In this document: one piece after another, positions 1 through 64,000 of the stretch
How the letters are laid out: every line of letters starts with the position of its first letter
Numbering within the stretch: the first letter of the stretch is position 1
From: Methanoregula sp.
GTDB lineage: Archaea > Halobacteriota > Methanomicrobia > Methanomicrobiales > Methanospirillaceae
Length of the DNA: 64,000 nt
Direction of reading: 5' to 3'
Assembly: GCA_028679075.1 (NCBI GenBank)
Contig: JAJRCF010000011.1
Span: forward strand, 9,217-73,216
The notes under the pieces: model-generated
Told to the model about the DNA's origin: nothing
Database searches by the model: none
The model's input: the letters and a program-made list of their open reading frames with translations, nothing else
Program-made: the position numbers and the translations under genes

Positions 1-1
1 A

Positions 2-1564
2 CCCGGCATTGTACCGGCACAGGTCCCGTTTGTTTTCGGGAAACTGCTCTATGGCTCACGGTTCCACCAGATCCGGCAGACCCGGGGGCAGCAGGGGATC
101 GGGATCTCCGCCGCAGTGCTGTATGCCCAGCTCACGAGCGGCCTGCCAACCATTGTCATCTCACGGACCGGCGCAAAAGAACCGGCGCACCGGTTCGAGA
201 TCCAGATCAGGATCGAGACCAACGAGCCTGACATCATCGCGCAGGAGCCGTTTGAATGGGACCGGATCCACGGGACCCGGGTGCAGATTGAGTTCAAGAG
301 CACGATGGCAGCAAAGAAGAAGCTGCTTGAATATCTCCGGTACACTTCTGTCGTCAACCCCCATGCCCGGTTCCGGGTGGAACTCGACGATGAGGCATTC
401 ACCTTCGAGCGCGTCAGCCAGGAAGTGATTGTCTGCCCGGTTGCAATCCAGCCCCACCCGCACGGGATCGAACTGGGGCAGTTCAAGCGCATGGCGGCAG
501 CAAGCGACCAGAAGCTGATCGATTTCCTTGTCGAAGGGTTCAGCCGGGTCGGGAAGAAGATTGCGCAGGACATGTGCGATCGGGCCGGGCTGAAGAGCAC
601 ATTAAAAGCAAAGGGACTTTCGGCCGACCAGCAAAAAGTCCTGCTTGCCGCGATGCAGGAGATCGCGGTCCCCGCACCCCCAACCTCTCAGTGCCTTTCT
701 CCGATAGGAGAAGAACTGATCCGGCGCGGGCTTGATAAGGAGTTCCAGATGGACTTTGTTGCTGCCCGCACCCGGGCGACTTCCGTCTTCTCCGGCCACC
801 CATTCATGGTCGAGGCAGCAATCGGGTACGGGGGGAAGCTGACTGCGGAAGGGAGCGCAGTCATTCTCCGGTTTGCCAACCGCGTCCCGCTGATGTACCA
901 GCAGGGTGCCTGTGCCATTACGGAGTGCGTGACGAACGTGAACTGGAAGTCGTACAACCTCTCGCAGCAGGGGCTTCCGATGGGGCCGGTGCTTATCCTC
1001 GTCCACGTTGCCTCGACAAACGTGCCCTTCACGAGCGAAAGCAAGGATGCGATCGCGAGCATCCCGGAGATCGAGAAGGAGATAGTCCTTGCCCTGCAGG
1101 ACCTTGGCCGCGAGCTCAAGAATTTCGTCTCGCGCCGGGACAAGAACAAACTTGCCGAAGACCGGGCGCGGGCCGTCTGCGCGATCATCCCGGAGATTGC
1201 GGTGAAAGTGAGCGAGATCGTGGAAAAACCGCTGGTCGATACCTCCCCCATCGAAGGCAAGCTGATGCGGAAACTGATCGCCAAGAAATGGACCCGGGAG
1301 GGGAAGGTCACGATCGAGCTCGCCAATTACAGTGGGTACGAGGGGGAGATCTCCGTCTACGATATCTCTGCCGATAATGCATCGGACGCAGTGCCCATGG
1401 TGGCATTCGTGAGCGAGATGGACGGGCAGTTCACCAAGGTCTGGAAGATGGTCATCCCTCCAAAGACGGTCTGGCATGCAGAATATTCCGGCAAGGGCGG
1501 GGGCATCCTTGAGGTCCGGGGGATAGACGACAACAAGAAGATGGTGGTGGATCTCGATGTCTAA
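2..1564 (+). CDS. top6B: DNA topoisomerase VI subunit B (5' end lies outside the window)
   Basis: Frame is open from base 2 ([38 protein letters not shown], a GHKL ATP-binding motif). H2TH and transducer regions follow ([15 protein letters not shown]). Overlaps the top6A start. Confidence 0.97.
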
Positions 1565-2645
1565 AGAGGAACTTGAGAAGAAGGCGATGATCTCGCTCCT
1601 CAACATTGCGAGCGCGTGGTACGACCAGATGAAGTCCGGCGAAATCCCCTCCATATCCCTGCCTTCAAGGACGAAATTCAATCTCGCGTTCGATGATGCG
1701 AGCGAGGTCTGGAAATACGGGGACAAGGAGAGCATGCGAAATGCAGCTTCTGCCAAGAGCGCAACCCACCTCCTGAAGATGGCATATGTGATCGGGTTCA
1801 TCAAGCAGCAGCTCATCGAGAACCGCTCGTCAACGCTGAGAGAGATGTATTACATCTCGGAGGGCTGGAAGCGCGCAAAGTTTGGTGCGCAGGACGAGAG
1901 CAACTACCTTATCGAGGACCTTGAGATCCTGTCCGATGTCCCCCGCGAGGGATTCCACCTCCATCCCGAGGAGAACGGGGCATCGATCTACGGCCCGATG
2001 CGTATCCGGGAAGAGACGCGGCGCGGGATGAAGACCCTCCATTGCCAGGATGATGTCGGCCAGGCCGGTTATACCATTCCCAACAATGTGGAAAATATCG
2101 AATTCGTTGATCACGATGCAAAATTTGTGATTGCCATCGAGACAGGTGGTATGTACGACCGTCTCATCGAAAACGGGTTTGACGAAGAGCACAACGCGAT
2201 CCTCGTCCACCTTAAAGGCCAGCCGGCGCGCTCTACGAGAAGGATGCTCAACCGGATGAGCCAGACCTGGGACCTGCCGATTCTTGTCTTCACGGATGGC
2301 GATCCGTGGTCATACCGTATCTACGGTTCGGTTGCTTATGGCGCGATCAAGAGCGCCCACATGTCGGAGATGCTCGCTACCCCCAAGGCCCAGTTCCTCG
2401 GCCTGCGCCCGAGCGATATCCGGGACTATAATCTGCCCTCGGACAAACTGAGCGAGAAGGATGTTGAGGCGTTACGATCTGAACTGACCGATCCCCGGTT
2501 TGCTACTGATTACTGGAGAAAAGAGATCAACCTGCAGCTTGAACTCGGACTCAAGTCAGAACAACAGGCGTTTGCTGCACGCGGGTTGGATTTCGTGACG
2601 AAGAAGTATTTGCCGGCGCGGTTGAGCGATATGGGGATTATCTGA
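1557..2645 (+). CDS. top6A: DNA topoisomerase VI subunit A (Spo11-like)
   Basis: STLREMYY catalytic Tyr motif; TOPRIM motifs IAIETGGM and VFTDGDPW; directly follows top6B. Confidence 0.97.
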
Positions 2646-2653
2646 TCACTGTT

Positions 2654-4054
2654 ATGACGATCGCTGTCTGTTACCCGGATAAATATTCCGTTGAGGAGGC
2701 CTTCCAGCTCCTCAAAATACCTTGGGTATGGTATGAGGAGGGCTGCCACTATGACGTGGTTATTGCCCGGAAGGCGGATGTACCCGGATATGACGGACCA
2801 TTGATCGATCTTACGGATAATGATTTTTTTGAACGTATCAGTACCCTGCTTAATACTGGCCAACCGCATCTCCATGAGCCAGTATGTGATCTCCTGCTCG
2901 ACGCGGTCCGGCAGGAACTCAAAAAATATACGATCCTTGTGGAGATCCCTCCCGCGCCCTGGGGACATTCCTATATGGTGGCCCTTACTCACGATGTGGA
3001 TGTAACCTCGGTCAGGGAATGCCGTCTTGTCACCGTGGGATATGCAGTATTCCAGTGCATCATGCACGGCTCGGTTTTTGCGGGACTTCGGCTTGGCCTT
3101 TCACGCATTGGGATCGGAAACGATTCCTGGGACCTCTTTGAACGCTGGAAAACATTTGAGGATCAACTGGGTGTTCGATCGACGTTCTTTTTTGTTCCCA
3201 AAAAAGATGATCCCGGTGTCCGGGCACACCCGTACCGGGCTGTTTGTTATGATCTTAACATCGATGTACTTCATGATCTGACGACGGGGGGATGGGAAAC
3301 CGGCGTTCATGGTATCGATAACTGGACTGATTCTCAACGAGGAAAACTGGAGATGGCCTCCATCAGTCCCTGTGGTGAGGCATCCGGTAACCGAACACAC
3401 TGGCTTCTCTTTGACCAGAACAGCTGGAAGGTACTGGACGATGCGGGCTACTCTTACGATACCACATTCGGTTATAATGATGATGCCGGTTTTCGTGCGG
3501 GGATTCTTCAGGTATACCGGCCACGTACTGCGCAGAGATTACTGGAACTCCCGCTTCATATCCAGGATCTCGGTCTCTTTGGAAAATTCTGCTGGGCCCC
3601 CTCGGAAAATGGGTGGGAGAAGACGCCCTGCCTGCATCTTGATGTCATAGCGGCACGAACGTACTGTGATCGCATCTTGGATTTTGCAGAGAAATACGGT
3701 GGAGTAGTTACGTTACTCTGGCATTACGAGAACCTGACCCCGCCCCGCGACTGGTCTGGGACGTATGCTGAGCTGGTGAAGCGTGCTCAGGCCGATGGTG
3801 CATGGGTGACAACGGCGGGATCGGTAGTGGAGTGGTTTGAAATACGGAGAAAAACGGGTATTGGTTATGAAATAAATAAAGGACTCATTACAATCAGGAT
3901 CAATAATCCGCATTCCGGCCATAATCACCCAATGCGCGTGCGGATTCATATCGATCCAGCCTTGGTATCCTCGGTAGATACTGAGCACAGGCCCGGGAAC
4001 GGATACATCGATATTGTCTGTACCCGGCCGGAAATAACGGTGGCACTTACATGA
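2654..4054 (+). CDS. Polysaccharide deacetylase family protein (NodB-like)
   Basis: VALTHDVD, STFFF, WETGVHG and LELPLHIQD motifs; LLWH near the C-terminus. Confidence 0.8.
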   Translation: MTIAVCYPDKYSVEEAFQLLKIPWVWYEEGCHYDVVIARKADVPGYDGPLIDLTDNDFFERISTLLNTGQPHLHEPVCDLLLDAVRQELKKYTILVEIPPAPWGHSYMVALTHDVDVTSVRECRLVTVGYAVFQCIMHGSVFAGLRLGLSRIGIGNDSWDLFERWKTFEDQLGVRSTFFFVPKKDDPGVRAHPYRAVCYDLNIDVLHDLTTGGWETGVHGIDNWTDSQRGKLEMASISPCGEASGNRTHWLLFDQNSWKVLDDAGYSYDTTFGYNDDAGFRAGILQVYRPRTAQRLLELPLHIQDLGLFGKFCWAPSENGWEKTPCLHLDVIAARTYCDRILDFAEKYGGVVTLLWHYENLTPPRDWSGTYAELVKRAQADGAWVTTAGSVVEWFEIRRKTGIGYEINKGLITIRINNPHSGHNHPMRVRIHIDPALVSSVDTEHRPGNGYIDIVCTRPEITVALT

Positions 4055-5202
4055 ATGTCCTCCTGACTGACGGGAATTTCAAACATACTCTGGCAGCGGT
4101 ACGCTCTCTTGGAAAACGAGGCATTGAGGTAACCGTTCTTTCGCATCTTTCTGTCAGTATCTCTTTTTTTTCAAAATATTGCCGCCACCCTGTGATTGCG
4201 CCGGATCCTGAAAAGGACCCCCGGTTTGCAGCATTTCTGCTCGATTATGTTAAAAAAAATCACGTGGATGTTGTGTTGCCAGTCAGTTTTGCGGCGGTGA
4301 TGCAGGTTTCCCGGATTCGCCACGAACTGGAAAAATATACAAAAATTCCCTTGGCGGATGAAGCAGCGCTGGATATTGCCGGGAGTAAGGACCGCACTAT
4401 TCAATATGCAGAAACGATAGGGATCTGCGTCCCGAAAACCTGGTACCCCCGCACGGAAGCCGAAGTCGGGGTAATTGCGCACGAGGTTTCGTATCCTGCT
4501 GTGATCAAGGGATCGGAAGAATCGGGATTTGTCAGGTACGCAAACGCCCCGGACGAATTATCGGAAAAATACCGGTTAATCGCCAGACACTCTCCGGTAA
4601 TACAGGAGTATATTACGGGAGAAGGGTACGGTTTTTTCGCTCTTTATAACCATGGTACTGCCCGGGCGATCTTCATGCACAAACGGATCCGCGAATATCC
4701 GGTTACGGGCGGACCAAGTGCCGTTGCAGTAAGTGTCAATGATCCGGCATTACGCGAGGTGGGATTACGTATCCTTGATAGTCTGCACTGGCATGGTGTT
4801 GCAATGGTGGAGTTTAAAAAAGATGAGAACACCGGCGCATTTGTTCTCATGGAGATCAATCCAAAATTTTGGGGTTCTCTTGGACTCTCCATTGCAGCCG
4901 GTGTGGATTTCCCGTACCTTGCCAGCAGGATGGCAATGGATGGTGATATCGAGCCGGTATTCCACTATGAGTCCGGTGTAAAATACCGCTGGCTTTTCCC
5001 GGCAGATCTCTTTAATGTGATGACAAATCCCCGTTCGATCCAGACGTTTATCAGCGATTTCGGGGATAAATCCATACAGTACGATATAGATTTGCACGAT
5101 CCCGTTCCTGCGTTTATGCAGATGGGCATGACCTTTGCGGAGCTTATACTCCGGGTAAAACAGAACCGGTTCTGGAGGCCTCATGGACGACCTCATTGCT
5201 GA
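4051..5202 (+). CDS. ATP-grasp carboxylate-amine ligase (glycan-cluster type)
   Basis: YPAVIK, IQEYITG, VAMVEFK and LMEINPKFWGS ATP-grasp motifs; ATGA overlap with the upstream gene. Confidence 0.85.
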   Translation: MNVLLTDGNFKHTLAAVRSLGKRGIEVTVLSHLSVSISFFSKYCRHPVIAPDPEKDPRFAAFLLDYVKKNHVDVVLPVSFAAVMQVSRIRHELEKYTKIPLADEAALDIAGSKDRTIQYAETIGICVPKTWYPRTEAEVGVIAHEVSYPAVIKGSEESGFVRYANAPDELSEKYRLIARHSPVIQEYITGEGYGFFALYNHGTARAIFMHKRIREYPVTGGPSAVAVSVNDPALREVGLRILDSLHWHGVAMVEFKKDENTGAFVLMEINPKFWGSLGLSIAAGVDFPYLASRMAMDGDIEPVFHYESGVKYRWLFPADLFNVMTNPRSIQTFISDFGDKSIQYDIDLHDPVPAFMQMGMTFAELILRVKQNRFWRPHGRPHC

Positions 5203-5857
5203 TTTCCATATTCATTCAAAATACTCCCACGATTCGATAATGTCACCGGAGAGTATTGTAAAACAGGCCAAAAAGGCCGGGCTGACCTGCATTGCGATAA
5301 CGGATCACGGGACGATTCGCGGGGGTCTGGAGGGAAAAACAGTTGCCCGTACTTATGGCATTAGCGTTATTGTCGGTACAGAGATTTCGACAGATTGCGG
5401 GGATATTATCGGACTTAATCTCCATGAGGAGATTGGAGTTACCCGATGGCAGGATGTCATCAAGGAAATACGGTCGCAAGGGGGTAAAGTTGTGTTGCCG
5501 CACCCATATCGCGATCATTGCTCTATCGAAGAGATTGCAGAATGTGTTGATTTTATCGAAATATGGAACGGCCGGTCGACCCTTCAACAAAATACGGCTG
5601 CACAGGATCTGGCAAACCGCTTCTTAAAACCGGTAATGTATGGAAGTGATGCCCATGTCATTTCAGAAATTGGATCCGTTAAAACCCGTATCGATCCAGA
5701 ATCCTTCCAGTTCAGGGAGATAATCACAGAACGTTTCTCCACGGCTTCTGAAATTTATTGCAGCCAGATCATCAGCCTTATGAAACAACGAAAATGGGGA
5801 ACATTGGTCTCTCAGGGAACCAGATATATTTGTAGAAAAGTATGGCCATTTCCATAA
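5183..5857 (+). CDS. PHP-domain metal-dependent phosphoesterase
   Basis: DFHIHSKYSHD, IAITDH, PHPYR and GSDAH PHP motifs. Confidence 0.88.
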   Translation: MDDLIADFHIHSKYSHDSIMSPESIVKQAKKAGLTCIAITDHGTIRGGLEGKTVARTYGISVIVGTEISTDCGDIIGLNLHEEIGVTRWQDVIKEIRSQGGKVVLPHPYRDHCSIEEIAECVDFIEIWNGRSTLQQNTAAQDLANRFLKPVMYGSDAHVISEIGSVKTRIDPESFQFREIITERFSTASEIYCSQIISLMKQRKWGTLVSQGTRYICRKVWPFP

Positions 5858-5891
5858 CGGGCAAGAATGTTTTTTACCGGGGCAGTTTATC

Positions 5892-6830
5892 TTACGTCTT
5901 GATTCGTGCCCATTCTGCGGTGAGCATATCGTTTAAAGTATTTTTAAGAGAGATCTCCGGTTTCCAGCCAGTGATGTTGTAAATCCGGGATATATCACTC
6001 TGCTGCGAGGGGATAGTGATCTGTTGTGGATCTGTTGGAAGATTGACAGGATACCTCTTGCCCGTGATCGTCTCCAGTGTTGCGATCACTTCAGAGATCG
6101 GGCATGATCTTCCCGAACCGATATTGAATGTTTTTCCGGTACAGTCTTCCTTAAACCGGGGATGGGTCATAAGTGCCCGGTATGCCTTTGCGACATCCCT
6201 GACATCAATAAAATCGCGGGATGATTGTGTCTCCAGGAGATCAAGTGAATCGCGTTTTCCTTCTTCGAATTCCACGACCTGCCGGATAATTTTTCCACAC
6301 AAAAATGTATCCGCCTGGCCGGGACCCGTGAGATTGAACGGGCGGGCAATCGTCAGGTTGATGCCCCGCTCATGGTAATGCATCAGGGCAAGGAGATCCT
6401 GTGCAGCTTTTGCAGCACCATATTCGGTCAATGGCTGGAAGGGGTATTCCTCGGTTATGGGTGATGAACCCTGGTATCCGTATACAGCAGACGAACTTGT
6501 TATGAGAACCCGGCAGTCAGGATTTGTACTGGATATAGCCTCAAGCAGGTGTTGCGTACCACAGACATTGGTCATGAATAAATCCGCGGCTGAACCGCGG
6601 TTCAGACCGGCAAGGTGGATGATCGCATCCGGTTTAACCGTGGATATCAGTTTGAAGATATGATCGCGGTTGAGGAGATCAGCTTCCTTCCATGTCGTAC
6701 CAGAATCAGAGTCTGGGCGGGATGTTTTTTTTCGTGTGATACCTATGATCTGGATTTCCTTATCTGGAGCAAGAAGCCGGATAAGGGCTGTTCCGGTAAA
6801 ACCGGATGCCCCGGTAACCAGAAGTCTCAT
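5892..6830 (-). CDS. NDP-4-keto-6-deoxyhexose reductase / GDP-mannose dehydratase-like extended SDR (Rmd-like)
   Basis: TGASGFTG, SSSAVYG, YGAAK (YxxxK), ARPFNLTGPGQ and RDFIDVRDV. Confidence 0.75.
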   Translation of the reverse strand: MRLLVTGASGFTGTALIRLLAPDKEIQIIGITRKKTSRPDSDSGTTWKEADLLNRDHIFKLISTVKPDAIIHLAGLNRGSAADLFMTNVCGTQHLLEAISSTNPDCRVLITSSSAVYGYQGSSPITEEYPFQPLTEYGAAKAAQDLLALMHYHERGINLTIARPFNLTGPGQADTFLCGKIIRQVVEFEEGKRDSLDLLETQSSRDFIDVRDVAKAYRALMTHPRFKEDCTGKTFNIGSGRSCPISEVIATLETITGKRYPVNLPTDPQQITIPSQQSDISRIYNITGWKPEISLKNTLNDMLTAEWARIKT

Positions 6831-7531
6831 GGAAGGAAACGATCTTTATACCGCTCAAATTCCTCGATAGAACGGGCATAGTCATCAGGCCTTCCGATAT
6901 CCAGCCAGTAACCGGTATGGGGGTAACTGTACACCGCCTCGTTCTTGGCCGTAAGGGCATACATCAACTGGTCAAAGCCGAACGGTTCTCCTACCGGGAC
7001 ATAGTCCAGCACCTTTTTTGAGAAGACGTAGACGCCCATGCTGACATCGAAATGGAATGTGGGTTTCTCCCTGAATGCCGTGATCTTATGGGCCTCGTCC
7101 TTTTCAAGGACACCGAAGTCGATATTCACATCCCGCTGGTAGGTTGCCACAGTTGCGATGGCCTTGTTCCTGTGGTGGCTCTCAATGAGATCAAGATATT
7201 TGATATCGGTCAGGATATCCCCGTTCATGACAAGAAATGTCTCATCAAGATCATCAATGAGCCGGAGCGGGCCGATCGTTCCGAGCGGTGAATCTTCGTG
7301 TACATAGGAGATATTGAGGCCAAGCGTCTTGTTGCTGTCAAGGTATGCATGGATTAGTTCGTGCAGATACCCGGTGCTGATAGTTACCCTTTCGAATCCG
7401 CAGTGTTTGAGCTGACGGAGGATCACTTCCAGAATAGGGTAATCTCCGATAGGCATGAGGGGTTTGGGAAGCACTGTGGTATATGGCATCAGTCGCCGGC
7501 CTTTTTCCCCAGCCAGAATGATCGCTTGCAT
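6827..7531 (-). CDS. Sugar-1-phosphate nucleotidyltransferase (guanylyltransferase-like)
   Basis: ILAGEKGRRLMPYT-x-VLPKPL, FLVMNGD and YWLDIGRPDDY. Confidence 0.88.
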   Translation of the reverse strand: MQAIILAGEKGRRLMPYTTVLPKPLMPIGDYPILEVILRQLKHCGFERVTISTGYLHELIHAYLDSNKTLGLNISYVHEDSPLGTIGPLRLIDDLDETFLVMNGDILTDIKYLDLIESHHRNKAIATVATYQRDVNIDFGVLEKDEAHKITAFREKPTFHFDVSMGVYVFSKKVLDYVPVGEPFGFDQLMYALTAKNEAVYSYPHTGYWLDIGRPDDYARSIEEFERYKDRFLP

Positions 7532-7540
7532 GAATTCCTC

Positions 7541-8530
7541 CTAAACTGTATATACTCCGGTTTTATACGAAGCAATGTGATCCTTCATCCATCCGATGGT
7601 CAGGTCAAGTCCGTCTTCAAGTGTAAATGACGGTTGCCAGTCCGCCAGCTCTTTTGCTGACCGGTTATCGCACAACAGTTGCATAACTTCGCTCTTCTCC
7701 GGGCGGATACGCTTCTGCTCGCACACGATTTTTGCCTTGGGGTTGACTTTTTTGACGATAATATCTGCGAGTTCCCCGATTGTCACACCGCGCCCTGAGC
7801 CTGTATTGATCGTCTTGCCCACGGTTTTCCTGCTCTCCGCGAATTTTATGAATCCGGAGACCGTGTCCGCAACATACGTGAGATCACGGACCGGTGTAAG
7901 TGAGCCGAGTTTGATCGTGTTGGCGGTGAGTGCCTGGGTGATGATCGTGGGGATCACTGCGCGTGTCGATTGGCGGGGGCCAAAAGTATTGAACGGGCGG
8001 ATTGTTGTGACTGGCAGGCCAAACGAGCAAAAAAAGGATTCGGCAATCTTATCGCCACCAATCTTGCTCGCGGAGTACGGGGACTGTCCCTGGAGCGGGT
8101 GTTTCTCATCAATGGGTGTGTATTGTGCCGTCCCGTATACTTCGCTTGTTGATGTATGGACAACGCGGGTGACATCTTCGTCAATACATGCCTGCATCAT
8201 GTTCAGGGTGCCTTTGATATTGGTATTCACGTAGGATTCCGGGGCAATATAAGAATACGGGATGCCGATGAGTGCCGCAAGGTGAAAGACATATTCTTTA
8301 TTGGCCACCGCCTTTCTTACAAACAGGGCATCCGTGACATCCCCGGCGATGACTTTCAGATTGGGTGTTGCATCCGTGTAACGTCCTTCAAGCATACCCC
8401 AGTCGTTCCGGGCATTGTAATGTACAAATGCGGTGACGTCTGCTCCCCGATGCAGTAACTCGTCAACAAGGTGACTGCCAATAAAACCCCCGGCACCAGT
8501 CACCAGTACCTGCCTGTCCTGCCATTTCAT
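7541..8530 (-). CDS. NDP-sugar 4,6-dehydratase, LegB-like
   Basis: TGAGGFIGSHL, ALIGIPYSY, STSEVYGTAQY and QGQSPYSASK, typical of the LegB subfamily. Confidence 0.8.
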   Translation of the reverse strand: MKWQDRQVLVTGAGGFIGSHLVDELLHRGADVTAFVHYNARNDWGMLEGRYTDATPNLKVIAGDVTDALFVRKAVANKEYVFHLAALIGIPYSYIAPESYVNTNIKGTLNMMQACIDEDVTRVVHTSTSEVYGTAQYTPIDEKHPLQGQSPYSASKIGGDKIAESFFCSFGLPVTTIRPFNTFGPRQSTRAVIPTIITQALTANTIKLGSLTPVRDLTYVADTVSGFIKFAESRKTVGKTINTGSGRGVTIGELADIIVKKVNPKAKIVCEQKRIRPEKSEVMQLLCDNRSAKELADWQPSFTLEDGLDLTIGWMKDHIASYKTGVYTV

Positions 8531-9618
8531 GGTGAGTCCTGTCTATATGTTTTTATGAGTTCCTGATAATCTTTCTCTGCCCGTTCCATGAGTGTTTTCC
8601 ATTGCCCATTGTTAATAACAACGTCTCTTGCTGCGATTCCCATCTGTTTCCGTAATTCCGGATCACGGGCAAGTTTGAGGAGAGCAGATGCAACTTCTTC
8701 CGGAGATCCAGGTTTGATTAAGAGTCCTGTATTGTTGTTTACCCATTCCGGAATTCCCCCAACCGATGTTGCAATGCAGGGGAGGCCGCTGGCCATTGCT
8801 TCGAGGACCGAGACCGGGGTCCCGTCGGAAATTGAAGTTGTAAGGAAAATGTCCGCCTCTCGGTAATCATGAGGCACGTCACAATATCCGGTTTTTTTCC
8901 TGAAGGTGATCCTGTCATTCAATCCCAGACTCGTGACAAGGCTTCGGATAGATGGTTCATCCGGACCTTCGCCCTTGATTGTCAGGTGGAGTCGCGGGTC
9001 TTCCTTGCATGCGAGTCCGAAGCCCCTGACCAGAGTAGCATTGTCATAGACCGGGAAAAAACCACGGTTTGAAAAAATCTCTATCCTGTCTTTGTCTCGG
9101 TTATTCCGCTCTTTATTCTGCACAAACAGGTTAGTGTCTATCCCAAAGGGAAGATACCTGACCTTGGATTCCGGAATGTTATAATCTTCGATAATGTGTT
9201 TCCTGATATCTTTCGAGACGGCATATATGAGATTTGAGGAACTGAGAACTTTTTTAGTGAAATACCGGATTAATCCGCTTTTTTGTGGAAGGATGAGTAT
9301 ATCATCGCCCCAAGCGGAGACAACGGTGGGCCGGAAATGAAGCCCCGGTAAGTGGAACCCGAATTTTGCAATAAACTGGGCATGGATAATATCAGGCCGG
9401 ATTGCCCGTATGATCTTTTTGATCTGCAGGTGGCGGGGGATGAATGCGAGATAGAGATTGTTCCATCGCGAGGATAATACATGTTCAGTTACTCCCGGTA
9501 GGATTCGGTTCATGGGATCATAGGTGATCAGGTGGACCGTGTGACCGGTATCTGCGAAATATTCGGCCCAGCGCTGGTTATGGGTGCTGCGGCCGTCAGC
9601 GATAAGGAGGATGATCAT
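8527..9618 (-). CDS. Glycosyltransferase family 4 (GT-B)
   Basis: DGTPVSVLEAMASGLPCIATSVGGIPE (Ex7E) motif. Confidence 0.93.
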   Translation of the reverse strand: MIILLIADGRSTHNQRWAEYFADTGHTVHLITYDPMNRILPGVTEHVLSSRWNNLYLAFIPRHLQIKKIIRAIRPDIIHAQFIAKFGFHLPGLHFRPTVVSAWGDDILILPQKSGLIRYFTKKVLSSSNLIYAVSKDIRKHIIEDYNIPESKVRYLPFGIDTNLFVQNKERNNRDKDRIEIFSNRGFFPVYDNATLVRGFGLACKEDPRLHLTIKGEGPDEPSIRSLVTSLGLNDRITFRKKTGYCDVPHDYREADIFLTTSISDGTPVSVLEAMASGLPCIATSVGGIPEWVNNNTGLLIKPGSPEEVASALLKLARDPELRKQMGIAARDVVINNGQWKTLMERAEKDYQELIKTYRQDSP

Positions 9619-9716
9619 AGGTCAATCTTGTCTATCAATAGTCATCAATCTCCATAGATCATTTCCTGTTTTTGGTATTTCATGTGTATATATATCATGT
9701 TTACATTCGCTTTTTT

Positions 9717-11150
9717 TTAGATTACCCACTTGATTTTCACTGTTTTCAAGATATCTTCCCGTATTTGTGAATTGATTATGAAGAGGACTAGCAGATACAC
9801 CACAGTTCCAAGGCCGACCAGTGTTGCAGTGGTAAGAAAGTTTTGGGTAAGGAATATGGTTGCCGGTAAAATGACAACCGTCATAATCCCTGTTGCGATA
9901 AAGATATCCTTTATTGTTTTGATTTCGATGTAAACCGGAATGATCTTATTGAGATAATATCTGCAGATGATTGTGCATATAATGGCATTTGAAAGCGATG
10001 CCGCAGCAGCTCCGGCCAATCCCCATACTGGAACAAGGATGAATAGCAAGGGAATGTTAATAGCGATCCCGATGAAAAGTCCGTAGAACTGGTGTTTCAC
10101 ATGACCTGTTGCCATTAAAAAATTTGAATAGAGCTGGAATAGAGACTGCACTACCCGGACCCCGATAATTATTACAAGCGCCGTTGCACCAACTGCAAAA
10201 GATGAACCATATACATAATACAACAAGCGTTTTCCCAGAATCGCGCCCCCGATCAGCATGGGAATGGCAAGAATGAGCGCGTATGATGTTGCCCGGGAGA
10301 GGGCGATGGTTATGGCATTCCAGTCACCCGTTGACTTCCATCGGCTGACTTTTACACTCAACGTGTTACAGAGAGCGGTACTGATAAAAAGGGCAAATGC
10401 TGAGAATGTCCAACAAATCCCGAAAATTCCTACATCCTCTATGGACATGAAATATGCAATGATGAGCGGGTTCGTATTGTCGAATAAAATCGTGCAGGTT
10501 GTTGAAAGGAATGCCCAGCTCGAAAACGAGAAGATATTCTTTACATGCGACCAGTTGAATTCTTTCAGATGGTAGTCTATATATTTTATAAAGATAACAA
10601 TCTCCGTCAGCATTCCTGCGATGAGGCCTCCGATCAACCCGTAGATCTGAAATCCCAGAAAAACAGCGATAACCTGGATAACAATACGAATAACGTTGTC
10701 TATCAGACTGACCGAGGCTGCAAGACCCAGTCGGTTGCTGGCGCTGATGGAGGTACCAAGGGAGTTAATTACTGTTGAAATTCCCAGAACGGCAATAAGA
10801 GTCCAGATCAATCCTGTTTTATCAAGATCTCCAAAATGATTGCTGAATACTCCCATTACCGCTGCTACGATAATCCAGAGTAATACCCGGATTATTAAGC
10901 CGGTTGTGAAATATTCATCCGGGTCCTTACCCTGGCATATATAATATGATGTCGCATATCCGACCCCCAAATCGATAAACAGCCCTGCAATTGCAAAAAA
11001 TGAAAGAAATAAGAAATATTGCCCCAGAATGCCCGGCCCGATCCAGTGGGCATAAAATACCGTGGCAAGGAACCCGATGAGGGTCAAACCTATGGATGAT
11101 ATAAGGTACATCGTGCCATGACGCTGGACTTCAAGTTCTTTTTCAGACAT
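9717..11150 (-). CDS. Oligosaccharide flippase (Wzx/MOP family)
   Basis: 477 aa with more than 10 hydrophobic segments; GPGILGQY, DLGVGYA and WGLAGAAAAS patterns. Confidence 0.88.
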   Translation of the reverse strand: MSEKELEVQRHGTMYLISSIGLTLIGFLATVFYAHWIGPGILGQYFLFLSFFAIAGLFIDLGVGYATSYYICQGKDPDEYFTTGLIIRVLLWIIVAAVMGVFSNHFGDLDKTGLIWTLIAVLGISTVINSLGTSISASNRLGLAASVSLIDNVIRIVIQVIAVFLGFQIYGLIGGLIAGMLTEIVIFIKYIDYHLKEFNWSHVKNIFSFSSWAFLSTTCTILFDNTNPLIIAYFMSIEDVGIFGICWTFSAFALFISTALCNTLSVKVSRWKSTGDWNAITIALSRATSYALILAIPMLIGGAILGKRLLYYVYGSSFAVGATALVIIIGVRVVQSLFQLYSNFLMATGHVKHQFYGLFIGIAINIPLLFILVPVWGLAGAAAASLSNAIICTIICRYYLNKIIPVYIEIKTIKDIFIATGIMTVVILPATIFLTQNFLTTATLVGLGTVVYLLVLFIINSQIREDILKTVKIKWVI

Positions 11151-11581
11151 TTTCAGATCCGGATTCGCATTGTATCCAACGGGTACCTTTTACGGAGAAT
11201 GTCATCTTTCCGGGATTCTGTGGGATTAATGTTAATGCTATTCTGTCCTTGGGAATGACCAATGAATGGACTGTATCTTCCAGAATATAGATTGGATTCT
11301 AATCCCACAAGAATGTACGGTGATTTTTCCTTTTATTCTGGCGATGTGAAGGGGAAATTGATATATCAGATTTCGTTTATGAATTGGATCTCTTTCGTTC
11401 CGGTTTTTATTGCCCGTTGACCGGCAGATCCTCAAGCAACACTCCTGAAAACGGATTACAATCTGGTTATGATTTCAGTATAGAGTTTTTATTGTTTCTG
11501 TGTAACCGTTGCAGGTCATGCCCGGTTTTTCAGAGCCGGAGAGTCACCTAAATTTATATCACAAAAATAAACATTAGAATA

Positions 11582-12376
11582 ATGCAAAGAAAAACACACC
11601 AATCCCTGGATGTGGTCATTTTTTGTGGAGGCCGCGGTACCCGGTTGAGTGAAAAAACCCGGGAGATGCCCAAACCTCTCGTAGAACTCGGGGAATACCC
11701 GGTTCTCTGGCATATCATGAAAATTTATTCCGTATATAATCACCGGAAATTCATCCTTACCCTGGGTTATAAAGGTGAGATGATCACCGACTATTTCCTT
11801 AACCGGTATCCCGTTTTGCAGAATTTCAGCATTAACCTTCGTGACATTGTCCCCCCCAAAGCAAAGGACCCGTGGGACATATCATTTATCCAGACAGGTC
11901 TTGAATCAAAAACTGCAAAGAGATTGTTGCTGTGTAAAGATGCGATCAAGACAAGAACATTTCTGGCAACTTATGGGGATGGAGTCGCCGATATCAACCT
12001 GACCAGACTCATCGAACATCATGAAAAATTAAAAAAACAGGAAGGTATTATCGCGACGATCACGATAACCCGACCTTATTCGAAATATGGAATCGTTCAG
12101 CTTAACGGTAATATCATTAAGGAGTTCAGTGAAAAACCCCGGATGAACGAATATATCAATGTCGGATTCATGGTTCTTGAAAAGGAAATATTTGATTATA
12201 TCGATCCTTCAAGTGACGTAATGTTCGAAGAAACTCTGGAAACAATAGCTAAAGATAACCGGCTTGGTTATTATATCCATGATGGATTCTGGCATGCCAT
12301 GGATACCTACAAAGATTATGCGGATATGAATGCTATGTGGAGGAACGATCCGAAATGGAAGATTTGGGAAGACTGA
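11582..12376 (+). CDS. rfbF: Glucose-1-phosphate cytidylyltransferase-like
   Basis: FCGGRGTRLSEKT-x3-PKPLVE, LGYKGEMI, TYGDGVADI, INVGFMV and GFWHAMDT. Confidence 0.8.
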   Translation: MQRKTHQSLDVVIFCGGRGTRLSEKTREMPKPLVELGEYPVLWHIMKIYSVYNHRKFILTLGYKGEMITDYFLNRYPVLQNFSINLRDIVPPKAKDPWDISFIQTGLESKTAKRLLLCKDAIKTRTFLATYGDGVADINLTRLIEHHEKLKKQEGIIATITITRPYSKYGIVQLNGNIIKEFSEKPRMNEYINVGFMVLEKEIFDYIDPSSDVMFEETLETIAKDNRLGYYIHDGFWHAMDTYKDYADMNAMWRNDPKWKIWED

Positions 12377-13359
12377 ATTTTTGGAGAGAAAAACGGGTTT
12401 TTGTTACCGGCGGAACAGGGATCGTTGGCCTCAACCTGATAAACCAGCTCATTGATCTTGAAGCAGAAGTTGTCGTTCTCGTCCGTGACTGGGTTCCCCG
12501 TTCACGGATTCTTGGCTCGTGGCTGCAGGATACACCGGATGTTACTGTTGTAAGGGGAGGACTTGAAGATTTTGACTGCATCCAGCGAACGATTGCCGAG
12601 TATGAAACTGAATGCATCTTCCATCTTGGGGCACAGACCATTGTGAATATCGGGAACCGATCCCCGGTGACAACATTCAAGGCAAATATCCAGGGAACAT
12701 GGAACCTCCTTGAAGCAGTTAGGATTCTGAACTCGTATTCAGATGGTGTAAAGAGCGTCTGTGTAGCATCATCTGACAAGGCCTATGGCACAAGTGAGGT
12801 GCTTCCCTATACAGAAAATATGCCCTTGAAGGGTGAACACCCCTATGACGTGTCCAAGAGTTGTACGGATCTCTTATCCCAATGCTATGCCACAAGTTAC
12901 CAGTTACCCATCAGCGTGGCCCGGATGGGTAATATCTACGGCCCCGGTGATCTGAATTTCAACAGGATTATACCGGGAACAATCAAATCACTTGTTGAGA
13001 AGAAGAGGCCGGTTATCCGGAGTGACGGCAGCCCGGTGCGTGAATACTTTTTTGTCAGTGATGCAGTTGATGCCTATCTTGTTATGGCAGAATTTCTTGA
13101 GAAAAAGAAAAATTATGGTCAGGCATTCAATTTCAGCAGTGGTGAGAAGATCAACGTACTGGATCTGGTAAACAAGATTATTGCCTCATTCGGACTGGAT
13201 GTGACTCCTTTGATCATGAATGATAGTAAAAATGAGATCCGCAACCAGTACTTGTCAATTGATAAAGCCAGACAATTGCTTAACTGGTCTCCAAAATACC
13301 GTCTGGATGAGGGGCTTCAGGACACTATTCCCTGGTACCGGGACAAGGTGTTTGTATGA
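12355..13359 (+). CDS. rfbG: CDP-glucose 4,6-dehydratase-like
   Basis: FWREKRVFVTGGTG, FHLGAQTIV, SSDKAYG and HPYDVSKSC. ATG 12355 preferred over GTG 12337. Confidence 0.75.
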   Translation: MEDLGRLNFWREKRVFVTGGTGIVGLNLINQLIDLEAEVVVLVRDWVPRSRILGSWLQDTPDVTVVRGGLEDFDCIQRTIAEYETECIFHLGAQTIVNIGNRSPVTTFKANIQGTWNLLEAVRILNSYSDGVKSVCVASSDKAYGTSEVLPYTENMPLKGEHPYDVSKSCTDLLSQCYATSYQLPISVARMGNIYGPGDLNFNRIIPGTIKSLVEKKRPVIRSDGSPVREYFFVSDAVDAYLVMAEFLEKKKNYGQAFNFSSGEKINVLDLVNKIIASFGLDVTPLIMNDSKNEIRNQYLSIDKARQLLNWSPKYRLDEGLQDTIPWYRDKVFV

Positions 13360-13548
13360 ACCGCGGCGTCTTGAATAATTCCTTTGAGAACTATCTTGGA
13401 TGAAGGGGGGAATCGTAAGATATCCGATGAATGATTTCATGTTTTCAAAATTAACCGGTCAGAAAATGCAGGATAACCCGATCTGCCAGATCATTACTCG
13501 GACACAAAGGGAAGCTCTGTCCGGGGTAATCACGACAGACCTTAAGGA

Positions 13549-14493
13549 ATGAATATGAAACGAATTCTTGTTACCGGAGCAAACGGATTTATCGGTTCCC
13601 GTCTTGTGAAGAAACTACTTGACCGTGGTTATGATGTAGGTATACTAGTACGCGAATCTTCCGATCTCAGATCTATTGACACGATTCTTGATCGAATCAG
13701 CGTATTTCGTGGTGATATCCGGAATTGTGAGGACGTATCCGATACAGTAGTGAAATTTATTCCTGACGTTGTCATGCATCTTGTGACATACTATGCAGTG
13801 GAACATTCCTCTTCGGAAGTAAATGTCATGGTGGAAACAAATGTCATGGGGACGATCAACCTGCTGGAAGCTGCACGGATGAATAAGGTAAAACTTTTTA
13901 TAAATACCAGTACCTGTGCAGTTTATGAACAGCAGGACCGGGCATTATCTGAACAAGATCCCGTCAGCCCCCAGAATCTCTATGCGTTGACTAAACTCCA
14001 GGCAGAAGAAGCATGCAGGTTTTATGCTCTCAACTATAGTGTCGACGGAATCACACTAAGATTGTTTCCTCCCTACGGACCGGGTGATCATGAACGGCGA
14101 CTAATTCCCTATCTCATCCATGCATTCTCAACGAATCAAACCCCCCAGATAACATCGGGTGAGCAGAAATGGGATTTTATCTTTGTCGATGATATTGTCG
14201 ATGCATATATCGCAGTCCTCACAACATACCCTTTTAGGGAACGCTATGATGTGATTAATATTGGGACGGGAAACCCCCGAAGCGTCAGGCAGATTGTTCA
14301 ATCCATTATGAAGCTGATGAACAAAGATATTGAATTGTCCTGGGGTGTACTCCCCCACCGAAAGAATGAATTGTGGTATAATTCATCCGATAATAAAAAA
14401 GCAGAAGATCTCCTCGGCTGGAAACCAGTTACCGATATCCATGATGGGCTTCGTATGACAATAGAATATTTTTCACAGGAAAGGAATGTATAA
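13549..14493 (+). CDS. NAD-dependent epimerase/4-ketoreductase (CDP-abequose/paratose-synthase-like SDR)
   Basis: TGANGFIG, YALTK, LRLFPPYGPGD and WDFIFVDD. Confidence 0.75.
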   Translation: MNMKRILVTGANGFIGSRLVKKLLDRGYDVGILVRESSDLRSIDTILDRISVFRGDIRNCEDVSDTVVKFIPDVVMHLVTYYAVEHSSSEVNVMVETNVMGTINLLEAARMNKVKLFINTSTCAVYEQQDRALSEQDPVSPQNLYALTKLQAEEACRFYALNYSVDGITLRLFPPYGPGDHERRLIPYLIHAFSTNQTPQITSGEQKWDFIFVDDIVDAYIAVLTTYPFRERYDVINIGTGNPRSVRQIVQSIMKLMNKDIELSWGVLPHRKNELWYNSSDNKKAEDLLGWKPVTDIHDGLRMTIEYFSQERNV

Positions 14494-14495
14494 TC

Positions 14496-15548
14496 GTGGC
14501 TATAGTATCTGAAACCCCTTCAAATCAGGTGTCTCCATGGCATGGTCCCCTTGTCTCCATATGTATTCCCACTTATAACCGGGCAGATCTGATTACGACT
14601 GCCATTGAGAGCGCCTTAAGCCAGTCATATCGCAATATTGAGGTCCTTGTTGTGGACAATGCATCAACAGATTCAACGAATAAAGTAATTGCCCGTTATA
14701 ATGATGAACGGCTTCGTTATGTAAAAAACGAGAAAAACCTTGGCCTTTTCGGAAATTTTAATCGTTGTATTGAACTTGCCGGTGGTAAGTATATTCATAT
14801 TCTTCATTCGGATGATTGTATAGACCGGAAATTCACGGAGACCTGCGTTGATTTTTTAGAGGCCCATCCTGATGTAGCCATGACATTTGGTTCAGTTGAG
14901 CCATTCGTCAACAGCGGCGAGAGAAAAAATCGTCAATCGTCACCTCCGGTTATTTACCCGGTGCCCGAGGGATTCAGGAAAACACTGGAAGCCCGTAATT
15001 TCATAAGCTGCCCGACGGTTATGATGCGCAAGGACGTGTATGATTCTTATGGATATTATTCGCTTGAATATCCATATTCCGGAGATTTCTATCATTGGCT
15101 TCGTATTACCCGGCACTTCTCTGTGGCGTCCGTCCCGGATGCCAGACTCTATTACCGTACCGGTGATCATTCGGAGTCTTTCCTGCTGTTGTTTAAAACA
15201 CCCCTGGGATATATCGATATGATAAAGATCTATGTTCGTATCATCGATGAACTGGGTGAAGATCGGAGATTCTACCAGCGTGAACTTAACGCTGCATGTC
15301 AGCGACATATGCGTGATTGCCTGTTTGCAGGTATTGCCCGATATGAATCCATGACCGGGTATTCCTCCCTGATCTTTATTGGTTTTGCATTAAGCATGTG
15401 GTCCCTTATGAAACCCCAGTCAGTATCAGAGTGGATAAATAAAACCGGGAATTTTTTCCTGATTAGCGCAATAGCCTGTTTAACACTCGTTCCCGGGGGG
15501 CAATACATAACGAGAAAAATTTTCAGACTCGATACGAAAGGCTACTAA
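14496..15548 (+). CDS. Glycosyltransferase family 2 (GT-A)
   Basis: VSICIPTYNR, VVDNASTD and ILHSDD (DxD); hydrophobic C-terminus. Confidence 0.93.
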   Translation: MAIVSETPSNQVSPWHGPLVSICIPTYNRADLITTAIESALSQSYRNIEVLVVDNASTDSTNKVIARYNDERLRYVKNEKNLGLFGNFNRCIELAGGKYIHILHSDDCIDRKFTETCVDFLEAHPDVAMTFGSVEPFVNSGERKNRQSSPPVIYPVPEGFRKTLEARNFISCPTVMMRKDVYDSYGYYSLEYPYSGDFYHWLRITRHFSVASVPDARLYYRTGDHSESFLLLFKTPLGYIDMIKIYVRIIDELGEDRRFYQRELNAACQRHMRDCLFAGIARYESMTGYSSLIFIGFALSMWSLMKPQSVSEWINKTGNFFLISAIACLTLVPGGQYITRKIFRLDTKGY

Positions 15549-15998
15549 CTCTCCTCCTTCTTTTAATTAATAATGTTAACCTGCGATCCTCCGGAATTTC
15601 CTTGTTTTTGCCGTTTGAACTGTTTTATTGTCGAGAATAACCGGTACGTACCTGATGATACTTACTGATCCGTCTGCTGATTGTAACAATCCCGTTCGCG
15701 TTTCACGCAAAAAGATCTGTAATACTGATCTCCGGAATGAGTTGATAAGATCTGAATAAGCGTTCCTTCGGGAACAAGACGCGTATGCTGGAAATGAGTT
15801 TCGGGAAGTGCATTTATATCATGATTTTTCCCACGTGGAAATAGTTGATTTGTATCGAGGAAATTTCACGTGACAGAGATCCCTCGGAACTGCCACCTGG
15901 CTAAAATAGTCCTTTTGTATTTAATTATTGAGAATTTTCTTTCGGTCAGACCTTCGAAAGAGATAATAAAGTCTGCATTACATTATGTTGGGTAAGAA

Positions 15999-17234
15999 AT
16001 GAGTGAAAATCCACATATTTGCCGGTCCTGCGGGTCCGACGCATTAAAACCCATCATATCCCTGGGTGATCAACCCCTTGCCAATGCATTACGTACTGAA
16101 AAGGATCTGCCTATCCCTCAGAAAAAATATCCCTTGGAATTGGTTTTTTGCCCGAATTGCTCCCTGGTACAGATTACCGAGACAGTAAACCCGGAAGAAT
16201 TGTTTTCTGAATATCTTTATTTCTCTTCCTACTCAGATACCATGCTCCGGCATGCCCAATCTCTCTCTGCCCGCATTACCGAAAAGTACCATCTTTCGAA
16301 TGACTCTCTTGTAATTGAAATTGCGAGTAATGACGGATACCTGCTCCAGTATTTTAAAAAAGGAGGTATCCCGGTCTTAGGGATTGATCCCGCAAAAAAT
16401 ATTGTAAAAGTTGCCGAAGAGAAAGGAATTCCTACAAAATGCGCCTTTTTTAATCTCGAGACTGCCCGGGAACTGCGTAATGAAGGAAAGACCGGTGATA
16501 TCCTGCTGGGTCTCAATGTCCTTGCCCATCTGGCGGATCTCTCTGGTTTTATTGAAGGTGTGAAGATCCTTCTCAAGGAAAACGGAACCGCCGTTTTCGA
16601 AGTACCCTATGTTCGGGATATGATTACCCGAAATGAATTCGATACCATCTACCATGAGCATCTCTATTATTACTCGCTCATCTCTTTGAGAAATTTATTC
16701 AAAAACCACAATCTTGAAATTGTGGATGCAGAACAGGTTCCTGTCCATGGCGGTTCCCTGAGGGTATTTGTGCAGCATCACAAAGCCAGTATCCATCCAA
16801 GCACTCGGCTTGAGTCATTGCTGGCGGAAGAATATGAAGTGGGCCTCGATAAATTACGATATTATGAAGAATTCGGAAGAGAAGTTACACATCTCAAAGC
16901 CGATACCCTTACACTGTTGGCAGAATTAAAATCCCGGGGTAAAACCATTGTAGCATATGGTGCTGCAGCAAAAGGTAGTACCCTCCTGAATTATTACGGG
17001 ATTACCAAAGAAACCATAGATTATATCGGGGATCGCAGTCCGTATAAACAAGGGAAATATTTACCCGGTACACAAATTCCTATCGTCTCTCCGGACACTA
17101 TTGCTGAAACAAAGCCCGATTATATTTTCATTTTGCCTTGGAATCTCAAAGATGAGATTATGGATCAGTTAAAATATATAAAGGGCTGGGGGGGACACTA
17201 TATCATCCCAATCCCCCGTATCCAGGTGATATAA
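15999..17234 (+). CDS. NDP-hexose C-methyltransferase (SAM-dependent, Zn-binding N-terminus)
   Basis: CRSCGS and CPNCSLVQ zinc motif, EIASNDG, YHEHLYYYS, HGGSLR and YGAAAKG C-terminal domain. Confidence 0.88.
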   Translation: MSENPHICRSCGSDALKPIISLGDQPLANALRTEKDLPIPQKKYPLELVFCPNCSLVQITETVNPEELFSEYLYFSSYSDTMLRHAQSLSARITEKYHLSNDSLVIEIASNDGYLLQYFKKGGIPVLGIDPAKNIVKVAEEKGIPTKCAFFNLETARELRNEGKTGDILLGLNVLAHLADLSGFIEGVKILLKENGTAVFEVPYVRDMITRNEFDTIYHEHLYYYSLISLRNLFKNHNLEIVDAEQVPVHGGSLRVFVQHHKASIHPSTRLESLLAEEYEVGLDKLRYYEEFGREVTHLKADTLTLLAELKSRGKTIVAYGAAAKGSTLLNYYGITKETIDYIGDRSPYKQGKYLPGTQIPIVSPDTIAETKPDYIFILPWNLKDEIMDQLKYIKGWGGHYIIPIPRIQVI

Positions 17235-17236
17235 TA

Positions 17237-17767
17237 GTGATTTTCACTAAGACCCCCATCCATAATGTTTTTCTTATTCAGCCAGTGCCACTGCCCGATG
17301 AACGGGGTTTTTTTGCACGGACCTTCTGCAGGGAGGAATTTAAAGAACATGGACTCGATATTGAGATTGTCCAGTGCAATATTTCTCATAACAAAAAAAA
17401 AGGAACCCTGCGGGGAATGCATTACCAGATTCCGCCTTTTGAAGAAGCAAAGATAATATCCTGTACCAGAGGATCTATTTTTGATGTTGTGGTTGACCTG
17501 CGGAAAGATTCGCCGACATACCTCAACTGGCATGCGGAAAAATTAATTTCTGATTCAGATCGGATGCTTTACATTCCGAAAGGGTGTGCCCATGGTTTCC
17601 AGACGCTTGAGGATAATTCTCTTGTATACTACCAGATGGGAGAGTATTTTCACCCGGAATGCGCAAGAGGCTTGCGATGGAATGATCCTACGATCGGGAT
17701 TGTCTGGCCGGTTTCTATAATGGCTCTATCTGAAAAAGATAAAAGTTATGCGGATTTTGAAAAATAA
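17237..17767 (+). CDS. rfbC: NDP-4-keto-6-deoxyhexose 3,5-epimerase (RmlC/RfbC cupin)
   Basis: DERGFFARTF, KGTLRGMHYQ, DLRKDSPTY and LYIPKGCAHGFQTL. Confidence 0.9.
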   Translation: MIFTKTPIHNVFLIQPVPLPDERGFFARTFCREEFKEHGLDIEIVQCNISHNKKKGTLRGMHYQIPPFEEAKIISCTRGSIFDVVVDLRKDSPTYLNWHAEKLISDSDRMLYIPKGCAHGFQTLEDNSLVYYQMGEYFHPECARGLRWNDPTIGIVWPVSIMALSEKDKSYADFEK

Positions 17768-17918
17768 ATCAGGATTTTCTCACTAACGAACATTATCTTA
17801 TCGTTAAAAAGAGGAAAATATCAAGTCTCAAGACTTGCCCTGTTCTACAACCACTAATTTAATCTGTGTATACGCCGTGATATTATTTCCAAAGATATTT
17901 TATAGGTGCTATTACCGT

Positions 17919-19178
17919 ATGATTGATACCATAATTAAAAAAAATTCTGAACACTATTTTTGGATTATTGGCGGGGGTCTCCTACAATATCCTTTGATCC
18001 AAGAAGTTGATGATCTTGGATGTAAAGTGATTGTTTCAGATCGTAACCCGGAATGCATTTGTGCAAAAAAAGCAACCATCTTTCTTCCAATAGATATATT
18101 CGATGTTCAGAAACATCTCGAAGAAGGTTTTAAGCTAAAGGCATCTGGCATCAAAATTGACGGTGTGCTTGCGGCGGGCATTGATGCGACCGTGACCATG
18201 GCGGTGCTGGCACGGTCGCTCAATCTGCCCGGTGTTGATCCGGAGATCGCGTATATCACCAATAATAAGAACCTCTTCCGGGAAACGCTCCAGAAGTTGG
18301 GTTATCCCGTACCGAAATTCAGAGTGATTTCAGAATCAGATATAGGAAACATTGAATCCATCGCCAGCGAGATCGGGTATCCATTGATTATAAAAAATAC
18401 GGACAGCAGCGGCAGCCGGGGCACAAAGATATTTCTTAAGGAAGATCCTGAAGACATGCGGCTGATTGCAAAAACGGCAATTGTAGCATCCCGATCAAAA
18501 AGGGCCCTTGTTGAGGAATGCTGGATGGGTGAAGAATTTACGGTAGAAACCATTTTTGATAATAACGGCGGGTTCCATCCATGCTTCATTACGGATCGTT
18601 TTTTCGATAAGTCCCGGGGATATGCAATAGAACTGGGTCTTGGACACCCGACGAGATTACCTCCGGAAATACAACAGGAAATGTATGATCTTGTCAGGAA
18701 TGTTTCCCGGGACCTTGGGATAAAAATCGGTGCCGCGAAAGCTGACATGATTCTGACGCCAAAGGGACCACGTATTATCGAGATGACGGTACGCCTGTCA
18801 GGTGGTTTTGACTGCCAGTATCTCGTCCCGGCGACAACGGGAAAGAATGTCATGAGGGCGGCAATATTAACCGCTCTTGGAAAACCATTTCCTGAAAGTC
18901 TGCTTGTTGATAAAAAGCATCGCGTTGGCAGGACTGCCTCCATCTGGCCGGAACCCGGTAAAATTGTGAGAATCTCGGGTGTTGAAGAGGCATTGAAAAT
19001 TCCCGGTGTTGAGCACATTTTCTTCCGGTATAATGTCGGGGATACCATCGAACCTTACATGGATTGCACACGAAGAGTATGTTTTATTATTGTAACAGGC
19101 AGGGATGCACCAGATGCTGAAAAAACAATGAAGATTGCAATTGGGAAAATCCAGATCGATATCAAAAGGGAGCGATAA
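17919..19178 (+). CDS. ATP-grasp enzyme, L-amino-acid-ligase-like
   Basis: YPLIIKNTDSSGSRG, LVEECWMGEEFTVE and IIEMTVRLSGG, plus a LAL_C2-like C-terminus. ATG 17919 preferred over the longer ORF start. Confidence 0.8.
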   Translation: MIDTIIKKNSEHYFWIIGGGLLQYPLIQEVDDLGCKVIVSDRNPECICAKKATIFLPIDIFDVQKHLEEGFKLKASGIKIDGVLAAGIDATVTMAVLARSLNLPGVDPEIAYITNNKNLFRETLQKLGYPVPKFRVISESDIGNIESIASEIGYPLIIKNTDSSGSRGTKIFLKEDPEDMRLIAKTAIVASRSKRALVEECWMGEEFTVETIFDNNGGFHPCFITDRFFDKSRGYAIELGLGHPTRLPPEIQQEMYDLVRNVSRDLGIKIGAAKADMILTPKGPRIIEMTVRLSGGFDCQYLVPATTGKNVMRAAILTALGKPFPESLLVDKKHRVGRTASIWPEPGKIVRISGVEEALKIPGVEHIFFRYNVGDTIEPYMDCTRRVCFIIVTGRDAPDAEKTMKIAIGKIQIDIKRER

Positions 19179-19179
19179 T

Positions 19180-20283
19180 TTGAGAAGGGTCCTGTTAGTA
19201 TATGGAGCGGGTGCAATAGGCCGTGGTTATTTACCTTGGGTTTTCTCACCGCAGGAGTTCGATTATTATTATGTTGAGACAAATCCGGCAATCGCGAACC
19301 TCATAAACACCCAAAAACAGTTTACCACCTGCAGAATCCGGAATGGTGCTTATGAATGCATGACCGTGCCTGTCGTGCAGTGCTTCAGGCCCGGCGAAGA
19401 GACTGCAGTCATCGATAAAGCAGATGCAATTGTCACTGCGGTCGGACCAAGAAACATCTACCCGCTCAGCGAGAGCATAAAGGGGACGACAAAACCCGTG
19501 ATCTGTTGCGAGAATGATGCATCGATCCCCTCCCTTATTACTACCCTGACGGGAAATCCCAACGTAGTTTTTGCTATCCCCGATGTCATCACGTCAAATA
19601 CCGCCCCCCCGGAATTGCTGAATAAGGATCCTTTGAGCATTGTCACAGAAGACGGCACTTGTTACATTGATGAGCGCGTCTCATACCTTGGCGGGAACTG
19701 CATTTACATAAACCAGGATGAGCTTTCGAAGCAATGGATGGCGAAATTGTATCTCCATAATACCCCCCATTGCATTGCGGCATATCTCGGGTATATCCTT
19801 CAGGTCAACTATCTACACGAATCGATGAAAAATCCTCATGTCGACAGAATTGTGACCGGTGCAATGAATGAGATGCAACAACTTCTTGCAAAAAAATTTT
19901 TCATTGATCAGCAGTTTATCGGTTGGTACGCAGACAAAGAACTTCAGCGTTTCAGGAACTCGCTGCTATTTGATCCCATCAGCAGGGTTGCACGTGAACC
20001 CTTCCGTAAGCTCGCTCCGAATGAGCGATTGATAGGAGCTGCCCAGTTATGTGTCAGCTGCGGGATCATACCTCAGAATATCCTTCTGGGGATAATGGCA
20101 GCATTCTGTTATGATAACCCGGCTGATCCTGATGTTAATATCAAGTACCTCATGGATTCGCTCGCTCCAAAAGATTTCCTGAGGATTGCCATGCAGCTCA
20201 GGCCTGGAGAAGCACTTTACGAACTCCTGCTCAAGCGGTGGGACAATGATATTGGAACACTGAGGAACCTGAATGATATCTGA
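19180..20283 (+). CDS. Mannitol-1-phosphate 5-dehydrogenase-like (polyol-specific long-chain dehydrogenase)
   Basis: YGAGAIGRG, VTAVG, ICCEN, KLYLHNTPH, RFRN and RVAREPFRKL-x4-RL all match MtlD motifs. TTG start one base after the upstream stop. Confidence 0.8.
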   Translation: MRRVLLVYGAGAIGRGYLPWVFSPQEFDYYYVETNPAIANLINTQKQFTTCRIRNGAYECMTVPVVQCFRPGEETAVIDKADAIVTAVGPRNIYPLSESIKGTTKPVICCENDASIPSLITTLTGNPNVVFAIPDVITSNTAPPELLNKDPLSIVTEDGTCYIDERVSYLGGNCIYINQDELSKQWMAKLYLHNTPHCIAAYLGYILQVNYLHESMKNPHVDRIVTGAMNEMQQLLAKKFFIDQQFIGWYADKELQRFRNSLLFDPISRVAREPFRKLAPNERLIGAAQLCVSCGIIPQNILLGIMAAFCYDNPADPDVNIKYLMDSLAPKDFLRIAMQLRPGEALYELLLKRWDNDIGTLRNLNDI

Positions 20284-21067
20284 ACGTGAAAAAACTCTTG
20301 AACTGGCGATGAAAGCTGCCGTATCCGCCGGCAGCCTCCTGTTGGAATATTCAGGCGACCGTGTCAAGACCTCCCCGAAAGAATCTCTGCGGGATATCGT
20401 AACCGAAGTTGACATGTATGCGGAAAAAAAGGTCATCAGCATACTCCGGAAGGCGGATCCCGGATGCCAGATCCTCACTGAAGAGACCGGCCGGCTTACC
20501 GGGACCCGCGGGGATAAATTATGGATTGTGGATGCCCTTGACGGCACAGTCAACTACGTCAACCACATCCCTCTTTATAATGTATCGATTTCATGTGTCG
20601 AAAAAGGCAATCCGGTTGTGGGAGTTATCTATAACCCGGTACTTGGTGACCTTTACTATGGTGCGGAAGGCTATGGTGTGTACCGGAATCACGTTCGGAT
20701 CAAAGTGAAGGATGGTGTTCCAGGGGAGTGCTTGTTTGCTGCCGCATTCTCTGGGAAAAAATATGATCCGGCAAGCAGGAGTGAAGAGTTCCTTGCATTT
20801 GAAAAAGTAAACGATACGTCAAGAGGCTGCCTTCGCACAGGTTCTGCATCCCTCAACCTTTCCTATGTTGCTGAAGGGCGGTTGGGTGGTTGCTGGGGTA
20901 AAGCAAACAAGATCTGGGATATCGCGGCAGGAATAATCATTGCGAATCTTGCTGGTGCCCATGTTGAATATCATTATCTTAATCCTGAAAAAAGCCTCGT
21001 CAGCTACGCCGTTGCAGTACCTTCTGCGTGGGACTATTTATCCGGAATAGTCCTGCCCCGGAAATAA
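20273..21067 (+). CDS. Inositol monophosphatase family (FIG) phosphatase
   Basis: DIVTEVD, LTEE, WIVDALDGTVNY and WDIAAG motifs. Confidence 0.9.
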   Translation: MISEREKTLELAMKAAVSAGSLLLEYSGDRVKTSPKESLRDIVTEVDMYAEKKVISILRKADPGCQILTEETGRLTGTRGDKLWIVDALDGTVNYVNHIPLYNVSISCVEKGNPVVGVIYNPVLGDLYYGAEGYGVYRNHVRIKVKDGVPGECLFAAAFSGKKYDPASRSEEFLAFEKVNDTSRGCLRTGSASLNLSYVAEGRLGGCWGKANKIWDIAAGIIIANLAGAHVEYHYLNPEKSLVSYAVAVPSAWDYLSGIVLPRK

Positions 21068-21195
21068 TTATGATTTGTTTTTCCAGAGTCGCAACCATTA
21101 CCAAAATCGTTTGAAATTTTTTTGAGATCTCATCATGAATTTGGCTTAAATTTTCTGGCAAATTATTAAAACTGAAAAAGGTCTGTTTACTGATA

Positions 21196-22257
21196 TTAAC
21201 CTGATTTTTCAATGGAAGTATCCGAATTGAAAGACTCTAAAATTTTTTCTGCGGTACGCTTCACCCCGTTTCCATCAACTTTTTGTATGGAAATTGTCGA
21301 CATCTCCTTGCATCTGGTTGGATTTGACACCAGATCGTTTATCGAATCCGCAATTTTTTCAGGAGAAATCCGTGCAAAATTTCCCAATGAGATCATCATT
21401 CCCTCTTGTACAAAAGACGATGCTGATTCGGCATGATCATCCGAAAGGCATAAAAACACCGCGACAACGCCCTGTGATGCCAGCTCATATGCAGTAACAC
21501 CGAACGATGCCACTGCAATATCCGCATTTCTCATGATATCAGCCATGTTTACGACATTATTCAGGACCTGGTAGTGATGTCGTGCATTCTTTAATAAATC
21601 CAGAAGGGCATCGTGATGGAAAAATGCAGGCCCGGTTATCACCTTGACATCAAATTCAGCGTCCAGCATCTCCAGTGCCTGAATTGCCGTGAGGGTCATT
21701 CGCTGAGGATCACTCCCCCCCATTGTAACAAGGATCACTGGCCTGAGATGGCGGGGCTTATCCTTCTTGACAGAAAATTCCGGCCTGATTAGGACCCATT
21801 CCCACCCGGAGAACAGTTTTCCTTTGAACCCGGCCCACTCCATCCGTTTAATCTGGGGGATCGGGGGATAAAAGGCAAGATCTGCAAGCAATCTCCGGTC
21901 GCTGATATCATCAATGGAAATGGTTTTTATACCTCTTTTTTTTATTTCCCTTACCAGTGCCAGGGGGAAATCGTCACGGATGTCCAGGATGAACCCCCAT
22001 GGCTGGTATTCGTCAATAATGCCCATAATCCATGAAAAATAATCAAAACGCATATCATTCTTTTCGGGTGTAAAAACACGGTAATTATGTTTTCTAATGA
22101 GATCAATTCCCTCCATCCCTTCCCGGACCGCAAACGCAATTTCACAGGAATGAACTGATCGCAATTCATCAGCAAGAGCAAGACATCGGACCGTATGTCC
22201 CATCCCCACCCCGGGCGAACCGTCACAGCGAATGAGGATGCGGCAGAGAGTCGTCAT
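21196..22257 (-). CDS. pseG: UDP-2,4-diacetamido-2,4,6-trideoxy-beta-L-altropyranose hydrolase (PseG/SpsG-like)
   Basis: RCDGSPGVGMGHTVRCLALA, TMGGSDP and MRNADIAV; pse gene context. Confidence 0.8.
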   Translation of the reverse strand: MTTLCRILIRCDGSPGVGMGHTVRCLALADELRSVHSCEIAFAVREGMEGIDLIRKHNYRVFTPEKNDMRFDYFSWIMGIIDEYQPWGFILDIRDDFPLALVREIKKRGIKTISIDDISDRRLLADLAFYPPIPQIKRMEWAGFKGKLFSGWEWVLIRPEFSVKKDKPRHLRPVILVTMGGSDPQRMTLTAIQALEMLDAEFDVKVITGPAFFHHDALLDLLKNARHHYQVLNNVVNMADIMRNADIAVASFGVTAYELASQGVVAVFLCLSDDHAESASSFVQEGMMISLGNFARISPEKIADSINDLVSNPTRCKEMSTISIQKVDGNGVKRTAEKILESFNSDTSIEKSG

Positions 22258-23207
22258 TTCACCGGCCAGTTGCTGGGATTCAGTAAGAATGCATCCTGCA
22301 GAGCAAGATCCCTAGCTTCTCTCACCATTGATTCAGAAAATGGGCCGGATTCACTGACGCCTAATGCCTCAAGGAGTTCCTCACTCGTACGAATCCCAAC
22401 CAGCACACTTGATACTTCCGGTGAAGCTATGCAGAAACGAACTGCCACTCCAGGTAATTTTTCCCAGGTACCTGCCAATGTGTCCCTGCACATGAGTGCC
22501 GCTGCTTTCAGTGCAGACAACTCCGGGGGCAACCATTCGGATTTACAGGTTAAGACTCCTTTCAGAAGAGCAGATCGGACAATTATTCCGATACCGGCCT
22601 TCTTTGCGGCCGGGAAGACGTGCGCGGCCATCCGCTGGTCAAGGAGATTGTATGCCACCTGGAGCACGTCGAAACATCCCGCCTCAATTACGGCCAGCGC
22701 TTCCGCTTCAGTATATACCGAAGCCCCAATAAAATGAATGATTCCTTCATCTTTTGCCCTGAGAAGAAATTTGGCCATAGCCCCGTCATTAATTACCGGC
22801 AGAGTCGCATTATGTATCTGAACGATATCCAGATAATCCCGCTTGAGATTTTTCATACTGGATGCAAGTGAGGCATCAATGGCTGCAGATAACTCATTTC
22901 CCTTCCGGGCTTCACCCCCGGCACCCGGTGGAATGGAAACTTTTGTTGCAATGTAGCAATCGGAACGTTCTCCAATTGCCTCTCCAAGACATAACTCACT
23001 GGTTCCATAATTGGGGGCTGTATCAAAGAAATTGATCCCTGCATCAGCTGCCTTGCGAAGCAGCTGAATCACTTCCAGTTCTTCAGGACGACCGAAATTT
23101 CCCGGAACTTCTATTCCATAGTCCACGCCGAGGGATACCGTGCCGAACGAGATCGTTGATACGGATAGTCCGGTCCGTCCGAGTTTTTTATAGAACATCG
23201 GGAACAT
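22254..23207 (-). CDS. Aldo/keto reductase
   Basis: LGRTGLSVSTISFG, GINFFDTAPNYG, IATK and LKRDYLDIVQIH. Confidence 0.9.
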   Translation of the reverse strand: MFPMFYKKLGRTGLSVSTISFGTVSLGVDYGIEVPGNFGRPEELEVIQLLRKAADAGINFFDTAPNYGTSELCLGEAIGERSDCYIATKVSIPPGAGGEARKGNELSAAIDASLASSMKNLKRDYLDIVQIHNATLPVINDGAMAKFLLRAKDEGIIHFIGASVYTEAEALAVIEAGCFDVLQVAYNLLDQRMAAHVFPAAKKAGIGIIVRSALLKGVLTCKSEWLPPELSALKAAALMCRDTLAGTWEKLPGVAVRFCIASPEVSSVLVGIRTSEELLEALGVSESGPFSESMVREARDLALQDAFLLNPSNWPVK

Positions 23208-23215
23208 CCATCCAT

Positions 23216-24529
23216 TCAGGTTAACCGGTAAAATCCGCTTCTCTGTGGCGATCCTTTCAGAAGACTCCGGACCGATCCTTTTTTATGGGCATCTGCAATC
23301 CGGGAGAAGGCATCCTTCGTGACCGATATATAGGCATCAATATGTTTTTTCGTATGAGCGAATGATGGTTTAAACTGGGTGTAGGCAAGATATCTCTTTT
23401 CGAGCATAATCTGCGTAAACAGCGTGGCCATCTCTAATTTTTCATCGCCTTCAATGGAGAAATGGTTCAACGTGGACAGGCCGCTGATATGGACGGGTAA
23501 ACCCGCCTCGTCAGCTGCGTTCTGCCACCCAACCATAACTGAATTGCCGATGGATATAATGTGATCATCGACATGCTTCTCCTGGTATTTCCTGATCGTT
23601 GCGAGTGCAGCGGCAGGTCCGATGCGTTCCGTCCAGTTAGTGCTGCTGATAAATGTTGACTGGGCTGATTCCATGACTTCCGCGGTTCCTACTACCGCTG
23701 CCATTGCATACCCGTTGGACATCGCCTTTGCGAACACAGCAATATCCGGGTTGACTCCCAATGTCTGGTGAATTCCCCCGGGACACATCCGGAACCCGGT
23801 AGTTATCTCGTCGAATACCAGCACAGCATCCTGTTCCCTGGCGATTTTCTTGACCTTTTCGAGGAATCCCGGTTCCGGCGTCTGGTCCCTGCGGGGTTCC
23901 ATGACAATGGCTGCAATGCGGCCGTTATTTCTCGCCACAATCTCTTCCAGTTGTTCGATGTGGTTGTAGTGGAAGGGCAGGGCACTCCCCAGAAGCCCCC
24001 GCGGCACACCGGAGGGTTCGAGACCTGGCATGAGGTGTCCGTCCAAGGCATGATCCTCACTGATATTTGCAGCCAGGTACCAGTCGTACCACCCGTGATA
24101 GCCACAGAATGCAATGATATCCTTGCCGGTATGTGCCCGGGCGATCCTGACCGCTACTGCCATTGCCTCCCCCCCGGATCGGGCATACCGGACCATATTT
24201 GCCCATGGATGCAGCGAGCAGAGAAGTTCAGCCAGTTCCACTTCTTCTGGTGCATTCAGGGTACACTGTACACCATTTCTGAGTGCCGCAATCACAGCCC
24301 TGTCAACATCTGGGTCAGCATAGCCGAGGATGCAGGCGCCAACCCCCATGATACTCATGTCCGTGTAGGTAATCCCTGCAAGATCTGTAACCTTCACACC
24401 TTTCGCTTTTGCATAATAGGCCGGCCAGAGGTCCGGTAAAAACATTTCAGGACGTTTGGAAAGTAGTTGCGTGCCACCGGGAATCAGTTTCTTGCCTTTC
24501 TTGTATAATTCCTGACCATCCATTCTCAT
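23216..24529 (-). CDS. Class III PLP aminotransferase (GSA-aminomutase-like, not HemL)
   Basis: FCGYHGW, IAAIVMEP, VFDEITTGFR and PDIAVFAKAMSNG (PLP lysine). Confidence 0.88.
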   Translation of the reverse strand: MRMDGQELYKKGKKLIPGGTQLLSKRPEMFLPDLWPAYYAKAKGVKVTDLAGITYTDMSIMGVGACILGYADPDVDRAVIAALRNGVQCTLNAPEEVELAELLCSLHPWANMVRYARSGGEAMAVAVRIARAHTGKDIIAFCGYHGWYDWYLAANISEDHALDGHLMPGLEPSGVPRGLLGSALPFHYNHIEQLEEIVARNNGRIAAIVMEPRRDQTPEPGFLEKVKKIAREQDAVLVFDEITTGFRMCPGGIHQTLGVNPDIAVFAKAMSNGYAMAAVVGTAEVMESAQSTFISSTNWTERIGPAAALATIRKYQEKHVDDHIISIGNSVMVGWQNAADEAGLPVHISGLSTLNHFSIEGDEKLEMATLFTQIMLEKRYLAYTQFKPSFAHTKKHIDAYISVTKDAFSRIADAHKKGSVRSLLKGSPQRSGFYRLT

Positions 24530-25290
24530 TCACCTTTCAGTAATTCCTGATCTTTCTTTAATGATTTCAGATATCCTTCATTTCGAAGAATGTCGGCATT
24601 GATGTTCACGAGATCCGGTTCTTTTTCCAGGAGCCGGAGAATATCTTCAGCAAGGAAAATTTCTTTCTCCTTATAGAGCCGTGTGTATATTTTCCTGATA
24701 AACTGAATGTCTTCCGGCTCATCAACAGTCCACCTCATATGGCCGAGGTTGCTGAATTTTTTAAACTGACCCAGTTTGAATTTTTCCGGGTGATTGATAA
24801 TATACGGTCCCACGTGTTCCCGTTCAGAAGGAAGTTTTGCATTATTCCATGCATCCCTGAGCGCTGAATAGGAAAACACGGTGACATCCAGCCCATCAGG
24901 GAATTCCCCGGATAACCAATATGCGTCAAAGTGGCCTTTAAAAAACCCAGTAATCGTCTCATCAACAATTACAGGATCAATCACGGGACAATCCGCAGTG
25001 ATTCTTACGACCGGATCGGCATTAAATTTCGTTGCAGCCTGGTAGTAACGGTCGAGAACATCGTCCTCGCTTCCTGCAAACGATCGTACGCCAGCGGATT
25101 CTGCCAGATCGACGATTGCCCTGTCCTCGGGACGGTTGGATGTTGCAACTACAATCTGCTGGACTGTTTTACACTTTTTGATCCGGTTTATGACATGCCA
25201 TACCAAAGGTTTTCCGGAGAGCTCCATCAGGACTTTTCCCGGTAACCTGCTGGATCCCATCCGTGCCTGGATGATTACGGTTGTTGTCAT
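24526..25290 (-). CDS. SpsF-type cytidylyltransferase (probable CMP-nonulosonate synthetase)
   Basis: IIQARMGSSRLPGKVL, GSEDDVLDRY, VRITADCP, EREHV and RWTVDEPED. Confidence 0.85.
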   Translation of the reverse strand: MTTTVIIQARMGSSRLPGKVLMELSGKPLVWHVINRIKKCKTVQQIVVATSNRPEDRAIVDLAESAGVRSFAGSEDDVLDRYYQAATKFNADPVVRITADCPVIDPVIVDETITGFFKGHFDAYWLSGEFPDGLDVTVFSYSALRDAWNNAKLPSEREHVGPYIINHPEKFKLGQFKKFSNLGHMRWTVDEPEDIQFIRKIYTRLYKEKEIFLAEDILRLLEKEPDLVNINADILRNEGYLKSLKKDQELLKGE

Positions 25291-26150
25291 GAGGCATCTC
25301 TGAATGATTCACGAATTTTCATAACCGGTCGTAAGCCGTCGGAGGGATCCGCTCTCCAGTCGCGCTCCACCATCTCGTTGGCATCGGGTTTCTTCTCCCC
25401 GGTTCCATCCGAAGAGATCCCGGTATGTATTGTAGTGATTACATTCTTCATCTCTTCAGGAAGCCAGCAATGCCCCGTTGAATATTCCTCTCCTTTCCCA
25501 TCGAGATCAAGGTGGAACTCAATCATCGTTGCCCCCCAGTGATGAACTGCGCGGTAAATGACAGGAGGAGATACGGTGTGGTCTGACCATCCGACAGAAC
25601 CTCCAAATACTTTTCTGAGGGTTTCCATTGCTGCCAGGTTGCATTGCCCGGGAGGTGTTGGATATACCGAAGCACAGTGGAGCAAGGTGAGATCCTTGCA
25701 ACCGGCCTTTTTGAGAACAGTTACTGCATCTCTGACTTCATCGAGAGTTGCCATTCCCGTTGAGAGGACTACCGGTTTTCCTGTTTTCGCACAGGAAACA
25801 AGAAGATCTTTCCAGAGCAGTTCGTAGGATGCGATTTTATAGAATTCCACGAAGGGCTCCAGTTCATGGACCGCTTCAAGATAAAACGGAGTGCAGGAAA
25901 AAAGGATGTCATGTTTCCTGCACTTGTCGGCAAGATAGGGCAGGAAAGAAACCGGCAGTTCCCATTGTTTTCTTTTCCTGATATCCTCACGCTTTCGGAT
26001 GATTTCGGGTGCAAACAATTCATCAATCTTAAATAACTGGAATTTTACTGACTCGCAGCCGATATCTGCTGCCGTTTCAATAAACCGGAAACATCTCTCC
26101 AGATTCTGGTTGTGATTACTGGATACTTCTGCAATAAAATGTGGTTTCAT
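25287..26150 (-). CDS. pseI: Nonulosonic acid synthase (PseI/NeuB family), short form without the C-terminal SAF domain
   Basis: IAEVSSNHNQ, VKFQLF, YKIASYE, VLSTGMA, LLHCASVYP, GWSDHT and IEFH; only 287 aa. Confidence 0.85.
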   Translation of the reverse strand: MKPHFIAEVSSNHNQNLERCFRFIETAADIGCESVKFQLFKIDELFAPEIIRKREDIRKRKQWELPVSFLPYLADKCRKHDILFSCTPFYLEAVHELEPFVEFYKIASYELLWKDLLVSCAKTGKPVVLSTGMATLDEVRDAVTVLKKAGCKDLTLLHCASVYPTPPGQCNLAAMETLRKVFGGSVGWSDHTVSPPVIYRAVHHWGATMIEFHLDLDGKGEEYSTGHCWLPEEMKNVITTIHTGISSDGTGEKKPDANEMVERDWRADPSDGLRPVMKIRESFRDAS

Positions 26151-27319
26151 GATCCGTCCACCCCGAGAATTTTACATATTGCTGATATCACACGGTTAAC
26201 ATCCTCATCATCCATCCTCGGAAAAATCGGGAGTGAGAGTTCATGGTGATAATAATTCTCCGCATGAGGGAACTGGCCTTCCCTGAAGCCAAAATGATTC
26301 TGGTAGTACGGCTGCTGATGGATGGGGATATAATGTACCTGAGTGAGGATGCCCTGTTCTTTGAGTTTTGACATCATGCCCTTCCGGTCGCATCCGGTAC
26401 ATTGTATCGGGTAGATATGGAATGCATGCCGGGAATCCGGCCACCGAGGCCTGGGAGGGATAATGATGCCGGGCAGATCCTGGAATACCTGATCATACGC
26501 GTCAGCGATCTCATTCCGGCGTGTTATAAACCCCTCCAGTTTACTGAATTGGGAAATACCGAGAGCGCACTGGATATCCGTTATCCGGTAGTTATATCCA
26601 AGTTCCTGCATCTCGTAATACCACGACCCTTCATTACGGGTGAGTTTCTTCGGATCCTTTGTGGTCCCATGACTCCGTAAAAGTCGGAGCCGTTCGGTAT
26701 ACTCATCGCTGTCCGTGACAATAATACCGCCCTCTCCTGTTGTAATATGTTTGACAGGATGGAAGGAAAACATGGTCATATCTGCTTCCTTCCCAACGGA
26801 CATTCCGTACCGTCGTCCTCCTAAAGCATGAGCGGCATCTTCGACTATCACCAGGTCATGCCTGTCGGCAATATCCCGGATCTCACGCATATCCATAGGA
26901 TATCCTGCCATGTCAACCGGCGCAATCACCTTTGTGCGATCCGTGATGGCATGCTCGATGAGTTGTGTATTGATGCAGTATGTAGCCGGGTCAATATCAA
27001 CGAATACCGGAATACCTCCAAGGTACACTGCGGAATTTGGCGTTGCCACGAATGAAATGGGGGTGGTGATCACTTCATCGCCCGAAGATACACCTGCAGC
27101 AAACATCGCCCCGTGGAGAGCCGATGTACCTGAATTAAATGCCACAGCATATCGTGTGCCGGCATATTTGGCGATCTTATCTTCGAACTGTTCAATCAAC
27201 GGTCCCTGTGTGAGCCAGTCGCCTTTCAACACTGCGCACACTGCGTTGATATCGTTGTCATCCACCCATTGTGATCCATAGGGAATGGTTTTCATCGGCA
27301 TCTGTCCGGACTTTTGCAT
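26147..27319 (-). CDS. pseC: UDP-4-amino-4,6-dideoxy-N-acetyl-beta-L-altrosamine transaminase (DegT family)
   Basis: IPYGSQW, WLTQGP, EDAAHALG, FSFHPVKHITTGEGG, LGYNYRITDIQCALG and QVHYIP. Confidence 0.9.
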   Translation of the reverse strand: MQKSGQMPMKTIPYGSQWVDDNDINAVCAVLKGDWLTQGPLIEQFEDKIAKYAGTRYAVAFNSGTSALHGAMFAAGVSSGDEVITTPISFVATPNSAVYLGGIPVFVDIDPATYCINTQLIEHAITDRTKVIAPVDMAGYPMDMREIRDIADRHDLVIVEDAAHALGGRRYGMSVGKEADMTMFSFHPVKHITTGEGGIIVTDSDEYTERLRLLRSHGTTKDPKKLTRNEGSWYYEMQELGYNYRITDIQCALGISQFSKLEGFITRRNEIADAYDQVFQDLPGIIIPPRPRWPDSRHAFHIYPIQCTGCDRKGMMSKLKEQGILTQVHYIPIHQQPYYQNHFGFREGQFPHAENYYHHELSLPIFPRMDDEDVNRVISAICKILGVDGS

Positions 27320-27320
27320 C

Positions 27321-28301
27321 TCAATAGGAGGACAAGTTAATCATGCGATTGAAATCCTTTTTGTCAAGCCACTGGGTATTGTTATCGCTGCTGTACCTGA
27401 AACCTTCCGGCAGGCTCCGACCTCCGGTTCTGCCATTTTTCCAGAATTTCAGTTCAGGTTCGATCACAAAGAAGGTATCATACTCTTTCGTGTGGCGGGC
27501 CTCGTCTTCTGTAAGAAGGATCTCATGGAGCTTCTCTCCGGGCCGGATACCGATAGTCTCGATCTTTGCGTCAGGTGCCATTGCATGGGCCAGATCAATC
27601 ACTTTCATGCTGGGGATTTTCGGGACAAAGACTTCCCCGCCGGTCATGATGGGAAGACATTTTCTGACAAACTGGACGCCTTCTTCCAGTGTCAGCCAGA
27701 ACCGGGTCATGCGTTCGTCGGTAATGGTAAGTCGCCCGGATTTTTTTTGTTCGAGAAACAGCGGGACAACGCTTCCCCGGCTTCCTACAACGTTTCCGTA
27801 CCGTACACAGGAAAACTTGGTGGGGTGGATATCTCCTGAATAGGAATTTCCCTGCATAAACAATTTTTCTGCAACCATTTTTGTGGATCCATAGAGATTC
27901 ACCGGGTGAACTGCCTTGTCTGTGCTGAGCGCGAGGACCCGATCGACATTGTTGTCAATAGCGGTGTCGATGATATTGATAGAACCATTAATATTGGTCT
28001 TCACCGCTTCAATAGGATTGTATTCACAGGCAGGTACCTGCTTGAGAGCAGCTGCATGAACAACAATATCTACACCATTCATCGCTCGGGAAAGCCGTTC
28101 TTTATCCCTTACATCTCCGATAAAAAACCTGATCCGATCATCCGGAAACAGTTTTTCCGTTTCATACTGGAGCATTTCACCCCGGGAATAGATACGAATG
28201 CTTTTGGGATTGTCTTCTCGTAAAAGAGTTTTCAGGAACGCTCTTCCGAATGATCCTGTACCCCCGGTGATGAGTATTGTCTTATCGTTGAAATATGACA
28301 T
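27321..28301 (-). CDS. pseB: UDP-N-acetylglucosamine 4,6-dehydratase (inverting)
   Basis: ITGGTGSFG, HAAALKQVPACEYNP, LSTDKA, NLYGSTK, RYGNVVGSRGSV, MTRFW and GIRPGEKLHE. Confidence 0.93.
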   Translation of the reverse strand: MSYFNDKTILITGGTGSFGRAFLKTLLREDNPKSIRIYSRGEMLQYETEKLFPDDRIRFFIGDVRDKERLSRAMNGVDIVVHAAALKQVPACEYNPIEAVKTNINGSINIIDTAIDNNVDRVLALSTDKAVHPVNLYGSTKMVAEKLFMQGNSYSGDIHPTKFSCVRYGNVVGSRGSVVPLFLEQKKSGRLTITDERMTRFWLTLEEGVQFVRKCLPIMTGGEVFVPKIPSMKVIDLAHAMAPDAKIETIGIRPGEKLHEILLTEDEARHTKEYDTFFVIEPELKFWKNGRTGGRSLPEGFRYSSDNNTQWLDKKDFNRMINLSSY

Positions 28302-28682
28302 TGCTAATAGATCTACTTATACAGAGTTTAAGATTTCGACTTACCTGATGTGTTCATTACGGGATCTGTATGAAACGCACTGAAATCAAGTCCCCCTCTT
28401 CGGTGCAGTTTTCAAAGAGATCTGCCCGATAGATTCACATTTCCTGTCGGATGTGCTGATATCTGTAGGTGTATAGGCTGAAATTTCTCTCTATTTCGCC
28501 GGAATAAGGATACTTGATTTTTGGCATCTGAGATCAGACATCTTATATCCTGTGAAGAAAAATGAATTCTTGAATGCGGACTCAGTTCCAGTGAATTATA
28601 ACAAACGGATATCGATAATATTTATTATGCATCTCATCTCATTCCATCTTCTGACAAACGCTAAAATGAAAACGTATTTGAA

Positions 28683-30629
28683 ATGCAGATCAGAGACCGG
28701 TGCGTAATGGTAAAAACACTATTTTTTTTAGAAGACCCCAAAAAAATTGATTGGGTCATTCAGGATAGTGTGAAAAGCACAGGGCAATCAGTCTTTATTT
28801 CACTCTCTGCGACTGCATCATATGCGTATGAAAGGTACCAGATCCCTTATAAATCGATCCGGGACTTCGGTGGCGGGGAGGAACGATACCAGCAGGGTTT
28901 GGAAAATTTTCAAAGATTTGATCGGATAGTGACAATTCTTGATAAGGAACTAACTCTTCATCATAACAATCTTACACTGACACCGGCTCGTTATTCAATA
29001 TATAATCTCAAAATTCTTTTTGATACACTTTGGAATGCAATTCAAATTTTAAAACAGATTATTGATATAGAACAGCCGGATTTTATTCGTCTTTATGCAA
29101 TACCCCGGGTAAGATCCGTGAATAAGGTCTGTGTATTCTCAAACAACGAATCGATATATACCGAAGTTTTGAACATGTCTGGATGGAATGTTCAGATCGA
29201 AATAATTCAGGAAACAGAACCTGACCGTATTGATCAAGGGATTACAGGAAGAAGTTACACACGTTTTTCCCGTTTAATGGACTGGATCAAAGAACAGGAT
29301 CTTTTGTTTAATCTGGGGCTGATCAGTAAACGAGAAGGTATCGGATTGGCAACGCTGGCGTTATATTATCATATTATCGTCATGCGCCGGAACCCCGTCC
29401 TTATTTATAATAGCGGATACAATTGGGATGATTCCCTGATTGAACTCTTCCGCGAAGGGATGGTTCCGGTATACCGGATAAGGGATGAGTTCTTAACCAA
29501 TGATATTACAGATGACACGGCATCCTGCGAGGAGGTTCGTAATATATGCGGCGTTCATCCCGGAATGAGGGAATTTGATACTATCCTCGGCATCGATGTA
29601 TCCACATTCTTTTTTGAAAGGCTTTCGGAAATTGTCGGACGTGCTCTTCAGGAATCAGTAGTTGCATATACCTATGCCCGCAAAAAAATCCGACGGAAAA
29701 ACATTCAATGCCTCCTCCTCGCAGCGTGTGATACAACTATGGGTCATGCTATTGTCCAGGCAGCACATGATACAGAAATTCCCGTTGTCTCATGGCAGCA
29801 CGGAGGTGCAGGATATAGTTATCATCCGCTGATGTCATTTATTGAATTTGTCAATTCTGACTGGCATTTTGTTTTTGGGGAAGGCGTTGCCACGAGTTAC
29901 CTGTCCACCTCAAAGTGTATCGGTCTTAAGAAAATCCCCCGTTTTGTCCCCGTGGGATCGAGTTCTCTTGACATCTTTGATAGAAATAAACGAAAAACCG
30001 CGATTAAACCGGATAACGGACCGGTTGTTTATATTACTACTGCGTACCTGCGGAATATCTACATGAATTCCGGGAAAGATGACCTTGGCGTGTTTGACGA
30101 ACATCTTTGGGATATACAACAGCATATCCTCAATCTTGCGAAGAATAACCCTGATAAAGAGTTTATCATAAAATTGCATCCCACTCATATCGATAAAGAA
30201 CCCCTCAATGGGTTTGTGATTGATCATAACATACGCAATGTGAAACTTATCACCTCAGAAATGACCATACGGGAATTAACGGATATTGCCGGAATAATGA
30301 TATTTGACCTTATTTCAACGGGAATCCTACAGGTACTTACCTCAGAACTCCCAGTTTTCGTTTATCCGGGCCTGTATAAAGTCGATCCTGATCCTCTGAT
30401 GCAATTGATGAAACGTGCTTACGTGAGTTATGACAAGAATCGGTTTGTCGCCATGATCCAACAATTCATTGACGTTCATTCGGTAGATTCCTTCGATAGC
30501 GTAGATGTAAAAAATACCGATTTTCTGATAAGATACGGAACTGATCCTGTCCATCATAATAGTGCTGTTGAAGCAGTAACGGCCTTGAAAAAAATCCTGC
30601 TTCAGGAATACCCGTTTCCTCGTGAATAG
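28683..30629 (+). CDS. Large GT-B-like protein, candidate nonulosonate transferase (LIC12162-like); alternative start 28707
   Basis: WQHGG, VPVGSS, IIKLHP and DLISTG motifs resemble the HP and S/T motifs of CMP-sugar transferases. Divergent from pseB. Confidence 0.5.
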   Translation: MQIRDRCVMVKTLFFLEDPKKIDWVIQDSVKSTGQSVFISLSATASYAYERYQIPYKSIRDFGGGEERYQQGLENFQRFDRIVTILDKELTLHHNNLTLTPARYSIYNLKILFDTLWNAIQILKQIIDIEQPDFIRLYAIPRVRSVNKVCVFSNNESIYTEVLNMSGWNVQIEIIQETEPDRIDQGITGRSYTRFSRLMDWIKEQDLLFNLGLISKREGIGLATLALYYHIIVMRRNPVLIYNSGYNWDDSLIELFREGMVPVYRIRDEFLTNDITDDTASCEEVRNICGVHPGMREFDTILGIDVSTFFFERLSEIVGRALQESVVAYTYARKKIRRKNIQCLLLAACDTTMGHAIVQAAHDTEIPVVSWQHGGAGYSYHPLMSFIEFVNSDWHFVFGEGVATSYLSTSKCIGLKKIPRFVPVGSSSLDIFDRNKRKTAIKPDNGPVVYITTAYLRNIYMNSGKDDLGVFDEHLWDIQQHILNLAKNNPDKEFIIKLHPTHIDKEPLNGFVIDHNIRNVKLITSEMTIRELTDIAGIMIFDLISTGILQVLTSELPVFVYPGLYKVDPDPLMQLMKRAYVSYDKNRFVAMIQQFIDVHSVDSFDSVDVKNTDFLIRYGTDPVHHNSAVEAVTALKKILLQEYPFPRE

Positions 30630-30769
30630 TTTTATCCTGAAGAATACCCTTCGATACTGTTTTAAATACAAAATCAGGTGTCAATGTAGGGCCCTTCTAA
30701 AAGAATGATTATTTTCATTAATCTCATAGTATAATTTCGAGTTAAACTACTTTTTAACAAAACTGTAAA

Positions 30770-30842
30770 AGCCTCAGCCGTGATTTGAACACGGGACCTG
30801 CTGATTACAAGTCAGCCGCTCTGCCAACTAAGCCACTGAGGC
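30770..30842 (-). tRNA. tRNA-Thr(TGT)
   Basis: The reverse complement folds as a cloverleaf: GCCTCAG acceptor, GCTGA-CTTGTAA-TCAGC anticodon arm, CCGTG-TTCAAAT-CACGG T arm. Confidence 0.96.
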
Positions 30843-30991
30843 GCCATAGTATTTTGACGTTGGATGGTAAAAAAGATGGTGTCTGGCCCGGTAGTTTTCC
30901 CGCCATTACCCCGCAGGAAAGATCTCGATCAGCCTGATCCGGAAACATATCCAAATATCTTATACCCCCCGGCACAGACGTAGTAGTACAG

Positions 30992-32218
30992 ATGGCCCAG
31001 CTGACCGTGGATATTGGCGGAAGCCCCGGCATCAACTGCCGCGGATACTGCGAATACTGCTATTTCAAAAAAGTCAAGGGTGAAACACAACTCGGGTGCC
31101 GGTACTGCCTGCCGTTCAAGAAAGGCTGCGACTACTGCACCCGTGGCGTAAAAGAGGAGTACTCCGGGTTCAAGGACCTCCGGAGCATCGCAGACGAGAC
31201 CCTCGCGAACCTCCAGTCAAAGCAGGGCGAGATCGAACGGATTACAATAAGTGGTGGCGGTGATCCGAGCTGTTACCCGCAGTTTAAGGATCTCATCGAA
31301 CTGCTCGGCAGCACGGAAGCCCCGCTCCACATCGGGTACACGAGTGGGAAGGGTTGGGACGACCCGGCTATTGCCGATCTCCTGATTGAGAACGGGCTCA
31401 CCGAGATTTCATTTACGGTCTTTGCCACGGACCCGAGACTCCGGAAGAAGTATATGCACGACCCGACACCGGAAGCCTCCCTTGCGATCCTTGAACGGCT
31501 CTGCGGTGCGGTTGATGTGTATGCGGCAACGGTTGTCCTCCCGGGTGTGAATGACGGGAAAGTACTGGAGGAGACCTGCCGGTGGCTCCAGGACCGGGGG
31601 GCAAAGGGCCTGATCCTGATGCGGTTTGCCAATGCCATGGAGCAGGGGCTCATCCTCGGCAACGGGCCGGTCATGGGGAAGCAGAAAGTCCAGAGCGTGG
31701 AATCGTTCCGTGACATGATCACGGACCTCCGGAAAAAATTCACAATGAAAATATCCGGTACGCCACTCTGGGACCCGGAGATCGGTTCGCCGTTTGCGAT
31801 CCGTTATGAGCCAGGCCTACTCGCAAAACTCCCCCGGGTCACGAAACGGGCGAGCGTGGTCAGCGGGAGCATCGCCACGCCATTCATCGATACAATCCTT
31901 TCCGCATGCGGGTCAGAGGTCCCGGTCATTCCGGTCAAGAAAGAGATTGCCTGCCTGATCACCGCAGATGACCTCCGCGGGCTCGACCTCGCGGCTCTTG
32001 AAACCGCGGTGATCATCCCCGGCCGTGCGTTCGTGCATGATGCCGAGGCAGAAGAGATCCTCTCACGTGACGGGGTTGAGCGGTTGGTAATACGGGGGCC
32101 TGACATGCTGACTGCCGATGCCGAGACCAGTATGGGGATGACCCGCGACCAGGTGCTGGAGATGGAGATGGAAGGGTTTGCCGAATTGATCCAGATGATC
32201 AACCGGTTTGGGAAATGA
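30992..32218 (+). CDS. mmp10: Methyl-coenzyme M reductase arginine C-methyltransferase, radical SAM/cobalamin (methanogenesis marker 10)
   Basis: N-terminal DIGGSPG-x2-CRGYCEYCYF, second CxxC-x6-CxxC iron site (CRYC...CDYC) and a DUF512-like C-terminus. Confidence 0.9.
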   Translation: MAQLTVDIGGSPGINCRGYCEYCYFKKVKGETQLGCRYCLPFKKGCDYCTRGVKEEYSGFKDLRSIADETLANLQSKQGEIERITISGGGDPSCYPQFKDLIELLGSTEAPLHIGYTSGKGWDDPAIADLLIENGLTEISFTVFATDPRLRKKYMHDPTPEASLAILERLCGAVDVYAATVVLPGVNDGKVLEETCRWLQDRGAKGLILMRFANAMEQGLILGNGPVMGKQKVQSVESFRDMITDLRKKFTMKISGTPLWDPEIGSPFAIRYEPGLLAKLPRVTKRASVVSGSIATPFIDTILSACGSEVPVIPVKKEIACLITADDLRGLDLAALETAVIIPGRAFVHDAEAEEILSRDGVERLVIRGPDMLTADAETSMGMTRDQVLEMEMEGFAELIQMINRFGK

Positions 32219-32253
32219 TCCGGTAAGTCCTCACGGTACCGGGAAAAACAGTA

Positions 32254-32366
32254 TGCTGCGAGAGGGTTACGATCCCCCGATCTCCAGATCTCTCGAAGCG
32301 TGAACGCGGAATTGGTGTTCAACAACCCTATGAGTCTGGCGCCCTAACCAGCTAGGCCACCGCAGC
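32254..32366 (-). tRNA. tRNA-Met(CAT), elongator type, with a 39-nt intron at 37/38 (32290-32328)
   Basis: Acceptor GCTGCGG/TCGCAGC, D arm GCCT/GGGC, anticodon arm CCAGA-CTCATA|A-TCTGG split by the intron. T-loop is atypical (ATCGTAA). Confidence 0.88.
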
Positions 32367-32428
32367 ACAAAAGTGCATAATAAAAACGCCGTAAAAACTA
32401 TTAAAGGTTCTGACACGACAAAGCTGCG

Positions 32429-33904
32429 TCATTCCTTCTTTTGCTGGAGGTACATGTTGACCGCTGCTGTGATCGCGGCTACTTTCTTTCCCTGGTCGAA
32501 CGACCCTGCAAGGGTCTGCATACGGGTCTCCTCGTCCCGCTTGTATCGCTCGAGCGTACTTAAGATATGCTCCTCCTGCAGGAAGTGCGTGTGGGTGTTT
32601 CCCTCGATGAACTGCTGGTTGTTCATGATCGCATAATGAAGGGGGAGCGTGGTCCTGATGCCGAGGACGATATACTCCGAGATAGCTCTCCGCATCCTCA
32701 TGATCGCATCGGTACGGGTGCTGTCCCAGGCACAGAGCTTTGCGATCATCGAGTCGTAATTGGGGGGGATCGTGTATCCCATATGAATCCCGGAATCGAC
32801 CCGGATCCCGGGTCCGCCCGGTGACCGGTAGCGCACTATCTTCCCGGGATCGGCAGCGAAATTGTTGAGGGGGTCTTCGGCATTGATCCGGCATTCGATC
32901 GCATGCCCGCGGATCGAGAGATCCTTCTGCTCGAACGGGAGTGATTCACCGGCTGCTATCGCAATCTGTTGTTTGACGAGATCGACACCCGTAATGATTT
33001 CTGTGATAGTATGCTCGACCTGGAGACGGGTGTTCATCTCCATGAAGTAATAATTCCCTTCGCTGTACAGGAACTCGACCGACCCGGCATTGGTATAATC
33101 CGATGCTTCAACGACTTTGAGTGCCGATTGTGACATCCGCTCCCGCAGCTCGTTGGTCATGATCGGGGAGGGGGCCTCCTCGATCAGTTTCTGGTGCCGG
33201 CGCTGGATGGAGCACTCGCGGTCATACAGGTGGACCGCGTTCTTGTGCTCATCGGCCAGCACCTGGAACTCGATATGCCGCGGTTTGATGAGATACTTCT
33301 CGATGAAGACCGTCGCATCCCCAAATGCAGATTTTGCGATACGCTGGCTTGCCGTAACGGCTTCTTCGAGGGACTGCTCATTGTCCACGATCTGCATCCC
33401 GATGCCGCCGCCTCCCGCGCTGGCCTTGACAATGACCGGGTACCCGATCTTCGCGGCAACTTTTTTTGCCGCATCGATGTCCTTGATGCCGCTGTCAGTA
33501 CCGGGGAGCACCGGAACCCCGGCGTCCTTCATCATCTGCTTGCTGCCAATCTTGGACCCCATCGCCTTGATGGTCTTCCATTGCGGGCCGACAAACGTGA
33601 CGCTCTCGTCCTGGCAGAGCTTGGCAAACCGGTAGTTCTCTGCAAGGAACCCGTACCCGGGATGGATCGCCTCGGCACCGGACTTCTTGGCAATATCGAT
33701 GATCCGCTCCATGTTGAGGTAACTCTTGGAGGGGTGAGCCTCGCCCACATGAAATGCCTCGTCCGCGTACTTGACGTGGAGGGCATTCCTGTCCGCATCG
33801 GAATAGATCGCTACGGTCTCAATGTCAAGCTCGCGGCATGCCCGCATTACCCGGATCGCGATCTCGCCGCGGTTGGCGATTAAGAGTTTCTCAAAAAATT
33901 TCAT
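32429..33904 (-). CDS. pycA: Pyruvate carboxylase subunit A (biotin carboxylase)
   Basis: LIANRGEIA, IHPGYGFLAEN, RECSIQRRHQK, EMNTRLQVEH and YDSMIAK. Confidence 0.95.
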   Translation of the reverse strand: MKFFEKLLIANRGEIAIRVMRACRELDIETVAIYSDADRNALHVKYADEAFHVGEAHPSKSYLNMERIIDIAKKSGAEAIHPGYGFLAENYRFAKLCQDESVTFVGPQWKTIKAMGSKIGSKQMMKDAGVPVLPGTDSGIKDIDAAKKVAAKIGYPVIVKASAGGGGIGMQIVDNEQSLEEAVTASQRIAKSAFGDATVFIEKYLIKPRHIEFQVLADEHKNAVHLYDRECSIQRRHQKLIEEAPSPIMTNELRERMSQSALKVVEASDYTNAGSVEFLYSEGNYYFMEMNTRLQVEHTITEIITGVDLVKQQIAIAAGESLPFEQKDLSIRGHAIECRINAEDPLNNFAADPGKIVRYRSPGGPGIRVDSGIHMGYTIPPNYDSMIAKLCAWDSTRTDAIMRMRRAISEYIVLGIRTTLPLHYAIMNNQQFIEGNTHTHFLQEEHILSTLERYKRDEETRMQTLAGSFDQGKKVAAITAAVNMYLQQKKE

Positions 33905-35640
33905 TGCACCACCAGCAGGACATCGCCGTTCTGGACGACATCGCCGGTATCGACAAAGATCTCGGTGACTTTGCCGTCAGCCGGGCTGTGGATCGGGTTC
34001 TCCATCTTCATTGCTTCGAGGACAACGAGGGTATCGCCTTTCTTGACCGCCGCTCCCCGGCCGCCCAGCACCTGCAGGACCATGCCCTGCATGTTGCTCT
34101 TGATACCGCCGGCATATTCTCCCCGTGGGATCTTCTGGGGAGCAACGCTGGTGACCTCGACCTTGCTCCCGCCAACGGATACGATCTTGACCGAGAAGAC
34201 CTCCCCATCCACTTCGACTTCCATCTGGCTGGGGATGTCACTGGCAGGTTTTTGGGTCGGCTGTTTTTTCGGGATCTCTTCAATCGTCCGTTCTCCCTTG
34301 AGGAACGAGGGGGCAATGGCCGGGTAGAGGATGTATGTCAGAACATCTTCCTCTTTTTTGACCAGTCCCGCTTTCATTGCCTCGGCTTTCATGCTCTCAT
34401 ATGCCGGTTCAAGCAGGTCGGCAGGCCGGGAGGTAATCACGTTTTCATCACCGATAATGAGCTTGCGGATCTCGTCGCTCACCGGCCCGGGGGATTTGCC
34501 ATAGAGACCGCGCACATAGTCCTTGACCTCCTTGGTCACGTTCCGGTACCGCTGGCCGTTGACAAGGACGTTCAGCACGGCCTGTGTGCCGACAATCTGG
34601 CTCGTGGGCGTGACGAGCGGGGGATAGCCGAGGTCCTTCCGGACCCGGGGGATCTCTGCGAGCACCTCGTCCCAGCGGTCGAGCGCGTCCTGTTCCTGCA
34701 GTTGCGAAACGATATTCGAGATCATTCCGCCGGGGAGCTGGTAAATGAGGACATCGCTGTCCACGCGTTCCGATATCGGGTTAAAGAGTCCGCCGTATTT
34801 ATCCCGGATCTGCAGGCACCGGTTACGGACGGCCCTGAGCTTGATCAGGTCGATACCCGTATCGCGGGGCGTGCCGATCAGGGATGCGACAACGCTCTCG
34901 GTCGGTGGCTGGGAGGTACCCATGGCAATGGGTGACATCGCGGTATCGAGGATGTCGACACCAGCCTCGATCGCTGCCTGGTAACTCATGGGCGCGATCC
35001 CGCTCGTGCAGTGGCTGTGGAGACAGACTTTCACATCAACGGCTTTCTTGATGCCGGTGATCAATTCACGGGCCTCTGCGGGCATGATGAGGCCGGCCAT
35101 GTCCTTGATGCAGATCGAATCGCAGTCAAGGGCATACAGGTCCTTTGCCATGTTGATGAATGACTTCGTGCTGTGGACCGGGCTTGTGGTATAGGATATC
35201 GTGCCCTGCAGGTGAGCCCCCGTCTTCTTGACCCGCTCCATCGAGCGCTTCATGTTACGGATATCGTTCAGCGCATCGAAGATACGGAATATATCCACTC
35301 CGTTCTTATGGGCAGCGTCGACAAACTTATCGACGACGTCATCGGGATAATGACGGTACCCGACAAGGTTCTGTCCCCGAAGGAGCATCTGTATGGGAGT
35401 GTGTTTGAGTTCAGCCTTGAGAGCTGTCAGACGGTCCCACGGGTCATCGTTTAAAAACCGTATACCGGTATCGAACGTTGCACCGCCCCATGCCTCAACA
35501 GAAAAAAAACCACAGTGATCGATCTCCTGTGCAAGAGGAAGCATGTCCTCAGTCCTGAGCCGTGTGGCAATCAGCGACTGGTGGGCGTCACGAAGGGTAG
35601 TATCGGTTATCAGGACTTTTTTTGTGGACGCAGCGTGCAT
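33901..35640 (-). CDS. pycB: Pyruvate carboxylase subunit B (carboxyltransferase plus biotin carrier)
   Basis: DTTLRDAHQSL, WGGATFD, IKDMAG, PLVTPTSQIVG and the biotinylation site EAMKM. Confidence 0.95.
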   Translation of the reverse strand: MHAASTKKVLITDTTLRDAHQSLIATRLRTEDMLPLAQEIDHCGFFSVEAWGGATFDTGIRFLNDDPWDRLTALKAELKHTPIQMLLRGQNLVGYRHYPDDVVDKFVDAAHKNGVDIFRIFDALNDIRNMKRSMERVKKTGAHLQGTISYTTSPVHSTKSFINMAKDLYALDCDSICIKDMAGLIMPAEARELITGIKKAVDVKVCLHSHCTSGIAPMSYQAAIEAGVDILDTAMSPIAMGTSQPPTESVVASLIGTPRDTGIDLIKLRAVRNRCLQIRDKYGGLFNPISERVDSDVLIYQLPGGMISNIVSQLQEQDALDRWDEVLAEIPRVRKDLGYPPLVTPTSQIVGTQAVLNVLVNGQRYRNVTKEVKDYVRGLYGKSPGPVSDEIRKLIIGDENVITSRPADLLEPAYESMKAEAMKAGLVKKEEDVLTYILYPAIAPSFLKGERTIEEIPKKQPTQKPASDIPSQMEVEVDGEVFSVKIVSVGGSKVEVTSVAPQKIPRGEYAGGIKSNMQGMVLQVLGGRGAAVKKGDTLVVLEAMKMENPIHSPADGKVTEIFVDTGDVVQNGDVLLVVQ

Positions 35641-35692
35641 GAAGGGAACCTCTGCCGGGCAGCAGGATGTAGATATTCAGCCTCTCAAAACT

Positions 35693-36346
35693 TCATCGGT
35701 AAAGTATAAAAAATTCACTAACGGGAATAAGAGCGAGGATGAGCACGCATAGCGCTGCAAGTGTGGAAAGGATGTCCATTCTTGGTGTAATGAACTCCGG
35801 GCAGAGCGATCCCCCGTCGTGATAGCCCCGCACCGCCATGAGTTCTGCGGTGCTTTCGGCCCGGGAGAGCGCACCGTTCACGAGAACAAAACCGGCTGGC
35901 ACCAGCGTCTTCCACCCGGGATGTATCCCCTTGAGTGTTTCTGCAATGCAGATCTGGTGGAAGTCCCGGACCAGAAGGTGCAGGGTCTGCATACTCATAT
36001 CGGCGATCATGCCGAGTTCGAATCCTGCGCGTTCTCCCAGCAGCCATACGCCAAACCGGAGGAATTCACCGCTCTTCTGTTCCGTGTATAGCCAGAATCC
36101 GATGAGGATGATGACCATCATACGGATAAAATAGGATGCCCCGTCGCCTCCTGTCAGTGCGAGTACGATACTAAAAAAAGCAACCATCGCCACAATGGGG
36201 AGCATCATGCGGACTTGTTTTACCTGTGTAAACCTGCCCGCAAAGACCAGCCACCAGAGAAATGCTGCAACCGCTCCCGGGATACTGATAAATGCCGATA
36301 TGCAGAGGAGGACTGCCGCAGCGGTCCGCAGTCTTACGTCCTGCAT
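35693..36346 (-). CDS. ECF transporter transmembrane (T, BioN-like) component
   Basis: Hydrophobic N-terminal half and a C-terminal MAVRGY motif; in an operon with bioY and two ATPases. Confidence 0.7.
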   Translation of the reverse strand: MQDVRLRTAAAVLLCISAFISIPGAVAAFLWWLVFAGRFTQVKQVRMMLPIVAMVAFFSIVLALTGGDGASYFIRMMVIILIGFWLYTEQKSGEFLRFGVWLLGERAGFELGMIADMSMQTLHLLVRDFHQICIAETLKGIHPGWKTLVPAGFVLVNGALSRAESTAELMAVRGYHDGGSLCPEFITPRMDILSTLAALCVLILALIPVSEFFILYR

Positions 36347-37026
36347 GCCGCCTCCAGGAGATCCGATGGAGTGATGTTTTCCGGGACTTTCCCCCGGGCT
36401 ATGAGTTTTTTAATAATGTCAGGTGCATGTTCCCATGCCTCAAGTGCCCCGGGAACGGACCCCCTGTTGTGAAGTGAACCGCGGGCGATCTCCCAGATAT
36501 AATCAACCCGCGGGAACTGCATCTGCTCATGCGTAAAGATCACCGTTATTCCTGTTGTGCGGCGGGAGATTGCGCTGCACACGCGTTCCTTCTCACGGCA
36601 GTCAAGGGAGCTGAAGGGTTCATCAAGTACCAACAGATCATAATCCCGGGCCAGGACGCAGGCAAGGTGAAGGCGCTTCAGCTCGCCCCTGCTCAGTTTC
36701 AGCGGGGACAGATCCTGCCTGTCACGGAGGTTCGCAGCAGTCAGTACTCCCGTTGGATCGATACCCCACGAGATGCATTCGTCCCTGATCGTCGCCCCTG
36801 TGACATGATACTCCGGGAACTGGAACGAGACCATCAGTGAGGATATCCCTTCGCGGCAAACCGTGCCGGAGGACGGGGGTAACAGTCCCGCGAGCAACAG
36901 CGCGAGGGTGGTCTTGCCGCTGCCGGTATCACCGCTGACCAGGTGGATGCCTTCCGTGAATATGCCTTGGGCGGAGAGTGACCACCCCTCCCGGGACATG
37001 CATACGTCATCCAGTTCAACTCTCAT
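36334..37026 (-). CDS. ECF/ABC ATPase (A' component)
   Basis: GDTGSGKTT, LSRGE and LVLDEPFSSLD; ATGA overlap with the upstream ATPase stop. Confidence 0.88.
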   Translation of the reverse strand: MRVELDDVCMSREGWSLSAQGIFTEGIHLVSGDTGSGKTTLALLLAGLLPPSSGTVCREGISSLMVSFQFPEYHVTGATIRDECISWGIDPTGVLTAANLRDRQDLSPLKLSRGELKRLHLACVLARDYDLLVLDEPFSSLDCREKERVCSAISRRTTGITVIFTHEQMQFPRVDYIWEIARGSLHNRGSVPGALEAWEHAPDIIKKLIARGKVPENITPSDLLEAACRT

Positions 37027-37694
37027 GTCCCGCACCTCAGCGAAAGCGGGTAAAAAGCACTACCGGAAAGCGAGGAAAAGACCTCCGGAGGCGATCCATG
37101 GTGTATGGCCCTGCCGTTTTCAAGATAGACAATCCGGTCGCCCAGTGCAGCGGTCTCCATCTGCTGGGTGCACCGGATCACGTACGGTATCCTGCCCGAC
37201 CTCAGGATGTCGTCGATCGCACGGGCCCTGCCGGCATCGAGATGGGAGTCGTATTCATCAAGCACGAGCACATGAGGGGAATGGACAAGGGCCGCAGCAA
37301 GGGCAACAAGGATCTTCTCACCCCCCGAGAGATCGCGAACCGCCCTGTCCCTGAGGTGAATGATCCCCATCACCCCAAGCTGATGGTCGACCCGGCTTGA
37401 GATCATCTCGCAGGAAACCCGCCGGAACCGTAGCGGGGATGCAACCTCGTCCGCAACCGTCTCGAACAGGATATTGCGGTCCGGGAACTCATTGACCCAG
37501 CCGGTCTCCGTCTCCCGCGGCGAGTGGCCGTCAACAAGCACCGTCCCGGCAGATGGTTCGGCGATCCCGGCACAGCATTTGAGGAGTGTGGTCTTGCCGC
37601 TGCCGTTCGGGCCGATCACTGAAGTGATCCCGGGCTGGATGTCCAGCGAAGGAATATCGAGCACCTGGTGCCGGAGGCTGCGCAGCGAGATCAT
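37023..37694 (-). CDS. ECF/ABC ATPase (A component)
   Basis: GPNGSGKTT, LSGGE and LVLDE; start set at ATG 37694 (ATGA overlap with the bioY stop). Confidence 0.88.
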   Translation of the reverse strand: MISLRSLRHQVLDIPSLDIQPGITSVIGPNGSGKTTLLKCCAGIAEPSAGTVLVDGHSPRETETGWVNEFPDRNILFETVADEVASPLRFRRVSCEMISSRVDHQLGVMGIIHLRDRAVRDLSGGEKILVALAAALVHSPHVLVLDEYDSHLDAGRARAIDDILRSGRIPYVIRCTQQMETAALGDRIVYLENGRAIHHGSPPEVFSSLSGSAFYPLSLRCGT

Positions 37695-38200
37695 GGAAGT
37701 TGCCGGGCTATCGCGTATGCTGCAACACACTTGAGGGTACCACCAATGACAAAGGGCAGGACACCGACAGAAAATGCCGGAAGTAATCCCATGCCGAGTG
37801 AATACATCAGCCACGCCATGCCAAAGAGGAGGGTGATGACCGTCCCGCACGCAAGCCCGGCGATATGCACATACCGGGATTCTCTCTCATATGCCAGACC
37901 GACAACCAGCGCAGTGAAGATAAACCCGATGAGGTATCCCCCGGTCGGGCCGAGGAGCACGCCCGGCCCGGCCATGCCGTTGTGAAATACCGGGAGTCCT
38001 ATTGATCCCAATAGGACGTACGCGGCAACCGGGATCACCGCCTTTCGTTTCATCACGGCACCGGCAAGCAGCACGAAGAGTGTCTGGAGGGTGAACGGCA
38101 CCGGGATGCAGGGAATGGAGATCCAGCTGCCGAGCGCGATGAGCCCGATAAAGGCAGCGGAATAAGTAATGAGCCGTGATCGCTCCAGGTCACCAAACAT
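37691..38200 (-). CDS. bioY: Biotin ECF S component BioY
   Basis: PVPFTLQTLFVLLAG, GLPVF, LGPTGGYLIGF and VLPFV. Confidence 0.95.
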   Translation of the reverse strand: MFGDLERSRLITYSAAFIGLIALGSWISIPCIPVPFTLQTLFVLLAGAVMKRKAVIPVAAYVLLGSIGLPVFHNGMAGPGVLLGPTGGYLIGFIFTALVVGLAYERESRYVHIAGLACGTVITLLFGMAWLMYSLGMGLLPAFSVGVLPFVIGGTLKCVAAYAIARQLP

Positions 38201-38232
38201 CGTCAACCATTAAAAAAATGATGGTTGACGAT
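38199..38232. promoter_or_regulatory. BirA operator over the bioY start, with a TATA-like TTTTTAT just upstream on the minus strand
   Basis: Perfect 12-bp inverted repeat ATCGTCAACCAT-N10-ATGGTTGACGAT, i.e. GTCAAC-N16-GTTGAC, matching the BirA consensus GTtAAC-N14-16-GTTaAC. birA with an HTH is adjacent. Confidence 0.8.
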
Positions 38233-38246
38233 AAAAAGTACTCTTT

Positions 38247-39227
38247 TCACTGGTGATAACAGTCGCCGGCAATGACGCGTTCGAGCTTGCCATTGGGCTT
38301 TCTGATGATCAGCGCGCCGTACTCGTCAATGTCTACCGCTTCACCTTCAAAGCTGTTCTTGAGCGTCCGGATCTGGACCCGGTTGTCCAGCGTGCAGGAG
38401 ATGCTCTTCCATTCCTGGATGATCGCGTCATATTCGCCGCTCTCGATCAAAAGGTAATGGTTCTCAAATTCTTTCAAGATGCGGGCAAGGAATGCGGGAC
38501 GGTCAACCTTGTGACCCACCTCGGCACAGATGGAGGTGATCTGGTTCTGGAGTTCCGGTGAAAAATTGGTGATAGGTACATTCACATCAATACCAATGGA
38601 GAGGAGGCAGTGGTGGACCACATCGGAATCTGCCGAAAGTTCGAGCAGGAGACCGGCTACTTTCTTGTTGCCGATGAAAATATCATTGGGCCACTTGATC
38701 AGGGCACCGAGATTGAACTCTTTCCTGATCGCCCGTGCGACCGCAATCGATCCGGCCATCGTGATCATGAAAATATGGTCGATGGGGACATGGGGTTTGA
38801 GGACAATGGTCAGCCAGATCCCGCCGCTGGGTGAGATCCAGGCCCGTCCCATCCTGCCGACACCTCCGGTCTGCTCCTCGGCGATGATGACCATGCCATG
38901 CATCTTCTCGACATCGCCTTCGGAACAGAGCTGCTTTCCTACCCAGATCGTCGAAGGGGTGTTTTCCAGATAGCGTATCTTCTTGCCGATAAACCGGGTC
39001 TGGAGTTTCTTGTGGATTTCATAGGGGAGCAGTTTAGCGCTCGATTCGGCAAGCTGGTATCCGGCTTTCTGGGATGAGGTAATCTCGTATCCCATCATGC
39101 GGAGTTCGTTGATATGTTTCCAGACTGCCGACCGGGTGACACCCAGCTCATTGCTGATTGTCTCCCCGGAGAGGGGGCCATCGGCACGTTCGAGGATCTC
39201 AAGTACTTTAAACGCGGATTCCGGCAT
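38247..39227 (-). CDS. birA: Bifunctional biotin ligase/repressor (group II BirA with N-terminal HTH)
   Basis: SGETISNELGVTRSAVWKHI HTH, AEEQTGGVGR-x-GR-x-W and IKWPNDI-x4-KKVAG. Start set at MPESAFK. Confidence 0.93.
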   Translation of the reverse strand: MPESAFKVLEILERADGPLSGETISNELGVTRSAVWKHINELRMMGYEITSSQKAGYQLAESSAKLLPYEIHKKLQTRFIGKKIRYLENTPSTIWVGKQLCSEGDVEKMHGMVIIAEEQTGGVGRMGRAWISPSGGIWLTIVLKPHVPIDHIFMITMAGSIAVARAIRKEFNLGALIKWPNDIFIGNKKVAGLLLELSADSDVVHHCLLSIGIDVNVPITNFSPELQNQITSICAEVGHKVDRPAFLARILKEFENHYLLIESGEYDAIIQEWKSISCTLDNRVQIRTLKNSFEGEAVDIDEYGALIIRKPNGKLERVIAGDCYHQ

Positions 39228-39231
39228 CGCA

Positions 39232-39654
39232 TTACCTCCGGGAACTGATCTGTTCTGAATCGAGAGGGCAGGGGTCCTTGCCGCACACCTGTTTGAGGAT
39301 CGCAGACTGGTGCTCCATGAGCGTGGCGAGATCGAATATGCCCGTGATATCGACAATGCCGATCGCCCCGATCGCGTTCCCGTCTTTATCCCGGATGGGG
39401 GTGACGGTGACCGGCACTCCCTTGTAGGCCCCGGTCGCCGGGGTTATCCTGATCGTGGTGTTCTTTTCGATAGCATCGAGAAGGATTGGGCCGGTATACT
39501 TGCGATCAACTACCCTGCCATCCTCGACCCGGATGCCGTCCCGGTCAACGGACTTCGCAGTAACGGGAAGCCGGTGTACCAGTTCATGGACGGCAAGGAC
39601 AATGGGTTCGAGCTCGTCTGATTCGGCACTGCAGGACAAAATATAGCGGTGCAT
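39232..39654 (-). CDS. DUF2111 family protein (methanogen-specific, small sensory-domain-like)
   Basis: LPVT, YTGP-x-L, GAYKGVPV and AIGIVD pattern. Confidence 0.75.
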   Translation of the reverse strand: MHRYILSCSAESDELEPIVLAVHELVHRLPVTAKSVDRDGIRVEDGRVVDRKYTGPILLDAIEKNTTIRITPATGAYKGVPVTVTPIRDKDGNAIGAIGIVDITGIFDLATLMEHQSAILKQVCGKDPCPLDSEQISSRR

Positions 39655-39774
39655 ATAGAATGCCTCAATACTCTGGTCATTCTTTATCCAGATGAAGGTT
39701 GCGTATCAGGCAGGGCCTTTTCAAACACGAAAAATCATGAAAGCTGATGCTTCATCATAAGGAGAGAAAAGTGA

Positions 39775-40350
39775 TCAAAAGGTCGCATGAGTTCCATTAC
39801 AGCAAAATTTTTTAATGAAACTGCGTGACGGGAATTCATGGACACTGGTCACGATGATCGTTCCCTTTCCGTATGTGTGCTCGATGATGACATCTGCTGA
39901 TCCATCCGCCCCGATACCCCGGCCCTCATGGACCGGGAATGTCCCATCGCATTCGATATTCCCCGGATCATATTCATCGGCAATGGTTGTACCAACAGAC
40001 TCCCCGGAAAATGCGAGGCATCTGGGATGACAGTCGTGCCGGTAGGTCACCGTGAACGGCAGCCAGTCGTAGGCATCTGCCCTGTCGTCCGCGGCCCCGA
40101 AGACGAGGAGGTTCCCCCCGGCTTCCACGAACCTCCTGATCCGCGATGAGGATGCCCGGAGTGCCGGGAGGAGGTTCGAATACCGGGGGTTTCCAAAGCC
40201 GGTGGGGATGATTAGGCAATTGAACGAACCCCGGAAGAACGGGGCTGCGAGCATCTGGGGCGTGACAATCTCGCAGACGATCCCGCAGTCCTCTATCAGC
40301 CGGCTGAAGTGCTGCGGGGAGTCCCAGACAAATCCTGCCCGGCAACTCAT
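39775..40350 (-). CDS. Conserved hypothetical protein (class I glutamine-amidotransferase-like fold)
   Basis: LIIPTGF and FVEAGGNLLVFG patterns; overlaps the rtcB stop. Confidence 0.55.
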   Translation of the reverse strand: MSCRAGFVWDSPQHFSRLIEDCGIVCEIVTPQMLAAPFFRGSFNCLIIPTGFGNPRYSNLLPALRASSSRIRRFVEAGGNLLVFGAADDRADAYDWLPFTVTYRHDCHPRCLAFSGESVGTTIADEYDPGNIECDGTFPVHEGRGIGADGSADVIIEHTYGKGTIIVTSVHEFPSRSFIKKFCCNGTHATF

Positions 40351-41780
40351 CCCTTGATCACCCCGACCGGTGTGAGCCGGGCCACGAGCCGCGAGATGCC
40401 GACGTCGTGGACAACCTGCACCACTTCATCGCTGGGCTTGTACACGTCCGGTGCCTCATCCGCGATCGCGTTCTCGTGGGGAGCCCGGACAATGATCCCT
40501 TCCTTTAACAGGTTCTCTGTGACCTCCTTTCCGCTCATCCGCTTCTTGGCCTGCGACCGGCTCATGATCCGGCCTGCCCCGTGGCAGGTGCTGCCAAACG
40601 TCCGCTCCATCGCCGTCTTCGTCCCGCGAAGGATATAGGACGAGGTTCCCATGCTGCCGGGAATGATTACCGGCTGGCCGATGGAAGACAGTTCGTGGGG
40701 AATATCCGCTGAGCCCGGCCCGAATGCCCGGGTGGCACCCTTGCGGTGGACACAGACCTTCATGGACTTCCCGTCAACAACATGGTCTTCGAATTTCGCT
40801 ACATTATGGGCAACGTCATAAACGAGGGGCATGTCCTCGTAATCGATCCTAAACATCCTGGAGAGGACCTGTCGTGTGGTGTGCGTGATCATCTGCCGGT
40901 TGGCCCAGGCATAATTTGCTGCCGCGGCCATTGCACTAAAATACTCCCTGCCTTCCGGTGACGTGAGCGGTGCGCAGGCAAGCTGACGGTCAGGAAGTTT
41001 GATCTGGTACTTTTTTGTTGCCGCTTCCAGGAGTTTCAAGTGATCCGTGCATACCTGGTGCCCGAGCCCCCGCGAACCGCAGTGGATCATGCAGCAGACC
41101 TGGCCTTCCCGGATCCCGAACGCCTCAGCGGCAACCGGATCGAAGATCTCGCGGACGACCTGTACTTCAAGGAAATGGTTGCCGGACCCCAGCGTGCCCC
41201 CCTGAGGTACACCGCGCTGCCGTGCCTTCACCGATACGGAACGGGTATCGGCCCCCTTCATGCAACCGCTCTCTTCGCACCGGACGAGATCTCGGGGAAC
41301 GCCATACCCGTTCTCCACGGCCCAGCGTGCTCCCGTTGTCATCATCGCATCGAGCGATTTGGGCGAGAGTTTTAAGGAACTTTTTGCCCCGACTCCGGTA
41401 GGAACTGCATGGAAGAGCTGGTCAACCAGGTCCCGCCTGCCGCTGACATCCTTAAATGAGAGCGGGGTTGTCATCAGCCGGACACCGCAGTTGATGTCAA
41501 ACCCCACGCCCCCGGGCGAGATGACCCCGTCTTCGAGCGAGAACGCGGCAACGCCCCCGATCGGAAACCCGTATCCCCAGTGAATATCCGGCATAGCGAG
41601 GGCATTTTTTATAATGCCCGGCATGGTTGCGACATTTGCGAGCTGCTGCAGTGCCCCGGGCTCAAGGCTCTGTCCCAGGGACTCCGAAAGAAAAAACCGT
41701 CCCGGGACCCGCATGCCGGGAATAAATCCCTCCGGCACCTCCCACTCGTTGGTATCGATCCGTTTTACGCCTTCAATCAT
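40347..41780 (-). CDS. rtcB: tRNA-splicing ligase RtcB
   Basis: MPDIHWGYGFPIGG, GFDINCG, GTLGSGNHFLE, HCGSRG, VHRKGAT, HGAGR and EAP-x2-YK. Confidence 0.97.
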   Translation of the reverse strand: MIEGVKRIDTNEWEVPEGFIPGMRVPGRFFLSESLGQSLEPGALQQLANVATMPGIIKNALAMPDIHWGYGFPIGGVAAFSLEDGVISPGGVGFDINCGVRLMTTPLSFKDVSGRRDLVDQLFHAVPTGVGAKSSLKLSPKSLDAMMTTGARWAVENGYGVPRDLVRCEESGCMKGADTRSVSVKARQRGVPQGGTLGSGNHFLEVQVVREIFDPVAAEAFGIREGQVCCMIHCGSRGLGHQVCTDHLKLLEAATKKYQIKLPDRQLACAPLTSPEGREYFSAMAAAANYAWANRQMITHTTRQVLSRMFRIDYEDMPLVYDVAHNVAKFEDHVVDGKSMKVCVHRKGATRAFGPGSADIPHELSSIGQPVIIPGSMGTSSYILRGTKTAMERTFGSTCHGAGRIMSRSQAKKRMSGKEVTENLLKEGIIVRAPHENAIADEAPDVYKPSDEVVQVVHDVGISRLVARLTPVGVIKG

Positions 41781-41801
41781 CTGCTCACCTGCCGGGGTTC
41801 T

Positions 41802-42209
41802 TCATACATCAAATATGATGTCCAGCATATATCCGTTCGTATCGCGGGTAACGGACATGCCGGAATAGGAGATCCCTTTCACTTCACTGCCACCGGCATG
41901 CCGTGACGGATCAAATGGTTCCCCGTCAAGCACCGCGTGCAGTTTACCCCCGGCGATCCGGATCTCTGCCCGGGAAAAGACCAGCCTGTCAACTTCGGAG
42001 ATAAAAAGTATTTCTGAAAGGAAGTCGGCAAGAAGTGCCTCGTTGTCGGAAGATTCAACATCGATCTCTTTTGAGGTCCCGCCCCTGCGGTCTTTCCCGT
42101 ACATCACCTGCATCAGCGCATCGAATGCATCGGAAAACAGGGCTTCAAGGGTTTGGGCGCGTGCCCGGATCTTTACATCTGCCGTATGGGGCAGCTCGGT
42201 AAAACTCAT
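41802..42209 (-). CDS. Archease
   Basis: ELPHTAD at the N-terminus, EVKGISY and IIFDV at the C-terminus; adjacent to rtcB. Confidence 0.93.
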   Translation of the reverse strand: MSFTELPHTADVKIRARAQTLEALFSDAFDALMQVMYGKDRRGGTSKEIDVESSDNEALLADFLSEILFISEVDRLVFSRAEIRIAGGKLHAVLDGEPFDPSRHAGGSEVKGISYSGMSVTRDTNGYMLDIIFDV

Positions 42210-42496
42210 TCGCGGTCGTACCCGTTCGGCTCGTTCTCATCAAAAAACGGGATCATATCCATCTGGAGCGAATGGAGAAACCGGGCCTGGTGAATGGAAA
42301 TGTAAACGGTGTGGTTACCTGCTTTCATAAGAAGATCGGTTTTTTTCGGGGGCTTGATCCGGATGGGTAACAATATCGGACCGCCACAGGAAGTGCAGAC
42401 CCGGAAATCGCAGTCCCGTTTATTGATATAATCGATAACTTCCGGGTAAATGGTGACATCGCTTACATCTGCGCTGCCATGAGGATGAGTGTGCAT
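42206..42496 (-). CDS. Small conserved hypothetical protein with a CxxCGGP motif (HesB/IscA-like fold possible)
   Basis: FRVCTSCGGPILLP; translationally coupled to archease. Confidence 0.5.
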   Translation of the reverse strand: MHTHPHGSADVSDVTIYPEVIDYINKRDCDFRVCTSCGGPILLPIRIKPPKKTDLLMKAGNHTVYISIHQARFLHSLQMDMIPFFDENEPNGYDRE

Positions 42497-42563
42497 GATG
42501 CTACTATCATAGGAACGATGGAGTAAAAACCGTTATGGATCGGAATCCGGGACGCCTGATTTT

Positions 42564-42875
42564 TCAGGCAGTCCCGACAATCGCGGTCACAATGTCGACA
42601 TACTTTTCCTTGAGTTCGTAACTGTTCACGCCATCGGAACCCCGCGTTGAGCGGAGGATACCGATGCGGGAAGCAATGATACCAACCATCGAGGCAATCG
42701 CGTGAAAAGTAACGGTGAACTGTTTCTGCAGTTTTGCCACCAGTTCGGCGATTGTGATCGATTTCTTCTTTACAAAGAGCCTGAGAACTTCGCGCCGGAT
42801 ACCAGTCTTGTCGCGGGACAGGTATGACCGTAACCGGCCCTCAATGACTCTTTTGATCTCTGAAGGAGATCTCAT
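42564..42875 (-). CDS. DUF2551 family winged-helix protein
   Basis: RLRSYLSRDKTGIRR and SMVGIIASRIGIL. Start set at MRSPSEI. Confidence 0.75.
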   Translation of the reverse strand: MRSPSEIKRVIEGRLRSYLSRDKTGIRREVLRLFVKKKSITIAELVAKLQKQFTVTFHAIASMVGIIASRIGILRSTRGSDGVNSYELKEKYVDIVTAIVGTA

Positions 42876-43091
42876 AATTGTAGTCTCAAATGTCACTGTA
42901 TATATAATTTTTGATTTTGTGCGATTTAAAATCCCCAATCGCTGATTCGGGCATTTAAAGAAGGAACAAAAATTTTCTGCGCAATCCGGAAACCAGCCTT
43001 CCGCGCATGCCCGTTCACGGCGGTACCTGTCAGCCGGCACAGGCATACGTGTCTGATAACTATTTATTCGTACATTACAGATGAATACGAT

Positions 43092-43943
43092 ATGGGATTA
43101 TTCAATTATAATATCGAGAAATACTCGCCACAACAGTTGGTAGTAATCCCGCTCGTGCTTCTTGTACTATCCCTGGCAGTTGTCGCCTTCTTCATGGCGA
43201 CAACGGGGATGCCGGTCACCCCCGGCCTTGATTTTTCGGGAGGCACTGCGGTAACCATCCGGACAACCGACAGCCATGATCAGCTGCGTGCTGTGTTTGC
43301 TGACTACCCGCTTGTGGAGATCAGCGACATGAACGATGCAAAATTCATAAAATTCGGCACCATGGATGATGCCACATCACGGTCACTGTCAGCACTGGTC
43401 AGCGAGAAGTATTCGGATGCAAGCATCAACCAGATCAGCGAAACATTCGGGAAATCCCTGCAGTACCAGGCCTTCATTGCCCTGATCTTTTCCTTCATCG
43501 GCATGGCAATCGTGGTCTTCCTCTCGTTTCGGACATTTGTCCCGTCCGTTGCAGTTGTTCTGTCAGCATTTGCCGACATGGTGATGACCGCTGCAGCGAT
43601 GAACCTTGGAGGTATCACCCTGACGCTCGGGACAACCGCAGCACTCCTTATGCTCATCGGTTATTCCGTGGACAGCGATATCCTGCTCACCAACCGTGTA
43701 CTGAAACGGCAGGGAAAGCTGAACGACAAGCTTACCGGCGCGTTCCATACCGGTATCATCATGACCTCGACCACCTTTGCCGCGATTTCGGTACTGTTCG
43801 TTGTCTCCTGGATCGGATCGATCCAGATCCTCATGGAAATTTCTGCCGTGCTCCTCATCGGTCTCGTCTTTGATGTCCTCAACACTTGGCTGACCAATGT
43901 CGGGATCCTCAAATGGTACGTCCTGAAGGGAGGTGGGAAATGA
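43092..43943 (+). CDS. secF: Preprotein translocase subunit SecF
   Basis: GLDFSGG, IGYSVDSDILL and multiple TM helices. Confidence 0.95.
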   Translation: MGLFNYNIEKYSPQQLVVIPLVLLVLSLAVVAFFMATTGMPVTPGLDFSGGTAVTIRTTDSHDQLRAVFADYPLVEISDMNDAKFIKFGTMDDATSRSLSALVSEKYSDASINQISETFGKSLQYQAFIALIFSFIGMAIVVFLSFRTFVPSVAVVLSAFADMVMTAAAMNLGGITLTLGTTAALLMLIGYSVDSDILLTNRVLKRQGKLNDKLTGAFHTGIIMTSTTFAAISVLFVVSWIGSIQILMEISAVLLIGLVFDVLNTWLTNVGILKWYVLKGGGK

Positions 43944-45397
43944 ACGCAAAGGAGATAAAAACCATCGTCTCTGACTGGAGAGTTGCCATCCTGATCATCC
44001 TCATCATCGGGTCCCTTATTGCCATATACCCCCACTACGATGAGAACGGCAACCTTGCCTCCAACCTGCAGTACGGCCTTGACCTCCAGCAGGGCGCATG
44101 GATCCAGCTGGAACTCCGCGCCGAAGTGGTTGGCTTTACCACAGACCGTCCTCTCAACGACTTTGTCGGCAACCTCTCCAAGAGCCTGGATGCCGATATT
44201 GAGTTGATCGATGCCAACCACATTGAGATCCGGAAATATTTCACCAAGGAAGAACTTGAGGCAAAGTTCAGTGAACAGGGTGGCACGCTCACCAGTTACC
44301 AGCAGGGTGTGTCCAAGGACTCCGCTGCCCATATCAAGACCATCCTTGAAAACAAGATCAACTCGATGGGCACCAAGGACGCGAAGGTCAACACGCTCGC
44401 AGGCCTGAACAATGTTGTCCGGTATGTCCGGATTGAGCTTGCCGGCGTTAACATGAACGAAGCCCAGCAGATTGTTGGGAAACAGGGCAAGTTCGAGATC
44501 CGTGTGCAGACAACCGGCAACCAGTCGGAGCACGTGGTCTTCGGCGATAAGATCTCCAGTGTCCAGGTACCGGAAAAAGATCTCCAGTCCGGGTCATGGG
44601 GTGTTCAGTTCACCCTGAACGAGGCCGGGGCGGCCGAATTCCAGAATGCCGCGATCAAGACCGGTGCAACTGACGACCCCGACAACCACGAGCTGATGAT
44701 GATCCTCGATAACGTGACCGTCTACTCAGCGCCCCTGAACGATCGTCTCGCCACGTCGCTCAAGACCGAACAGGTCCGGCAGATGATTGCATCGACCGGT
44801 ACCGGGACGAGCGGGGCAACTGCGGCAACAAACCTCGAGATCCACTTAAGGGCCGGGGCATTGCCGGTTGATGTCAGTATCGCAGGATCCGGTTCAACAT
44901 CCGCACCCCTCGGGGAGCGGTACAAGGCAATGGTCCTCCTTGCCGGTGTGCTTGCACTTCTCATGGTCGGATGTGTCATTTACTACCGCTACCGGGAGTC
45001 AAGTATTGTCCTGCCGATGGTACTGATCAATGCCTCGGAAGTGCTCATCCTGCTCGGGTTCATCGCAGCGATCAAGTTCCAGCTGGACCTGCCGACCATT
45101 GCGGGTCTGATTGCAGTCCTCGGAACAGGTATCGACCAGCTCGTGATCATCACGGATGAGATCCTGCACGAGGGAAAGGTCCCGTCCCCGAACCTCTATC
45201 TCAAGCGGCTCGCCCGGGCTCTCGCCATTATCGTTGCAGCAGCTGCAACCGTGGTCATTGCGATGGTCCCGCTGGTCTTAATGGACCTCTCGACCCTCAA
45301 GGGTTTTGCCATCATCACGATCCTCGGTGTGCTGGTCGGCGTAATCATCACCCGTCCGGCATATGGCAGGATCATCATGGCGATCCTCTCCAAGTAA
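43940..45397 (+). CDS. secD: Preprotein translocase subunit SecD
   Basis: YGLDLQQG, LRAGALP and GTGIDQLVIITDE; ATGA overlap with secF. Confidence 0.95.
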   Translation: MNAKEIKTIVSDWRVAILIILIIGSLIAIYPHYDENGNLASNLQYGLDLQQGAWIQLELRAEVVGFTTDRPLNDFVGNLSKSLDADIELIDANHIEIRKYFTKEELEAKFSEQGGTLTSYQQGVSKDSAAHIKTILENKINSMGTKDAKVNTLAGLNNVVRYVRIELAGVNMNEAQQIVGKQGKFEIRVQTTGNQSEHVVFGDKISSVQVPEKDLQSGSWGVQFTLNEAGAAEFQNAAIKTGATDDPDNHELMMILDNVTVYSAPLNDRLATSLKTEQVRQMIASTGTGTSGATAATNLEIHLRAGALPVDVSIAGSGSTSAPLGERYKAMVLLAGVLALLMVGCVIYYRYRESSIVLPMVLINASEVLILLGFIAAIKFQLDLPTIAGLIAVLGTGIDQLVIITDEILHEGKVPSPNLYLKRLARALAIIVAAAATVVIAMVPLVLMDLSTLKGFAIITILGVLVGVIITRPAYGRIIMAILSK

Positions 45398-45450
45398 CAA
45401 TACCATAGATTTATCTTTTTTTCTTCCACAACTCTTCCGGGTACGTTCGA

Positions 45451-45723
45451 ATGAGCAAACCGGTATTGTTTGATTTTTTTGCCACTTGGTGCGGTCCGTG
45501 CAAGCTGCAGACCCCCATATTAGAGGAACTGGCAAAAAAGATGGGCGACTCCGTTGAGATACGGAAGATCGACGTGGACCAGCATATGGATCTCGCCGAA
45601 AAGTACGGCATCCGCGTCGTGCCGACCCTGATTATTGAAAAAGACGGAAAGACTGTCCAGTCCCTTGAAGGCGTCACGGATGCGGCCACGCTTGAAACGA
45701 TCTTAAAACCGCTGGTGGGATAA
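45451..45723 (+). CDS. trx: Thioredoxin
   Basis: DFFATWCGPCK and YGIRVVPT. Confidence 0.95.
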   Translation: MSKPVLFDFFATWCGPCKLQTPILEELAKKMGDSVEIRKIDVDQHMDLAEKYGIRVVPTLIIEKDGKTVQSLEGVTDAATLETILKPLVG

Positions 45724-46374
45724 GTGAAGATCGGCATCGTCGGAGGGACCGGGGATATCGGCGAGGGGATGGCGATGCGCCTCTCCGCATATTACGATGT
45801 GATCGTCGGCTCACGGGAGCAGGACAAGGCTGAAGCGACCTGCACGATGGGACGCATGGAAGTCACCAAACGCGGAAAGCCCTGCTCGCTCACGGGAGTT
45901 ACCAACCAGGAGGCAATCGATGCAGCGGACGTGATCATCATTGCGATCCCGTTCAAACACGCGGCCTCGACCCTTGCAACCCTCCACGGTTTTGAGAATA
46001 AGATCGTGGTAAGCCCGGTCAACCCGATGGAGAAGACCGATCACTTTGTCTTTGTGCCTCCAAAAGAAGGGTCTGCGGCTCTTATGATCCGGAAGATCCT
46101 GCCAAAGGAAGCCCGGATCTGCTCGGCGTTCAACACGATTGCCGCAAACAAGTGGAAAGCCCTTGACGAGGAGCTTGATTACTCCGTCCCGGTCTGCAGC
46201 GATGATGCCGAGGCAAAGAGGATCGTCATGGAGATTGTGAACAGGGTCTCCCGGTTCAAAGCCTTTGATGCCGGCCCGCTTGCATCCTCCTGTATGGTGG
46301 AATCGTTAACCCCGCTCCTGCTCAATATCGCGCGATACAACAAGATGAGGGATGTCGGCATCAGATTCATTTAA
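45724..46374 (+). CDS. npdG: F420H2:NADP+ oxidoreductase
   Basis: KIGIVGGTGDIGEGMA, GSRE, VSPVNP, SAFNT and DAGPL-x5-VESLTPLL. Confidence 0.92.
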   Translation: MKIGIVGGTGDIGEGMAMRLSAYYDVIVGSREQDKAEATCTMGRMEVTKRGKPCSLTGVTNQEAIDAADVIIIAIPFKHAASTLATLHGFENKIVVSPVNPMEKTDHFVFVPPKEGSAALMIRKILPKEARICSAFNTIAANKWKALDEELDYSVPVCSDDAEAKRIVMEIVNRVSRFKAFDAGPLASSCMVESLTPLLLNIARYNKMRDVGIRFI

Positions 46375-46987
46375 AGTGCGGAAGATCATCCGGGCCCTGA
46401 AGAAAAAATACGGGAAGATCCCGTGGTGGCCCGGCGACTGCGACGAGGTGATGATCGGTGCGATCCTCACCCAGCAGACCCGGTGGGAGAACGTTGAGCG
46501 GGCACTTGACGAACTTCGCCGGCGTGATCTCTGTTCCCTGTCCGCGATCCGGATCGCGGATCCATCGGCAATTGAGGAGGCGATCCGGTGCACCGGTTTT
46601 TACCGGATCAAGGCCGGGAGGCTCAAAGCCCTTGCGGCATTTGTCGAGGAGACCTGCGGGGGCGTCCAACAGATGGAAAAAATTCCAACCCGGACGCTCA
46701 GGCAAGGCCTGCTGGGTGTCCATGGAATCGGTGAGGAGACCGCTGACAGCATTCTCTGTTACGGGTTCTCGCGCCCGAGTTTTGTGATTGATGCATACAC
46801 AGACCGGATGGTACGGTGCGCCGGCGTGACCGAGCCGCGCAACCGGTTGAAAGACCTGTTCGAGAGCGTGCTGCCAAAAAATAATGAGGCCTGCCGCCAG
46901 ACCCATGCACATATCGTGGAGTATGCAAAAGAGTTCTGTGGCAGGAAGAGGTGCGATGCATGTATACTCGTGAATTCGAACGAATAG
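46352..46987 (+). CDS. HhH-GPD (endonuclease III-like) DNA glycosylase
   Basis: GAILTQQTRW, LLGVHGIGEETADSIL, FVIDAYT and a C-terminal Cys cluster. Confidence 0.9.
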   Translation: MSASDSFKVRKIIRALKKKYGKIPWWPGDCDEVMIGAILTQQTRWENVERALDELRRRDLCSLSAIRIADPSAIEEAIRCTGFYRIKAGRLKALAAFVEETCGGVQQMEKIPTRTLRQGLLGVHGIGEETADSILCYGFSRPSFVIDAYTDRMVRCAGVTEPRNRLKDLFESVLPKNNEACRQTHAHIVEYAKEFCGRKRCDACILVNSNE

Positions 46988-47502
46988 GAAAACGGCTCTT
47001 TGCCGAGCATCTCGTGGGGGGCAACTTCGGCAACATGAGTGTCCGCGAAGGCAGCAAAGGTTTCCAGATCAAACAGACCGGTGATTATCTCGATACCGTA
47101 AGCGGCCTCGTCTTTGTCCCGTTTGAGGGGGCCGTCCCGAAGAATGCGTCCAGCGAATACCGCGTCCATCTCGCGGTGTACAAGAATTCCCCGCATGCGG
47201 CAATCGTCCACGCACACCCGCAGGCTGCGATTGCTGCCTCGCTGGTTGTTGATACCATAATTCCGGAAGACAGCGAAGGGAAGATGTTCTGCCCGGAGAT
47301 CCCGGTTGTTGGTGGTGCACCGGGCTCGCAGGAGATTGCCGACAATGTTGCAGCAATACTATCGAAATCGAAGCTGGTGGTCGTGCGGGGCCATGGCACC
47401 TTTGCCGCGGGAAAAAATCTTGACGAGGCGTACCAGTTCACATCGCTTGCCGAGCATTCGTGCCGGGTGCTTGCACTGAAAAAGAATTTCCTGCCCGGAT
47501 AA
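46960..47502 (+). CDS. Class II aldolase/adducin family (fuculose-1-P aldolase-like)
   Basis: GNMSVR, SSEYRVH, IVHAHP and RGHGTF. Confidence 0.88.
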   Translation: MYTREFERIGKRLFAEHLVGGNFGNMSVREGSKGFQIKQTGDYLDTVSGLVFVPFEGAVPKNASSEYRVHLAVYKNSPHAAIVHAHPQAAIAASLVVDTIIPEDSEGKMFCPEIPVVGGAPGSQEIADNVAAILSKSKLVVVRGHGTFAAGKNLDEAYQFTSLAEHSCRVLALKKNFLPG

Positions 47503-47574
47503 TTTTTAAGAGATCCACTTTTTTCGGACCCGGCGCATCCACGCGACTAGGCCCCGCTGCAAATTTAAAAAAAA

Positions 47575-48507
47575 TTACTTGGGTGGCCGTGGTGGCTGCT
47601 GGAGCTGGATCTCCCGGATAATTTCCCGGTGGAAGACGAGCAGCATGTCACTGATCATGCCGAACATGAAGATCTCGATACCCACGACGATCAGCAGCAC
47701 GGTGAGGATCGTGAGCGGGATATGCTCGATGTGGCCTGCGGGATTGAACCATTCCAGCGTGACATAGATTCCGACGAGAAACCCGAGCAGGGTGGTGAAA
47801 ATACCCATCATACCAAAATAGAACATCGGGTTGTTGACACGGGCAAGCCGGTAGATGGTGCTGACAATTTTAATTCCATCATGGAACGGGGATAACTTTG
47901 TTGCGGTCCCGGGCCTGCGTAAATACCTGATGGGGACAACCATGACCCGCTGGCCGTTCCGTACGGATTCAACAGAGATCTCGGTCTCGATCTCGAAGCC
48001 TTTCTCTCTTAAGTGCATCTGCTGGATTGCAAGCTTGGTGAAAGCCCTGTACCCGGAAAGGATATCGTGCAGGTCCCTGCTGTGGGCAATCTTGAAGAGC
48101 ATGTTGAGCATGTGGTTGCCAAAGAGGTTCAGCCGGGAGAACGATCCCTCTTCGGCATTGACGAGCCGGTCACCGATTACCTGGTCGAACCCCAGGAACA
48201 GGGGAGTCAGCATCTTCTCAGCATCTTTTGCAGAATAGGTGCCATCCCCGTCAAGCATGAGGATGTACGGCTGCTCGATCACCTCAAATGCCTCGATGAT
48301 CGCATTCCCTTTCCCTTTGCCGGACTGCGTCCGGACATTGGCACCGGCCTCGCGGGCGATCTTCACGCTGTTGTCCGTGCTCTTGCCGTCAACGACAAGG
48401 ATGTGGTTATAGCCGAGGGCCTTGAACTCCCTGACTACCCCGCCGATTGTCGGCCCCTCGTTCAGCGTGGGGATTAAGATGCAGACCTCATCTTTGTTGA
48501 ATTTCAT
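47575..48507 (-). CDS. aglJ: Dolichol-phosphate glycosyltransferase AglJ (S-layer N-glycosylation)
   Basis: LIPTLNE, VDGKSTD, MLDGDGTY, DILSGYR and GFEIETE, plus two C-terminal TM helices. Confidence 0.85.
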   Translation of the reverse strand: MKFNKDEVCILIPTLNEGPTIGGVVREFKALGYNHILVVDGKSTDNSVKIAREAGANVRTQSGKGKGNAIIEAFEVIEQPYILMLDGDGTYSAKDAEKMLTPLFLGFDQVIGDRLVNAEEGSFSRLNLFGNHMLNMLFKIAHSRDLHDILSGYRAFTKLAIQQMHLREKGFEIETEISVESVRNGQRVMVVPIRYLRRPGTATKLSPFHDGIKIVSTIYRLARVNNPMFYFGMMGIFTTLLGFLVGIYVTLEWFNPAGHIEHIPLTILTVLLIVVGIEIFMFGMISDMLLVFHREIIREIQLQQPPRPPK

Positions 48508-48545
48508 TGGTATAGTATTTTTAATCGGTTGTCATAAGGTCTTCT

Positions 48546-49121
48546 ATGCATCTGCCCAAAAAAGGGCTGCGCGCACTCGGCATTGCGGAGAGCTATACCG
48601 GCAGGACGCGCTCGACCCTTGCCGGGGTCGTGATGAGAAAGGACCTTCGCATCGATGGTTTCTCGTTTGCATCGGTCACGGTTGGCGGGATGGATGCAAC
48701 GGATCGTATCATCCACATGATCCATGACCTGCAGCGCAGGGACATCAACGTCATCCTGCTCTCCGGCTGTGTGATTGCATGGTTCAATGTGATCGATCCT
48801 TCACGCATAGAGAAGGAGTCCGGCATTCCGGTCATCTGCGTCACGTACGAGGATTCCGATGGACTCAGTGAGGATATCCGCCACCATTTCCCGGATGATC
48901 CCGGCCGTATTGCCGCATACAATAAGCTGGGGGAACGCACTCCCGCCCGGCTGCACACCGGCCAGACAATCTTCATCCGTTCCTTTGGACTTTCTGACAA
49001 TGACGCAGCACGTTTTTGCGATGATTTCACCCTTGACGGCAAGGTCCCCGAACCCCTGCGTGTGGCCCGGCTCTGTGCCCGGAACCTGCCGGAACTGCCT
49101 CACCCTCCGGGCAGACCATGA
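48546..49121 (+). CDS. DUF99 family (endonuclease V/dU-like)
   Basis: RALGIAES, VGGMDAT, GCVIAWFNVID and KVPEPLRVA. Confidence 0.85.
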   Translation: MHLPKKGLRALGIAESYTGRTRSTLAGVVMRKDLRIDGFSFASVTVGGMDATDRIIHMIHDLQRRDINVILLSGCVIAWFNVIDPSRIEKESGIPVICVTYEDSDGLSEDIRHHFPDDPGRIAAYNKLGERTPARLHTGQTIFIRSFGLSDNDAARFCDDFTLDGKVPEPLRVARLCARNLPELPHPPGRP

Positions 49122-49216
49122 CCCGGTGTGGAGGTTGCCCGGAAGGGTGATTTCATATCAATGCAGGAAAAAGTGGTAGATGTATTTATGTCCGGAATGT
49201 ATGGAGTTAATTTACC

Positions 49217-49408
49217 ATGACACAGGCTGTGAAACTCGCACGATGGGTTTGTCTTGAATGCCATTACATCTACGACCCGGCAAAAGGCGATCCGAAAAAT
49301 GGCATCCCGCCCGGTACCGCATTCGAGGACATTCCCGATACCTGGCGCTGCCCGGAATGCAAGATCCTCAAAGCGAAGAAAGGCGTGTTCAGGCGCCTTG
49401 ACGACTGA
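49217..49408 (+). CDS. Rubredoxin
   Basis: [10 protein letters not shown] and [16 protein letters not shown]. Confidence 0.95.
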
Positions 49409-49973
49409 GATATAACTCCATCATTTTTTCCTGGTTACTCTCTTCTGCGTGAGGATAGGTATCGCGCGAAATGATCTTTTTTGTTGTCGCATCGTAGATC
49501 TCGATGGTAACGCTGTCTCCGGGTTGAATTGTCCGGTCATTATAATCAATTGCCAGACGTTCTCCCGAAGTCCAGACCGCATTGCCTTTCGCCCGGGAGC
49601 CTTCTGCCCCCTCGCCCTCAAGAACCTGCACGCCATGGTGGTGAGTGTCCGCAGCCTGTTCATAGGCATTCAGCGTTGGGACCTCTGCCGGAATTTTCTT
49701 TCCGTTGACATAGGTGATGGCATACAGGTTCCAGTTCTGGTACCCGGTCTTTGCAGTGTTTTTCAGGGTTACCCGGCTTTCAAAGGTCATCCGCTCGTAT
49801 TGATCCGTATGCCGTATCTTGGTAATCTTGAAAATTGCGGGGACATCCGGTTCCTGCCAGAGGTGAGGCATCTGGGGAACCATGAGCAGCACGAGTGCTG
49901 CAAGAGCAATGGTGATCGCGAGCGTAAGAATAACGCCGATCACCACTGATGTTGCGCCATCCGGTATTTTCAT
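49389..49973 (-). CDS. Type IV pilin-like protein (class III signal peptide-like N-terminus)
   Basis: [28 protein letters not shown] resembles the archaeal pilin D-x-AVS-x-VIGVIL pattern. Start set at ATG 49973. Confidence 0.65.
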
Positions 49974-50150
49974 CGATCGTGGAGACAATAAGAAAAAGTC
50001 AGCGTCAATTGATATAATATTTTTTAATTTATCCTGCAATCAAAATGTTAATAAATTTTATTTCCATCGCTATTTTGAATAGTAAATAATTATCCGGACC
50101 CGATTCGTTATTTTTCCCGGTTAACATAAATATCACATGCGCCAATCTCT

Positions 50151-51152
50151 GTGAGAATCATCATCCCTTCGCCGGGACAACTCCCCAGGTTCTATATGCC
50201 GGACGTTTCAGCTCGTGCCAGTATCCACCGGAAAAGTATGCAGGACTATTACGAAGGGCTCGCATCCGGGCGGGACGGCCGGCACGAGGATGCATTGACC
50301 TCTTTTTCCCGTGCACTGGCATCCGATCCCACCCTTGCCATTGCCTGGGTGGGCCGGGGGTTTGCGCTCGGGAAGCTGGGACGGTACGAAGAGGAGATCG
50401 AGTGTTGTGACAAGGCAATCCAGCTTGACCCGCGGTGTGCTGATGCATGGGTCAACAAGGGATTTGCCTGCGGCATGCTTGACCGTTTCGATGAGAAGAT
50501 CGCGTGCTGTGAACAGGCATTGCAGATCGATCCGGAGAACGCAACGGCCTGGAACAACAAGGGTGTTGCCTTAGGGATGCTCAAAAAGTTTGAAGCGGAG
50601 ATCCGCTGCTGCGACCGTGCCCTTGAGATCCGGCCGCGGTACCTTTCCGCATGGGTCAACAAGGGATTTGCCTGCGGAAAACTGAAACGGTTTGAGGACG
50701 AAGCCGCCTGTTATGACCGTGCCCTGAAAATTTATCCGTTTTACCAGTCCGCCCTGCTCAAGAAGGGCATTGCACAGATCAACCTGAAGAACTACGAAGA
50801 GGCCATCGAAACACTGGACCGCACCCTCGCCATTGAGCACAGGAATGCACGGGCCCTGTACCGGAAAGGCCTTGCCCTCTCCATGCTGGGACGGCATGCG
50901 GACGCGATCGGGTGTCTTGAACAGGCGCTGGAAATCGATCCGTCTATTGCTGACGCGTGGGTGGTGATGAGTAACTCCTGCTTCATGATCGGACGGCTGG
51001 AAGAGTCTGCACGTGCGTTCGACCAGGCCTACTACCTTGATGTAAAGGATGTCCGCACGGGCGTTGTCAAGGGGTTATCGTTACTGAAGAACGGTAAGTT
51101 TGACGACGCGCTCCGCAGTTTTTCGGATGTGTTCGGCATCCTGCTCAGGTAA
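50151..51152 (+). CDS. Tetratricopeptide repeat protein (start may be 50196 or 50238)
   Basis: About 8 tandem 34-aa repeats (AWxNKG...AL-x-IDP); the DNA repeat GCATGGGTCAACAAGGGATTTGCCTGCGG occurs twice. Confidence 0.92.
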   Translation: MRIIIPSPGQLPRFYMPDVSARASIHRKSMQDYYEGLASGRDGRHEDALTSFSRALASDPTLAIAWVGRGFALGKLGRYEEEIECCDKAIQLDPRCADAWVNKGFACGMLDRFDEKIACCEQALQIDPENATAWNNKGVALGMLKKFEAEIRCCDRALEIRPRYLSAWVNKGFACGKLKRFEDEAACYDRALKIYPFYQSALLKKGIAQINLKNYEEAIETLDRTLAIEHRNARALYRKGLALSMLGRHADAIGCLEQALEIDPSIADAWVVMSNSCFMIGRLEESARAFDQAYYLDVKDVRTGVVKGLSLLKNGKFDDALRSFSDVFGILLR

Positions 51153-51216
51153 TTTCCGGGCCCCTCCGGGATCATGATACTCCGCCTTTTTATGCCTGTT
51201 TCACGTACAGAAAAGT

Positions 51217-52551
51217 ATGGATGTCGAGGAGTATGCCCGCAGGGGACTCGCAGAAGGTACTGAAGAAAAAACCCTGCAGGAAAAGCTGGCTGATCACATT
51301 GTCCGGATGAAAAATGCCAGCCCCTCCTATGCATCAGCGTTCGCCCGCGCCGTTATTGAAGAAGTGAAGAACACTCAAGGGTTGTCCGGCGACTTTTTTA
51401 CCTTTGAACCGGCCGGCGTCCGGATGGGCGAGTTCGGCGTGGGTTCCCGGGGAAAAGGGGATTTTTTTGCCCACCGCCAGATCGCCCGCATCATCGGGAA
51501 GACGTCTGCCTCCGTTGGTGTTGACGAGATGGACGATGCCGGTGCGGTCTGTGCCGGGGGAAAATACATCATTTGCACGGTCGACGGGATGCACTCGCGC
51601 CTTTCGGATTTTCCGTACCTTGCCGGTTTCCACGTGACCCGCGCAACGCTCCGTGACGCGTACGTGATGGGGGCAAAACCGATCATGCTCTTCTCGGATA
51701 TCCACGTTGCCGATGACGGCGATGTGGCAAAGATCTTTGATTATACCGCAGGTATCACGACCGTTGGCGAGGCAATGGACGTGCCGCTTGTCACCGGATC
51801 GACCCTGCGCATTGGTGGCGACATGGTGCTTGGCAGCCGGCTCACCGGGTGTGTCGGTGCCGTGGGCGTGGCCGAACACCTGACTGCCCGGAAGTCCACG
51901 CAGCCGGGGGATGTCCTCCTGATGACGGAAGGTGCCGGGGGCGGGACGATTGCGACAGCCGCGATCTATTCAGGGTTCCCGGAAGTTGTCGAAGAAACAA
52001 TCAACCTGAATTTCCTCATGGCCTGCGAGGCGCTGATGAAGAGCAGCGTCTTTACGCAGATCCACGCGATGACGGATGTGACGAACGGGGGGCTCCGCGG
52101 CGATGCGTTCGAGATGGCCGAGACTGCCGGCTGCCGGATCGTCATTGACGAGTCAGATATCGGCAGCCTGGTCCAGTCCCAGGTGAAGGAGATGCTCGAA
52201 GCGCTGAAGATTGATTACCTTGGCGTTTCGCTTGACTCCCTGCTCGTGGTTGCACCGGCCGGAGCTGCCGATGAGATCTGCCGCGTGATCCGGTCGGCCG
52301 GTGTCACGATGAAGCAGGTCGGGCACGTGGAAGAGGGGAAGCCGGAAGCGGTGCTCCGTGCCGGTGGTAAAGACCATGACTTCTCGCCCCGGTTCCGTGA
52401 ATCCGCGTACACTCCGGTGAAGAAGGTGGCGGATACGGAGATGCGTGACTTTGAGGAGATGAAAGCGGGAGTGGTGCGTGCCTCTGAAGCGGCGATACAG
52501 AAAAAGCAGCGGGTGCTGAGCCGGCTGCGGGCCGGGAAGGGCGGGTTTTAA
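51217..52551 (+). CDS. AIR-synthase-related protein (PurM/HypE/SelD superfamily)
   Basis: MGEFGVGSRG-x-GDF, DDAG, VDGMHSRLS, HAMTDVTNGG-x-RGD and LGVSLDSL. Confidence 0.8.
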   Translation: MDVEEYARRGLAEGTEEKTLQEKLADHIVRMKNASPSYASAFARAVIEEVKNTQGLSGDFFTFEPAGVRMGEFGVGSRGKGDFFAHRQIARIIGKTSASVGVDEMDDAGAVCAGGKYIICTVDGMHSRLSDFPYLAGFHVTRATLRDAYVMGAKPIMLFSDIHVADDGDVAKIFDYTAGITTVGEAMDVPLVTGSTLRIGGDMVLGSRLTGCVGAVGVAEHLTARKSTQPGDVLLMTEGAGGGTIATAAIYSGFPEVVEETINLNFLMACEALMKSSVFTQIHAMTDVTNGGLRGDAFEMAETAGCRIVIDESDIGSLVQSQVKEMLEALKIDYLGVSLDSLLVVAPAGAADEICRVIRSAGVTMKQVGHVEEGKPEAVLRAGGKDHDFSPRFRESAYTPVKKVADTEMRDFEEMKAGVVRASEAAIQKKQRVLSRLRAGKGGF

Positions 52552-52637
52552 AAAATATTTTTTGGGCCACGTGCGAAAAAAATTTTTGTGAACGTAAATT
52601 TTTTTAGAAATTTTTTGATACAGTGCCTGCTCTCACA

Positions 52638-52910
52638 ATTTATTTTTCCTGAGGAGTAAGGGGTCTCATGAATTATTTTTGATGAGGGGGTAGGGGGGTC
52701 ACGCAAATTTTTTAATGAGGGGTACCCCCCCTCAGTAAAAATTTTTCGTGAGGGTCTGCCCCTGTTTTCGAAACGGTTTACGACGGGACGCTGTGTTTTT
52801 GCGTGGGGAAAATCGTGAGGGGTAGGGGATGTGAGCGAAAAAATCTGATGAGGGGAGTGGGGGCTCAGGCAAATATTCTGGTGAGGGGTCGGGGGGATTG
52901 GAAACCCTGT
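52638..52910 (+). repeat. Degenerate 33-bp tandem array (A/T-tract followed by TGAGGGGTAGGGG)
   Basis: TGAGG at 52650, 52683, 52716, 52749, 52816, 52849 and 52882; one degenerate slot near 52782. Confidence 0.85.
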
Positions 52911-52982
52911 CCCACACCGGTATACGACGGAATCCAGCCCCGTAACCTCCTCTTAGATAGTGCAGATCCGGACTCATGCAAA

Positions 52983-53078
52983 ATACCTGTCACAGGTCAC
53001 TGACCTGTCCGATGCACCTGACCTGTCACGGGTCAGATACCTGTGACAGGTCAACTGACCCGTATTAGGGAGCCCTAA
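52983..53078. repeat. Palindromic 9-bp lattice of TGACCTGT sites followed by TTAGGG-AG-CCCTAA
   Basis: Eight TGACCTGT-like cores in alternating orientation; palindrome centres at 52991, 53000, 53027, 53045 and about 53054. Confidence 0.88.
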
Positions 53079-53615
53079 AACTGCGATCCAAAACAGGGGT
53101 TCTTTTCGGTTTCCAGGACCATAGCCTGTTTGAAAAACGATCGGCCATCCAATTGCGTCTATTAGCCTATATTATATTCTTCGACGGAGAAAATCCAATC
53201 CGGGCCCGTATCGGGTGGGAAAATCTCCTTATTGTATCGTTTTTTGGGAATTAGACACGTTTGAGTGGGGTCAGGCTGGTTCCCCGTTATCGGTCTCCGA
53301 CGGTGAGTGGAGTTTGTGAGAGGGTATCTTCCCGGGAGTATTCCGGAAGGATGATCTCCGACGTGAAATTTGCTTTTACGTCAGGGATGATCTTACAGGC
53401 CCCCTGTTTGTGAAAAACCACGAATGTGTTTCTGACAGTGGGGGATGTTTTAGTGGGTGGAGTGTTGGGGGTGTGGGATGAGTGGACCGGAATATTTTCC
53501 GGGCCGGGAAATTTTTTGTAAAAAAGATTTAGGAAAAAAATCTAAAAAAAATTTAGAGAAAATTTCTCAATGGAAAATTTATTGAACCGTGCTAGGTTGT
53601 ATTGATCATGAAAAT

Positions 53616-53725
53616 TGTGATGAACGGCCGCCGCCCCGAAGGGCGCCCCGCGGCGGATCAGTGACGAAAAGCAAAATACTCATTGCCCCGCCGCGCCTCG
53701 GAGAGGCCCTGAGGCGGGAGGCCTC
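53616..53725. repeat. Structured GC-rich dispersed repeat, copy 1
   Basis: CCCCGCGGCGGATCA (53646-53660) and TGCCCCGCCGCGCCTCGGAGAGGCCCTGAGGCGGG (53684-53718) are shared with copy 2. Confidence 0.85.
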
Positions 53726-53794
53726 ACAATTTTTTATGGTTTCGGTGTGAACTTGATCTGTTGATACCCGTTTCCGCAGGGTTAAAATTCCCGG

Positions 53795-54523
53795 TTATTC
53801 CCGGGGCTTCTTAGCACTCACAAAAATATTATACGCCAGTTGCGGCACCCGCTTCTCGACAAACGGCTCGATCTTGCTGGCAAGGTTGTACAGCGGGTCG
53901 ATCATGTCGATGTGGGCAAACGAGCACCACTTGACCGCAATGTCCGAGAACCCGGCCTGGTTGAACAGGTCGTTCATCTCGTCTTCATTGTAATAATGCT
54001 CGCCGAAATCCTTCATGACCACGTGCCTGACATTCATCTTCTCGCTGATCTGGTACAGTGCCGGGATGCCCCGGGTCAGGAGTTTTTTCCCAAGCGTGCA
54101 GATCGCAATCGCACCCCCGGGCCGCAGCACGCGATACGACTCCGACAACATCGTCTCCGGGTCCCTGACATAACTGAACACCAGCAGGCTGGAGACGGCA
54201 TCGAACGAATTGTTGCGGAACGGTAACGTCTCGCCATTCCCCTCGGCAAACTCACACCCGGCGCAACGGTGGCGCGCCCGTGCGGTCATCTTCCGGCTGA
54301 TATCGAGGCCGACCGCGGTCCCCCCGTGGCGGAGATACTTCTCGACAAAGAGACCTGTCCCGCACCCGATATCGAGGAGGTCGCCCTTTTCCGGCAGGGC
54401 TTTGATGAGATAATTGCTGATGTGGGTGTGGTAGTTCCGGCCGCGGGGATGATCGTAGTGGTGGTCGTACGTATCCGCAACGCTGTCATAATGGTCGCGG
54501 ATCTTCTCCTGCCTGACGGTCAC
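53795..54523 (-). CDS. Class I SAM-dependent methyltransferase (UbiE-like)
   Basis: LLDIGCGTG, GLDIS, LPFRNNSFDAV and RVLRPGG. Confidence 0.9.
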   Translation of the reverse strand: MTVRQEKIRDHYDSVADTYDHHYDHPRGRNYHTHISNYLIKALPEKGDLLDIGCGTGLFVEKYLRHGGTAVGLDISRKMTARARHRCAGCEFAEGNGETLPFRNNSFDAVSSLLVFSYVRDPETMLSESYRVLRPGGAIAICTLGKKLLTRGIPALYQISEKMNVRHVVMKDFGEHYYNEDEMNDLFNQAGFSDIAVKWCSFAHIDMIDPLYNLASKIEPFVEKRVPQLAYNIFVSAKKPRE

Positions 54524-55515
54524 GGGAAGGTCTCCTGTATTCCTGCGGTGAGTGCGCCGATCTGGATGTATTCGTTATTTGCATGCCGCATCCGGTATTC
54601 GGCATCGGCAAGGGCGATAGCAAGTGCAGGATGGTTGTACTCACGTTTCAGGACTTTCCTGATCTCGGAGAGGACCTCGCTGCCGGAAAGGCCGGAATCG
54701 ATCATCAGGGATTCGAGGCGACGGGTCGCGACCCGGACATCCCCTTCCTTGAGCGCGGCAATGGCCGATGTGGCAATGTTCCCGGTCTCTGACTGCGAAA
54801 TGGCAAACAGGTCCTGGCATTTCCCGGTCTCGAACGCGACCTGCGTGAGGAGGATCGCACGCCGCATATCGCCCGCGGAGGCCTGCACGATCAGGTCAAG
54901 GTCATCATCGGAACAGGTTGTGTTCTCCGGGTTCTCCCGGTCCTTGATCATCCGGAGATGCGAAAGCACGATCCCCTGATCGACCGGGGCAAAGAACAAC
55001 GGCAGGCAGCGCGATGTGATCGCCGGGATGATCGCGCTCTGGTTCGTTGTCGTGAAGATGAAGCGGCAGGTGTTGCTGGTCTGCTCCATGATCCGGCGCA
55101 GTGCCTGCTGGGCATCGCGGGTCAGGGTATGCGCATCCTCAAAGACCAGGAGCTTGAACTCTGCATCAAGCGGGCGCAGCGAGGCATACCACCTGATGAT
55201 GTACTTGAAATTCGTGATCAGGGACTGGCTCTTCTGGTACAGGTGGGTGTACCGCTCGTCCTGTTCGAGCAGGGCTTTTCCCTGGAGGAAGATGTCCGCG
55301 GTCTGGAACACGGTGGTGTTCTGTTCCCAGTTCTCCCCGTACAGTTCCTTTGCAAAGCATTCGATCGCAATGCTCTTCCCGGTGCCGTGCGGCCCCGAAA
55401 GGATCAGGTGAGGTACGTTCTTGGAGCCGGCAAACGAGGTGAGGTGGCGCATGACTGCGTCCTGTCCCAGGATCTCCTGTGATGAAGACGGCCGGTATTT
55501 TTCAGTCCAGAGCAT
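54520..55515 (-). CDS. rfcS: Replication factor C small subunit (divergent S2-type paralog)
   Basis: WTEKYRP, PHLILSGPHGTGKS, AQQALRRIME and ITSRC; Walker B reads FEDAH. Confidence 0.88.
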   Translation of the reverse strand: MLWTEKYRPSSSQEILGQDAVMRHLTSFAGSKNVPHLILSGPHGTGKSIAIECFAKELYGENWEQNTTVFQTADIFLQGKALLEQDERYTHLYQKSQSLITNFKYIIRWYASLRPLDAEFKLLVFEDAHTLTRDAQQALRRIMEQTSNTCRFIFTTTNQSAIIPAITSRCLPLFFAPVDQGIVLSHLRMIKDRENPENTTCSDDDLDLIVQASAGDMRRAILLTQVAFETGKCQDLFAISQSETGNIATSAIAALKEGDVRVATRRLESLMIDSGLSGSEVLSEIRKVLKREYNHPALAIALADAEYRMRHANNEYIQIGALTAGIQETFP

Positions 55516-56233
55516 GGGACAACCTCACTGTCATCTCACGTATTGCCTCTGACAAAAGATAATGATTATCGGTTGCGGAGAGGAGCCGTTCCCGGTCCGC
55601 GGCCGACAGTTCCCGGCACGCCCGGGTGATCTCCGGCAGCGCCCGGGTCAGTTCATCGACAATGGTGAGGGTCGCCCGTTGTGCCGTGCGGGACAGCGGG
55701 TTGAGGTCGACTGCAATCACCTTCTTTCCCATGGCAACCAGCGCCTCGCACCGGTCGCCGTCTTCTAAGGGAACGATGATGACATCGGCAGAGAACATTC
55801 CCTCCCTCCGGCACCACGCGCGGTCGTGGGAGAGGGGGAGCAACCGTTCGGCCTCACCGGAAAATACATCTGCCCCGGCATCCCGCAGGAGTTTCTCGAT
55901 CCGGGCAACGCGGTCTTCGGTCCGGTGGAAAAGGTTCACTTCCACGAGTGCCCCGGATGCTTTCTGCAGTTCGGCAATTTCATGTGCAGCGAGGGCTGCC
56001 GTATTCCCGTTAACCGAGATGACCGGGCGTTGGGCAGTCATCAGCATTGCCGCGGCGGTCTGTTCTGCAAGGAGTGCACTTGGTGTCGTCCGTTCCCCAA
56101 TCAGGTAGTCAAAGGCCTCGCCCCGCCCGTGGGCAGTAAGGCCTTCCATTGCCACGATCCCCGATCTGGCACATTCCGCAAGGCGCTCGCGGGTGACGAG
56201 CGAGCGGTAGCGTGGGTGATCGGGCGGTATCAT
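55502..56233 (-). CDS. pps: 4-phosphopantoate--beta-alanine ligase (phosphopantothenate synthetase)
   Basis: IPPDHPRYRSL, AHGRGEAFDYL, SVNGN, VPLEDGDR and DLNPLSRT. Confidence 0.93.
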   Translation of the reverse strand: MIPPDHPRYRSLVTRERLAECARSGIVAMEGLTAHGRGEAFDYLIGERTTPSALLAEQTAAAMLMTAQRPVISVNGNTAALAAHEIAELQKASGALVEVNLFHRTEDRVARIEKLLRDAGADVFSGEAERLLPLSHDRAWCRREGMFSADVIIVPLEDGDRCEALVAMGKKVIAVDLNPLSRTAQRATLTIVDELTRALPEITRACRELSAADRERLLSATDNHYLLSEAIREMTVRLSHALD

Positions 56234-57096
56234 GGTCTCTCCCCGGTGATGCGTGCGCCGGTCCGGGCCACGGCACATTCGTACACCTCGCCGAACTTCG
56301 CGAGGAGATCCCGGGCATCGCGGCCGTACGCGAATACGCCATTTCCGAGCATGGTCATGCTTGCGGGAATACCATGGGCCCCGCAGTGCTGGATGACCTC
56401 CCGGACTTGGCGGGTAACGAGCCCGCTGGCAACAGCAAACTCCTGTGAGATCCGGAAGAGATCGTCAATGTTTTTTGGCGACCTGCGGGGAAATGCGGAG
56501 GAGACTCGTTCCATCTGCTGCTGCGAGCCTAAGACTGACGGGGTGTGGATGGGCCCGAAACTTACTGCATATACGGATCCGGTCAGATCATACCGTCGCT
56601 GGATTGTGGCGTCGATACCCGGCCCTTTCCGGACAACCCAGCCCCCGCTCTGGCATGCGGCAACGTCCCCAAGACCGGTCCGGTGCATGACCTCTGCTTC
56701 ATGGGCAAGCAGGGCGATATCATGGGCGGTCAGGTCCAGGCCGTATAACCTGTCAAGGGCAGTCAGCGTGGCAAGCAGGGCTGCTGCCGAAAGCCCGAAC
56801 CCGGCGCCTATCGGGAGGTGGCATTCCGTGACCACCGATGCGGTGACGCCAAGCCGTTCCATGACCGATGAGAGCAGGGGGGAATCGCCCGCGTATTCGC
56901 TTCTCGTGCCGTTTGCATCCACGCGGTCCACGCGGATGGATGTCCTCCCGGCTTTTGTTACGGTGGCAGCAACACCTTTGTCAATGACAATCCCTGCACC
57001 AATGCTCCCGGTATCCGCTCTTGTCGTACCATTGACGCGTTTGAAATAGCCGGATATATGGCCGGGGCAAAAAGCGGTAACCGTTCCAGGTCTCAT
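56230..57096 (-). CDS. pok: Pantoate kinase (GHMP family)
   Basis: FCPGHISGYF, GSIGAG, PIGAGFGLSAA, AHEAEV-x3-TGLGDV and SMTMLGNGVF. Confidence 0.93.
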   Translation of the reverse strand: MRPGTVTAFCPGHISGYFKRVNGTTRADTGSIGAGIVIDKGVAATVTKAGRTSIRVDRVDANGTRSEYAGDSPLLSSVMERLGVTASVVTECHLPIGAGFGLSAAALLATLTALDRLYGLDLTAHDIALLAHEAEVMHRTGLGDVAACQSGGWVVRKGPGIDATIQRRYDLTGSVYAVSFGPIHTPSVLGSQQQMERVSSAFPRRSPKNIDDLFRISQEFAVASGLVTRQVREVIQHCGAHGIPASMTMLGNGVFAYGRDARDLLAKFGEVYECAVARTGARITGERP

Positions 57097-57225
57097 GGAT
57101 GTCCCATCGTGTAATAACCGTTGGTCTTTTTGGACTTTAAGGAATTGTAAAGAAAATAGATCAGAGTAAATGAGCAGGGATGATCAGATTATAATGAAGG
57201 AGGTTAGGATCCCCTGACCCCTATT

Positions 57226-57392
57226 ATGATTAACGCCGCCGCAGTCGAAGAATCCTCATGGATTCTTCTCTAGTCAATCCTCGCTGATGCGACGATTGCC
57301 TCCCCGCGGCGGATCAATTACCGTAATAATGATAAGAGATAAAACCGCCATGCCCCGCCGTGCCTCGGAGAGGCCCTGAGGCGGGGAGCTCT
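57226..57392. repeat. Structured GC-rich dispersed repeat, copy 2 (with extra internal hairpins)
   Basis: CCCCGCGGCGGATCA (57302-57316), a 35-nt motif at 57351-57385 (34/35 identical to copy 1), and the hairpin GAAGAATCC-TCAT-GGATTCTTC (57247-57268). Confidence 0.85.
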
Positions 57393-57475
57393 CGTATCAA
57401 ATTAGCATATTTTGGTTTTCTTGGCTCCAGTACGAACCATCAGCATTACGAGATTTAAAAAATAGCCATAATCCC

Positions 57476-58639
57476 TCAGGATTTACCATCGGACATGCGT
57501 TGGATCTCATCCCAGATTTTCCCGGCAACTTCCTCTTTTGTTCCGGTAATCTTACAGGATCCTTTGGACGTGAGCAGCTCGTAGTCCCCGGTGCGGCTGC
57601 CCATGGTCTCCGGGCGGTTCATTAACACCATCGAGACGCCCTTCTTAAGCATCGCCTTTGCCGGCCCCTCCGGCTTCCGGTCGATCTTGAACGCAACCGT
57701 GAATGGTGCGTATTCCTTCACCACTTTATCCAGCAGTTTCGGGAGCGGGGTGAGGTCGATCACCGCAGGCTTTCCGCTCTTAATCTTCCCCTCTTTCCGC
57801 TGCGGGGCAAAGTCCGAGATGGCTGCGGCGCTGATGTAGATGTCGGGCCCGCCCTGTGTTACAAGCTCGTTTCTTACCGCATCCCGCATCTCGCCCGCGG
57901 TCTCTGCACTCACGTTCGTCACGCAGGGAATGGTGTCCCCATGGACAATGGTCACGTCCGCGCCAAGCCGGAATGCCTGCAGGGCCAGTTCCCGCCCCAT
58001 CTGCCCGCTGGACCGGGTGGTCAGGACCCTGACATCATCAACCGGTTCGCGGCAGTGCCCGCTGGTGATGAGCACGCGTTTTCCGGCAAGCGGTTTTCCC
58101 GACACCGCCCGCTCGGACGCAAGAACGATCTCATCGATATCCGCAATCTTTGCCTTACCCTCTTCGATGCGGGGTGCAAGGACACCGATCCCCCAGCCCT
58201 CGAGCCGTGCGATATTTTCCGTCAGGGCCGGGTGCCGGAACATGCTGTGGTGCATGGCCGGGACGACCAGTACTGGCATGCCGCTCCCGATTGCGGTCGT
58301 GGCAAATGTCGTCACGGGTGTATCGTCAATCCCGCAGGCAATCTTGCTGATGGTATTTGCCGTGCAGGGTGCGATGAGGAGGAGGTCTGCGCTCCCGCCA
58401 TCCCCGCAGTAGGTCACGTGTTCCACCATGCCGGAGATCCGGGTGATGGCCGGACGGCCACAGGCATAGGTGATGGCATCGGGGGTAACGATGCCCGCAG
58501 CCGCATCGCTCATGACTGCCTGGACTTCAGCGCCCCGCCGCCGTAATGCATGGACCAGTCTCACCACTTCGACCGCGGCGATACTTCCCGTTACCGCTAC
58601 CACGACCTGTTTTCCGGCAAGGGTCTGTACGGGTGTCAT
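57476..58639 (-). CDS. coaBC: Phosphopantothenoylcysteine decarboxylase/ligase
   Basis: VTGSIAAVE, APCTANTISK, PAMHHSM, EEGKAK, VLITSG, RSSG-x-MG and AAISDF. Confidence 0.95.
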   Translation of the reverse strand: MTPVQTLAGKQVVVAVTGSIAAVEVVRLVHALRRRGAEVQAVMSDAAAGIVTPDAITYACGRPAITRISGMVEHVTYCGDGGSADLLLIAPCTANTISKIACGIDDTPVTTFATTAIGSGMPVLVVPAMHHSMFRHPALTENIARLEGWGIGVLAPRIEEGKAKIADIDEIVLASERAVSGKPLAGKRVLITSGHCREPVDDVRVLTTRSSGQMGRELALQAFRLGADVTIVHGDTIPCVTNVSAETAGEMRDAVRNELVTQGGPDIYISAAAISDFAPQRKEGKIKSGKPAVIDLTPLPKLLDKVVKEYAPFTVAFKIDRKPEGPAKAMLKKGVSMVLMNRPETMGSRTGDYELLTSKGSCKITGTKEEVAGKIWDEIQRMSDGKS

Positions 58640-59514
58640 GCAATGGTCACGTCCTGCACCACATGCCAGGCATGCGGCCGGTATTTCTTCACTTTATGTA
58701 CCTGGATTGTACCAGAAAAACCTGCGCCCTCAAGCTGTTCCCGGATCGGCACTTCGGCCAGACCGATGCTGTGGACGTGGAGGGTACTCCCGTGTCTCAC
58801 GTGCCTGAGCGCATCGGCGACCATTGATACTGCATCAAAATGTCCCATCACGATCCGGTCGTAGGTGCCGGTCAATGATTTTCGGCAATCCCCGGGCGTT
58901 GCCGTGATCCGATCGCTGAACTGGTTCTCCCGGATATTCTGCTCAAGGTACCCGAATGCCACGGGATTGATCTCCATTGCGTGTACCCGTGCACCGGCGC
59001 CTGCCATGGGTATGGTGAAGTACCCGATGCCGGCAAACATGTCTGCCACGTGTTCGTTGCCGGTCCCGGCACGGACCAGGTCCGCGATGCGCATCTTCTC
59101 GTTCCGGTTGCCCATCGAGAACATGACCTTCTGCGGGTCGAGGATGTAGGTGTACCCGCTCTCTTTATGGCGCACAACGCCTGCCGCTCCCCACAGGAGC
59201 TCCGTATGCGGTGTGCGTGTGATATCCCGGAGGGATTCGATCCAGACAATGCCGCGCGGGTGGCGGAACCCGATGATCGCGTCAAGCGCGGCACCTGATG
59301 GTTTATCCCCATGGATGACCGCAACATCGCCTACCATGTAATAGCCTTTCCCGGTATAGGGCGAGCGTTCCCGGACCTCGGCATCACAGGGCTCGTCAGG
59401 TTTTACCGGGACCCATGCAACATCCCCGTCAACAAACACGCCCCGTGACGGGTCGACCCAGTCCTCCCCGCTTACGGTGCCGAGCTGCTCCCGTGCGATC
59501 TTCCTTGCCCGCAT
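58636..59514 (-). CDS. taw2: Met-10+/Trm5 family SAM transferase, probably Taw2 (wyosine pathway)
   Basis: DPQKVMFSMGNRNEK, DMFAGIGYF and DRIVMG (lacks the Trm5 NLP motif). Start set at MRARK. Confidence 0.7.
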   Translation of the reverse strand: MRARKIAREQLGTVSGEDWVDPSRGVFVDGDVAWVPVKPDEPCDAEVRERSPYTGKGYYMVGDVAVIHGDKPSGAALDAIIGFRHPRGIVWIESLRDITRTPHTELLWGAAGVVRHKESGYTYILDPQKVMFSMGNRNEKMRIADLVRAGTGNEHVADMFAGIGYFTIPMAGAGARVHAMEINPVAFGYLEQNIRENQFSDRITATPGDCRKSLTGTYDRIVMGHFDAVSMVADALRHVRHGSTLHVHSIGLAEVPIREQLEGAGFSGTIQVHKVKKYRPHAWHVVQDVTIA

Positions 59515-59516
59515 TG

Positions 59517-60557
59517 TTACCTGACAATAATGAACTGCTCCCCGTCCCGCAGGATGTTGACATGGTCGCCGGCCCGGATCTCCATCCATCCCGGTCGCGC
59601 GATCTCATGGGTCCTGCCGCTGACCGGGTCGAGAATGCCGACAATAGAATTGTCTGAAAATGCCGCCAGCGCGGACTCTACGTTCCGCGAGTTGCCGATG
59701 ATGCGTTCAATATCATCGAGCCGCACGGTCTTCGATGTGCCGTCTTTGAGATCCAGGACACGGACGTGGTTCGACTCAATACGTTCGACTTCGTAATACC
59801 GTTTCCTGACAATGACCACATCGTGCTTCTGGAAACGGGGGAGGCGCACCGAGTAGGTGATCCGGTACAGCTGGCGGCCGTTCTTCTCCCCCACCAGTTT
59901 CGGGTGCGTGGTGTACCTCCCGCCAAGCTGGGCAACGATTCCCTGGGATATGAGCTGGCCGATGTGCTGCGTCCCGATGATGATATCAATGCCATCGCGG
60001 ATCTCGTTCATGTCGGATATGAACGAGAGGCGCTCTCCTCCTGACTGGAGTGTTTCCTCGATCTGCTGGGCGATCGATGCCGCCATCTGGACCTCGAAGG
60101 TGCTCGGGATCCTGCCTTCGGCACGGACCTGGACAATCCCCTCGTAATAACTCCCGCTGATCCGGTTGCAGCGGTCGCACTGCTCCTTGTCCCAGATGAT
60201 CTCGACCGTACAGCTCCCTGTGACCGGTGTCTTGTACAGGGTCCCCCGGAGAGAAAGGGTGGCGCGTGACCGGTTCACGGTCAGCTCGTCGACTATAACA
60301 TCGATCTCCGGTTTTTTGACATCGGCGTGGAAATGCACGGCCGACTTTGCGAGATCGGGTGCCAGTTCATGCCGGGTGCGGGTGCTGTCGGTCCAGGTAT
60401 TCACCTGTTTGATCGCCCCGCAGCTGGGACACTGGACATTTTTTGCGCGGGTGTCGCAGGTAAACCAGGGGGTACTCCCGATCCGGCATTGCATGCAGAG
60501 CCCTTCCTTATCGGAAGGCTTCCCGCATTTTGGACAAAAATTATCGCGGATACTCAT
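59517..60557 (-). CDS. NMD3 family ribosome biogenesis protein
   Basis: FCPKCG...LCMQC, CPSCG, CDRC-x4-GSYYEGIVQVRA and LVGEKNG-x3-YRITYSVR. Confidence 0.92.
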   Translation of the reverse strand: MSIRDNFCPKCGKPSDKEGLCMQCRIGSTPWFTCDTRAKNVQCPSCGAIKQVNTWTDSTRTRHELAPDLAKSAVHFHADVKKPEIDVIVDELTVNRSRATLSLRGTLYKTPVTGSCTVEIIWDKEQCDRCNRISGSYYEGIVQVRAEGRIPSTFEVQMAASIAQQIEETLQSGGERLSFISDMNEIRDGIDIIIGTQHIGQLISQGIVAQLGGRYTTHPKLVGEKNGRQLYRITYSVRLPRFQKHDVVIVRKRYYEVERIESNHVRVLDLKDGTSKTVRLDDIERIIGNSRNVESALAAFSDNSIVGILDPVSGRTHEIARPGWMEIRAGDHVNILRDGEQFIIVR

Positions 60558-60847
60558 AGATGGTAGATTTGTACGTGAGGAATTTTCCCGATCATGATAC
60601 AATTGGACCGCGTGATCAGTCCCATGGCAACAGCGAGGCTGACCGATCGCTCACCCATGAGGTTGATATTGCCGGCATCGTTCAGCGCTGCACGGACGTC
60701 CTCTTCGGTTGCCGGTTTGCTGCCATAGAACGATTCGGTGATCATGACAGTGATCTTTTCATGGCTGATTGTCGTATTGATCAGTTCGCGATCACATACT
60801 GCCACGACATCCCCCGACCCCGGGGAACGGTGAATCTTCAGAAACAT
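60554..60847 (-). CDS. DUF424 family protein
   Basis: VVAVCDRELI, SFYG, NINLMGE and IPHVQI. Confidence 0.85.
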   Translation of the reverse strand: MFLKIHRSPGSGDVVAVCDRELINTTISHEKITVMITESFYGSKPATEEDVRAALNDAGNINLMGERSVSLAVAMGLITRSNCIMIGKIPHVQIYHL

Positions 60848-60898
60848 TGATCACTCATTGGCTGGCGGGGATAAAAAAAGGTGAGTCTGTACTATTCG

Positions 60899-61729
60899 TC
60901 AGGCAAGGACAATTGTCACACCATAGACGTCCTGGATGGTCTCTGCATGGATCCGGAAACAGTCGTCCTCTGTCATCTGCCCGGATTCGAGCAGCTTGTT
61001 GGTATACCGGGGCACGGACTTGGGGCCGATCACGGCGCCCGGTCGGGCGTTTTCATCCATGTAGTCGCTCTCCATGGTGAACGGCCTTCCGCTGCGTACC
61101 AGGTCCGGGATCGCTTCATGCTTTGCAATCAGCGACGGGTGCAAGGGTGTGTCGGGTGACCCGTAATGCTTGACCACCCGTCCGGCCGGTACCCCGGCAA
61201 GACGTGCCATGTCAATGATGTCGCTGCAGGGCCCGGTCTCTGCGTGCACCTGGAGGGCGCACCCGCAGTCCGCGGCACAGGCGAGGGCATGCATGAGCAC
61301 TTCGTTGGATGCAGCCAGCAGCTCCGGGCTTACTTCATAGTGCGGGCGCCCGCTCTTCAGGGCAACCGCTGTTCCTTCCCGGACATATCGTGCGGCACAG
61401 TCGATCCCGCCTTTCATCGTGTCGACCGCTTCCGCAAGCGACATGCGCTCCGTAAGGTGCGTGATCTCGGCAGGGTGGACGCCAAGGACGGGGAATGCGA
61501 CAACTCCGGTCTCTTTGACCAGGGCAGCGATCCGGATCGTCTCATCGAACACCGCTGCATAATCAGCGCCGGATGCCGGGTGGACGGATAAAGACCAGGA
61601 GGGTTTTGACACGAGAAAGAGGTGCGTTCCCCCGGCCCGGCAAAAATCCTTCACCGCTTCGAGACCGCGGCCATTGACCGGATCGATATGGATATGGTCG
61701 TCAGTTACGGGATATCTTCTCGATTTCAT
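60899..61729 (-). CDS. TatD family hydrolase
   Basis: DDHIHID, LGVHP, GRPHY, LQVHAE, VKHY and MESDYMD-x3-RPGAV. Confidence 0.88.
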   Translation of the reverse strand: MKSRRYPVTDDHIHIDPVNGRGLEAVKDFCRAGGTHLFLVSKPSWSLSVHPASGADYAAVFDETIRIAALVKETGVVAFPVLGVHPAEITHLTERMSLAEAVDTMKGGIDCAARYVREGTAVALKSGRPHYEVSPELLAASNEVLMHALACAADCGCALQVHAETGPCSDIIDMARLAGVPAGRVVKHYGSPDTPLHPSLIAKHEAIPDLVRSGRPFTMESDYMDENARPGAVIGPKSVPRYTNKLLESGQMTEDDCFRIHAETIQDVYGVTIVLA

Positions 61730-62054
61730 GGCACTCCACGATCGTCATCAGGGGATAGCCCTGTTCCGGGGAGAGGCGCGCCCGGCAGTACGCAAACCCG
61801 ACGCGGGTCACTATCTCCACGTTGAACATCATGCCGGACAGTTCGCTGTACCCGAACCGGTTCTCCGTCATCAGGTCCCGGTCAAGCCGGACCGTGATCT
61901 CTTCCACAAACGGCTGGAGGATGACTGCCCGCTCGATTGCCGTCTCGACGCTCGCCGCGGATGCCCGGGAAATGGGGGTCCCCACCCACTGGTGGTAAAG
62001 GGCCCCGAGCTTGATCCCGGCTTCAAACACTGCCTGTTCCCTGTTGCTTGTCAT
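61701..62054 (-). CDS. mptD: Archaeal dihydroneopterin aldolase
   Basis: FEAGIKLGALYHQW-x-GTP, QPFV, GYSEL and YPLM. Confidence 0.85.
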   Translation of the reverse strand: MTSNREQAVFEAGIKLGALYHQWVGTPISRASAASVETAIERAVILQPFVEEITVRLDRDLMTENRFGYSELSGMMFNVEIVTRVGFAYCRARLSPEQGYPLMTIVECHEIEKISRN

Positions 62055-62078
62055 GGATGCTGCTCCTGGATCAACTTC

Positions 62079-63998
62079 CTAGATCAACTGGATGATACCG
62101 GACTTTGGTTCCATTGCTTCCCCGTGCCGGAGGAGCATGTCGATCCCGTCTTTCACTTTGTCCCGCGGGAATCCCTTTGCGCTGACCGCATCGATCACCT
62201 GGTCGATACCCGCACGGCGTCCTTCGCCGCCGATATCGCGGATCGCGTCCTTGATGACCCGCACGATGTCGCGTTTCTCTTTGGAGATGCCGGTTACGAC
62301 CTTGTCGATATCGAAGGTGCCGGTCTTCGCATCATATGCGATCTGCCGCAGGCAGGCATCAACGATATGGATAACGCGTTCTGCGTCGCTCAGCTCGATC
62401 TTATCCGAAAGCCGGATACGCGCACTTGCCTCGGCAAGCCGGACAAGCGCTTCGAGTTGCCGGGCCGTCACCGGCACCGGCTTGTTGGGTTCCGCGATAC
62501 CCCTGAGTTTTAAGTAATACCCGACAAGCGCTTCCCGGGATTCTGCCGAGAGCATCGGGAAGCAGGAGCGTTTGGCATATGCCACGTATTTTCTGAAGAG
62601 CCCGGGATCGATATCCGGCATGACCGGCGCGAGCTGCTGCTGGATGTACTCGTCCGTGACGCCGGGTATGGGCGTCTTCCTGTGCTGCGCGATCAGTTCC
62701 CCGGTACTGTGCGCCTTGAGGATGTGTTCTGCGATAGCGAGGTCCCGTTTCTGCTCCGGCTGGTCGGTCATGATGAAGATCAGGTCAAACCGGGAGAGCA
62801 GCGACGGGGGCATGTTGATCTGGTCGGAGATGTCCCCGAACATATCGAACCGGCCGTACTTCGGGTTTGCTGCGCCAAGCAGGGCGCACCGCGATTTGAG
62901 GGTGGCCGTGATCCCGGCCTTCGCAACGCTGATCGACTGCTGCTCCATTGCCTCGTGGAGGGCGGAACGGTCACCCTTCTCCATCTTGTCCATCTCATCG
63001 ACTGCGGCGACACCCATATCGGCAAGCACCAGCGCACCGGCTTCGAGCGTCCAGCGGCCTTCCCCGAATTCGTCTTTCACCGCGGTTGCGGTCAGGCCCG
63101 CGGCAGTCGAGGACTGTCCGCTCGTATAGATCGCACGGGGGGAGAGTTTGACAACGTACCGCAGCAACTGGCTTTTTGCAATACCCGGGTCACCGATCAG
63201 GAGGACATGGATATCGCCCCTGAGACGGCTGCCATCCGGCATCTCCTTTGCGATCCCGCCGAACAACTGGAGGGCAATTGCCTGCTTCACGTCCTCGCTC
63301 CCGTAAATGGTCGGGGCAATCGAGTGGGTGATCATCCGGTAGATCATCGGGTCCCTGCTCAGGCGCTGGATCTCGTCTTCGGCCTTCTCGTCGATCTCGA
63401 CCTCCTCGAATTCCTTCTCCGCGACCTCGATGGAATTGCATTCAAGGAAGATATCGAAGACCGTGCTCTTCTCGCCCTTGACGATCCGCTGCATCGAGCG
63501 CAGGATGCCATTGATAATGACGCGGTCGCCCGGGGAAACTTTACCGGAGAGGTCATCGGTCACATCGATATCCAGTGTCTGCGGCTGTTCGCCCCCGCGC
63601 AGGCCTTCCGGGGACTCCTGGATCCTCAGTTTCTGGGAGTCCACGAACTTCGACCGCTTGGGCATGAGCTCGAGCTTCTTGAACGTACAGCCATCGGTGG
63701 CACAACCCTCAGGCTCGATAAATTTCCCGTACTTCTGCTGTTTTAACGTAAAATGGCCGGCAGGGCAGCGGAACACGGCATCGACAATGCGTGGCCGGAC
63801 TTCCGTGGTCTTTCTGAGGATGCCCTCTACGGAAACGAAACGGTTGATGTCATCCGACCGGATATAGCGGATACCGGTCTTTTTCGGGAGATTGGTGAAC
63901 CGTATGTTGATGCCTTTTGGTTCTTTGCTATCCTTGGTCCGTATCAACTGGCTGTTTTTTATTGCGTCCCAGACATCCTCGAGGACCTTCCCGGGATT
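62079..63998 (-). CDS. mcm: MCM replicative helicase (N-terminus outside the window; no intein in the visible part)
   Basis: Frame is open to the window edge (NPGKVLEDVWDAI). Zn finger, IGDPGIAKSQ, GALVLAD, VDEMDKM, EAMEQQ, SRFD and TARQLE motifs. Confidence 0.97.
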   Translation of the reverse strand, partial: NPGKVLEDVWDAIKNSQLIRTKDSKEPKGINIRFTNLPKKTGIRYIRSDDINRFVSVEGILRKTTEVRPRIVDAVFRCPAGHFTLKQQKYGKFIEPEGCATDGCTFKKLELMPKRSKFVDSQKLRIQESPEGLRGGEQPQTLDIDVTDDLSGKVSPGDRVIINGILRSMQRIVKGEKSTVFDIFLECNSIEVAEKEFEEVEIDEKAEDEIQRLSRDPMIYRMITHSIAPTIYGSEDVKQAIALQLFGGIAKEMPDGSRLRGDIHVLLIGDPGIAKSQLLRYVVKLSPRAIYTSGQSSTAAGLTATAVKDEFGEGRWTLEAGALVLADMGVAAVDEMDKMEKGDRSALHEAMEQQSISVAKAGITATLKSRCALLGAANPKYGRFDMFGDISDQINMPPSLLSRFDLIFIMTDQPEQKRDLAIAEHILKAHSTGELIAQHRKTPIPGVTDEYIQQQLAPVMPDIDPGLFRKYVAYAKRSCFPMLSAESREALVGYYLKLRGIAEPNKPVPVTARQLEALVRLAEASARIRLSDKIELSDAERVIHIVDACLRQIAYDAKTGTFDIDKVVTGISKEKRDIVRVIKDAIRDIGGEGRRAGIDQVIDAVSAKGFPRDKVKDGIDMLLRHGEAMEPKSGIIQLI

Positions 63999-64000
63999 TT

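What the first reader, a model, noticed from the sequence alone, without database searches (positions are those of the whole stretch)
52552..53794. 1.24-kb gene-free block built from several independent sequence lattices: candidate origin, centromere-like site or non-autonomous element
Seen: it lies between convergent genes in an otherwise dense region. In order it holds A/T tracts, a 33-bp G-string array, a 9-bp palindrome lattice, an AT-rich core (about 53150-53250), a G/T-skewed arm, A-tracts and a structured repeat. No credible ORF is present. Known: archaeal origins and partition sites combine iterated protein-binding boxes with an AT-rich unwinding element, but canonical ORBs and an adjacent cdc6 are absent here. 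rfcS is about 0.7 kb away and mcm about 8 kb. Inference: a multi-protein DNA-binding platform of unknown type.
Basis: partly seen in the sequence, partly recalled or inferred. Interest (0 to 1): 0.78.

Follow-up and report, generated by a model that had tools for sequence, protein, structure and literature searches.

The report
Patchwork of dispersed repeats between genes
The 1.24-kb gene-free block in this Methanoregula genome is not a replication origin. It is a fast-changing pile-up of several small non-coding repeat families, copies of which lie elsewhere in the genome, wedged between two genes that almost touch in most related species.

Summary
The described features are real. The organism is a Methanoregula, known only from a metagenome-assembled genome.

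**What the block is made of**
- A 33-bp G-string array (module A): 4 copies in the genome.
- A palindrome lattice (module B): 4 copies.
- A 110-bp piece that ends in a T-run (module C): 2 copies.
- A GC-rich hairpin element (module D): at least 11 copies.
- About 220 bp of unique sequence and an A-tract minisatellite.

**Evidence against an origin or centromere**
- In 9 Methanoregula species the same convergent gene pair is only 6-28 bp apart. The spacer is 226-579 bp in 8 species, about 1 kb in one, 1.24 kb here and about 1.8 kb in the closest relative.
- This genome differs from that closest relative by discrete gains and losses of repeat units and small hairpin elements.
- Substitutions run at the synonymous rate, even inside the G-string boxes.
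- A canonical origin lies on another contig: three ORB boxes around an AT-rich stretch, next to orc1/cdc6.

**Verdict**
The block is an accreted mosaic of non-autonomous repeats, analogous to BIME, BOX or MIRU elements. Its T-rich edges probably terminate transcription of the two flanking genes.

Earlier notes of this scan describe other mosaic repeat families in other Methanoregula genomes. They share no sequence with this block.

The parts
51217..52551 (+). Left flanking gene, AIR-synthase-related protein (AIRS and AIRS_C domains). Not part of the block.
   Evidence: Pfam. Syntenic with the methyltransferase across the genus.
52552..52640 (+). Cluster of T5-T7 runs directly after the AIRS stop codon. 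Probably oligo-T terminators for the AIRS transcript (inferred). It is also the low-complexity 5' part of the extended module A.
   Evidence: Sequence. GC 0.28. The extended A match 52546-52899 aligns to C36:1687-2030 and L011:1386-1722. The 6-28-bp spacers of relatives are also T- and A-runs.
52641..52912 (+). Module A: about nine 33-bp units, each an A/T tract followed by TGAGGGG-N2-3-GGGGGG-yTCA. One unit is a perfect hairpin version, TGAGGGGTACCCCCCCTCA. The two middle units are degenerate. It is a dispersed family of 4 copies in this genome.
   Evidence: Box spacing. Other copies at C36:1781-2018, C36:4378-4610 and C38:5761-5985. Consensus from 42 units. Alignments.
52920..53108 (+). Module B: a conserved leader (CTCTTAGATAGTGCAGATCCGG), four 18-bp units carrying 17-bp palindromes (52983-53063), a small hairpin TTAGGGAGCCCTAA, and a tail. 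It is a dispersed family of 4 copies.
   Evidence: Copies at C36:1222-1467 (90-95% identity), C1:13538-13693 (88%) and C10:48562-48673 (85%), all reverse-complemented. The hairpin fold has z = -4.1 on the + strand and -4.4 on the - strand.
53140..53250 (+). Module C: a 110-bp unit that ends in GTTTTTT. There is a second copy in the glnA/amt region. In G019:C2 and in one metagenome contig, B and C occur together as a unit of about 400 bp (52906-53308).
   Evidence: C2:40881-40986. L011 912-1314 at 81% over 406 bp. L067. No hairpin is conserved among the four copies.
53300..53518 (+). Unique part of the block, including the G/T-skewed arm (53400-53480). Found only in the syntenic block of the closest relative.
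   Evidence: nhmmer finds no other copy. About 88-90% identical to G019. Skew.
53519..53566 (+). A-tract minisatellite with an 11/24-bp period. On the - strand it reads as T6-T8 runs, 230-275 nt downstream of the methyltransferase stop. Probably terminators for that gene (inferred).
   Evidence: TRF. Repeat D7. G019 carries about 118 bp more of it.
53612..53735 (+). Module D: a GC-rich double-hairpin element closed by 9-bp inverted ends, AAATTGTGA and TCACAATTT, and followed by T6. Its 3' hairpin (D2, 53684-53725) is a dispersed family of at least 11 copies. This is the oldest layer of the block.
   Evidence: Fold. D2 copies, one of them at window 57351-57398. D pieces are present at the same site in G053, G041, G048 and G022.
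53795..54523 (-). Right flanking gene, SAM-dependent methyltransferase. Not part of the block.
   Evidence: Pfam. Found in 38 of 41 genomes of the genus.

Best explanation
The block is an accreted mosaic of small non-coding, non-autonomous repeat elements. It has built up in a permissive spot, the gap between two convergent core genes.

The original spacer was a few T- and A-runs that act as a two-way terminator. Over time it received, in this order:
1. GC-rich hairpin elements (module D), shared with more distant species.
2. A 33-bp G-string array (module A), shared with two relatives and inverted in one of them.
3. A palindrome-lattice element with its attached piece (modules B and C), shared only with the closest relative.

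The tandem parts then grow and shrink by slippage or unequal exchange, and further small hairpin elements drop in or out.

As a whole the block does nothing specific. Its T-rich left edge and A-rich right part probably still terminate the two flanking transcripts.

Shown: the dispersal of the pieces, absence of the block from most relatives, change by insertion and deletion, a neutral substitution rate, and a canonical origin elsewhere.

Inferred: how the pieces spread (transposition or recombination) and the terminator role.
For: (1) The pieces have other copies in the same genome: A 4, B 4, C 2, D2 11. All copies are intergenic, and several lie between convergent genes.

(2) The AIRS-methyltransferase spacer is 6-28 bp in 9 Methanoregula species and 226-579 bp in 8. 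It is 992 bp in G053, 1243 bp here and about 1.8 kb in G019.

(3) The layers have different ages. D pieces occur at this site in G041, G048, G022 and G053. A occurs in G053 (inverted) and G019. B and C occur in G019 only.

(4) Module A is rare in the genus. It was found in 2 of 41 relatives searched, and beyond those only in a handful of metagenome contigs. It was never found on viral contigs.

(5) The alignment with the syntenic G019 block differs by discrete events:
- one extra 33-bp unit;
- a 72-bp (4 x 18) loss in the lattice;
- a 57-bp hairpin element;
- 118 bp more A-tract repeat;
- a 320-bp hairpin patch.

(6) Substitution rates in three orthologous pairs of A arrays are 13.3% at box positions and 16.6% at spacers. 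Four-fold degenerate sites of the flanking genes diverge by 14.4%. None of these differences is significant.

(7) A and B+C are joined in different relative orientations at different loci.

(8) Other intergenic regions of G019 are similar patchworks of repeats.
Against: - No transposase, target-site duplication or clean element-level empty site was found. Only the C1 copy of B has crisp 10-bp inverted ends (TCTCCGACGG).
- Copy numbers are low for a selfish element.
- Three of the four A copies sit at orthologous sites in G019, so there has been little recent movement.
- The unit motif of A stays recognisable in G053 despite about 35-40% overall divergence. This needs either concerted evolution or selection.
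- A 66-bp stretch in the middle of A is 97% identical to G019. That is above the neutral 85%.
- Transcription could not be examined.
Confidence: 0.68

Rival explanations
1. The block is a cluster of small non-coding RNA genes. B, C and D would each be a short transcription unit on the + strand, running from a TATA-like box to an oligo-T run, and the repeat families would be sRNA gene families.
For: - B starts with CTTAGATAG and C with TATTAGCC. Both resemble the TTTATTAG(AT) boxes upstream of this genome's tRNA genes.
- The similarity among C copies stops exactly at GTTTTTT.
- D ends in T6 and B in TTCTTTTCGG.
- B and D fold much better than shuffled sequence, with z = -3.6 to -4.4.
- One arm-to-arm C/G swap between copies of B keeps the hairpin.
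Against: - No Rfam family matches beyond chance hairpin hits.
- Both strands fold equally well, as expected of DNA palindromes.
- C has no hairpin conserved among its four copies.
- G019 has lost 72 bp of the B hairpin at the orthologous site.
- Substitution rates are neutral.
Confidence: 0.15
2. The block is a functional protein-binding platform, either centromere-like or nucleoid-organising. Dimeric proteins would bind the TGAG-N11-CTCA boxes, phased every 33 bp with A/T tracts, and the 17-bp TGACCTGT-N-ACAGGTCA palindromes. Together they would form a wrapped nucleoprotein complex.
For: - The 33-bp phasing is strict, about three helical turns, with an A/T tract in every unit.
- The outer TGA...TCA half-sites are kept in both the G-G and the G-C versions of the unit.
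- An array has stayed at this site in three species.
- Tandem units that each contain an inverted repeat resemble the F-plasmid sopC centromere (my own knowledge).
Against: - There are four arrays in the genome, at unrelated loci.
- No parA/parB-like or other candidate binding gene lies next to any copy.
- Box positions are not more conserved than spacers or synonymous sites.
- The unit number and the orientation vary between close relatives.
- The array was not found in most of the genus.
Confidence: 0.12
3. The block is a secondary or captured replication origin, with iterated initiator boxes and an AT-rich unwinding element.
For: - Iterated boxes with G-strings lie next to AT-rich tracts.
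- The replication genes rfcS and mcm are nearby.
- Archaea can have several origins, some captured from extrachromosomal elements (my own knowledge).
Against: - A canonical origin exists at C18:14343-15167. It has three ORB boxes (CCCCTTTGTTTCGTGTGGAA), two direct and one inverted, around a very AT-rich stretch. It lies next to an orc1/cdc6 gene.
- No such box occurs in the window even with 3 mismatches allowed.
- No initiator gene is nearby; the second cdc6 is on contig C3.
- The site is 6-28 bp long in many species.
- The pieces occur at several other places in the genome.
- The 'AT-rich core' has GC 0.40-0.42.
- Cumulative GC skew shows no turning point beyond the local G excess.
Confidence: 0.03

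Closest known systems
BIMEs (bacterial interspersed mosaic elements built from REP sequences) of enterobacteria and pseudomonads
   Same: Both are extragenic mosaics that combine several short repeated motifs. Both often lie between convergent genes, have hairpin-forming units in regularly spaced clusters, and vary in composition between copies and strains. The definitions of BIME and REP are taken from the abstracts of PMC2817692 and PMC3733652.
   Different: - This is an archaeon; the tagged REP families are described for bacterial phyla.
- Copy numbers are 4-11, not above 100.
- The array units all point the same way instead of alternating.
- Most units are G-G direct rather than palindromic.
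- The units carry no GTAG or CGTC tag.
- No RAYT transposase was identified.
BOX elements of Streptococcus pneumoniae and MIRU-VNTR loci of Mycobacterium tuberculosis (from my own knowledge)
   Same: These are dispersed intergenic modules that contain a tandemly repeated sub-unit whose number differs between copies and strains. Here the 33-bp unit, the 18-bp unit and the 11-bp A-tract unit all vary in number between this genome and G019.
   Different: There is no sequence relationship. The unit lengths and motifs differ. The organism is an archaeal host, and far fewer loci are involved.
MITE carrying an internal minisatellite (Porphyromonas gingivalis, PMC4596501, seen)
   Same: A non-coding dispersed element that contains a tandem array. 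Module D has 9-bp inverted ends, and one B copy has 10-bp inverted ends.
   Different: No target-site duplications, no parent insertion sequence, and no consistent terminal inverted repeats for A or for most B copies.
Archaeal oriC (ORB or mini-ORB boxes with a G-string, an AT-rich unwinding element, adjacent orc1/cdc6)
   Same: Iterated boxes that include G-runs next to A/T tracts.
   Different: This genome's own ORB consensus is absent from the block. There is no adjacent initiator gene. The site is not conserved. The genuine origin-type locus is on contig C18.
Mosaic interspersed repeats noted earlier in this scan in other Methanoregula genomes (e1-4312593, e1-4312595)
   Same: Same genus and same kind of object: non-coding modular repeats in intergenic regions, with expanded tandem arrays and palindromes. 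Those notes also judged them BIME- or BOX-like rather than origins.
   Different: Sequence look-ups found no shared words with those stretches. These are therefore different families.

Membership tests
Archaeal chromosomal replication origin (oriC) | ORB or mini-ORB initiator boxes | tested here: not met
   The genome's own ORB, CCCCTTTGTTTCGTGTGGAA, has 3 copies at C18:14414, 14598 and 14800. It has no match in the window with up to 3 mismatches.
Archaeal chromosomal replication origin (oriC) | Adjacent orc1/cdc6 initiator gene | tested here: not met
   The flanking genes encode an AIRS-like protein, a methyltransferase, RFC small subunit, CoA-pathway enzymes and MCM. The Cdc6 homologues are at C18:13050-14342 and C3:57345-58469.
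Archaeal chromosomal replication origin (oriC) | Conserved at the same position in related genomes | tested here: not met
   The spacer is 6-28 bp in 9 species of the genus.
Archaeal chromosomal replication origin (oriC) | Initiation of replication at the site | not testable with these tools
   This needs marker-frequency analysis or 2D gels. GC skew is uninformative.
REP/BIME | Imperfect palindromes of 20-40 bp tagged with GTAG or CGTC | tested here: not met
   The consensus of 42 units is TGAGGGG-N-GGGGGG-TCA. Only one unit per array is a palindrome, and none carries a GTAG or CGTC tag. The criteria are from PMC3733652.
REP/BIME | High copy number, with alternating orientation inside clusters | tested here: not met
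   There are 4 arrays of 6-9 co-oriented units. The assembly is 90% complete, so the counts are lower bounds.
REP/BIME | Cognate RAYT (IS200-like Y1 transposase) | not tested
   The genome search closed before a family search could be run.
MITE | Terminal inverted repeats | tested here: inconclusive
   Module D is closed by AAATTGTGA and TCACAATTT. The C1 copy of B is bounded by inverted TCTCCGACGG. The other B copies and module A lack clear inverted ends.
MITE | Target-site duplication and filled-versus-empty sites | tested here: inconclusive
   - The whole block is absent from 9 species.
- A 57-bp hairpin element is present in G019 and absent here.
- No duplication could be defined.
- The attempt at the atpD locus failed because synteny is broken there.
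Dispersed modular repeat with a variable-number tandem sub-unit (BOX- or MIRU-like) | Several intergenic copies, with the number of internal tandem units varying between copies or strains | tested here: met
   Copies. Relative to G019: one 33-bp unit more or less, four 18-bp units fewer, and about 118 bp more A-tract repeat.
Plasmid-type partition centromere (sopC/parC-like) | Adjacent parA/parB-type genes and one site per replicon | tested here: not met
   No such genes lie beside any copy. There are four arrays in the genome.

The most novel reading that the evidence does not exclude
The 33-bp array may be a functional element of a kind not described in archaea, not merely selfish DNA. It would be a phased set of TGAG-N11-CTCA sites, flanked by A/T tracts, that a dimeric protein wraps. 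Alternatively, pairs of units might fold into long-loop G-quadruplexes on the G-rich strand. Either way it would be kept at a few fixed chromosomal sites in a Methanoregula lineage, for example to organise the nucleoid, block transcription between converging genes or pause replication. Support for this reading: the array has persisted at the same spacer in three species with its unit motif intact, and a 66-bp core is 97% identical to the closest relative.
Probability: 0.12. Interest if true: 0.6.

Novelty: new member of a known kind. Interest (0 to 1): 0.3.

Why it matters
- It removes a false origin or centromere candidate and points to the likely true oriC of this genome (contig C18, next to orc1/cdc6).
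- It adds to the evidence that Methanoregula genomes carry undescribed mosaic families of intergenic repeats. Such repeats are well studied in bacteria (REP/BIME, BOX, MIRU) and hardly at all in methanogens.
- They break assemblies and create variable-number loci that could be used for strain typing.
- They may supply terminators or binding sites.
- How they spread in an archaeon, with no obvious transposase, is an open question.

Tried and rejected
- **Rfam:** an E-value scan over 51500-55000 gave only sub-threshold microRNA-type hits on the palindrome. Rejected as generic hairpin matches.
- **tRNA/tmRNA:** none in the block.
- **Small ORFs:** eight candidates, none with a credible Pfam match.
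- **Viral contigs:** three pattern scans for the A and B cores found nothing. There is therefore no support for a viral or satellite origin.
- **GC skew:** computed over contigs C11 and C18. It follows the local G-strings and gene orientation, so it is uninformative.
- **Parent insertion sequence:** self-megablast found no high-identity multi-copy element in this fragmented assembly.
- **Empty-site test for the C10 copy of B:** tried through AtpD homologues. The gene downstream of atpD differs in every relative fetched, so no exact empty site could be defined.
- **TCTCCGACGG as a general element end:** the motif is only about twofold enriched genome-wide, so this was dropped.
- **C/D-box sRNA reading of the array units:** rejected, because the would-be C box is not conserved among the 42 units.
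- **Conserved RNA fold for module C:** rejected, because the four copies form different or no hairpins.

Full report
**Setting**

The window is G000:C11:9217-73216 of a 2.5-Mb, 40-contig assembly that is 90% complete. Matching public contigs name the closest relative as Methanoregula sp. SO_2017_LW4 bin 75. The repeat-bearing contigs C36 and C38 are identical in length to two JGI metagenome contigs. The organism is therefore a Methanoregula known from a metagenome-assembled genome.

The block 52552-53794 lies between convergent genes:
- an AIR-synthase-related gene (51217-52551, +);
- a SAM methyltransferase (53795-54523, -);
- beyond that, RFC small subunit (54520-55515, -) and, 8.3 kb away, MCM (62079-63947, -).

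**Observation**

- Seven TGAGG(G/A) boxes are spaced 33, 33, 33, 67, 33 and 33 bp. In 33-bp register the array has about nine units, the two middle ones degenerate.
- The palindrome lattice has an 18-bp period with 17-bp palindromes.
- The G/T-skewed arm, the A-tract minisatellite and the GC-rich structured element are confirmed.
- No small ORF has a credible domain.
- There is no tRNA in the block and no Rfam family above noise.
- By a crude ORF map this is the second-longest ORF-free gap in the assembly.
- The 'AT-rich core' is only mildly AT-rich, at GC 0.40-0.42. The really AT-rich parts are the two edges, at GC 0.28-0.29.

**The block is a mosaic of dispersed repeats**

BLAST and nhmmer against the organism's own genome split the block into modules.

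| Module | Window coordinates | Other copies in the genome |
|---|---|---|
| A (G-string array) | 52641-52912; extended match 52546-52899 | C36 (two copies), C38 |
| B (palindrome lattice) | 52920-53108 | C36, C1, C10, all reverse-complemented, 85-95% identical |
| C | 53140-53250 | C2, in the glnA/amt region |
| D2 (3' hairpin of the GC-rich element) | 53684-53725 | 11 hits, one at window 57351-57398 |
| unique part | 53300-53518 | none |

All copies are intergenic, and several lie between convergent genes.

A and B+C are neighbours at two independent loci, but in different relative orientation. In the window the order is A, then B, then C, all on the + strand. In C36, in its G019 orthologue and in metagenome contig L067, C and B are reverse-complemented upstream of A.

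**The site is not conserved**

The methyltransferase and AIRS genes are convergent neighbours across the genus, but the spacer varies widely.

| Spacer length | Genomes |
|---|---|
| 6-28 bp (runs of T and A) | 9 species |
| 226-579 bp | 8 species |
| 992 bp | G053 |
| 1243 bp | this genome |
| about 1.8 kb | G019 |

The layers have different ages.
- D-type hairpins occur at this site in G041, G048, G022 and G053.
- An A array is present in G053 but inverted relative to the flanks.
- B and C are shared only with G019.
- Module A was found by DNA search in only 2 of 41 relatives.
- Its core hairpin word recovered only this lineage plus a few metagenome contigs. It was never found on viral contigs.

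**Mode of change**

The alignment with the syntenic G019 block differs by discrete events:
- one additional 33-bp unit;
- loss of 72 bp (4 x 18) of the palindrome lattice between direct ACAGGTCA words;
- a 57-bp hairpin element;
- about 118 bp more A-tract repeat;
- a 320-bp patch of small hairpins right after the AIRS stop codon.

Four-fold degenerate sites of the flanking genes are 85-86% identical between the two genomes. The block as a whole aligns at 68-80%.

In three orthologous pairs of A arrays, box positions diverge by 13.3% and spacers by 16.6%, against 14.4% at four-fold sites. None of these differences is significant. So there is no detectable purifying selection on the boxes at this time depth.

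One exception is a 66-bp stretch in the degenerate middle of A, which is 97% identical. It remains unexplained.

**A canonical origin lies elsewhere**

Two Cdc6/Orc1 homologues exist, at C18:13050-14342 and C3:57345-58469. Upstream of the C18 gene lies an 825-bp spacer. It holds three ORB-type boxes (CCCCTTTGTTTCGTGTGGAA), two direct and one inverted. They surround a strongly AT-rich stretch. No such box occurs in the window. GC skew is uninformative.

**What the pieces might do**

The 42 units collected from all copies give the consensus aaaTTATTTTgc-TGAGGGG-N2-3-GGGGGG-yTCA.
- The outer TGA...TCA words form an inverted repeat whichever inner run follows, which would suit a dimeric binder.
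- Each unit also carries a T5-6 run, the archaeal termination signal (my own knowledge).
- Single units flanked by T-runs occur in more distant Methanoregula contigs.

The left edge of the block has eight T5+ runs within 200 nt of the AIRS stop. The A-tract minisatellite gives T6-T8 runs on the minus strand downstream of the methyltransferase. A terminator role for the edges is therefore plausible, though inferred.

B and C begin with boxes that resemble this genome's tRNA promoters, and they end at T-runs. This keeps an sRNA reading alive. Against it:
- both strands fold equally well;
- C has no conserved hairpin;
- G019 has lost most of the B hairpin.

**Comparison with known systems**

The closest analogues are bacterial BIME/REP mosaics, BOX and MIRU-type modular repeats, and MITEs with internal minisatellites. 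Membership of REP/BIME fails on the tag, the copy number and the orientation pattern. MITE membership is inconclusive: D and one B copy have inverted ends, but no target-site duplication was found.

Earlier notes of this scan describe other mosaic repeat families in other Methanoregula genomes (e1-4312593, e1-4312595). They share no sequence with this block.

**Limits**

I therefore obtained no transcription, coverage or population data, and I ran no RAYT search. An empty-site test at the atpD locus failed because synteny is broken there.

**Verdict**

The origin and centromere readings are not supported. The block is best read as an accreted, near-neutrally evolving mosaic of non-autonomous intergenic repeats with probable terminator edges. 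It is a new member of a known kind and of modest interest.

Noticed in passing
outside the window: G000:C18:14343-15167: Likely true oriC. It has three ORB boxes (CCCCTTTGTTTCGTGTGGAA), two direct at 14414 and 14598 and one inverted at 14800. They lie around a very AT-rich stretch, directly upstream of an orc1/cdc6 gene (C18:13050-14342). The same spacer also holds GGGGGTCGGGTGGTGTAC-type repeats with up to 9 other copies in the genome.
   Followed up: partly
outside the window: G000:C36:1680-4730 (L005, L002, L059): Two co-oriented copies of the 33-bp array bracket a low-GC 2.4-kb segment. The segment encodes a TBP paralogue, a 105-aa ORF with no Pfam match and a DUF1016/YhcG PDDEXK nuclease. 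In G019 the same genes are arranged differently. It might be a small island bounded by the arrays.
   Followed up: partly
window 57351-57398 (C11:66567-66614): A second copy of the D2 hairpin in the same window, between the GHMP-kinase and CoaBC genes. It belongs to the family of at least 11 members.
   Followed up: partly
genome-wide; for example L010 1030-1350 and C36:1283-1334: A further family of small hairpins built on GAAGAACGC...GCGTTCTTC. The 9-mer occurs 106 times in the genome against about 20 expected. One copy sits as a 52-bp insert in the centre of the C36 palindrome lattice. Others nest inside D2 in G041 and G053.
   Followed up: no
L049 1182-2226 (G019, NZ_JALOCH010000010.1): About 1 kb of intergenic DNA next to another A array. 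It is a patchwork of at least eight repeat families that match many contigs of this genome, so such mosaics are common in this lineage.
   Followed up: no
window 52745-52810: The degenerate middle of the array (TGAGGGTCTGCCCCTGTTTTCGAAACGGTTTACGACGGGACGCTGTGTTTTTGCGTGGGG) is 97% identical to G019, while four-fold sites are 85% identical. It is the one piece of the block that looks constrained or recently converted.
   Followed up: no
window 55826-57049 (+): A 407-aa ORF with no Pfam match overlaps the GHMP-kinase and PPS_PS genes on the opposite strand. It is probably a spurious antisense ORF.
   Followed up: no

Follow-up and report, generated by a model that had tools for sequence, protein, structure and literature searches.

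The window, as we call the whole stretch of 64,000 nucleotides of Methanoregula DNA that was analysed, contains a gene-free spacer of 1.24 kb between two convergent genes, one related to AIR synthase and one encoding a methyltransferase, with an RFC-small-subunit-like gene next after the latter and 1.6 kb from the locus discussed here. The spacer is a mosaic of dispersed modules, namely an array of 33-bp units, a module of palindromes at 18-bp steps and two further modules, laid out as follows:

51217-52551, + strand: AIR-synthase-related gene, upstream flank of the array spacer
52552-52637, + strand: A/T-rich lead-in with GAAAWTTTT-type motifs and many T5+ runs, right after the stop codon of the AIR-synthase-related gene
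52638-52670, + strand: unit 1, a degenerate direct unit with core TGAGGAGTAAGGGGTCTCA
52671-52703, + strand: unit 2, a canonical direct unit (AATTATTTTTGA-TGAGGGGGTAGGGGGGTCA-CG)
52704-52736, no strand: unit 3, a palindromic unit (TGAGGGGTACCCCCCCTCA), in the same position in nearly all copies of the family
52699-52751, no strand: 53-nt extended dyad, TCACG-A/T box-TGAGGGG TAC CCCCTCA-A/T box-CGTGA, with 24-nt arms that are 88% complementary
52737-52803, + strand: half unit and conserved central spacer (67 bp), with CGGTTTACGACGG at 52774-52786
52804-52836, + strand: unit 5, a direct unit that opens the right block
52837-52869, + strand: unit 6, a direct unit
52870-52901, + strand: unit 7, a terminal truncated unit (TGAGGGGTCGGGGGG, without TCA)
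about 52918-53108, + strand: separate repeat module that adjoins the array and starts with the second CGGTATACGACGG
53149-53252: further dispersed module
53615-53735: GC-rich hairpins
53795-54523, - strand: methyltransferase gene, the other flank of the array spacer

Within the array (52638-52910), TGAGG stands at 52650, 52683, 52716, 52749, 52816, 52849 and 52882, at steps of exactly 33 bp except across the central spacer, where the step is 67 bp (2x33+1). This exact periodicity, reported in the initial annotation, is borne out by the positions themselves, by Tandem Repeats Finder, which returns a 33-bp period at 52640-52722, and by a separate repeat search, which finds four in-register copies. 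The 2.5-Mb genome holds 2839 TGAGG on one strand, and the chance expectation for four of them on a 33-bp lattice is ~4e-6 genome-wide. In each 33-bp unit an A/T linker of 14 bp precedes TGA, a G-rich stretch of 13 bases and a closing TCA. The remainder of the unit had been described as diverged, which was too strong: the 37 units of all copies share a full consensus, TCA-cgaAAAaaTTTTGc-TGAGGGG-tag-GGGGG-c-TCA, whose core may also be written, for the family, as TGAGGGG-N-GGGGGG-TCA. Across the copies, TGA-N13-TCA is kept in 37 of 43 units, the linker measures 14 bp in 17/17 cases, and the 33-bp step is found between 42 of 47 adjacent units. The geometry of the unit is strikingly constant although G runs slip easily. 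The linker together with the TCA and TGA that enclose it is symmetric at 8 of 10 consensus pairs. Unit 3, already suspected of being a hairpin, is indeed a palindrome (TGAGGGG-TAC-CCCCCCTCA, 52716-52734) and forms the centre of the 53-nt dyad, which folds as single-stranded DNA at -17.2 kcal/mol (z = -4.7), a value that none of 200 shuffles matched.

The setting of the array is itself variable. An equivalent gene pair is found in 80 other Methanoregula genomes, at distances from ~20 bp to 2 kb, and the intervening sequences are mutually unrelated; thus, the spacer is a variable hot spot and not a conserved control region. The module that adjoins the array on its right consists of four 13-bp palindromes, ACCTGT-N-ACAGGT, at 18-bp steps, and accompanies arrays of the 33-bp family and of a second family with steps of 25-26 bp alike. 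Its other copies are:

C36:1222-1467, inverted: adjoins array C36a
C1:13540-13693: adjoins a 25-bp array
C10: a further copy

Segments similar to the lead-in, A/T-rich and of the GAAATTTTT type, also lie beside other copies of the array (C36:1680-1750; G158, 1772 kb).

The window array is one copy of a composite repeat of ~240 bp, of which its own genome (G000) holds at least four full and two partial copies:

C11 (the window): full copy
C36:1790-2030: full copy
C36:4390-4620: full copy
C38:5750-5970: full copy
C39 and C6: partial copies

These numbers are lower bounds, since the assembly is in 40 contigs and ~90% complete. Copies C11, C36b and C6 are placed between convergent genes or at gene 3' ends, the window copy between two convergent 3' ends, and C36a, C38 and C39 beside one 3' end. 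The genes that flank the copies include those for the AIR-synthase-related protein, the methyltransferase, TBP, a YhcG nuclease, kdp, tmk and SRAP, and no gene was found consistently adjacent across them. At ~14 loci the composite follows an identical plan, in which two to four direct units, a palindromic unit, a spacer of 56-67 bp and two or three further direct units succeed one another, the units of the right block being oriented like those of the left. The sequence of the 56-67-bp spacer differs by subfamily; in the 33-bp composites it carries TTYACGWCGG, here at 52774-52786, and no other part of the composite is conserved as well. Of 228 genomes of the family searched by pattern, 107 of them of the genus, only G000, G019, G143 and G158 yielded true 33-bp arrays, and a metagenome scan added a few 33-bp copies on chromosomal-looking contigs from peat. 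In the complete chromosome of G158 the arrays lie at 394, 1464, 1772, 1978 and 2322 kb.

Several copies occupy orthologous sites. The window array corresponds to a copy in G019 (C20, 313 kb), which has one extra whole unit, and to the G158 array at 2322 kb, which is inverted relative to the flanking genes; C36a corresponds to a copy on C2 of G019, and C38 to one on C35 of G143. Where orthologs differ in unit number, they do so in whole multiples of 33 bp. It is close to certain that the 33-bp array is a copy of a lineage-restricted, non-coding dispersed repeat family, for which we propose the name 33-bp TGAGGGG subfamily of a genus-wide composite-array class, and whose spread probably goes back to the ancestor of a small clade, by way of duplication and recombination. 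In the literature on Methanoregula we found no description of such repeats.

Orthologous copies also allow conservation to be set against the neutral background. Relative to G143, in which the 4-fold sites of the neighbouring tmk gene are 55% identical, the TGA and TCA of the array are identical at 24/24, the G-rich inner part at 0.79 and the linker at 0.81 of positions, whereas positions outside the units are at the neutral level (0.57). Relative to G019, with 4-fold sites at 0.85, the central spacer is identical at 54 of 55 positions. The identity in G-rich and A/T positions is in part compositional; that of the invariant trinucleotides, like the fixed spacing, is not. The array units are under constraint. 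The constraint has no counterpart in base pairing: around TGA and TCA, 16-31 pairs are observed against 19.5-31 expected from shuffles, and no covariation is seen. A visual impression of compensatory changes at the unit stems failed the shuffle test in the 33-bp and 25-bp families. Conservation thus apparently acts on sequence and not on structure.

The 33-bp family is not alone. The same genome holds a family with steps of 25-26 bp, at no fewer than six loci, with a core CAAGGTCTG and a tract AAAATTTT; together, the two families amount to at least ten composite arrays per 2.5 Mb. The plan of the 25-bp family is likewise a left block, a conserved spacer of 65 bp and a right block, and the spacer motif TTYACGWCGG is common to both families, with hybrid CTGAGGGGGTG units at the edges of several 25-bp arrays. 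The families resemble each other in genus, in units that join a short core to an AnTn tract, in the two blocks around a conserved spacer and in their many intergenic loci, but differ in core, in step (33 vs 25-26 bp) and in distribution (4/107 vs 46/107 Methanoregula genomes), the 25-bp family being almost absent elsewhere in the family of organisms searched. G158 and G143 carry the 33-bp family and almost none of the 25-bp one. In the same hot spot, L093 has a 32-bp array of 6+5 units (GTCCGGTAAC..GCCGGAC + TTTTTGAAAA) with a spacer of ~55 bp, and L078 another 32-bp array, the cores of the 32-bp arrays differing again. With steps of 25-26, 32 and 33 bp, the families cannot have helical phase as their common selected property; what they share as a selected property is fixed spacing within each. 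The earlier idea of selection on helical phase, prompted by the 33-bp step, is weakened accordingly, the same architecture being found at 25-26 and 32 bp.

On balance, we lean toward a dispersed mosaic repeat whose units would together offer a lattice for cooperative docking of protein; the docking mechanism, which we infer, is the uncertain part. Each unit would be a site of fixed geometry, TGA-N13-TCA around a stiff G tract; read alternatively, the array would present a 20-bp A/T-centred palindrome, TCAC-N-A5T5-N-GTGA, every 33 bp, i.e. about every three helical turns. A sequence-specific and probably dimeric DNA-binding protein may dock on these sites cooperatively, on one face of the helix, so that each block would become a nucleoprotein complex of ~100-130 bp, while a second factor could occupy the central core. 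Oligo-T runs stop archaeal transcription. Those of the array, present on both strands, might act as a two-way transcription stop or as an insulator between genes, and such a two-way stop would suit placement between convergent genes.

A real, though minor, possibility is that the arrays are nothing but selfish or satellite DNA, either a parasite of the MITE or REP kind or satellite repeats in tandem that settle in tolerant intergenic sites, and have no host function. The conserved positions would in that event be recognition sites of a mobilising enzyme. Conservation could then serve the spread of the element itself and not the host. The narrow and patchy distribution (4 of the 228 genomes searched), the presence of several copies, in intergenic hot spots that are hypervariable, the mixture with other dispersed modules at the locus, the variation in unit number between orthologs and the inversion of one orthologous copy relative to its flanks are all consistent with such a parasite. 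However, the boundaries of the paralogs C36a and C36b (GATCGCC...GGGGGGCAGG) show neither terminal inverted repeats nor target-site duplications, which rules out a classical MITE, and the Y1 transposase family of the RAYT type (PF01797) has no match at E <= 0.01 in G000 (90% complete), although control genomes matched. Moreover, the motifs are intact at orthologous sites whose 4-fold sites are near saturation, whereas inactive junk would be expected to decay. In L058 and L017 the gene pair lies 20-30 bp apart; filled sites have unrelated DNA on a kilobase scale that these lack, so that the comparison offers no clean empty site.

Closer to the docking lattice, and somewhat more doubtful still, is a broader reading in which the arrays are genus-specific nucleoprotein landmarks, that is, phased docking arrays of several families, each with its own core and a step of 25, 32 or 33 bp. 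Every family would then have its own architectural or Lrp-like paralog, and a shared factor would sit on the TTYACGWCGG core; the landmarks could serve as chromatin boundaries, as transcription insulators or as loading sites for chromosome organisation. On this reading, the 33-bp TGAGGGG family would represent a recent switch of specificity in one small clade.

We also consider it rather improbable that the array is a transcription element, whose A/T linkers (e.g. CGAAAATTATTTT) would be BRE/TATA-like promoters combined with oligo-T terminators, and which would drive or stop transcription, possibly of a tiny RNA from the central spacer, or insulate the convergent genes. The linker consensus cgaAAAaaTTTTGc does, as we take it, resemble an archaeal BRE+TATA. 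Counted by eye, at least nine T5+ runs lie on the + strand at 52552-52800, right after the upstream stop codon, the central spacer terminates in GTGTTTTTGCG, and copies stand at gene 3' ends or between convergent genes. Such a function would nonetheless leave the invariant TGAGGGG...TCA cores unexplained, and copies of the sister 25-bp family are found in divergent, tandem and convergent gene contexts alike. A putative hairpin of the spacer is, by eye, broken and not compensated in paralogs. A structured RNA gene is rejected: Rfam gives no match in the array at E <= 1, the RNA folds of the whole array do not surpass those of shuffled sequences (z = -1.4 for one strand and -1.9 for the other), and covariation is absent.

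Replication was another natural candidate, and the array had been likened to iteron-type binding sites, to be examined for Orc1/Cdc6 binding. As a description the likeness holds, given the fixed geometry and the conservation of sequence without covariation; as a unique origin bound by Orc1/Cdc6 it does not, the arrays being multi-copy, remote from orc1/cdc6 and different from the ORBs. The relevant genes are:

C18:13173-14282, own genome: orc1/cdc6 gene
C3:57387-58436, own genome: orc1/cdc6 gene
820 kb and 1315 kb, G158: orc1/cdc6 genes

A canonical oriC lies beside orc1 on contig C18 (14300-15200), where TTCCACACGAAACAAAGGGG ORBs are inverted around an A/T-rich stretch (DUE), and the flanks of the second orc1 gene contain nothing array-like. 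A unique chromosomal origin is rejected on the positions of orc1/cdc6 and the sequence of the ORBs, and an extra chromosomal origin, or the relic of an integrated plasmid or virus origin, seems to us very unlikely. To be sure, the locus unites a large dyad and an A/T-rich flank with direct repeats spaced by about three helical turns, the RFC small-subunit-like gene is only 1.6 kb away, and on C36 two direct array copies flank a 2.3-kb segment with TBP, ORF105 and the YhcG nuclease, as after integration of a circle by recombination; the integral-turn spacing of direct repeats by which plasmid and viral iterons are judged is also present (33 bp, in the 42 of 47 cases given above). Yet at least ten composite arrays of both families per 2.5 Mb, none of them close to orc1/cdc6 either in G000 or on the complete chromosome of G158, are hard to reconcile with an origin, and in G158 the orientation of the arrays has no replichore polarity. 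A traceable relic of a plasmid or virus is rejected, there being neither an adjacent Rep gene nor a database homolog: PLSDB and INPHARED hold no match to the array, and a pattern scan of IMG/VR returned unrelated G-rich matches only. TACGAC resembles the nick site of pMV158, but a RepB-type nick site is not supported in a genome where neither Y1_Tnp nor Rep_OBD domains, nor any RepB-type domain, were found.

Comparably slight is the probability that the array is a non-B DNA element, with a G-quadruplex, i-motif or cruciform that would make a recombination or pausing hot spot. All G runs but one lie on the same strand, the GC skew of the array's kilobase (0.198) is the maximum of the window, the 53-nt dyad folds far better than shuffles, and the arrays lie in regions of high structural variability. 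On the other hand, one unit has, by eye, two G runs (11-12 G in all), so that a three-tetrad quadruplex would need two units and a loop of ~20 nt; and because the sister families are not G-rich, a G structure cannot be the shared principle. Finally, the 11-residue repeat peptide (PPxPSxxF-like, minus strand) that had been offered as an alternative is effectively refuted. In its favour, 11 codons make 33 bp, the - strand has an 81-aa ORF at 52732-52977 and a stop-free stretch of 113 aa, and the equivalent frame is open in G019:C20 and C36b. Against it, the longest open frame varies in strand and reading frame from copy to copy and is missing from C36a, C38, G143 and G019:C23, the ORF would start inside the unrelated repeat module, Pfam has no matching family, and almost every difference between C11 and C36b in the shared frame alters, by eye, the amino acid (K>Q, Q>R, R>C, R>S). 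In orthologs, it is the periodicity that is kept and not an intact ORF.

Methanoregula is a dominant peatland methane producer whose chromosome organisation and gene control are almost uncharted. Evenly stepped, conserved candidate docking arrays under selection would point to an uncharacterised DNA-binding protein. The repeats explain hypervariable intergenic spacers, and they may contribute to contig breaks in Methanoregula MAGs; some matches of the sister family are found no more than a few hundred bases from the start of a contig. Given their narrow distribution, the arrays can be used as lineage markers, and the locus need no longer be mistaken in annotation for a replication origin or a small repeat protein.

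Comparison with known systems places the arrays among familiar architectures without equating them with any. They are not a CRISPR array, as the whole 33-bp unit is the repeat and unique spacers are absent. The SELEX motif of MC1, AAAAACACAC(A/C)CCC(C/A), has the A run before the C run (PMC3928310), and array units, being of opposite polarity, do not match it. Archaeal oriC regions also combine G-string repeats with adjacent A/T-rich DNA; the arrays differ in being direct, multi-copy and remote from orc1/cdc6. In parC of plasmid R1, the central core has a block of direct repeats on either side, to which a small dimeric protein binds cooperatively. Centromeres of this kind share with the array the two same-orientation blocks of direct repeats around a central core, whereas the array has no adjacent partition or Rep genes, occupies many chromosomal loci, has a unit three times longer and lacks a plasmid match. 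Enterobacterial REP/BIME elements are, like the array, dispersed, non-coding and intergenic, often at gene 3' ends, mosaics of motifs and variable in copy number, and they are bound by host proteins. REP units, however, are hairpin palindromes of alternating orientation that are mobilised by RAYT (Y1), whereas the array units are direct, with stems that do not covary; direct units and the lack of a Y1/RAYT transposase set the array apart from REP/BIME in the strict sense.

Lrp/FFRP operators provide a further parallel; in pap, two triplets of sites lie ~100 bp apart. In such operators (E. coli pap and ilvIH; archaeal Ss-LrpB, FL11 and Ptr2), A/T-centred palindromic boxes stand about three turns apart in sets of about three sites (PMC2995911). 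They sit in the control regions of their target genes, whereas array copies are dispersed, and they have no counterpart to the invariant G-rich cores. The strict FFRP box takes the form abcde[AAT/ATT]e'd'c'b'a' (PMC2715240), and such boxes (TGAAAWWWTTTCA or CGAAAWWWTTTCG) are absent from the 33-bp arrays and occur twice in the 25-bp arrays. The 33-bp step agrees with the two-or-three-turn spacing rule of Lrp (PMC2995911), but that of the 25-26-bp family does not; as the latter fits no two- or three-turn lattice, no one wrapping model can account for all families of the class. The palindromes to which Lrp-like regulators bind are A/T-centred and lie at intervals of two or three helical turns, with ~100 bp of DNA wrapped (PMC2995911; PMC2715240), and a block of three or four units of the 33-bp family would suit a wrapped complex of the Lrp type.

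On contig C36 of the window's own genome, G000 (L001, 1790-4620), the 33-bp array occurs twice in direct orientation, and the 2.6 kb between the two copies contains a TBP paralog, a 105-aa ORF to which no Pfam family could be assigned, and a YhcG/DUF1016 PDDEXK nuclease. The first of these arrays, the TBP gene and the 105-aa ORF are common to a second Methanoregula genome, G019, with different genes thereafter; about five TBP genes are present in G000. A second array family was also observed in G000, with a unit of 25-26 bp (a CAAGGTCTG core plus AAAATTTT), found in 46 of the 107 Methanoregula genomes. As in the 33-bp family, its plan comprises two blocks, and its conserved spacer measures 65 bp (TTYACGWCGG ... 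CAGATCTGTTTAAC). The 25-26-bp arrays of G000 are:

C1:13838-14150
C1:168467-168860
C1:282430-282838
C18:46620-46903
C11:2086-2430, 7 kb ahead of the window start
C15:38340-38640

Separate dispersed modules were also observed. Copies of the ACCTGT-N-ACAGGT palindrome module adjoin arrays of both families, and L045 carries one copy without any 33-bp array. A GC-rich hairpin module has at least nine copies in G000 (C1, four times; C2; C16; C11:66567; C36:4675; C38:6070), often a few hundred bp from arrays.

Window 52920-53108, palindrome module, four 13-bp ACCTGT-N-ACAGGT at 18-bp steps
C36:1222-1467, palindrome module, inverted
C1:13540-13693, palindrome module
C10:48592-48662, palindrome module
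Window 53615-53735, hairpin module, CCCCGCC...GGCGGGG

A further dispersed element of G000, ~450 bp long, is composed of G-run/C-run palindromes (GGGGGGTACCCCCC, TGAGGGGAGGGG); GGGGTACCCC occurs 13 times genome-wide, against 1-6 for comparable palindromes. Given its frequent position at contig ends, this element probably breaks the assembly. Its sites are:

C14:26700-27250
C12:1-400
C4:3950-4350
C8:40850-41290
C21, C26, C37 and C6:3000

The probable chromosomal oriC of G000 is C18:14300-15200, where inverted ORBs (TTCCACACGAAACAAAGGGG) flank a 100-bp A/T-rich stretch, adjoined by orc1/cdc6 (C18:13173-14282, minus strand) and an Lrp/AsnC-like gene. In the window, positions 9000-31000 have a GC of 0.40-0.49, compared with 0.53-0.62 elsewhere; this block, ending at a tRNA-Thr (30770-30842, minus strand), has the look of an island that was acquired laterally or serves glycan biosynthesis.

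In G158, the ortholog of the window array at 52638-52910 (C1:2322220-2322490) has the same genes on either side but runs in the opposite direction with respect to them. Either the array was inverted locally, or a separate insertion took place at this one hot spot, the spacer between the AIR-synthase-related and methyltransferase genes. In other Methanoregula species this hot spot is occupied by 32-bp arrays with different cores:

L093:7472-7855, GTCCGGTAAC..GCCGGAC and TTTTTGAAAA units, 6+5, with a spacer of ~55 bp between
L078:2689-2806

Follow-up and report, generated by a model that had tools for sequence, protein, structure and literature searches.

Why should a gene-free stretch between two convergent genes of a methanogen carry eight short boxes of alternating orientation on a 9-bp grid, and what might recognise them? 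The boxes, here called the lattice, lie in a 64,000-nt window (the whole stretch of DNA that was analysed) on one of the 40 contigs of a 2.5-Mb, 55% G+C, 90%-complete Methanoregula genome. They occupy part of a 1,243-bp gene-free stretch (52552-53794) flanked on the left by an AIR-synthase-related (AIRS) gene (51217-52551, + strand) and on the right by a class-I methyltransferase gene (53795-54523, - strand). An RFC small subunit gene adjoins these two neighbours and an MCM gene lies further on, both within 10 kb. A sequence-only reading of the locus had proposed either a partition-type site or an operator-like array whose protein is encoded elsewhere. Comparison with relatives points to the second of these roles and away from the first: the lattice most likely binds a symmetric protein, and our preferred, though tentative, reading is that it is a cooperative binding array for a putative symmetric DNA-binding dimer, placed on the transcribed start of an orphan promoter-terminator cassette.

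The lattice in the window and in the genome

Inspection of the sequence agrees exactly with the first description of eight TGACCTGT-type 8-bp boxes in alternating orientation with one blank slot, spanning 52983..53063 on the + strand. The boxes are B1 ATACCTGT (52983-90), B2 ACAGGTCA (52992-99), B3 TGACCTGT (53001-08), the blank slot CGATGCAC (53010-17), B4 TGACCTGT (53019-26), B5 ACGGGTCA (53028-35), B6 ATACCTGT (53037-44), B7 ACAGGTCA (53046-53) and, after a 2-nt gap, B8 TGACCCGT (53056-63). A separate palindrome, TTAGGGAGCCCTAA, follows downstream at 53065..53078 (+ strand).

This arrangement is real and lies far beyond chance. Exact TGACCTGT occurs five times in the 64-kb window against 1.43 expected, with four of the five inside the 80 bp of the lattice, and the 17-mer palindrome TGACCTGTNACAGGTCA, allowing up to three mismatches, occurs three times against 0.09 expected, a count that none of 100 shuffles reached. 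A genome-wide search for the box sequence, as had been suggested, returned four lattice copies: C1:13556-13629; C10:48581-48635, which is one 18-nt unit shorter; the window lattice itself, on C11; and C36:1323-1394, where a 53-nt insert interrupts the array. All ten exact ACCYGTNACRGGT 13-mers of the whole 2.5-Mb genome fall within these four copies, and the exact ACCYGTNACRGGT half-site spacing is absent from the rest of it. Similarity among the four copies extends from about 52920 to 53108 in window coordinates.

A phase-locked array of 13-bp palindromes

The 9-bp boxes hold up as described, but the better-conserved unit is the inner 13-bp palindrome ACCYGT-S-ACRGGT, which is repeated every 18 or 36 bp and so places the array on an 18-bp grid. 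Full palindromes in the window lattice are U1 (52985-97), U3 (53021-33) and U4 (53039-51), while B3 with the blank slot, and B8, are half units. The slot that had been called blank proves not to be empty; it holds a degenerate right half-site, conserved across the family and reading CCRRTGCACC in most copies, so that the 36-bp phase is kept.

Statistics for the unit were taken from 347 palindromes in 108 elements, drawn from 125 distinct elements collected from relatives and metagenomes; since the detection rule allowed at most one mismatch, the near-invariance of the half-sites is partly built in. Centre-to-centre distances are 18 bp in 158 cases, 36 bp in 65 and some other value in 15, that is, 18 or 36 bp in 223 of 238. 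The 5-nt spacers are fixed in length and free in sequence, with 47 distinct 5-mers among 158. Full palindromes number from 2 to 12 in the collected elements, and the number shifts in whole 18-bp steps, as in the shortened C10 copy and in a 54-nt deletion described below; expansions to 7 and to 12 units were found, and two copies contain runs of near-identical 18-nt units.

Only one position of the stem, the Y/R pair, is variable. Its four combinations (TG 135, CG 88, TA 77, CA 47) equal the product of the marginals (136, 87, 76 and 48), and there is therefore no selection for pairing at this position. Tables of Y/R states in adjacent boxes likewise show no covariation. Long-range unit pairs do give apparent Y/R associations (p = 0.0002-0.013); these also join positions that are unable to pair, and we read them as subfamily structure. 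The positions flanking the boxes, which would extend a stem, show no evident complementarity in a tally of 33 elements. The centre base is C in 285 palindromes, G in 61 and T in one. The two strands are not equivalent, however: TG palindromes outnumber CA palindromes by 135 to 47 (65 elements against 17), a bias that tracks the direction of the promoter described below and would suit either a + strand RNA in which G-U pairs are tolerated or a mutation bias linked to transcription.

A promoter-lattice-terminator cassette

Upstream of the window lattice lies a promoter-like block, TCTTAGATAGTGCAGATCCGGACT (52951..52974, + strand), comprising a TATA-like box (52953-60) followed by the near-invariant TAGTGCAGATCCGG. 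A TATA-type promoter motif, TATATaaTAGTGCAgATCCGG, is present upstream, and on that side only, in 108 of the 125 elements, with the consensus ccCcaAAAtCcCCC-TATATaa-TAGTGCAgATCCGG.CT. Its spacing is tightly held. The conserved TATATaaTAGTGC block precedes the first palindrome by 26-27 nt, and the first palindrome begins 26-27 nt after TAGTGC in 89 of the 108 elements; the window copy shows a distance of 27 nt, from TAGTGC at 52958 to its first ACC at 52985. The predicted start of transcription lies 0-3 nt ahead of the first palindrome. The TAGTGCAGATCCGG-type promoter-proximal sequence is tied to a lattice in 104 of its 111 occurrences, and a search for promoter-terminator units lacking a lattice found none. 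Further upstream is a CCGGTATACGACGG motif (52917..52930, + strand; direct-repeat family D5), and many copies have one or two CGACG(G/T) words 25-35 nt ahead of the TATA box.

Promoters of similar appearance are found before tRNA genes of the same genome. The boxes TTATTAGTGCA / CTTTTATTAGTGCATAAG of tRNA-Thr and TTATTAGATAG / TTTTTATTAGATAGAC of tRNA-Leu lie about 30 nt before the mature 5' ends, and a weight matrix built from the lattice TATA region gives far higher values ahead of tRNAs than it does in windows drawn at random from the genome (Mann-Whitney p about 1e-12, with a control that was not A+T-matched).

The sequence that follows the lattice differs between subfamilies. In one, (G)GG-NN-CCCTAAA is conserved, as in the window TTAGGGAGCCCTAA; in the other, TCTCCGACGGAGA-type palindromes take its place. 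Beyond this comes a T-rich, terminator-like 3' motif, AAAACAGGGGTTCTTTTC (53090..53107, + strand), and many copies terminate in CCAAAACAGGGGTTCTTTTCATTT. Of 108 elements, 32 have the strict 3' motif no more than 250 nt from the lattice and another 59 have a T-run alone; units predicted from the 32 strict-motif copies are mostly about 110-190 nt long, with a median of 165 nt. In relatives AAAACAGGGGTTCTTTTC is also seen behind the stop codons of protein-coding genes and at the close of other non-coding units (for example at loci L016 and L017, on the minus strand), so that it looks genus-typical and is probably a genus-specific 3' end or terminator signal. An inverted version, CCCCCTGTTTGTGAAAAA, at 53400-53418 of the window, borders an insertion block here and in a relative.

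Taken together, these predicted parts describe a cassette of about 130-190 bp that is, as judged from its motifs, non-coding: promoter, phase-locked palindromes and T-rich end. A small peptide of 18 residues, with its ATG in the blank slot, was considered and rejected, its start codon not being conserved among copies. When the 771 ORFs lying up to 4 kb from the 125 elements were clustered, none proved to be truly conserved, the large clusters being spurious frames read through conserved non-coding modules. No conserved neighbour protein was detected by blastp among the flanking ORFs of 27 loci, and no consistent protein by Pfam searches of downstream ORFs. Downstream genes vary between copies and are convergent as often as co-directional. 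Nor was a type III toxin-antitoxin of the ToxI kind sustained, because a toxin ORF is not found directly downstream and the downstream genes differ and are often convergent. A scan of 50000-56000 against Rfam 15 for known RNA families gave only microRNA models, at 24-28 bits against thresholds of 63-128.

An accessory family restricted to Methanoregula and its relatives

How widely is the lattice shared? With BLAST, the genus yielded copies in 14 of 24 and then in 28 of 107 other genomes, as a rule several in each, and 16 genomes from other families of the order yielded none. A complete 2.8-Mb genome of the genus in a single contig (G041) is among those with several copies. A looser pattern, applied to genomes of the whole taxonomic family, matched 37 of the 107 other genus genomes and five genomes in three sister genera, the reversed-pattern control giving one match in 228 genomes. 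With a strict double-palindrome pattern, applied to one genome for each of 185,579 species, 32 stretches matched, 30 of them in MAGs assigned to Methanoregula, Methanoregulaceae or Methanomicrobiales. The other two are in bacterial MAGs, one Acidobacteriaceae and one Omnitrophota; both are possibly mis-binned, and the Omnitrophota MAG carries the same sample label as a Methanoregula MAG. Metagenome contigs yielded at least 119 further copies, all on contigs above 1.1 kb, which say nothing about where transcripts end. The strict pattern had no match in viral contigs, and a viral origin was rejected on this ground.

Relatives thus do carry the lattice; the sequence-only reading would have taken its absence from them as a sign of neutral slippage or template-switch expansion. 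Its distribution within the genus is nonetheless patchy, and many near-complete Methanoregula genomes are without it. On the evidence of these searches, the lattice family is an undescribed, dispersed, accessory repeat restricted to the genus Methanoregula and its family, and a full-text literature search returned nothing on intergenic repeats or small RNAs in Methanoregula.

The locus in the window illustrates this accessory nature. Among loci L081-L110, which represent 30 genomes sharing the AIRS-methyltransferase-RFC order, the AIRS-methyltransferase intergenic distance differs widely between Methanoregula species, from 8 bp to over 1.5 kb: 8-38 bp in 11, 269-568 bp in 5, and in the rest more than 1 kb or beyond the fetched flank. 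Since the region is only 8-38 bp in many relatives, its content must be accessory. Within the fetched stretches a lattice occupies this site in only three of the 30 genomes, the present one included. A full lattice is found there in Methanoregula sp. SPRUCE 506 (locus L075); in the closest relative, the syntenic copy has lost exactly 54 nt and is reduced to one palindrome. The AIRS-methyltransferase intergenic site is, we conclude, a landing pad for non-coding repeat modules.

Does the lattice act as DNA or as RNA?

We propose that a strong, tRNA-type archaeal promoter would drive the cassette, that the palindrome array, in its 18-bp phase, would start at about +1 to +3, and that a putative symmetric dimer, encoded elsewhere, would occupy the palindromes cooperatively as double-stranded DNA. 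Since the array extends over the predicted start site and roughly the first 80 bases of the predicted transcript, a protein occupying it would gate or block the promoter of the cassette itself.

An array of sequence-specific, two-fold symmetric, binding-site-like elements, as originally suggested, agrees with the family-wide data. The preference for DNA as the target comes first from the units themselves: half-sites are kept while spacer sequence is free, the 18/36-bp spacing is locked, and the unit number alters in whole 18-bp steps. It comes also from the absence of base-pair selection at the variable stem position and from the C/G centre, which suits a central C:G pair on a symmetric duplex and would be odd for an RNA triloop. 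A true hairpin, the second stem of a mini-repeat in the same genome, does change freely and in compensatory fashion between its copies. The tight coupling of promoter and array, and the lack of any conserved neighbouring ORF within 4 kb, favour a DNA array as well; the latter accords with the earlier supposition that the protein is encoded elsewhere, since no gene is consistently adjacent to copies of the family.

Several points count against a DNA array. The invariance of the half-sites owes something to the detection rule. Single palindromes are absent from all protein-gene promoters in the genome, so that there is no classical regulon or autoregulated gene. The lattice is the only transcribed part that is conserved across subfamilies, as would be expected of an RNA gene. 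The inequality of TG and CA palindromes is not predicted by a purely symmetric DNA site. Finally, an 18-bp step amounts to 1.7 helical turns, and neighbouring dimers would thus not lie on one face of the helix.

Because the lattice begins at the predicted start of its own promoter it would be transcribed, and a small non-coding RNA gene is a serious rival, close behind the preferred reading, which we hold to be possible if rather doubtful. Here a transcript of about 110-170 nt would fold into short hairpins or one long register-shifting hairpin and do its work as RNA, for instance by offering an RNA-binding protein a multivalent platform or sponge; on the + strand it would run from 0-3 nt before the first ACC to GGGGTTCTTTTC. 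The conserved tRNA-type TATA promoter at a fixed distance, the T-rich 3' end with a motif that also closes protein genes, the lack of a downstream ORF and the status of the lattice as sole transcribed segment common to all subfamilies are all as such a gene would have them. The predicted fold of the + strand is stable (-52.6 kcal/mol, z = -4.5), but the - strand folds equally well, and folding energy therefore decides nothing. With G-U allowed, 86% of palindromes can pair on the + strand compared with 61% on the -, following the promoter direction. Against this, covariation is lacking, C-A mismatches being as frequent as expected (47 observed, 48 expected); the stems are invariant in sequence, unlike those of the covarying mini-hairpin repeat; and neither the box-flanking positions, without evident complementarity, nor a centre base restricted to C or G, rather than U or A, is what a stem and loop would lead one to expect. 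The absence of an Rfam match above the microRNA noise also tells against it.

Mobile repeat, self-titrating module or partition site?

Might the lattice instead be a selfish or neutral mosaic repeat, resized by slippage, template switching or recombination and carried on mobile non-coding blocks? We think this unlikely, though some of its ingredients are present. The family is patchy (37 of 107 other genus genomes), the host intergenic region varies from 8 bp to more than 1.5 kb among species, the unit number is labile in 18-bp steps, and other repeat modules commonly flank the lattice in differing orientation and at differing distance. One pair of filled and empty sites is documented as well. 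A larger block in the window (52868..53302, + strand), consisting of the last unit of a G-string array, the lattice cassette and a second non-coding module, is 86% identical to a non-syntenic copy in the closest relative, where it forms part of an insertion of about 585 bp at a site that is empty here (C2:19365-19373). Neutral decay, however, would not leave half-sites, promoter block and a spacer length of 5 nt unchanged amid so much variation of the spacer sequence. In the one resolved insertion, the filled-versus-empty pair, no terminal inverted repeats were found at the borders and no clear target duplication, a possible duplication of RGATA being uncertain given the divergence of the two genomes. 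Mobilisation of the REP/RAYT kind was rejected, as only four copies exist in the genome and a Y1 transposase (IS200/RAYT, PF01797) was not found in the 90%-complete assembly. One clear TnpB-like match above the family cut-off is not near any lattice copy.

A further and quite improbable reading joins the two leading ones in a self-titrating module, in which the same symmetric protein would gate the promoter as DNA and be soaked up by the hairpin-array transcript. If true, archaea would have here a feedback device based on dual recognition of DNA and RNA, or their own counterpart of the protein-sponge RNAs, spread through the genus in the form of a mobile, non-coding cassette.

A centromere-like partition site, the other half of the original proposal, is very improbable, and so is a replication-origin element: contiguous repeats of mixed orientation, A/T tracts and G-string arrays beside the lattice and the RFC and MCM genes within 10 kb are all that recommend it, and the lattice is missing from most genomes of the genus, 99%-complete single-contig ones among them, its host intergenic region is near-absent (8-38 bp) in many species, and its four copies are scattered in unrelated contexts, each behind its own promoter and with no orc1/cdc6, ParA, SegAB or RHH gene consistently alongside, an accessory, mobile distribution that rules out an essential origin or chromosome centromere.

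Comparison with known systems

The proposed protein-bound array invites comparison with ribbon-helix-helix (RHH) arrays, such as the omega-repressor heptads of pSM19035, the MetJ met-boxes and the ParG tetramer boxes, which consist of short direct or inverted repeats. RHH arrays are bound cooperatively by small symmetric dimers, lie near promoters and vary in unit number. The lattice resembles them in its contiguous repeats of mixed orientation, nested palindromes, fixed period and variable unit number. It differs in its period (9/18 bp, compared with 7-8 bp), in its place downstream of the TATA box, on the transcribed side, and in having no adjoining RHH or ParA gene; it is also chromosomal, dispersed and archaeal. 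An archaeal parallel is provided by the F55 repressor of the Sulfolobus virus SSV1, whose sites are tandem repeat operators overlapping the transcription start of an archaeal promoter. The lattice similarly places its repeats at the predicted start of an archaeal promoter. In contrast to the F55 sites, its units are more numerous and palindromic, no regulated protein gene lies downstream, and a viral context is wanting, with 0 matches in viral contigs.

Among RNA systems, the CsrB/RsmZ sponges and ToxI share with the cassette a layout of promoter, tandem short repeats and terminator without an ORF, and the 2-12 units of the cassette suggest a comparable multivalency. Unlike ToxI, the lattice has no toxin gene downstream, and unlike either system its stems are invariant in sequence and without covariation. 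To our knowledge there is no CsrA-like partner in archaea. A TATA-type promoter about 26 nt upstream of the start and a T-rich 3' motif also give the cassette the outline of an archaeal small RNA gene, on sequence evidence only.

Bacterial REP/BIME elements offer a further likeness, in that lattice palindromes alternate in orientation, lie dispersed in intergenic DNA, in many cases where two genes converge, and are mixed with other short motifs. The lattice is set apart from them by its very low copy number (four per genome), its much shorter unit, its own TATA promoter and a genome without a RAYT/Y1 transposase. It is likewise unlike an archaeal origin, since its position is not conserved in relatives and its neighbours are an AIR-synthase-like gene and a methyltransferase, not orc1/cdc6.

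Why should such an element matter? Methanoregula is a dominant peatland methane producer, and almost nothing is known of its non-coding elements. The family is sharply defined and easily recognised, and fuses a promoter of predicted tRNA strength to a phase-locked palindrome array that has no gene of its own. Binding by a protein would make it an archaeal protein-DNA (or protein-RNA) array of a new kind, with a simple 13-bp code and unit numbers forming a natural series from 1 to 12; if it acts as RNA, it would represent a new family of small RNAs in archaea. Annotation of transcription units in the genus may, in addition, be helped by using the conserved promoter and 3' motif as markers.

Associated repeat modules

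Several other repeats share the gene-free stretch. Upstream of the cassette, window positions 52614-52890 hold an array with a 33-bp period, each unit combining an A/T tract and a G-string (TGAGGGG..GGGGG). Copies of about 80-84% identity occur on C36 (twice), on C38 and in the closest relative, their orientation relative to the lattice varying among loci, and analogous arrays (CAGACCTTGCTCAAAAATTTTT) lie upstream of the C1 lattice copy. A possible role for these G-string arrays is termination in both directions between convergent genes.

Directly after the lattice cassette comes a second conserved non-coding module (53087-53418), with tRNA-promoter-like boxes TCTATTAGCC and GGGAATTAGACAC and with TCTCCGACGG palindromes; over about 330 bp it shares 73% identity with the post-lattice stretch in two other Methanoregula species (L056 and L075). 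At 53615-53735 lies a GC-rich structured element with a 35-nt hairpin, which has matches on C1, C2, C11 (at about 57350 of the window), C16, C36 and C38.

The mini-repeat referred to above is about 55 nt long and has about 20 copies in the genome, often in tandem, of the form GGTCATCAGACC...GAGAAGAAC...GTTCTTCGA, with the layout (TC)CGACAGGTCATCAGACC-TGGAGGA-GAGAAGAAC...GTTCTTCGA. One copy (C36:1283-1335, locus L001) interrupts the C36 lattice within a box. Others lie inside or just after the lattices of relatives (L047, L071 and L202), and one is in the downstream module of L006. At C36:2049-2600, in the same locus L001, a gene for the TATA-binding protein (TBP) stands between the lattice copy and the G-string arrays, an arrangement that is syntenic in the closest relative (L020).

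Follow-up and report, generated by a model that had tools for sequence, protein, structure and literature searches.

Structure of the two elements

The region analysed, referred to here as the window, is a 64,000-nt stretch of Methanoregula sp. DNA (GCA_028679075.1, JAJRCF010000011.1:9217-73216) in which positions are counted from the first nucleotide. Two look-alike GC-rich elements, originally noticed at 53616-53725 and 57226-57392, are indeed present there on the plus strand, and the identities of the neighbouring genes were checked with Pfam. Copy 1 forms the end of a 1.24-kb gene-free block with periodic arrays, palindromes and AT-rich DNA, and lies 70 bp from the stop of a minus-strand gene at 53795, while copy 2 lies 84 bp from a minus-strand stop at 57476, in the 379-bp gap between coaBC and pok (57097-57475). 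Both are antisense to their nearest genes and A-tracts and T-tracts flank the fold.

The pairings that can be read from the sequence of copy 1 are TGAT/ATCA (53618-53621 with 53657-53660), a CCGCCGC/GCGGCGG stem (53628-53634 with 53650-53656) enclosing CCC-GAA-GGG, and a 3' hairpin at 53686-53719; those of copy 2 are TGAT/ATCA (57227-57230 with 57313-57316), a GCCGCCGC/GCGGCGG stem (57235-57242 with 57306-57312) enclosing a 59-nt two-hairpin insert, and a 3' hairpin at 57353-57386. The two 3' hairpins had been described as near-identical and are one base apart, C versus T in an unpaired GY. A first-pass annotation had proposed a common plan of stem, linker and hairpin with different inserts, and both copies strongly match a covariance model built from relatives (copy 1, 53612-53732, 79.7 bits, E=1.2e-21; copy 2, 57284-57400, 60.4 bits, E=9.3e-16). 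The extents given at that stage were too short, as copy 1 continues to about 53781 and copy 2 runs from about 57197 to about 57467.

Copy 1 opens with the 5' strand of a long closing stem, ATGAAAATTGTGA (53608-53620), which forms 13 bp with a partner at 53724-53737 and is the counterpart of the internal CCCATGAAAATC motif of the family; the inverted pair CATGAAAATC / GATTTTCATG of the closing stem recurs in relatives and its inner pairs covary (helix 1). The 5' arm B follows (53621-53660), with its inner hairpin CCC-GAA-GGG at 53635-53643, a conserved 3' bulge CGCCCC and a stem that was recovered independently by RNAalifold. The linker (53661-53685) is what is left, in degenerate form, of the variable hairpin arm L, which in intact relatives reads ATTACC...GGTAAT, and is the part of copy 1 least conserved with respect to its orthologue (64%). 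The 3' arm C (53686-53719) has an outer stem CCCCGCC/GGCGGG, an inner stem GCCTC/GAGGC, a GGA loop and an invariant internal loop GY / CCTGA, and across the family a pair of its inner stem covaries as UA (21), CG (17) and GC (5). The tail and subterminal right-end module (53720-53781) include the 3' strand of the closing stem and end in CCCGTTTCCGCAGGG (53767-53781), a decayed right terminal inverted repeat when compared with the family consensus GATTTTCATGGTTCGGGTGTGAAC..GTTCATGCCCGTTTCTCCAGAGC; the G218 orthologue has retained ATTTTCCACAGGGC at its right end.

Copy 2 begins with a degenerate 5' hairpin, H0 (GGAGGTTAGGATCCCCTGACCCCTA, 57197-57224), which reads GATGGGGGCTGATGCCCCCATACCCCC in relatives and is 71% identical to the intact H0 (GATGGGGGTTGAGACCCCCATACCCCC) of the L005 orthologue. 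Within its arm B (57225-57316) the 59-nt two-hairpin cassette I (57243-57301) replaces the simple CCCGAAGGG hairpin; the cassette is missing from the L005 orthologue, where the simple hairpin is found instead, and occurs also in other copies and as free arrays. The linker (57317-57352) is a degenerate arm L beginning ATTACCG and is 89% identical to that of the orthologue. Arm C and the tail AGCTCTCGTATCA, which closes against TGAT..ACG at 57227-57235, occupy 57353-57400, and in the L005 orthologue hairpin C itself contains a 53-nt two-hairpin cassette. Beyond this lies a decayed right-end module (57401-57467), identified by eye against the family consensus, whose end coordinate is approximate because it resembles the subterminal right end of the family only weakly; the L007 orthologue has kept the right terminal repeat, GCTCTGTTGAAACA on the other strand, with one mismatch.

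Copy number and distribution

It had been considered that these two copies might be the only ones, but there are dozens, and no known IS-family end was matched. Searches with nhmmer and motif scans revealed about 28 composite copies in the genome from which the window derives, of which 27 are intergenic and the same number free of any overlap with an ORF or gene call, and a 32-nt hairpin pattern had no match in a reversed-genome control. The hairpin-C motif was found in 9 of the 15 other Methanoregula genomes searched, at 1-23 copies each, in just one of 185 genomes from the rest of the order, and on more than 120 metagenome contigs, while the core of copy 1 had matches at many loci in nearly all of the 40 genomes of the genus that were searched. 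Many copies lie either 28-80 nt beyond the stop of a same-strand gene or in the space that separates convergent genes, and no bias in orientation relative to neighbouring genes was seen among the copies. Several are preceded by AT-rich, promoter-like DNA and followed by T-runs, and thus some copies may have their own transcription.

No relevant match to Rfam 15 was obtained at E=10 or below across 52900-57600, or at E=1 or below across 20 further copies, and the entries listed at permissive thresholds were chance hairpin matches. Curated RNA families, including self-cleaving ribozymes, C/D and H/ACA sRNAs and riboswitches, gave no Rfam 15 match near a gathering score, and ARAGORN found no tRNA-like genes at the elements. 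Informal comparison by eye of the conserved loops with consensus features gave no fit to a K-turn (C/D box), an HDV-like or hammerhead ribozyme, a bulge-helix-bulge intron or a GNRA-receptor. A TnpB omega-RNA was rejected, as the conserved stretch upstream of four arm-A copies, despite its resemblance to a gene's 3' end, has no transposase ORF upstream and is part of a 307-514-bp MITE, and so was a guide RNA, the variable linkers matching elsewhere in the genome only over AT-rich stretches of 11-15 nt. No match indicating a virus, plasmid or phage origin was found in IMG/VR, PLSDB or INPHARED, and literature searches yielded nothing relevant to the element or to the core of arms B, L and C (the B-L-C core).

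Conservation and modularity of the fold

The core fold consists of the closing stem and three arms, namely the GC-rich arm B (or an alternative arm A), the variable hairpin L and the near-invariant hairpin C. Both sides were changed in 22 of the 30 pairs of the fold model, the covariation score of 0.169 compares with 0.085 for shuffled alignments (none of 500 reached the observed value) and 0.03-0.07 for slid controls, and compensatory changes between subfamilies maintain pairing in four helices. RNAalifold recovered arms B and C from an alignment that had not been fitted to the model. Covariation thus supports a conserved fold, whether in RNA or DNA and on either strand. G-U mismatches are as common as A-C mismatches (84 versus 82 overall, 23 versus 29 in the best 28 copies), so that no selection specific to one RNA strand is visible. 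On the plus strand hairpin C carries loops of the GNRA type (GAGA, GCGA, GUGA) and arm A carries UUCG or UACG loops; arm B has loops of the UNCG type on its opposite strand, so that tetraloop classes are mixed between the strands.

The family is built from a set of modules (H0, A, B, L, C, D and the cassettes I and J) that are exchanged between copies, with swapping of arms A and B, of the 3' arms C, D or reverse-B, and of two-hairpin cassettes of 45-60 nt that are inserted after a fixed CTCG word. Such exchange was seen even between orthologous copies of sister species. Units are used in both orientations, as illustrated by reverse-B serving as a 3' arm and by convergent composites of B and A.

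Terminal repeats, target duplications and empty sites

Relatives of the window copies include repeat-bounded, non-coding elements of 177-681 bp in intergenic DNA, and the intact, full-length relatives from metagenomes and from this genome measure 220-680 bp. Their terminal inverted repeats, of about 12-17 bp, read GCTCTG[G/T]AGAAA at the left end and TTTCT[C/A]CAGAGC at the right end (34 elements), and the paired ends co-vary within one element, GGAG occurring with CTCC and GTAG with CTAC. Around hairpin C there are 21 full-length elements with both terminal repeats, and the window's own genome has 13 repeat-bounded elements, among them one at C5:96530-96874 with H0-B and four copies with arm A. 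Target duplications are about 9 bp long and AT-rich: at least seven of nine flanking bases were identical in 56% of the 34 elements, compared to 10% for shuffled flanks, and six of the 34 had perfect 9/9 flanks, for which the expectation was 0.2%.

Comparison of orthologous sites showed that the position of copy 2 is filled in the window, L005 and L007, and that L008, L057, L009, L010, L011 and L012 have an element-free coaBC-pok gap of 70-154 bp; in Methanoculleus and Methanocorpusculum the two genes abut. The copy 1 site in most of the genus consists of two convergent genes about 55-60 bp apart. Neither window copy has intact terminal repeats, no left repeat being found at three or fewer mismatches, and no target duplication was detectable at either. 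Recognisable terminal repeats are present in orthologues, with one mismatch in L007 and L150 and three in L146, and because the ends of the window copies have decayed their MITE origin rests on these repeats and on homology to intact copies.

Origin of the family

The two elements are probably remnants of a non-autonomous DNA transposon (MITE) family specific to Methanoregula and its close relatives. The MITE-like family that was one of the initial suggestions is thus upheld by relatives with terminal inverted repeats, target duplications of about 9 bp and filled and empty orthologous sites, and the same evidence indicates that the element first noted is the internal payload and not the ends. 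The window copies are old insertions, common to the nearest relative, in which the terminal repeats have decayed and the folded core is intact. The family would be moved in trans by a DDE-type transposase recognising the terminal repeats, and staggered cuts 9 bp apart would be made in A/T-rich intergenic DNA, often terminator DNA, a preference that would account for the copies situated just past gene ends. The enzyme and its IS family can only be inferred, because no autonomous element or transposase with the same ends was found in the 90%-complete assembly of 40 contigs or in about 1.4 Mb of loci, in a search that took in pairs of repeats spaced 0.8-3 kb, right ends standing alone and ORFs present in several copies.

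An important consideration is whether the B-L-C core is itself a functional structured RNA, either encoded by a family of small RNA genes or acting in cis on 3' ends, stability or termination, in which case the MITE would only spread it and the window copies would persist because the RNA is of use to the host. This is compatible with a MITE origin but is rather unlikely to be correct. In its favour are the four helices maintained by compensatory change, the GNRA loops of hairpin C and UUCG/UACG loops of arm A on the plus strand, the invariant GY/CCUGA, the flanking A-tracts and T-tracts, and the many copies placed shortly after same-strand stops or between convergent genes. In addition the core (arm B and hairpin C) is better preserved than the terminal repeats both in the old window copies and in distant orthologues, which is not predicted for a purely selfish, decaying MITE and may point to selection acting on the core or to gene conversion among the copies. 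Against this, G-U and A-C mismatches are about as frequent as each other, UNCG-type loops occur on the opposite strand of arm B too, there is no bias in orientation with respect to genes and both window copies are antisense to the nearest ones, H0 is decaying in copy 2, and the linkers have no convincing complementarity to other loci. A bolder version, in which the core would be an undescribed RNA, its closing stem and three arms set around a four-way junction and its GY/CCUGA internal loop invariant, acting for instance as a scaffold for protein binding, a processing or termination signal or a catalyst, with the MITE as its vehicle and the host retaining it after the ends decay, would make this an archaeal family of mobile non-coding RNA genes in which the CTCG-site cassettes add a second layer of mobility, and is to be regarded as distinctly improbable. 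If the core does act as RNA, it would be a rare archaeal case in which a DNA transposon has disseminated a structured RNA. Our best guess is that the fold is required by the element itself, or that on transcription from neighbouring genes it serves as a stable RNA or a structure of the terminator type.

The other mobile-element interpretation, also raised at the outset, was a REP/BIME-type or IS200/IS605-derived palindromic element (REPIN or PATE) moved as single-stranded DNA hairpins by a Y1 enzyme (RAYT/TnpA). The units are GC-rich, hairpin-forming, mosaic and used in both orientations, and the insertion of cassettes after a fixed CTCG word would suit such a mechanism, but there is no match to Y1_Tnp (PF01797) in the genome, the sole TnpB-like gene (C3:13732) adjoins no copy and has no family modules nearby, and Y1 transposition makes neither terminal inverted repeats nor 9-bp target duplications, both of which the elements possess. 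It is hardly credible as an explanation. There is likewise no more than a slight chance that the window copies, instead of being a mobile repeat, belong to the gene-free block of 1.24 kb as a chromosomal cis-element such as an origin of replication or a partition site. Copy 1 does end that block, with its arrays, palindromes and AT-rich DNA, but most of the genus lacks the block, many unrelated loci contain the element and sub-blocks of the block, and copy 2 is in a different context.

A MITE origin accounts together for two odd intergenic features, the 379-bp gap that interrupts a compact CoA cluster and the end of the gene-free block, and the copy in the CoA cluster is best not interpreted as a regulatory element for CoA biosynthesis. 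Methanoregula is known mostly from MAGs, and archaeal MITEs and PATEs are often missing from the IS complement of MAG assemblies. The MITE superfamily now defined for this genus, by its ends, target duplication, payload modules and covariance model, can be used in annotation, in judging assembly breaks and in tracing strain-level variation in peat and wetland metagenomes.

Relation to known elements

Among archaeal elements, the SM elements of Sulfolobus and the PATEs of Haloquadratum are likewise non-autonomous and located in intergenic DNA, but come from other IS families. The PATEs are derivatives of IS200/IS605-type elements and insert without duplicating the target. We know of no archaeal MITE or PATE described with a B-L-C core. 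IS903 (IS903-group, IS5 family) produces a 9-bp target duplication and has ends that begin GGCTTTGTTGAA, and the ends of the ISL3 family begin GGCTCTT; the resemblance of both to GCTCTGTTGAAA / GCTCTGTAGAAA extends over only about 8-10 bases and is at most a tentative lead. The pneumococcal BOX elements and E. coli BIMEs are also assembled from a few modules in variable number and order and form stable hairpins, but they lack terminal inverted repeats and target duplications of the Methanoregula kind and show no sequence similarity, and BIMEs depend on RAYT enzymes, whereas no Y1 enzyme was found in the Methanoregula genome.

The Correia elements of Neisseria and the enterobacterial ERIC/IRU sequences are prokaryotic MITEs with stable internal folds. 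The Methanoregula family resembles them in being small, non-coding, multi-copy and intergenic, with terminal inverted repeats, target duplications, filled and empty sites and a fold maintained by compensatory change, and shares with ERIC the internal insertions at fixed positions. The folds of the Correia and ERIC elements influence the transcripts in which they are included. The Methanoregula family differs in its archaeal host, in its ends (GCTCTGNAGAAA) and 9-bp AT-rich duplication, and in that its partner IS was not found; its interior is a multi-arm GC-rich fold and not one long imperfect palindrome, and a single set of ends carries several unrelated payloads.

Anatomy of the two elements

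The two structured elements reported by the first-pass annotation, here termed copy 1 and copy 2, are both found on the + strand at the positions given to them. In copy 1 a TGAT/ATCA stem (53618-53621 with 53657-53660) and a CCGCCGC/GCGGCGG stem (53628-53634 with 53650-53656) enclose a CCC-GAA-GGG hairpin; an A-rich linker of 25 nt and a 3' hairpin at 53686-53719 come next. Copy 2 has the same outer stem (57227-57230 with 57313-57316), a GC-rich stem (57235-57242 with 57306-57312) enclosing a 59-nt two-hairpin insert, a linker of 36 nt and a 3' hairpin at 57353-57386; the near-identity claimed for the two 3' hairpins is borne out, a single unpaired base separating them. The likeness of the copies is beyond chance, as a covariance model built from relatives scores copy 1 at E=1.2e-21 and copy 2 at 9.3e-16. 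No family in Rfam 15 matches the window region or 20 further copies.

The placing of copy 2 inside a coenzyme A gene cluster was confirmed by Pfam, which identified CoaBC (57476-58639) and a pantoate kinase of the GHMP-kinase type (pok, 56230-57096) on either side of it, and also phosphopantothenate synthetase (55502-56278), a methyltransferase (53795-54523), an AIR-synthase-like protein (51217-52551) and RFC among the neighbours. A promoter-like CCTTAAAG box about 40 nt 5' of the pok start is conserved across all Methanoregula orthologues (window 57097-57160), and a T6 run, read on the gene strand, immediately follows the coaBC stop (57454-57459); together these suggest that coaBC and pok are probably separate transcription units, whether or not the insertion is present.

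Modules, copy number and distribution

The two elements are not the only copies. Searches with nhmmer started from each of them yielded about 28 composite elements in the same genome, assembled from a few module types, and the exact 3' hairpin occurs four times, or six with mismatches allowed. A 5' hairpin, H0 (GAUGGGGGCUGAUGCCCCCAUACCCCC), may be followed by one of two alternative 5' arms, either B, with the GCCGCCGC...GCGGCGG stem of both window copies, or A (..CCCCCUCC-hairpin-GGAGUCGCUCGG..CCUCGCUGGGCAAG); there is a variable hairpin L (AUUACC...GGUAAU), and the 3' arm is C (the hairpin of the window copies), D or B in reverse complement. Arms A, B or C may also house cassettes of two hairpins, 45-60 nt in length. 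By gene calls from a rough codon-usage model made within the analysis itself, 27 of the 28 copies are intergenic, a same-strand gene lies upstream of 17 and a convergent gene downstream of 17, with no clear orientation bias relative to neighbouring genes.

Of 15 further congeneric genomes nine hold the hairpin-C motif, with 1-23 copies each, as does one of 185 genomes elsewhere in the order, and the core of copy 1 matches many loci in almost all of 40 genus genomes searched. A scan of metagenomes gave at least 120 contigs with the motif; no viral, plasmid or phage match to the element was found.

The modules also exchange. Copy 2 and its orthologue in the nearest relative (locus L005) differ by swapped inserts: in the window the cassette is in arm B and hairpin C (57353-57386) is plain, in the relative arm B is plain and hairpin C holds a cassette of 53 nt. 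Further cassette-bearing arms lie in the window's own genome on contig C1 at 229270, 105437, 168201 and 320461. The word CCTCG is repeated on either side of cassettes in hairpin C, and CTCG borders those in arm A; this could reflect either duplication when a cassette inserted or a template switch at the common word. Cassettes also occur free in that genome as tandem or inverted arrays (C27:980-1280, C18:38480-38860, C6:1200-1600, C10:13680-13980 and C12:64440-64680). Their repeating unit spans some 55-65 nt, reads GUCGAAG-hairpin-CUUCUCC-hairpin(UGAU loop)-UUCGAC and has GUCGA/UCGAC as its closure, and it recurs within the payload arms, for example at window 57243-57301.

Terminal repeats and the nature of the element

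When metagenomic copies were aligned together with long flanking stretches, the folded core B-L-C proved to be internal to a larger unit. This begins with GCTCTG[G/T]AGAAAnCCTC, a GC-rich left module and GGATTTCCCATGAAAATC, continues with H0 (optional), B, L and C, and ends with GATTTTCATGGTTCGGGTGTGAAC..GTTCATGCCCGTTTCT[C/A]CAGAGC, the two ends being inverted repeats that co-vary inside one element. Among 34 repeat-bounded elements, 177-681 bp in length, the 9-bp flanks were identical at seven or more positions in 56%, compared with 10% for shuffled flanks, and matched perfectly in six. Thirteen repeat-bounded elements lie in the window's own genome, including one (C5:96530-96874) in which H0-B immediately follows the left repeat. 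Four others there contain arm A, measure 307-514 bp and have 9-bp duplications (C1:120887-121247, C1:197439-197952, C16:55154-55460 and C16:61791-62140), and eight more with the same ends, 222-332 bp long, have unrelated interiors (e.g. C9:54465-54686, C18:14868-15197), which suggests that several payloads share one mobilising transposase system. The A/T-rich character of the target duplications agrees with insertion into terminator-like sequence beyond gene ends.

As read from these alignments, the repeats and duplications make up the anatomy of a MITE family, that is, of small non-coding mobile repeats. Of the two mobile readings offered by the first-pass annotation, the MITE-like one is upheld by the terminal inverted repeats and target duplications of about 9 bp in the 34 elements and by the filled and empty sites described below. 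The alternative of a REP family served by a TnpA-REP enzyme finds no support, as no Y1 transposase was found in the genome and its one TnpB-like gene is unconnected to the family modules. The annotation's further reading, that of a structured RNA in 3' UTRs, may also apply. A transposase ORF was likewise sought between distant repeat pairs, beside lone ends and among multi-copy ORFs, and none was found. In the window the sole recognisable end is a decayed right end, CCCGTTTCCGCAGGG, at 53767-53781; among orthologues, that of copy 2 at L007 keeps a right repeat with one mismatch, that in genome G143 a left repeat, also with one, and that of copy 1 in genome G218 a right repeat with three, and the window copies are best read as old, partly eroded members. 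The element is best classed among the stably folding MITEs of prokaryotes, and is unusual in that its payload is multi-arm, modular and strongly conserved and persists longer than the transposon ends.

Filled and empty sites

In the closest relative, L005 (pantoate kinase 89% identical), coaBC and pok are likewise separated by the element, with position and orientation unchanged, and the more distant L007 holds a diverged copy. Six further loci (L008, L057, L009, L010, L011 and L012) have a gap of merely 70-154 bp and no element, and in Methanoculleus and Methanocorpusculum the two genes directly abut. The element in the cluster is an insertion and not a CoA-specific regulator. In several Methanoregula MAGs (L006, L013, L015, L017, L020, L031, L037, L038, L048 and L050) the coaBC and pok matches are about 1.7-2.3 kb apart, and other DNA has therefore probably been inserted at that junction.

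For the site of copy 1, most members of the genus have about 55-60 bp between the convergent flanking genes. The 1.24-kb gene-free block that occupies it here (52552-53794) is, in its entirety, limited to the window's lineage, and smaller element-bearing fillings occur in genomes G143, G233 and G231.

Conservation of the folded core

In the proposed core fold a closing stem is combined with arm B, in which an outer stem bears an inner hairpin, and with arm C, which has one outer and one inner stem. When 62 distinct sequences, many of them recent relatives, were aligned by fitting to the model, 86.7% of cells were paired and both partners had changed in 22 of 30 pairs. Covariation scored 0.169, compared with 0.085 for shuffles (0 of 500 as high) and 0.03-0.07 for slid partners, and was clearest in the C inner stem (U-A 21, C-G 17, G-C 5) and at two pairs of the closing stem. 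From an ordinary MAFFT alignment RNAalifold found arms B and C, with just one covarying pair. On the + strand the loops include GNRA in C, UUCG/UACG in arm A and a recurrent UGAU, and the CGAA loop of arm B is UUCG when read from the opposite strand. G-U and A-C mismatches numbered 84 and 82 overall, and 23 and 29 when the 28 best copies are taken. Pairing has thus been kept across subfamilies, and the equal counts favour neither RNA nor DNA, and neither strand, as the object of selection.

Comparison of copy 1 with its G218 orthologue gave 92-94% identity for the closing stem and hairpin C and 82% for B, against 64% for the linker, 74% for the right-end module and about 51% upstream. The structural parts of copy 2 are 89-100% identical to those in L005, with H0 at just 71%, and its non-coding flanks are likewise 84-92% identical. 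In G143, where the flanking genes are about 74% identical and the flanks unalignable, B and C are almost unaltered. This pattern of conservation would fit selection on the core, gene conversion or the recurrent use of one insertion hot spot.

Other features of the window

Sub-blocks of the gene-free block 52552-53794 repeat elsewhere in the same genome and in relatives, and the block looks like several repeat families piled up rather than an origin. Within it, 52677-52888 is found again at C36:4399-4610 and C36:1809-2018, and approximately 52920-53108 at C36:1222-1467 and C1:13540-13693. A long, nested and near-perfect palindrome of TGACCTGT/ACAGGTCA units occupies 52983-53053, and against Rfam it gave miRNA-like matches at chance level on both strands (27.5 bits; gathering score 63). 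Elsewhere, Rfam assigns 113 nt on the - strand (32254-32366) to tRNA at 45.6 bits, ARAGORN making no call there, and this is probably an intron-containing archaeal tRNA.
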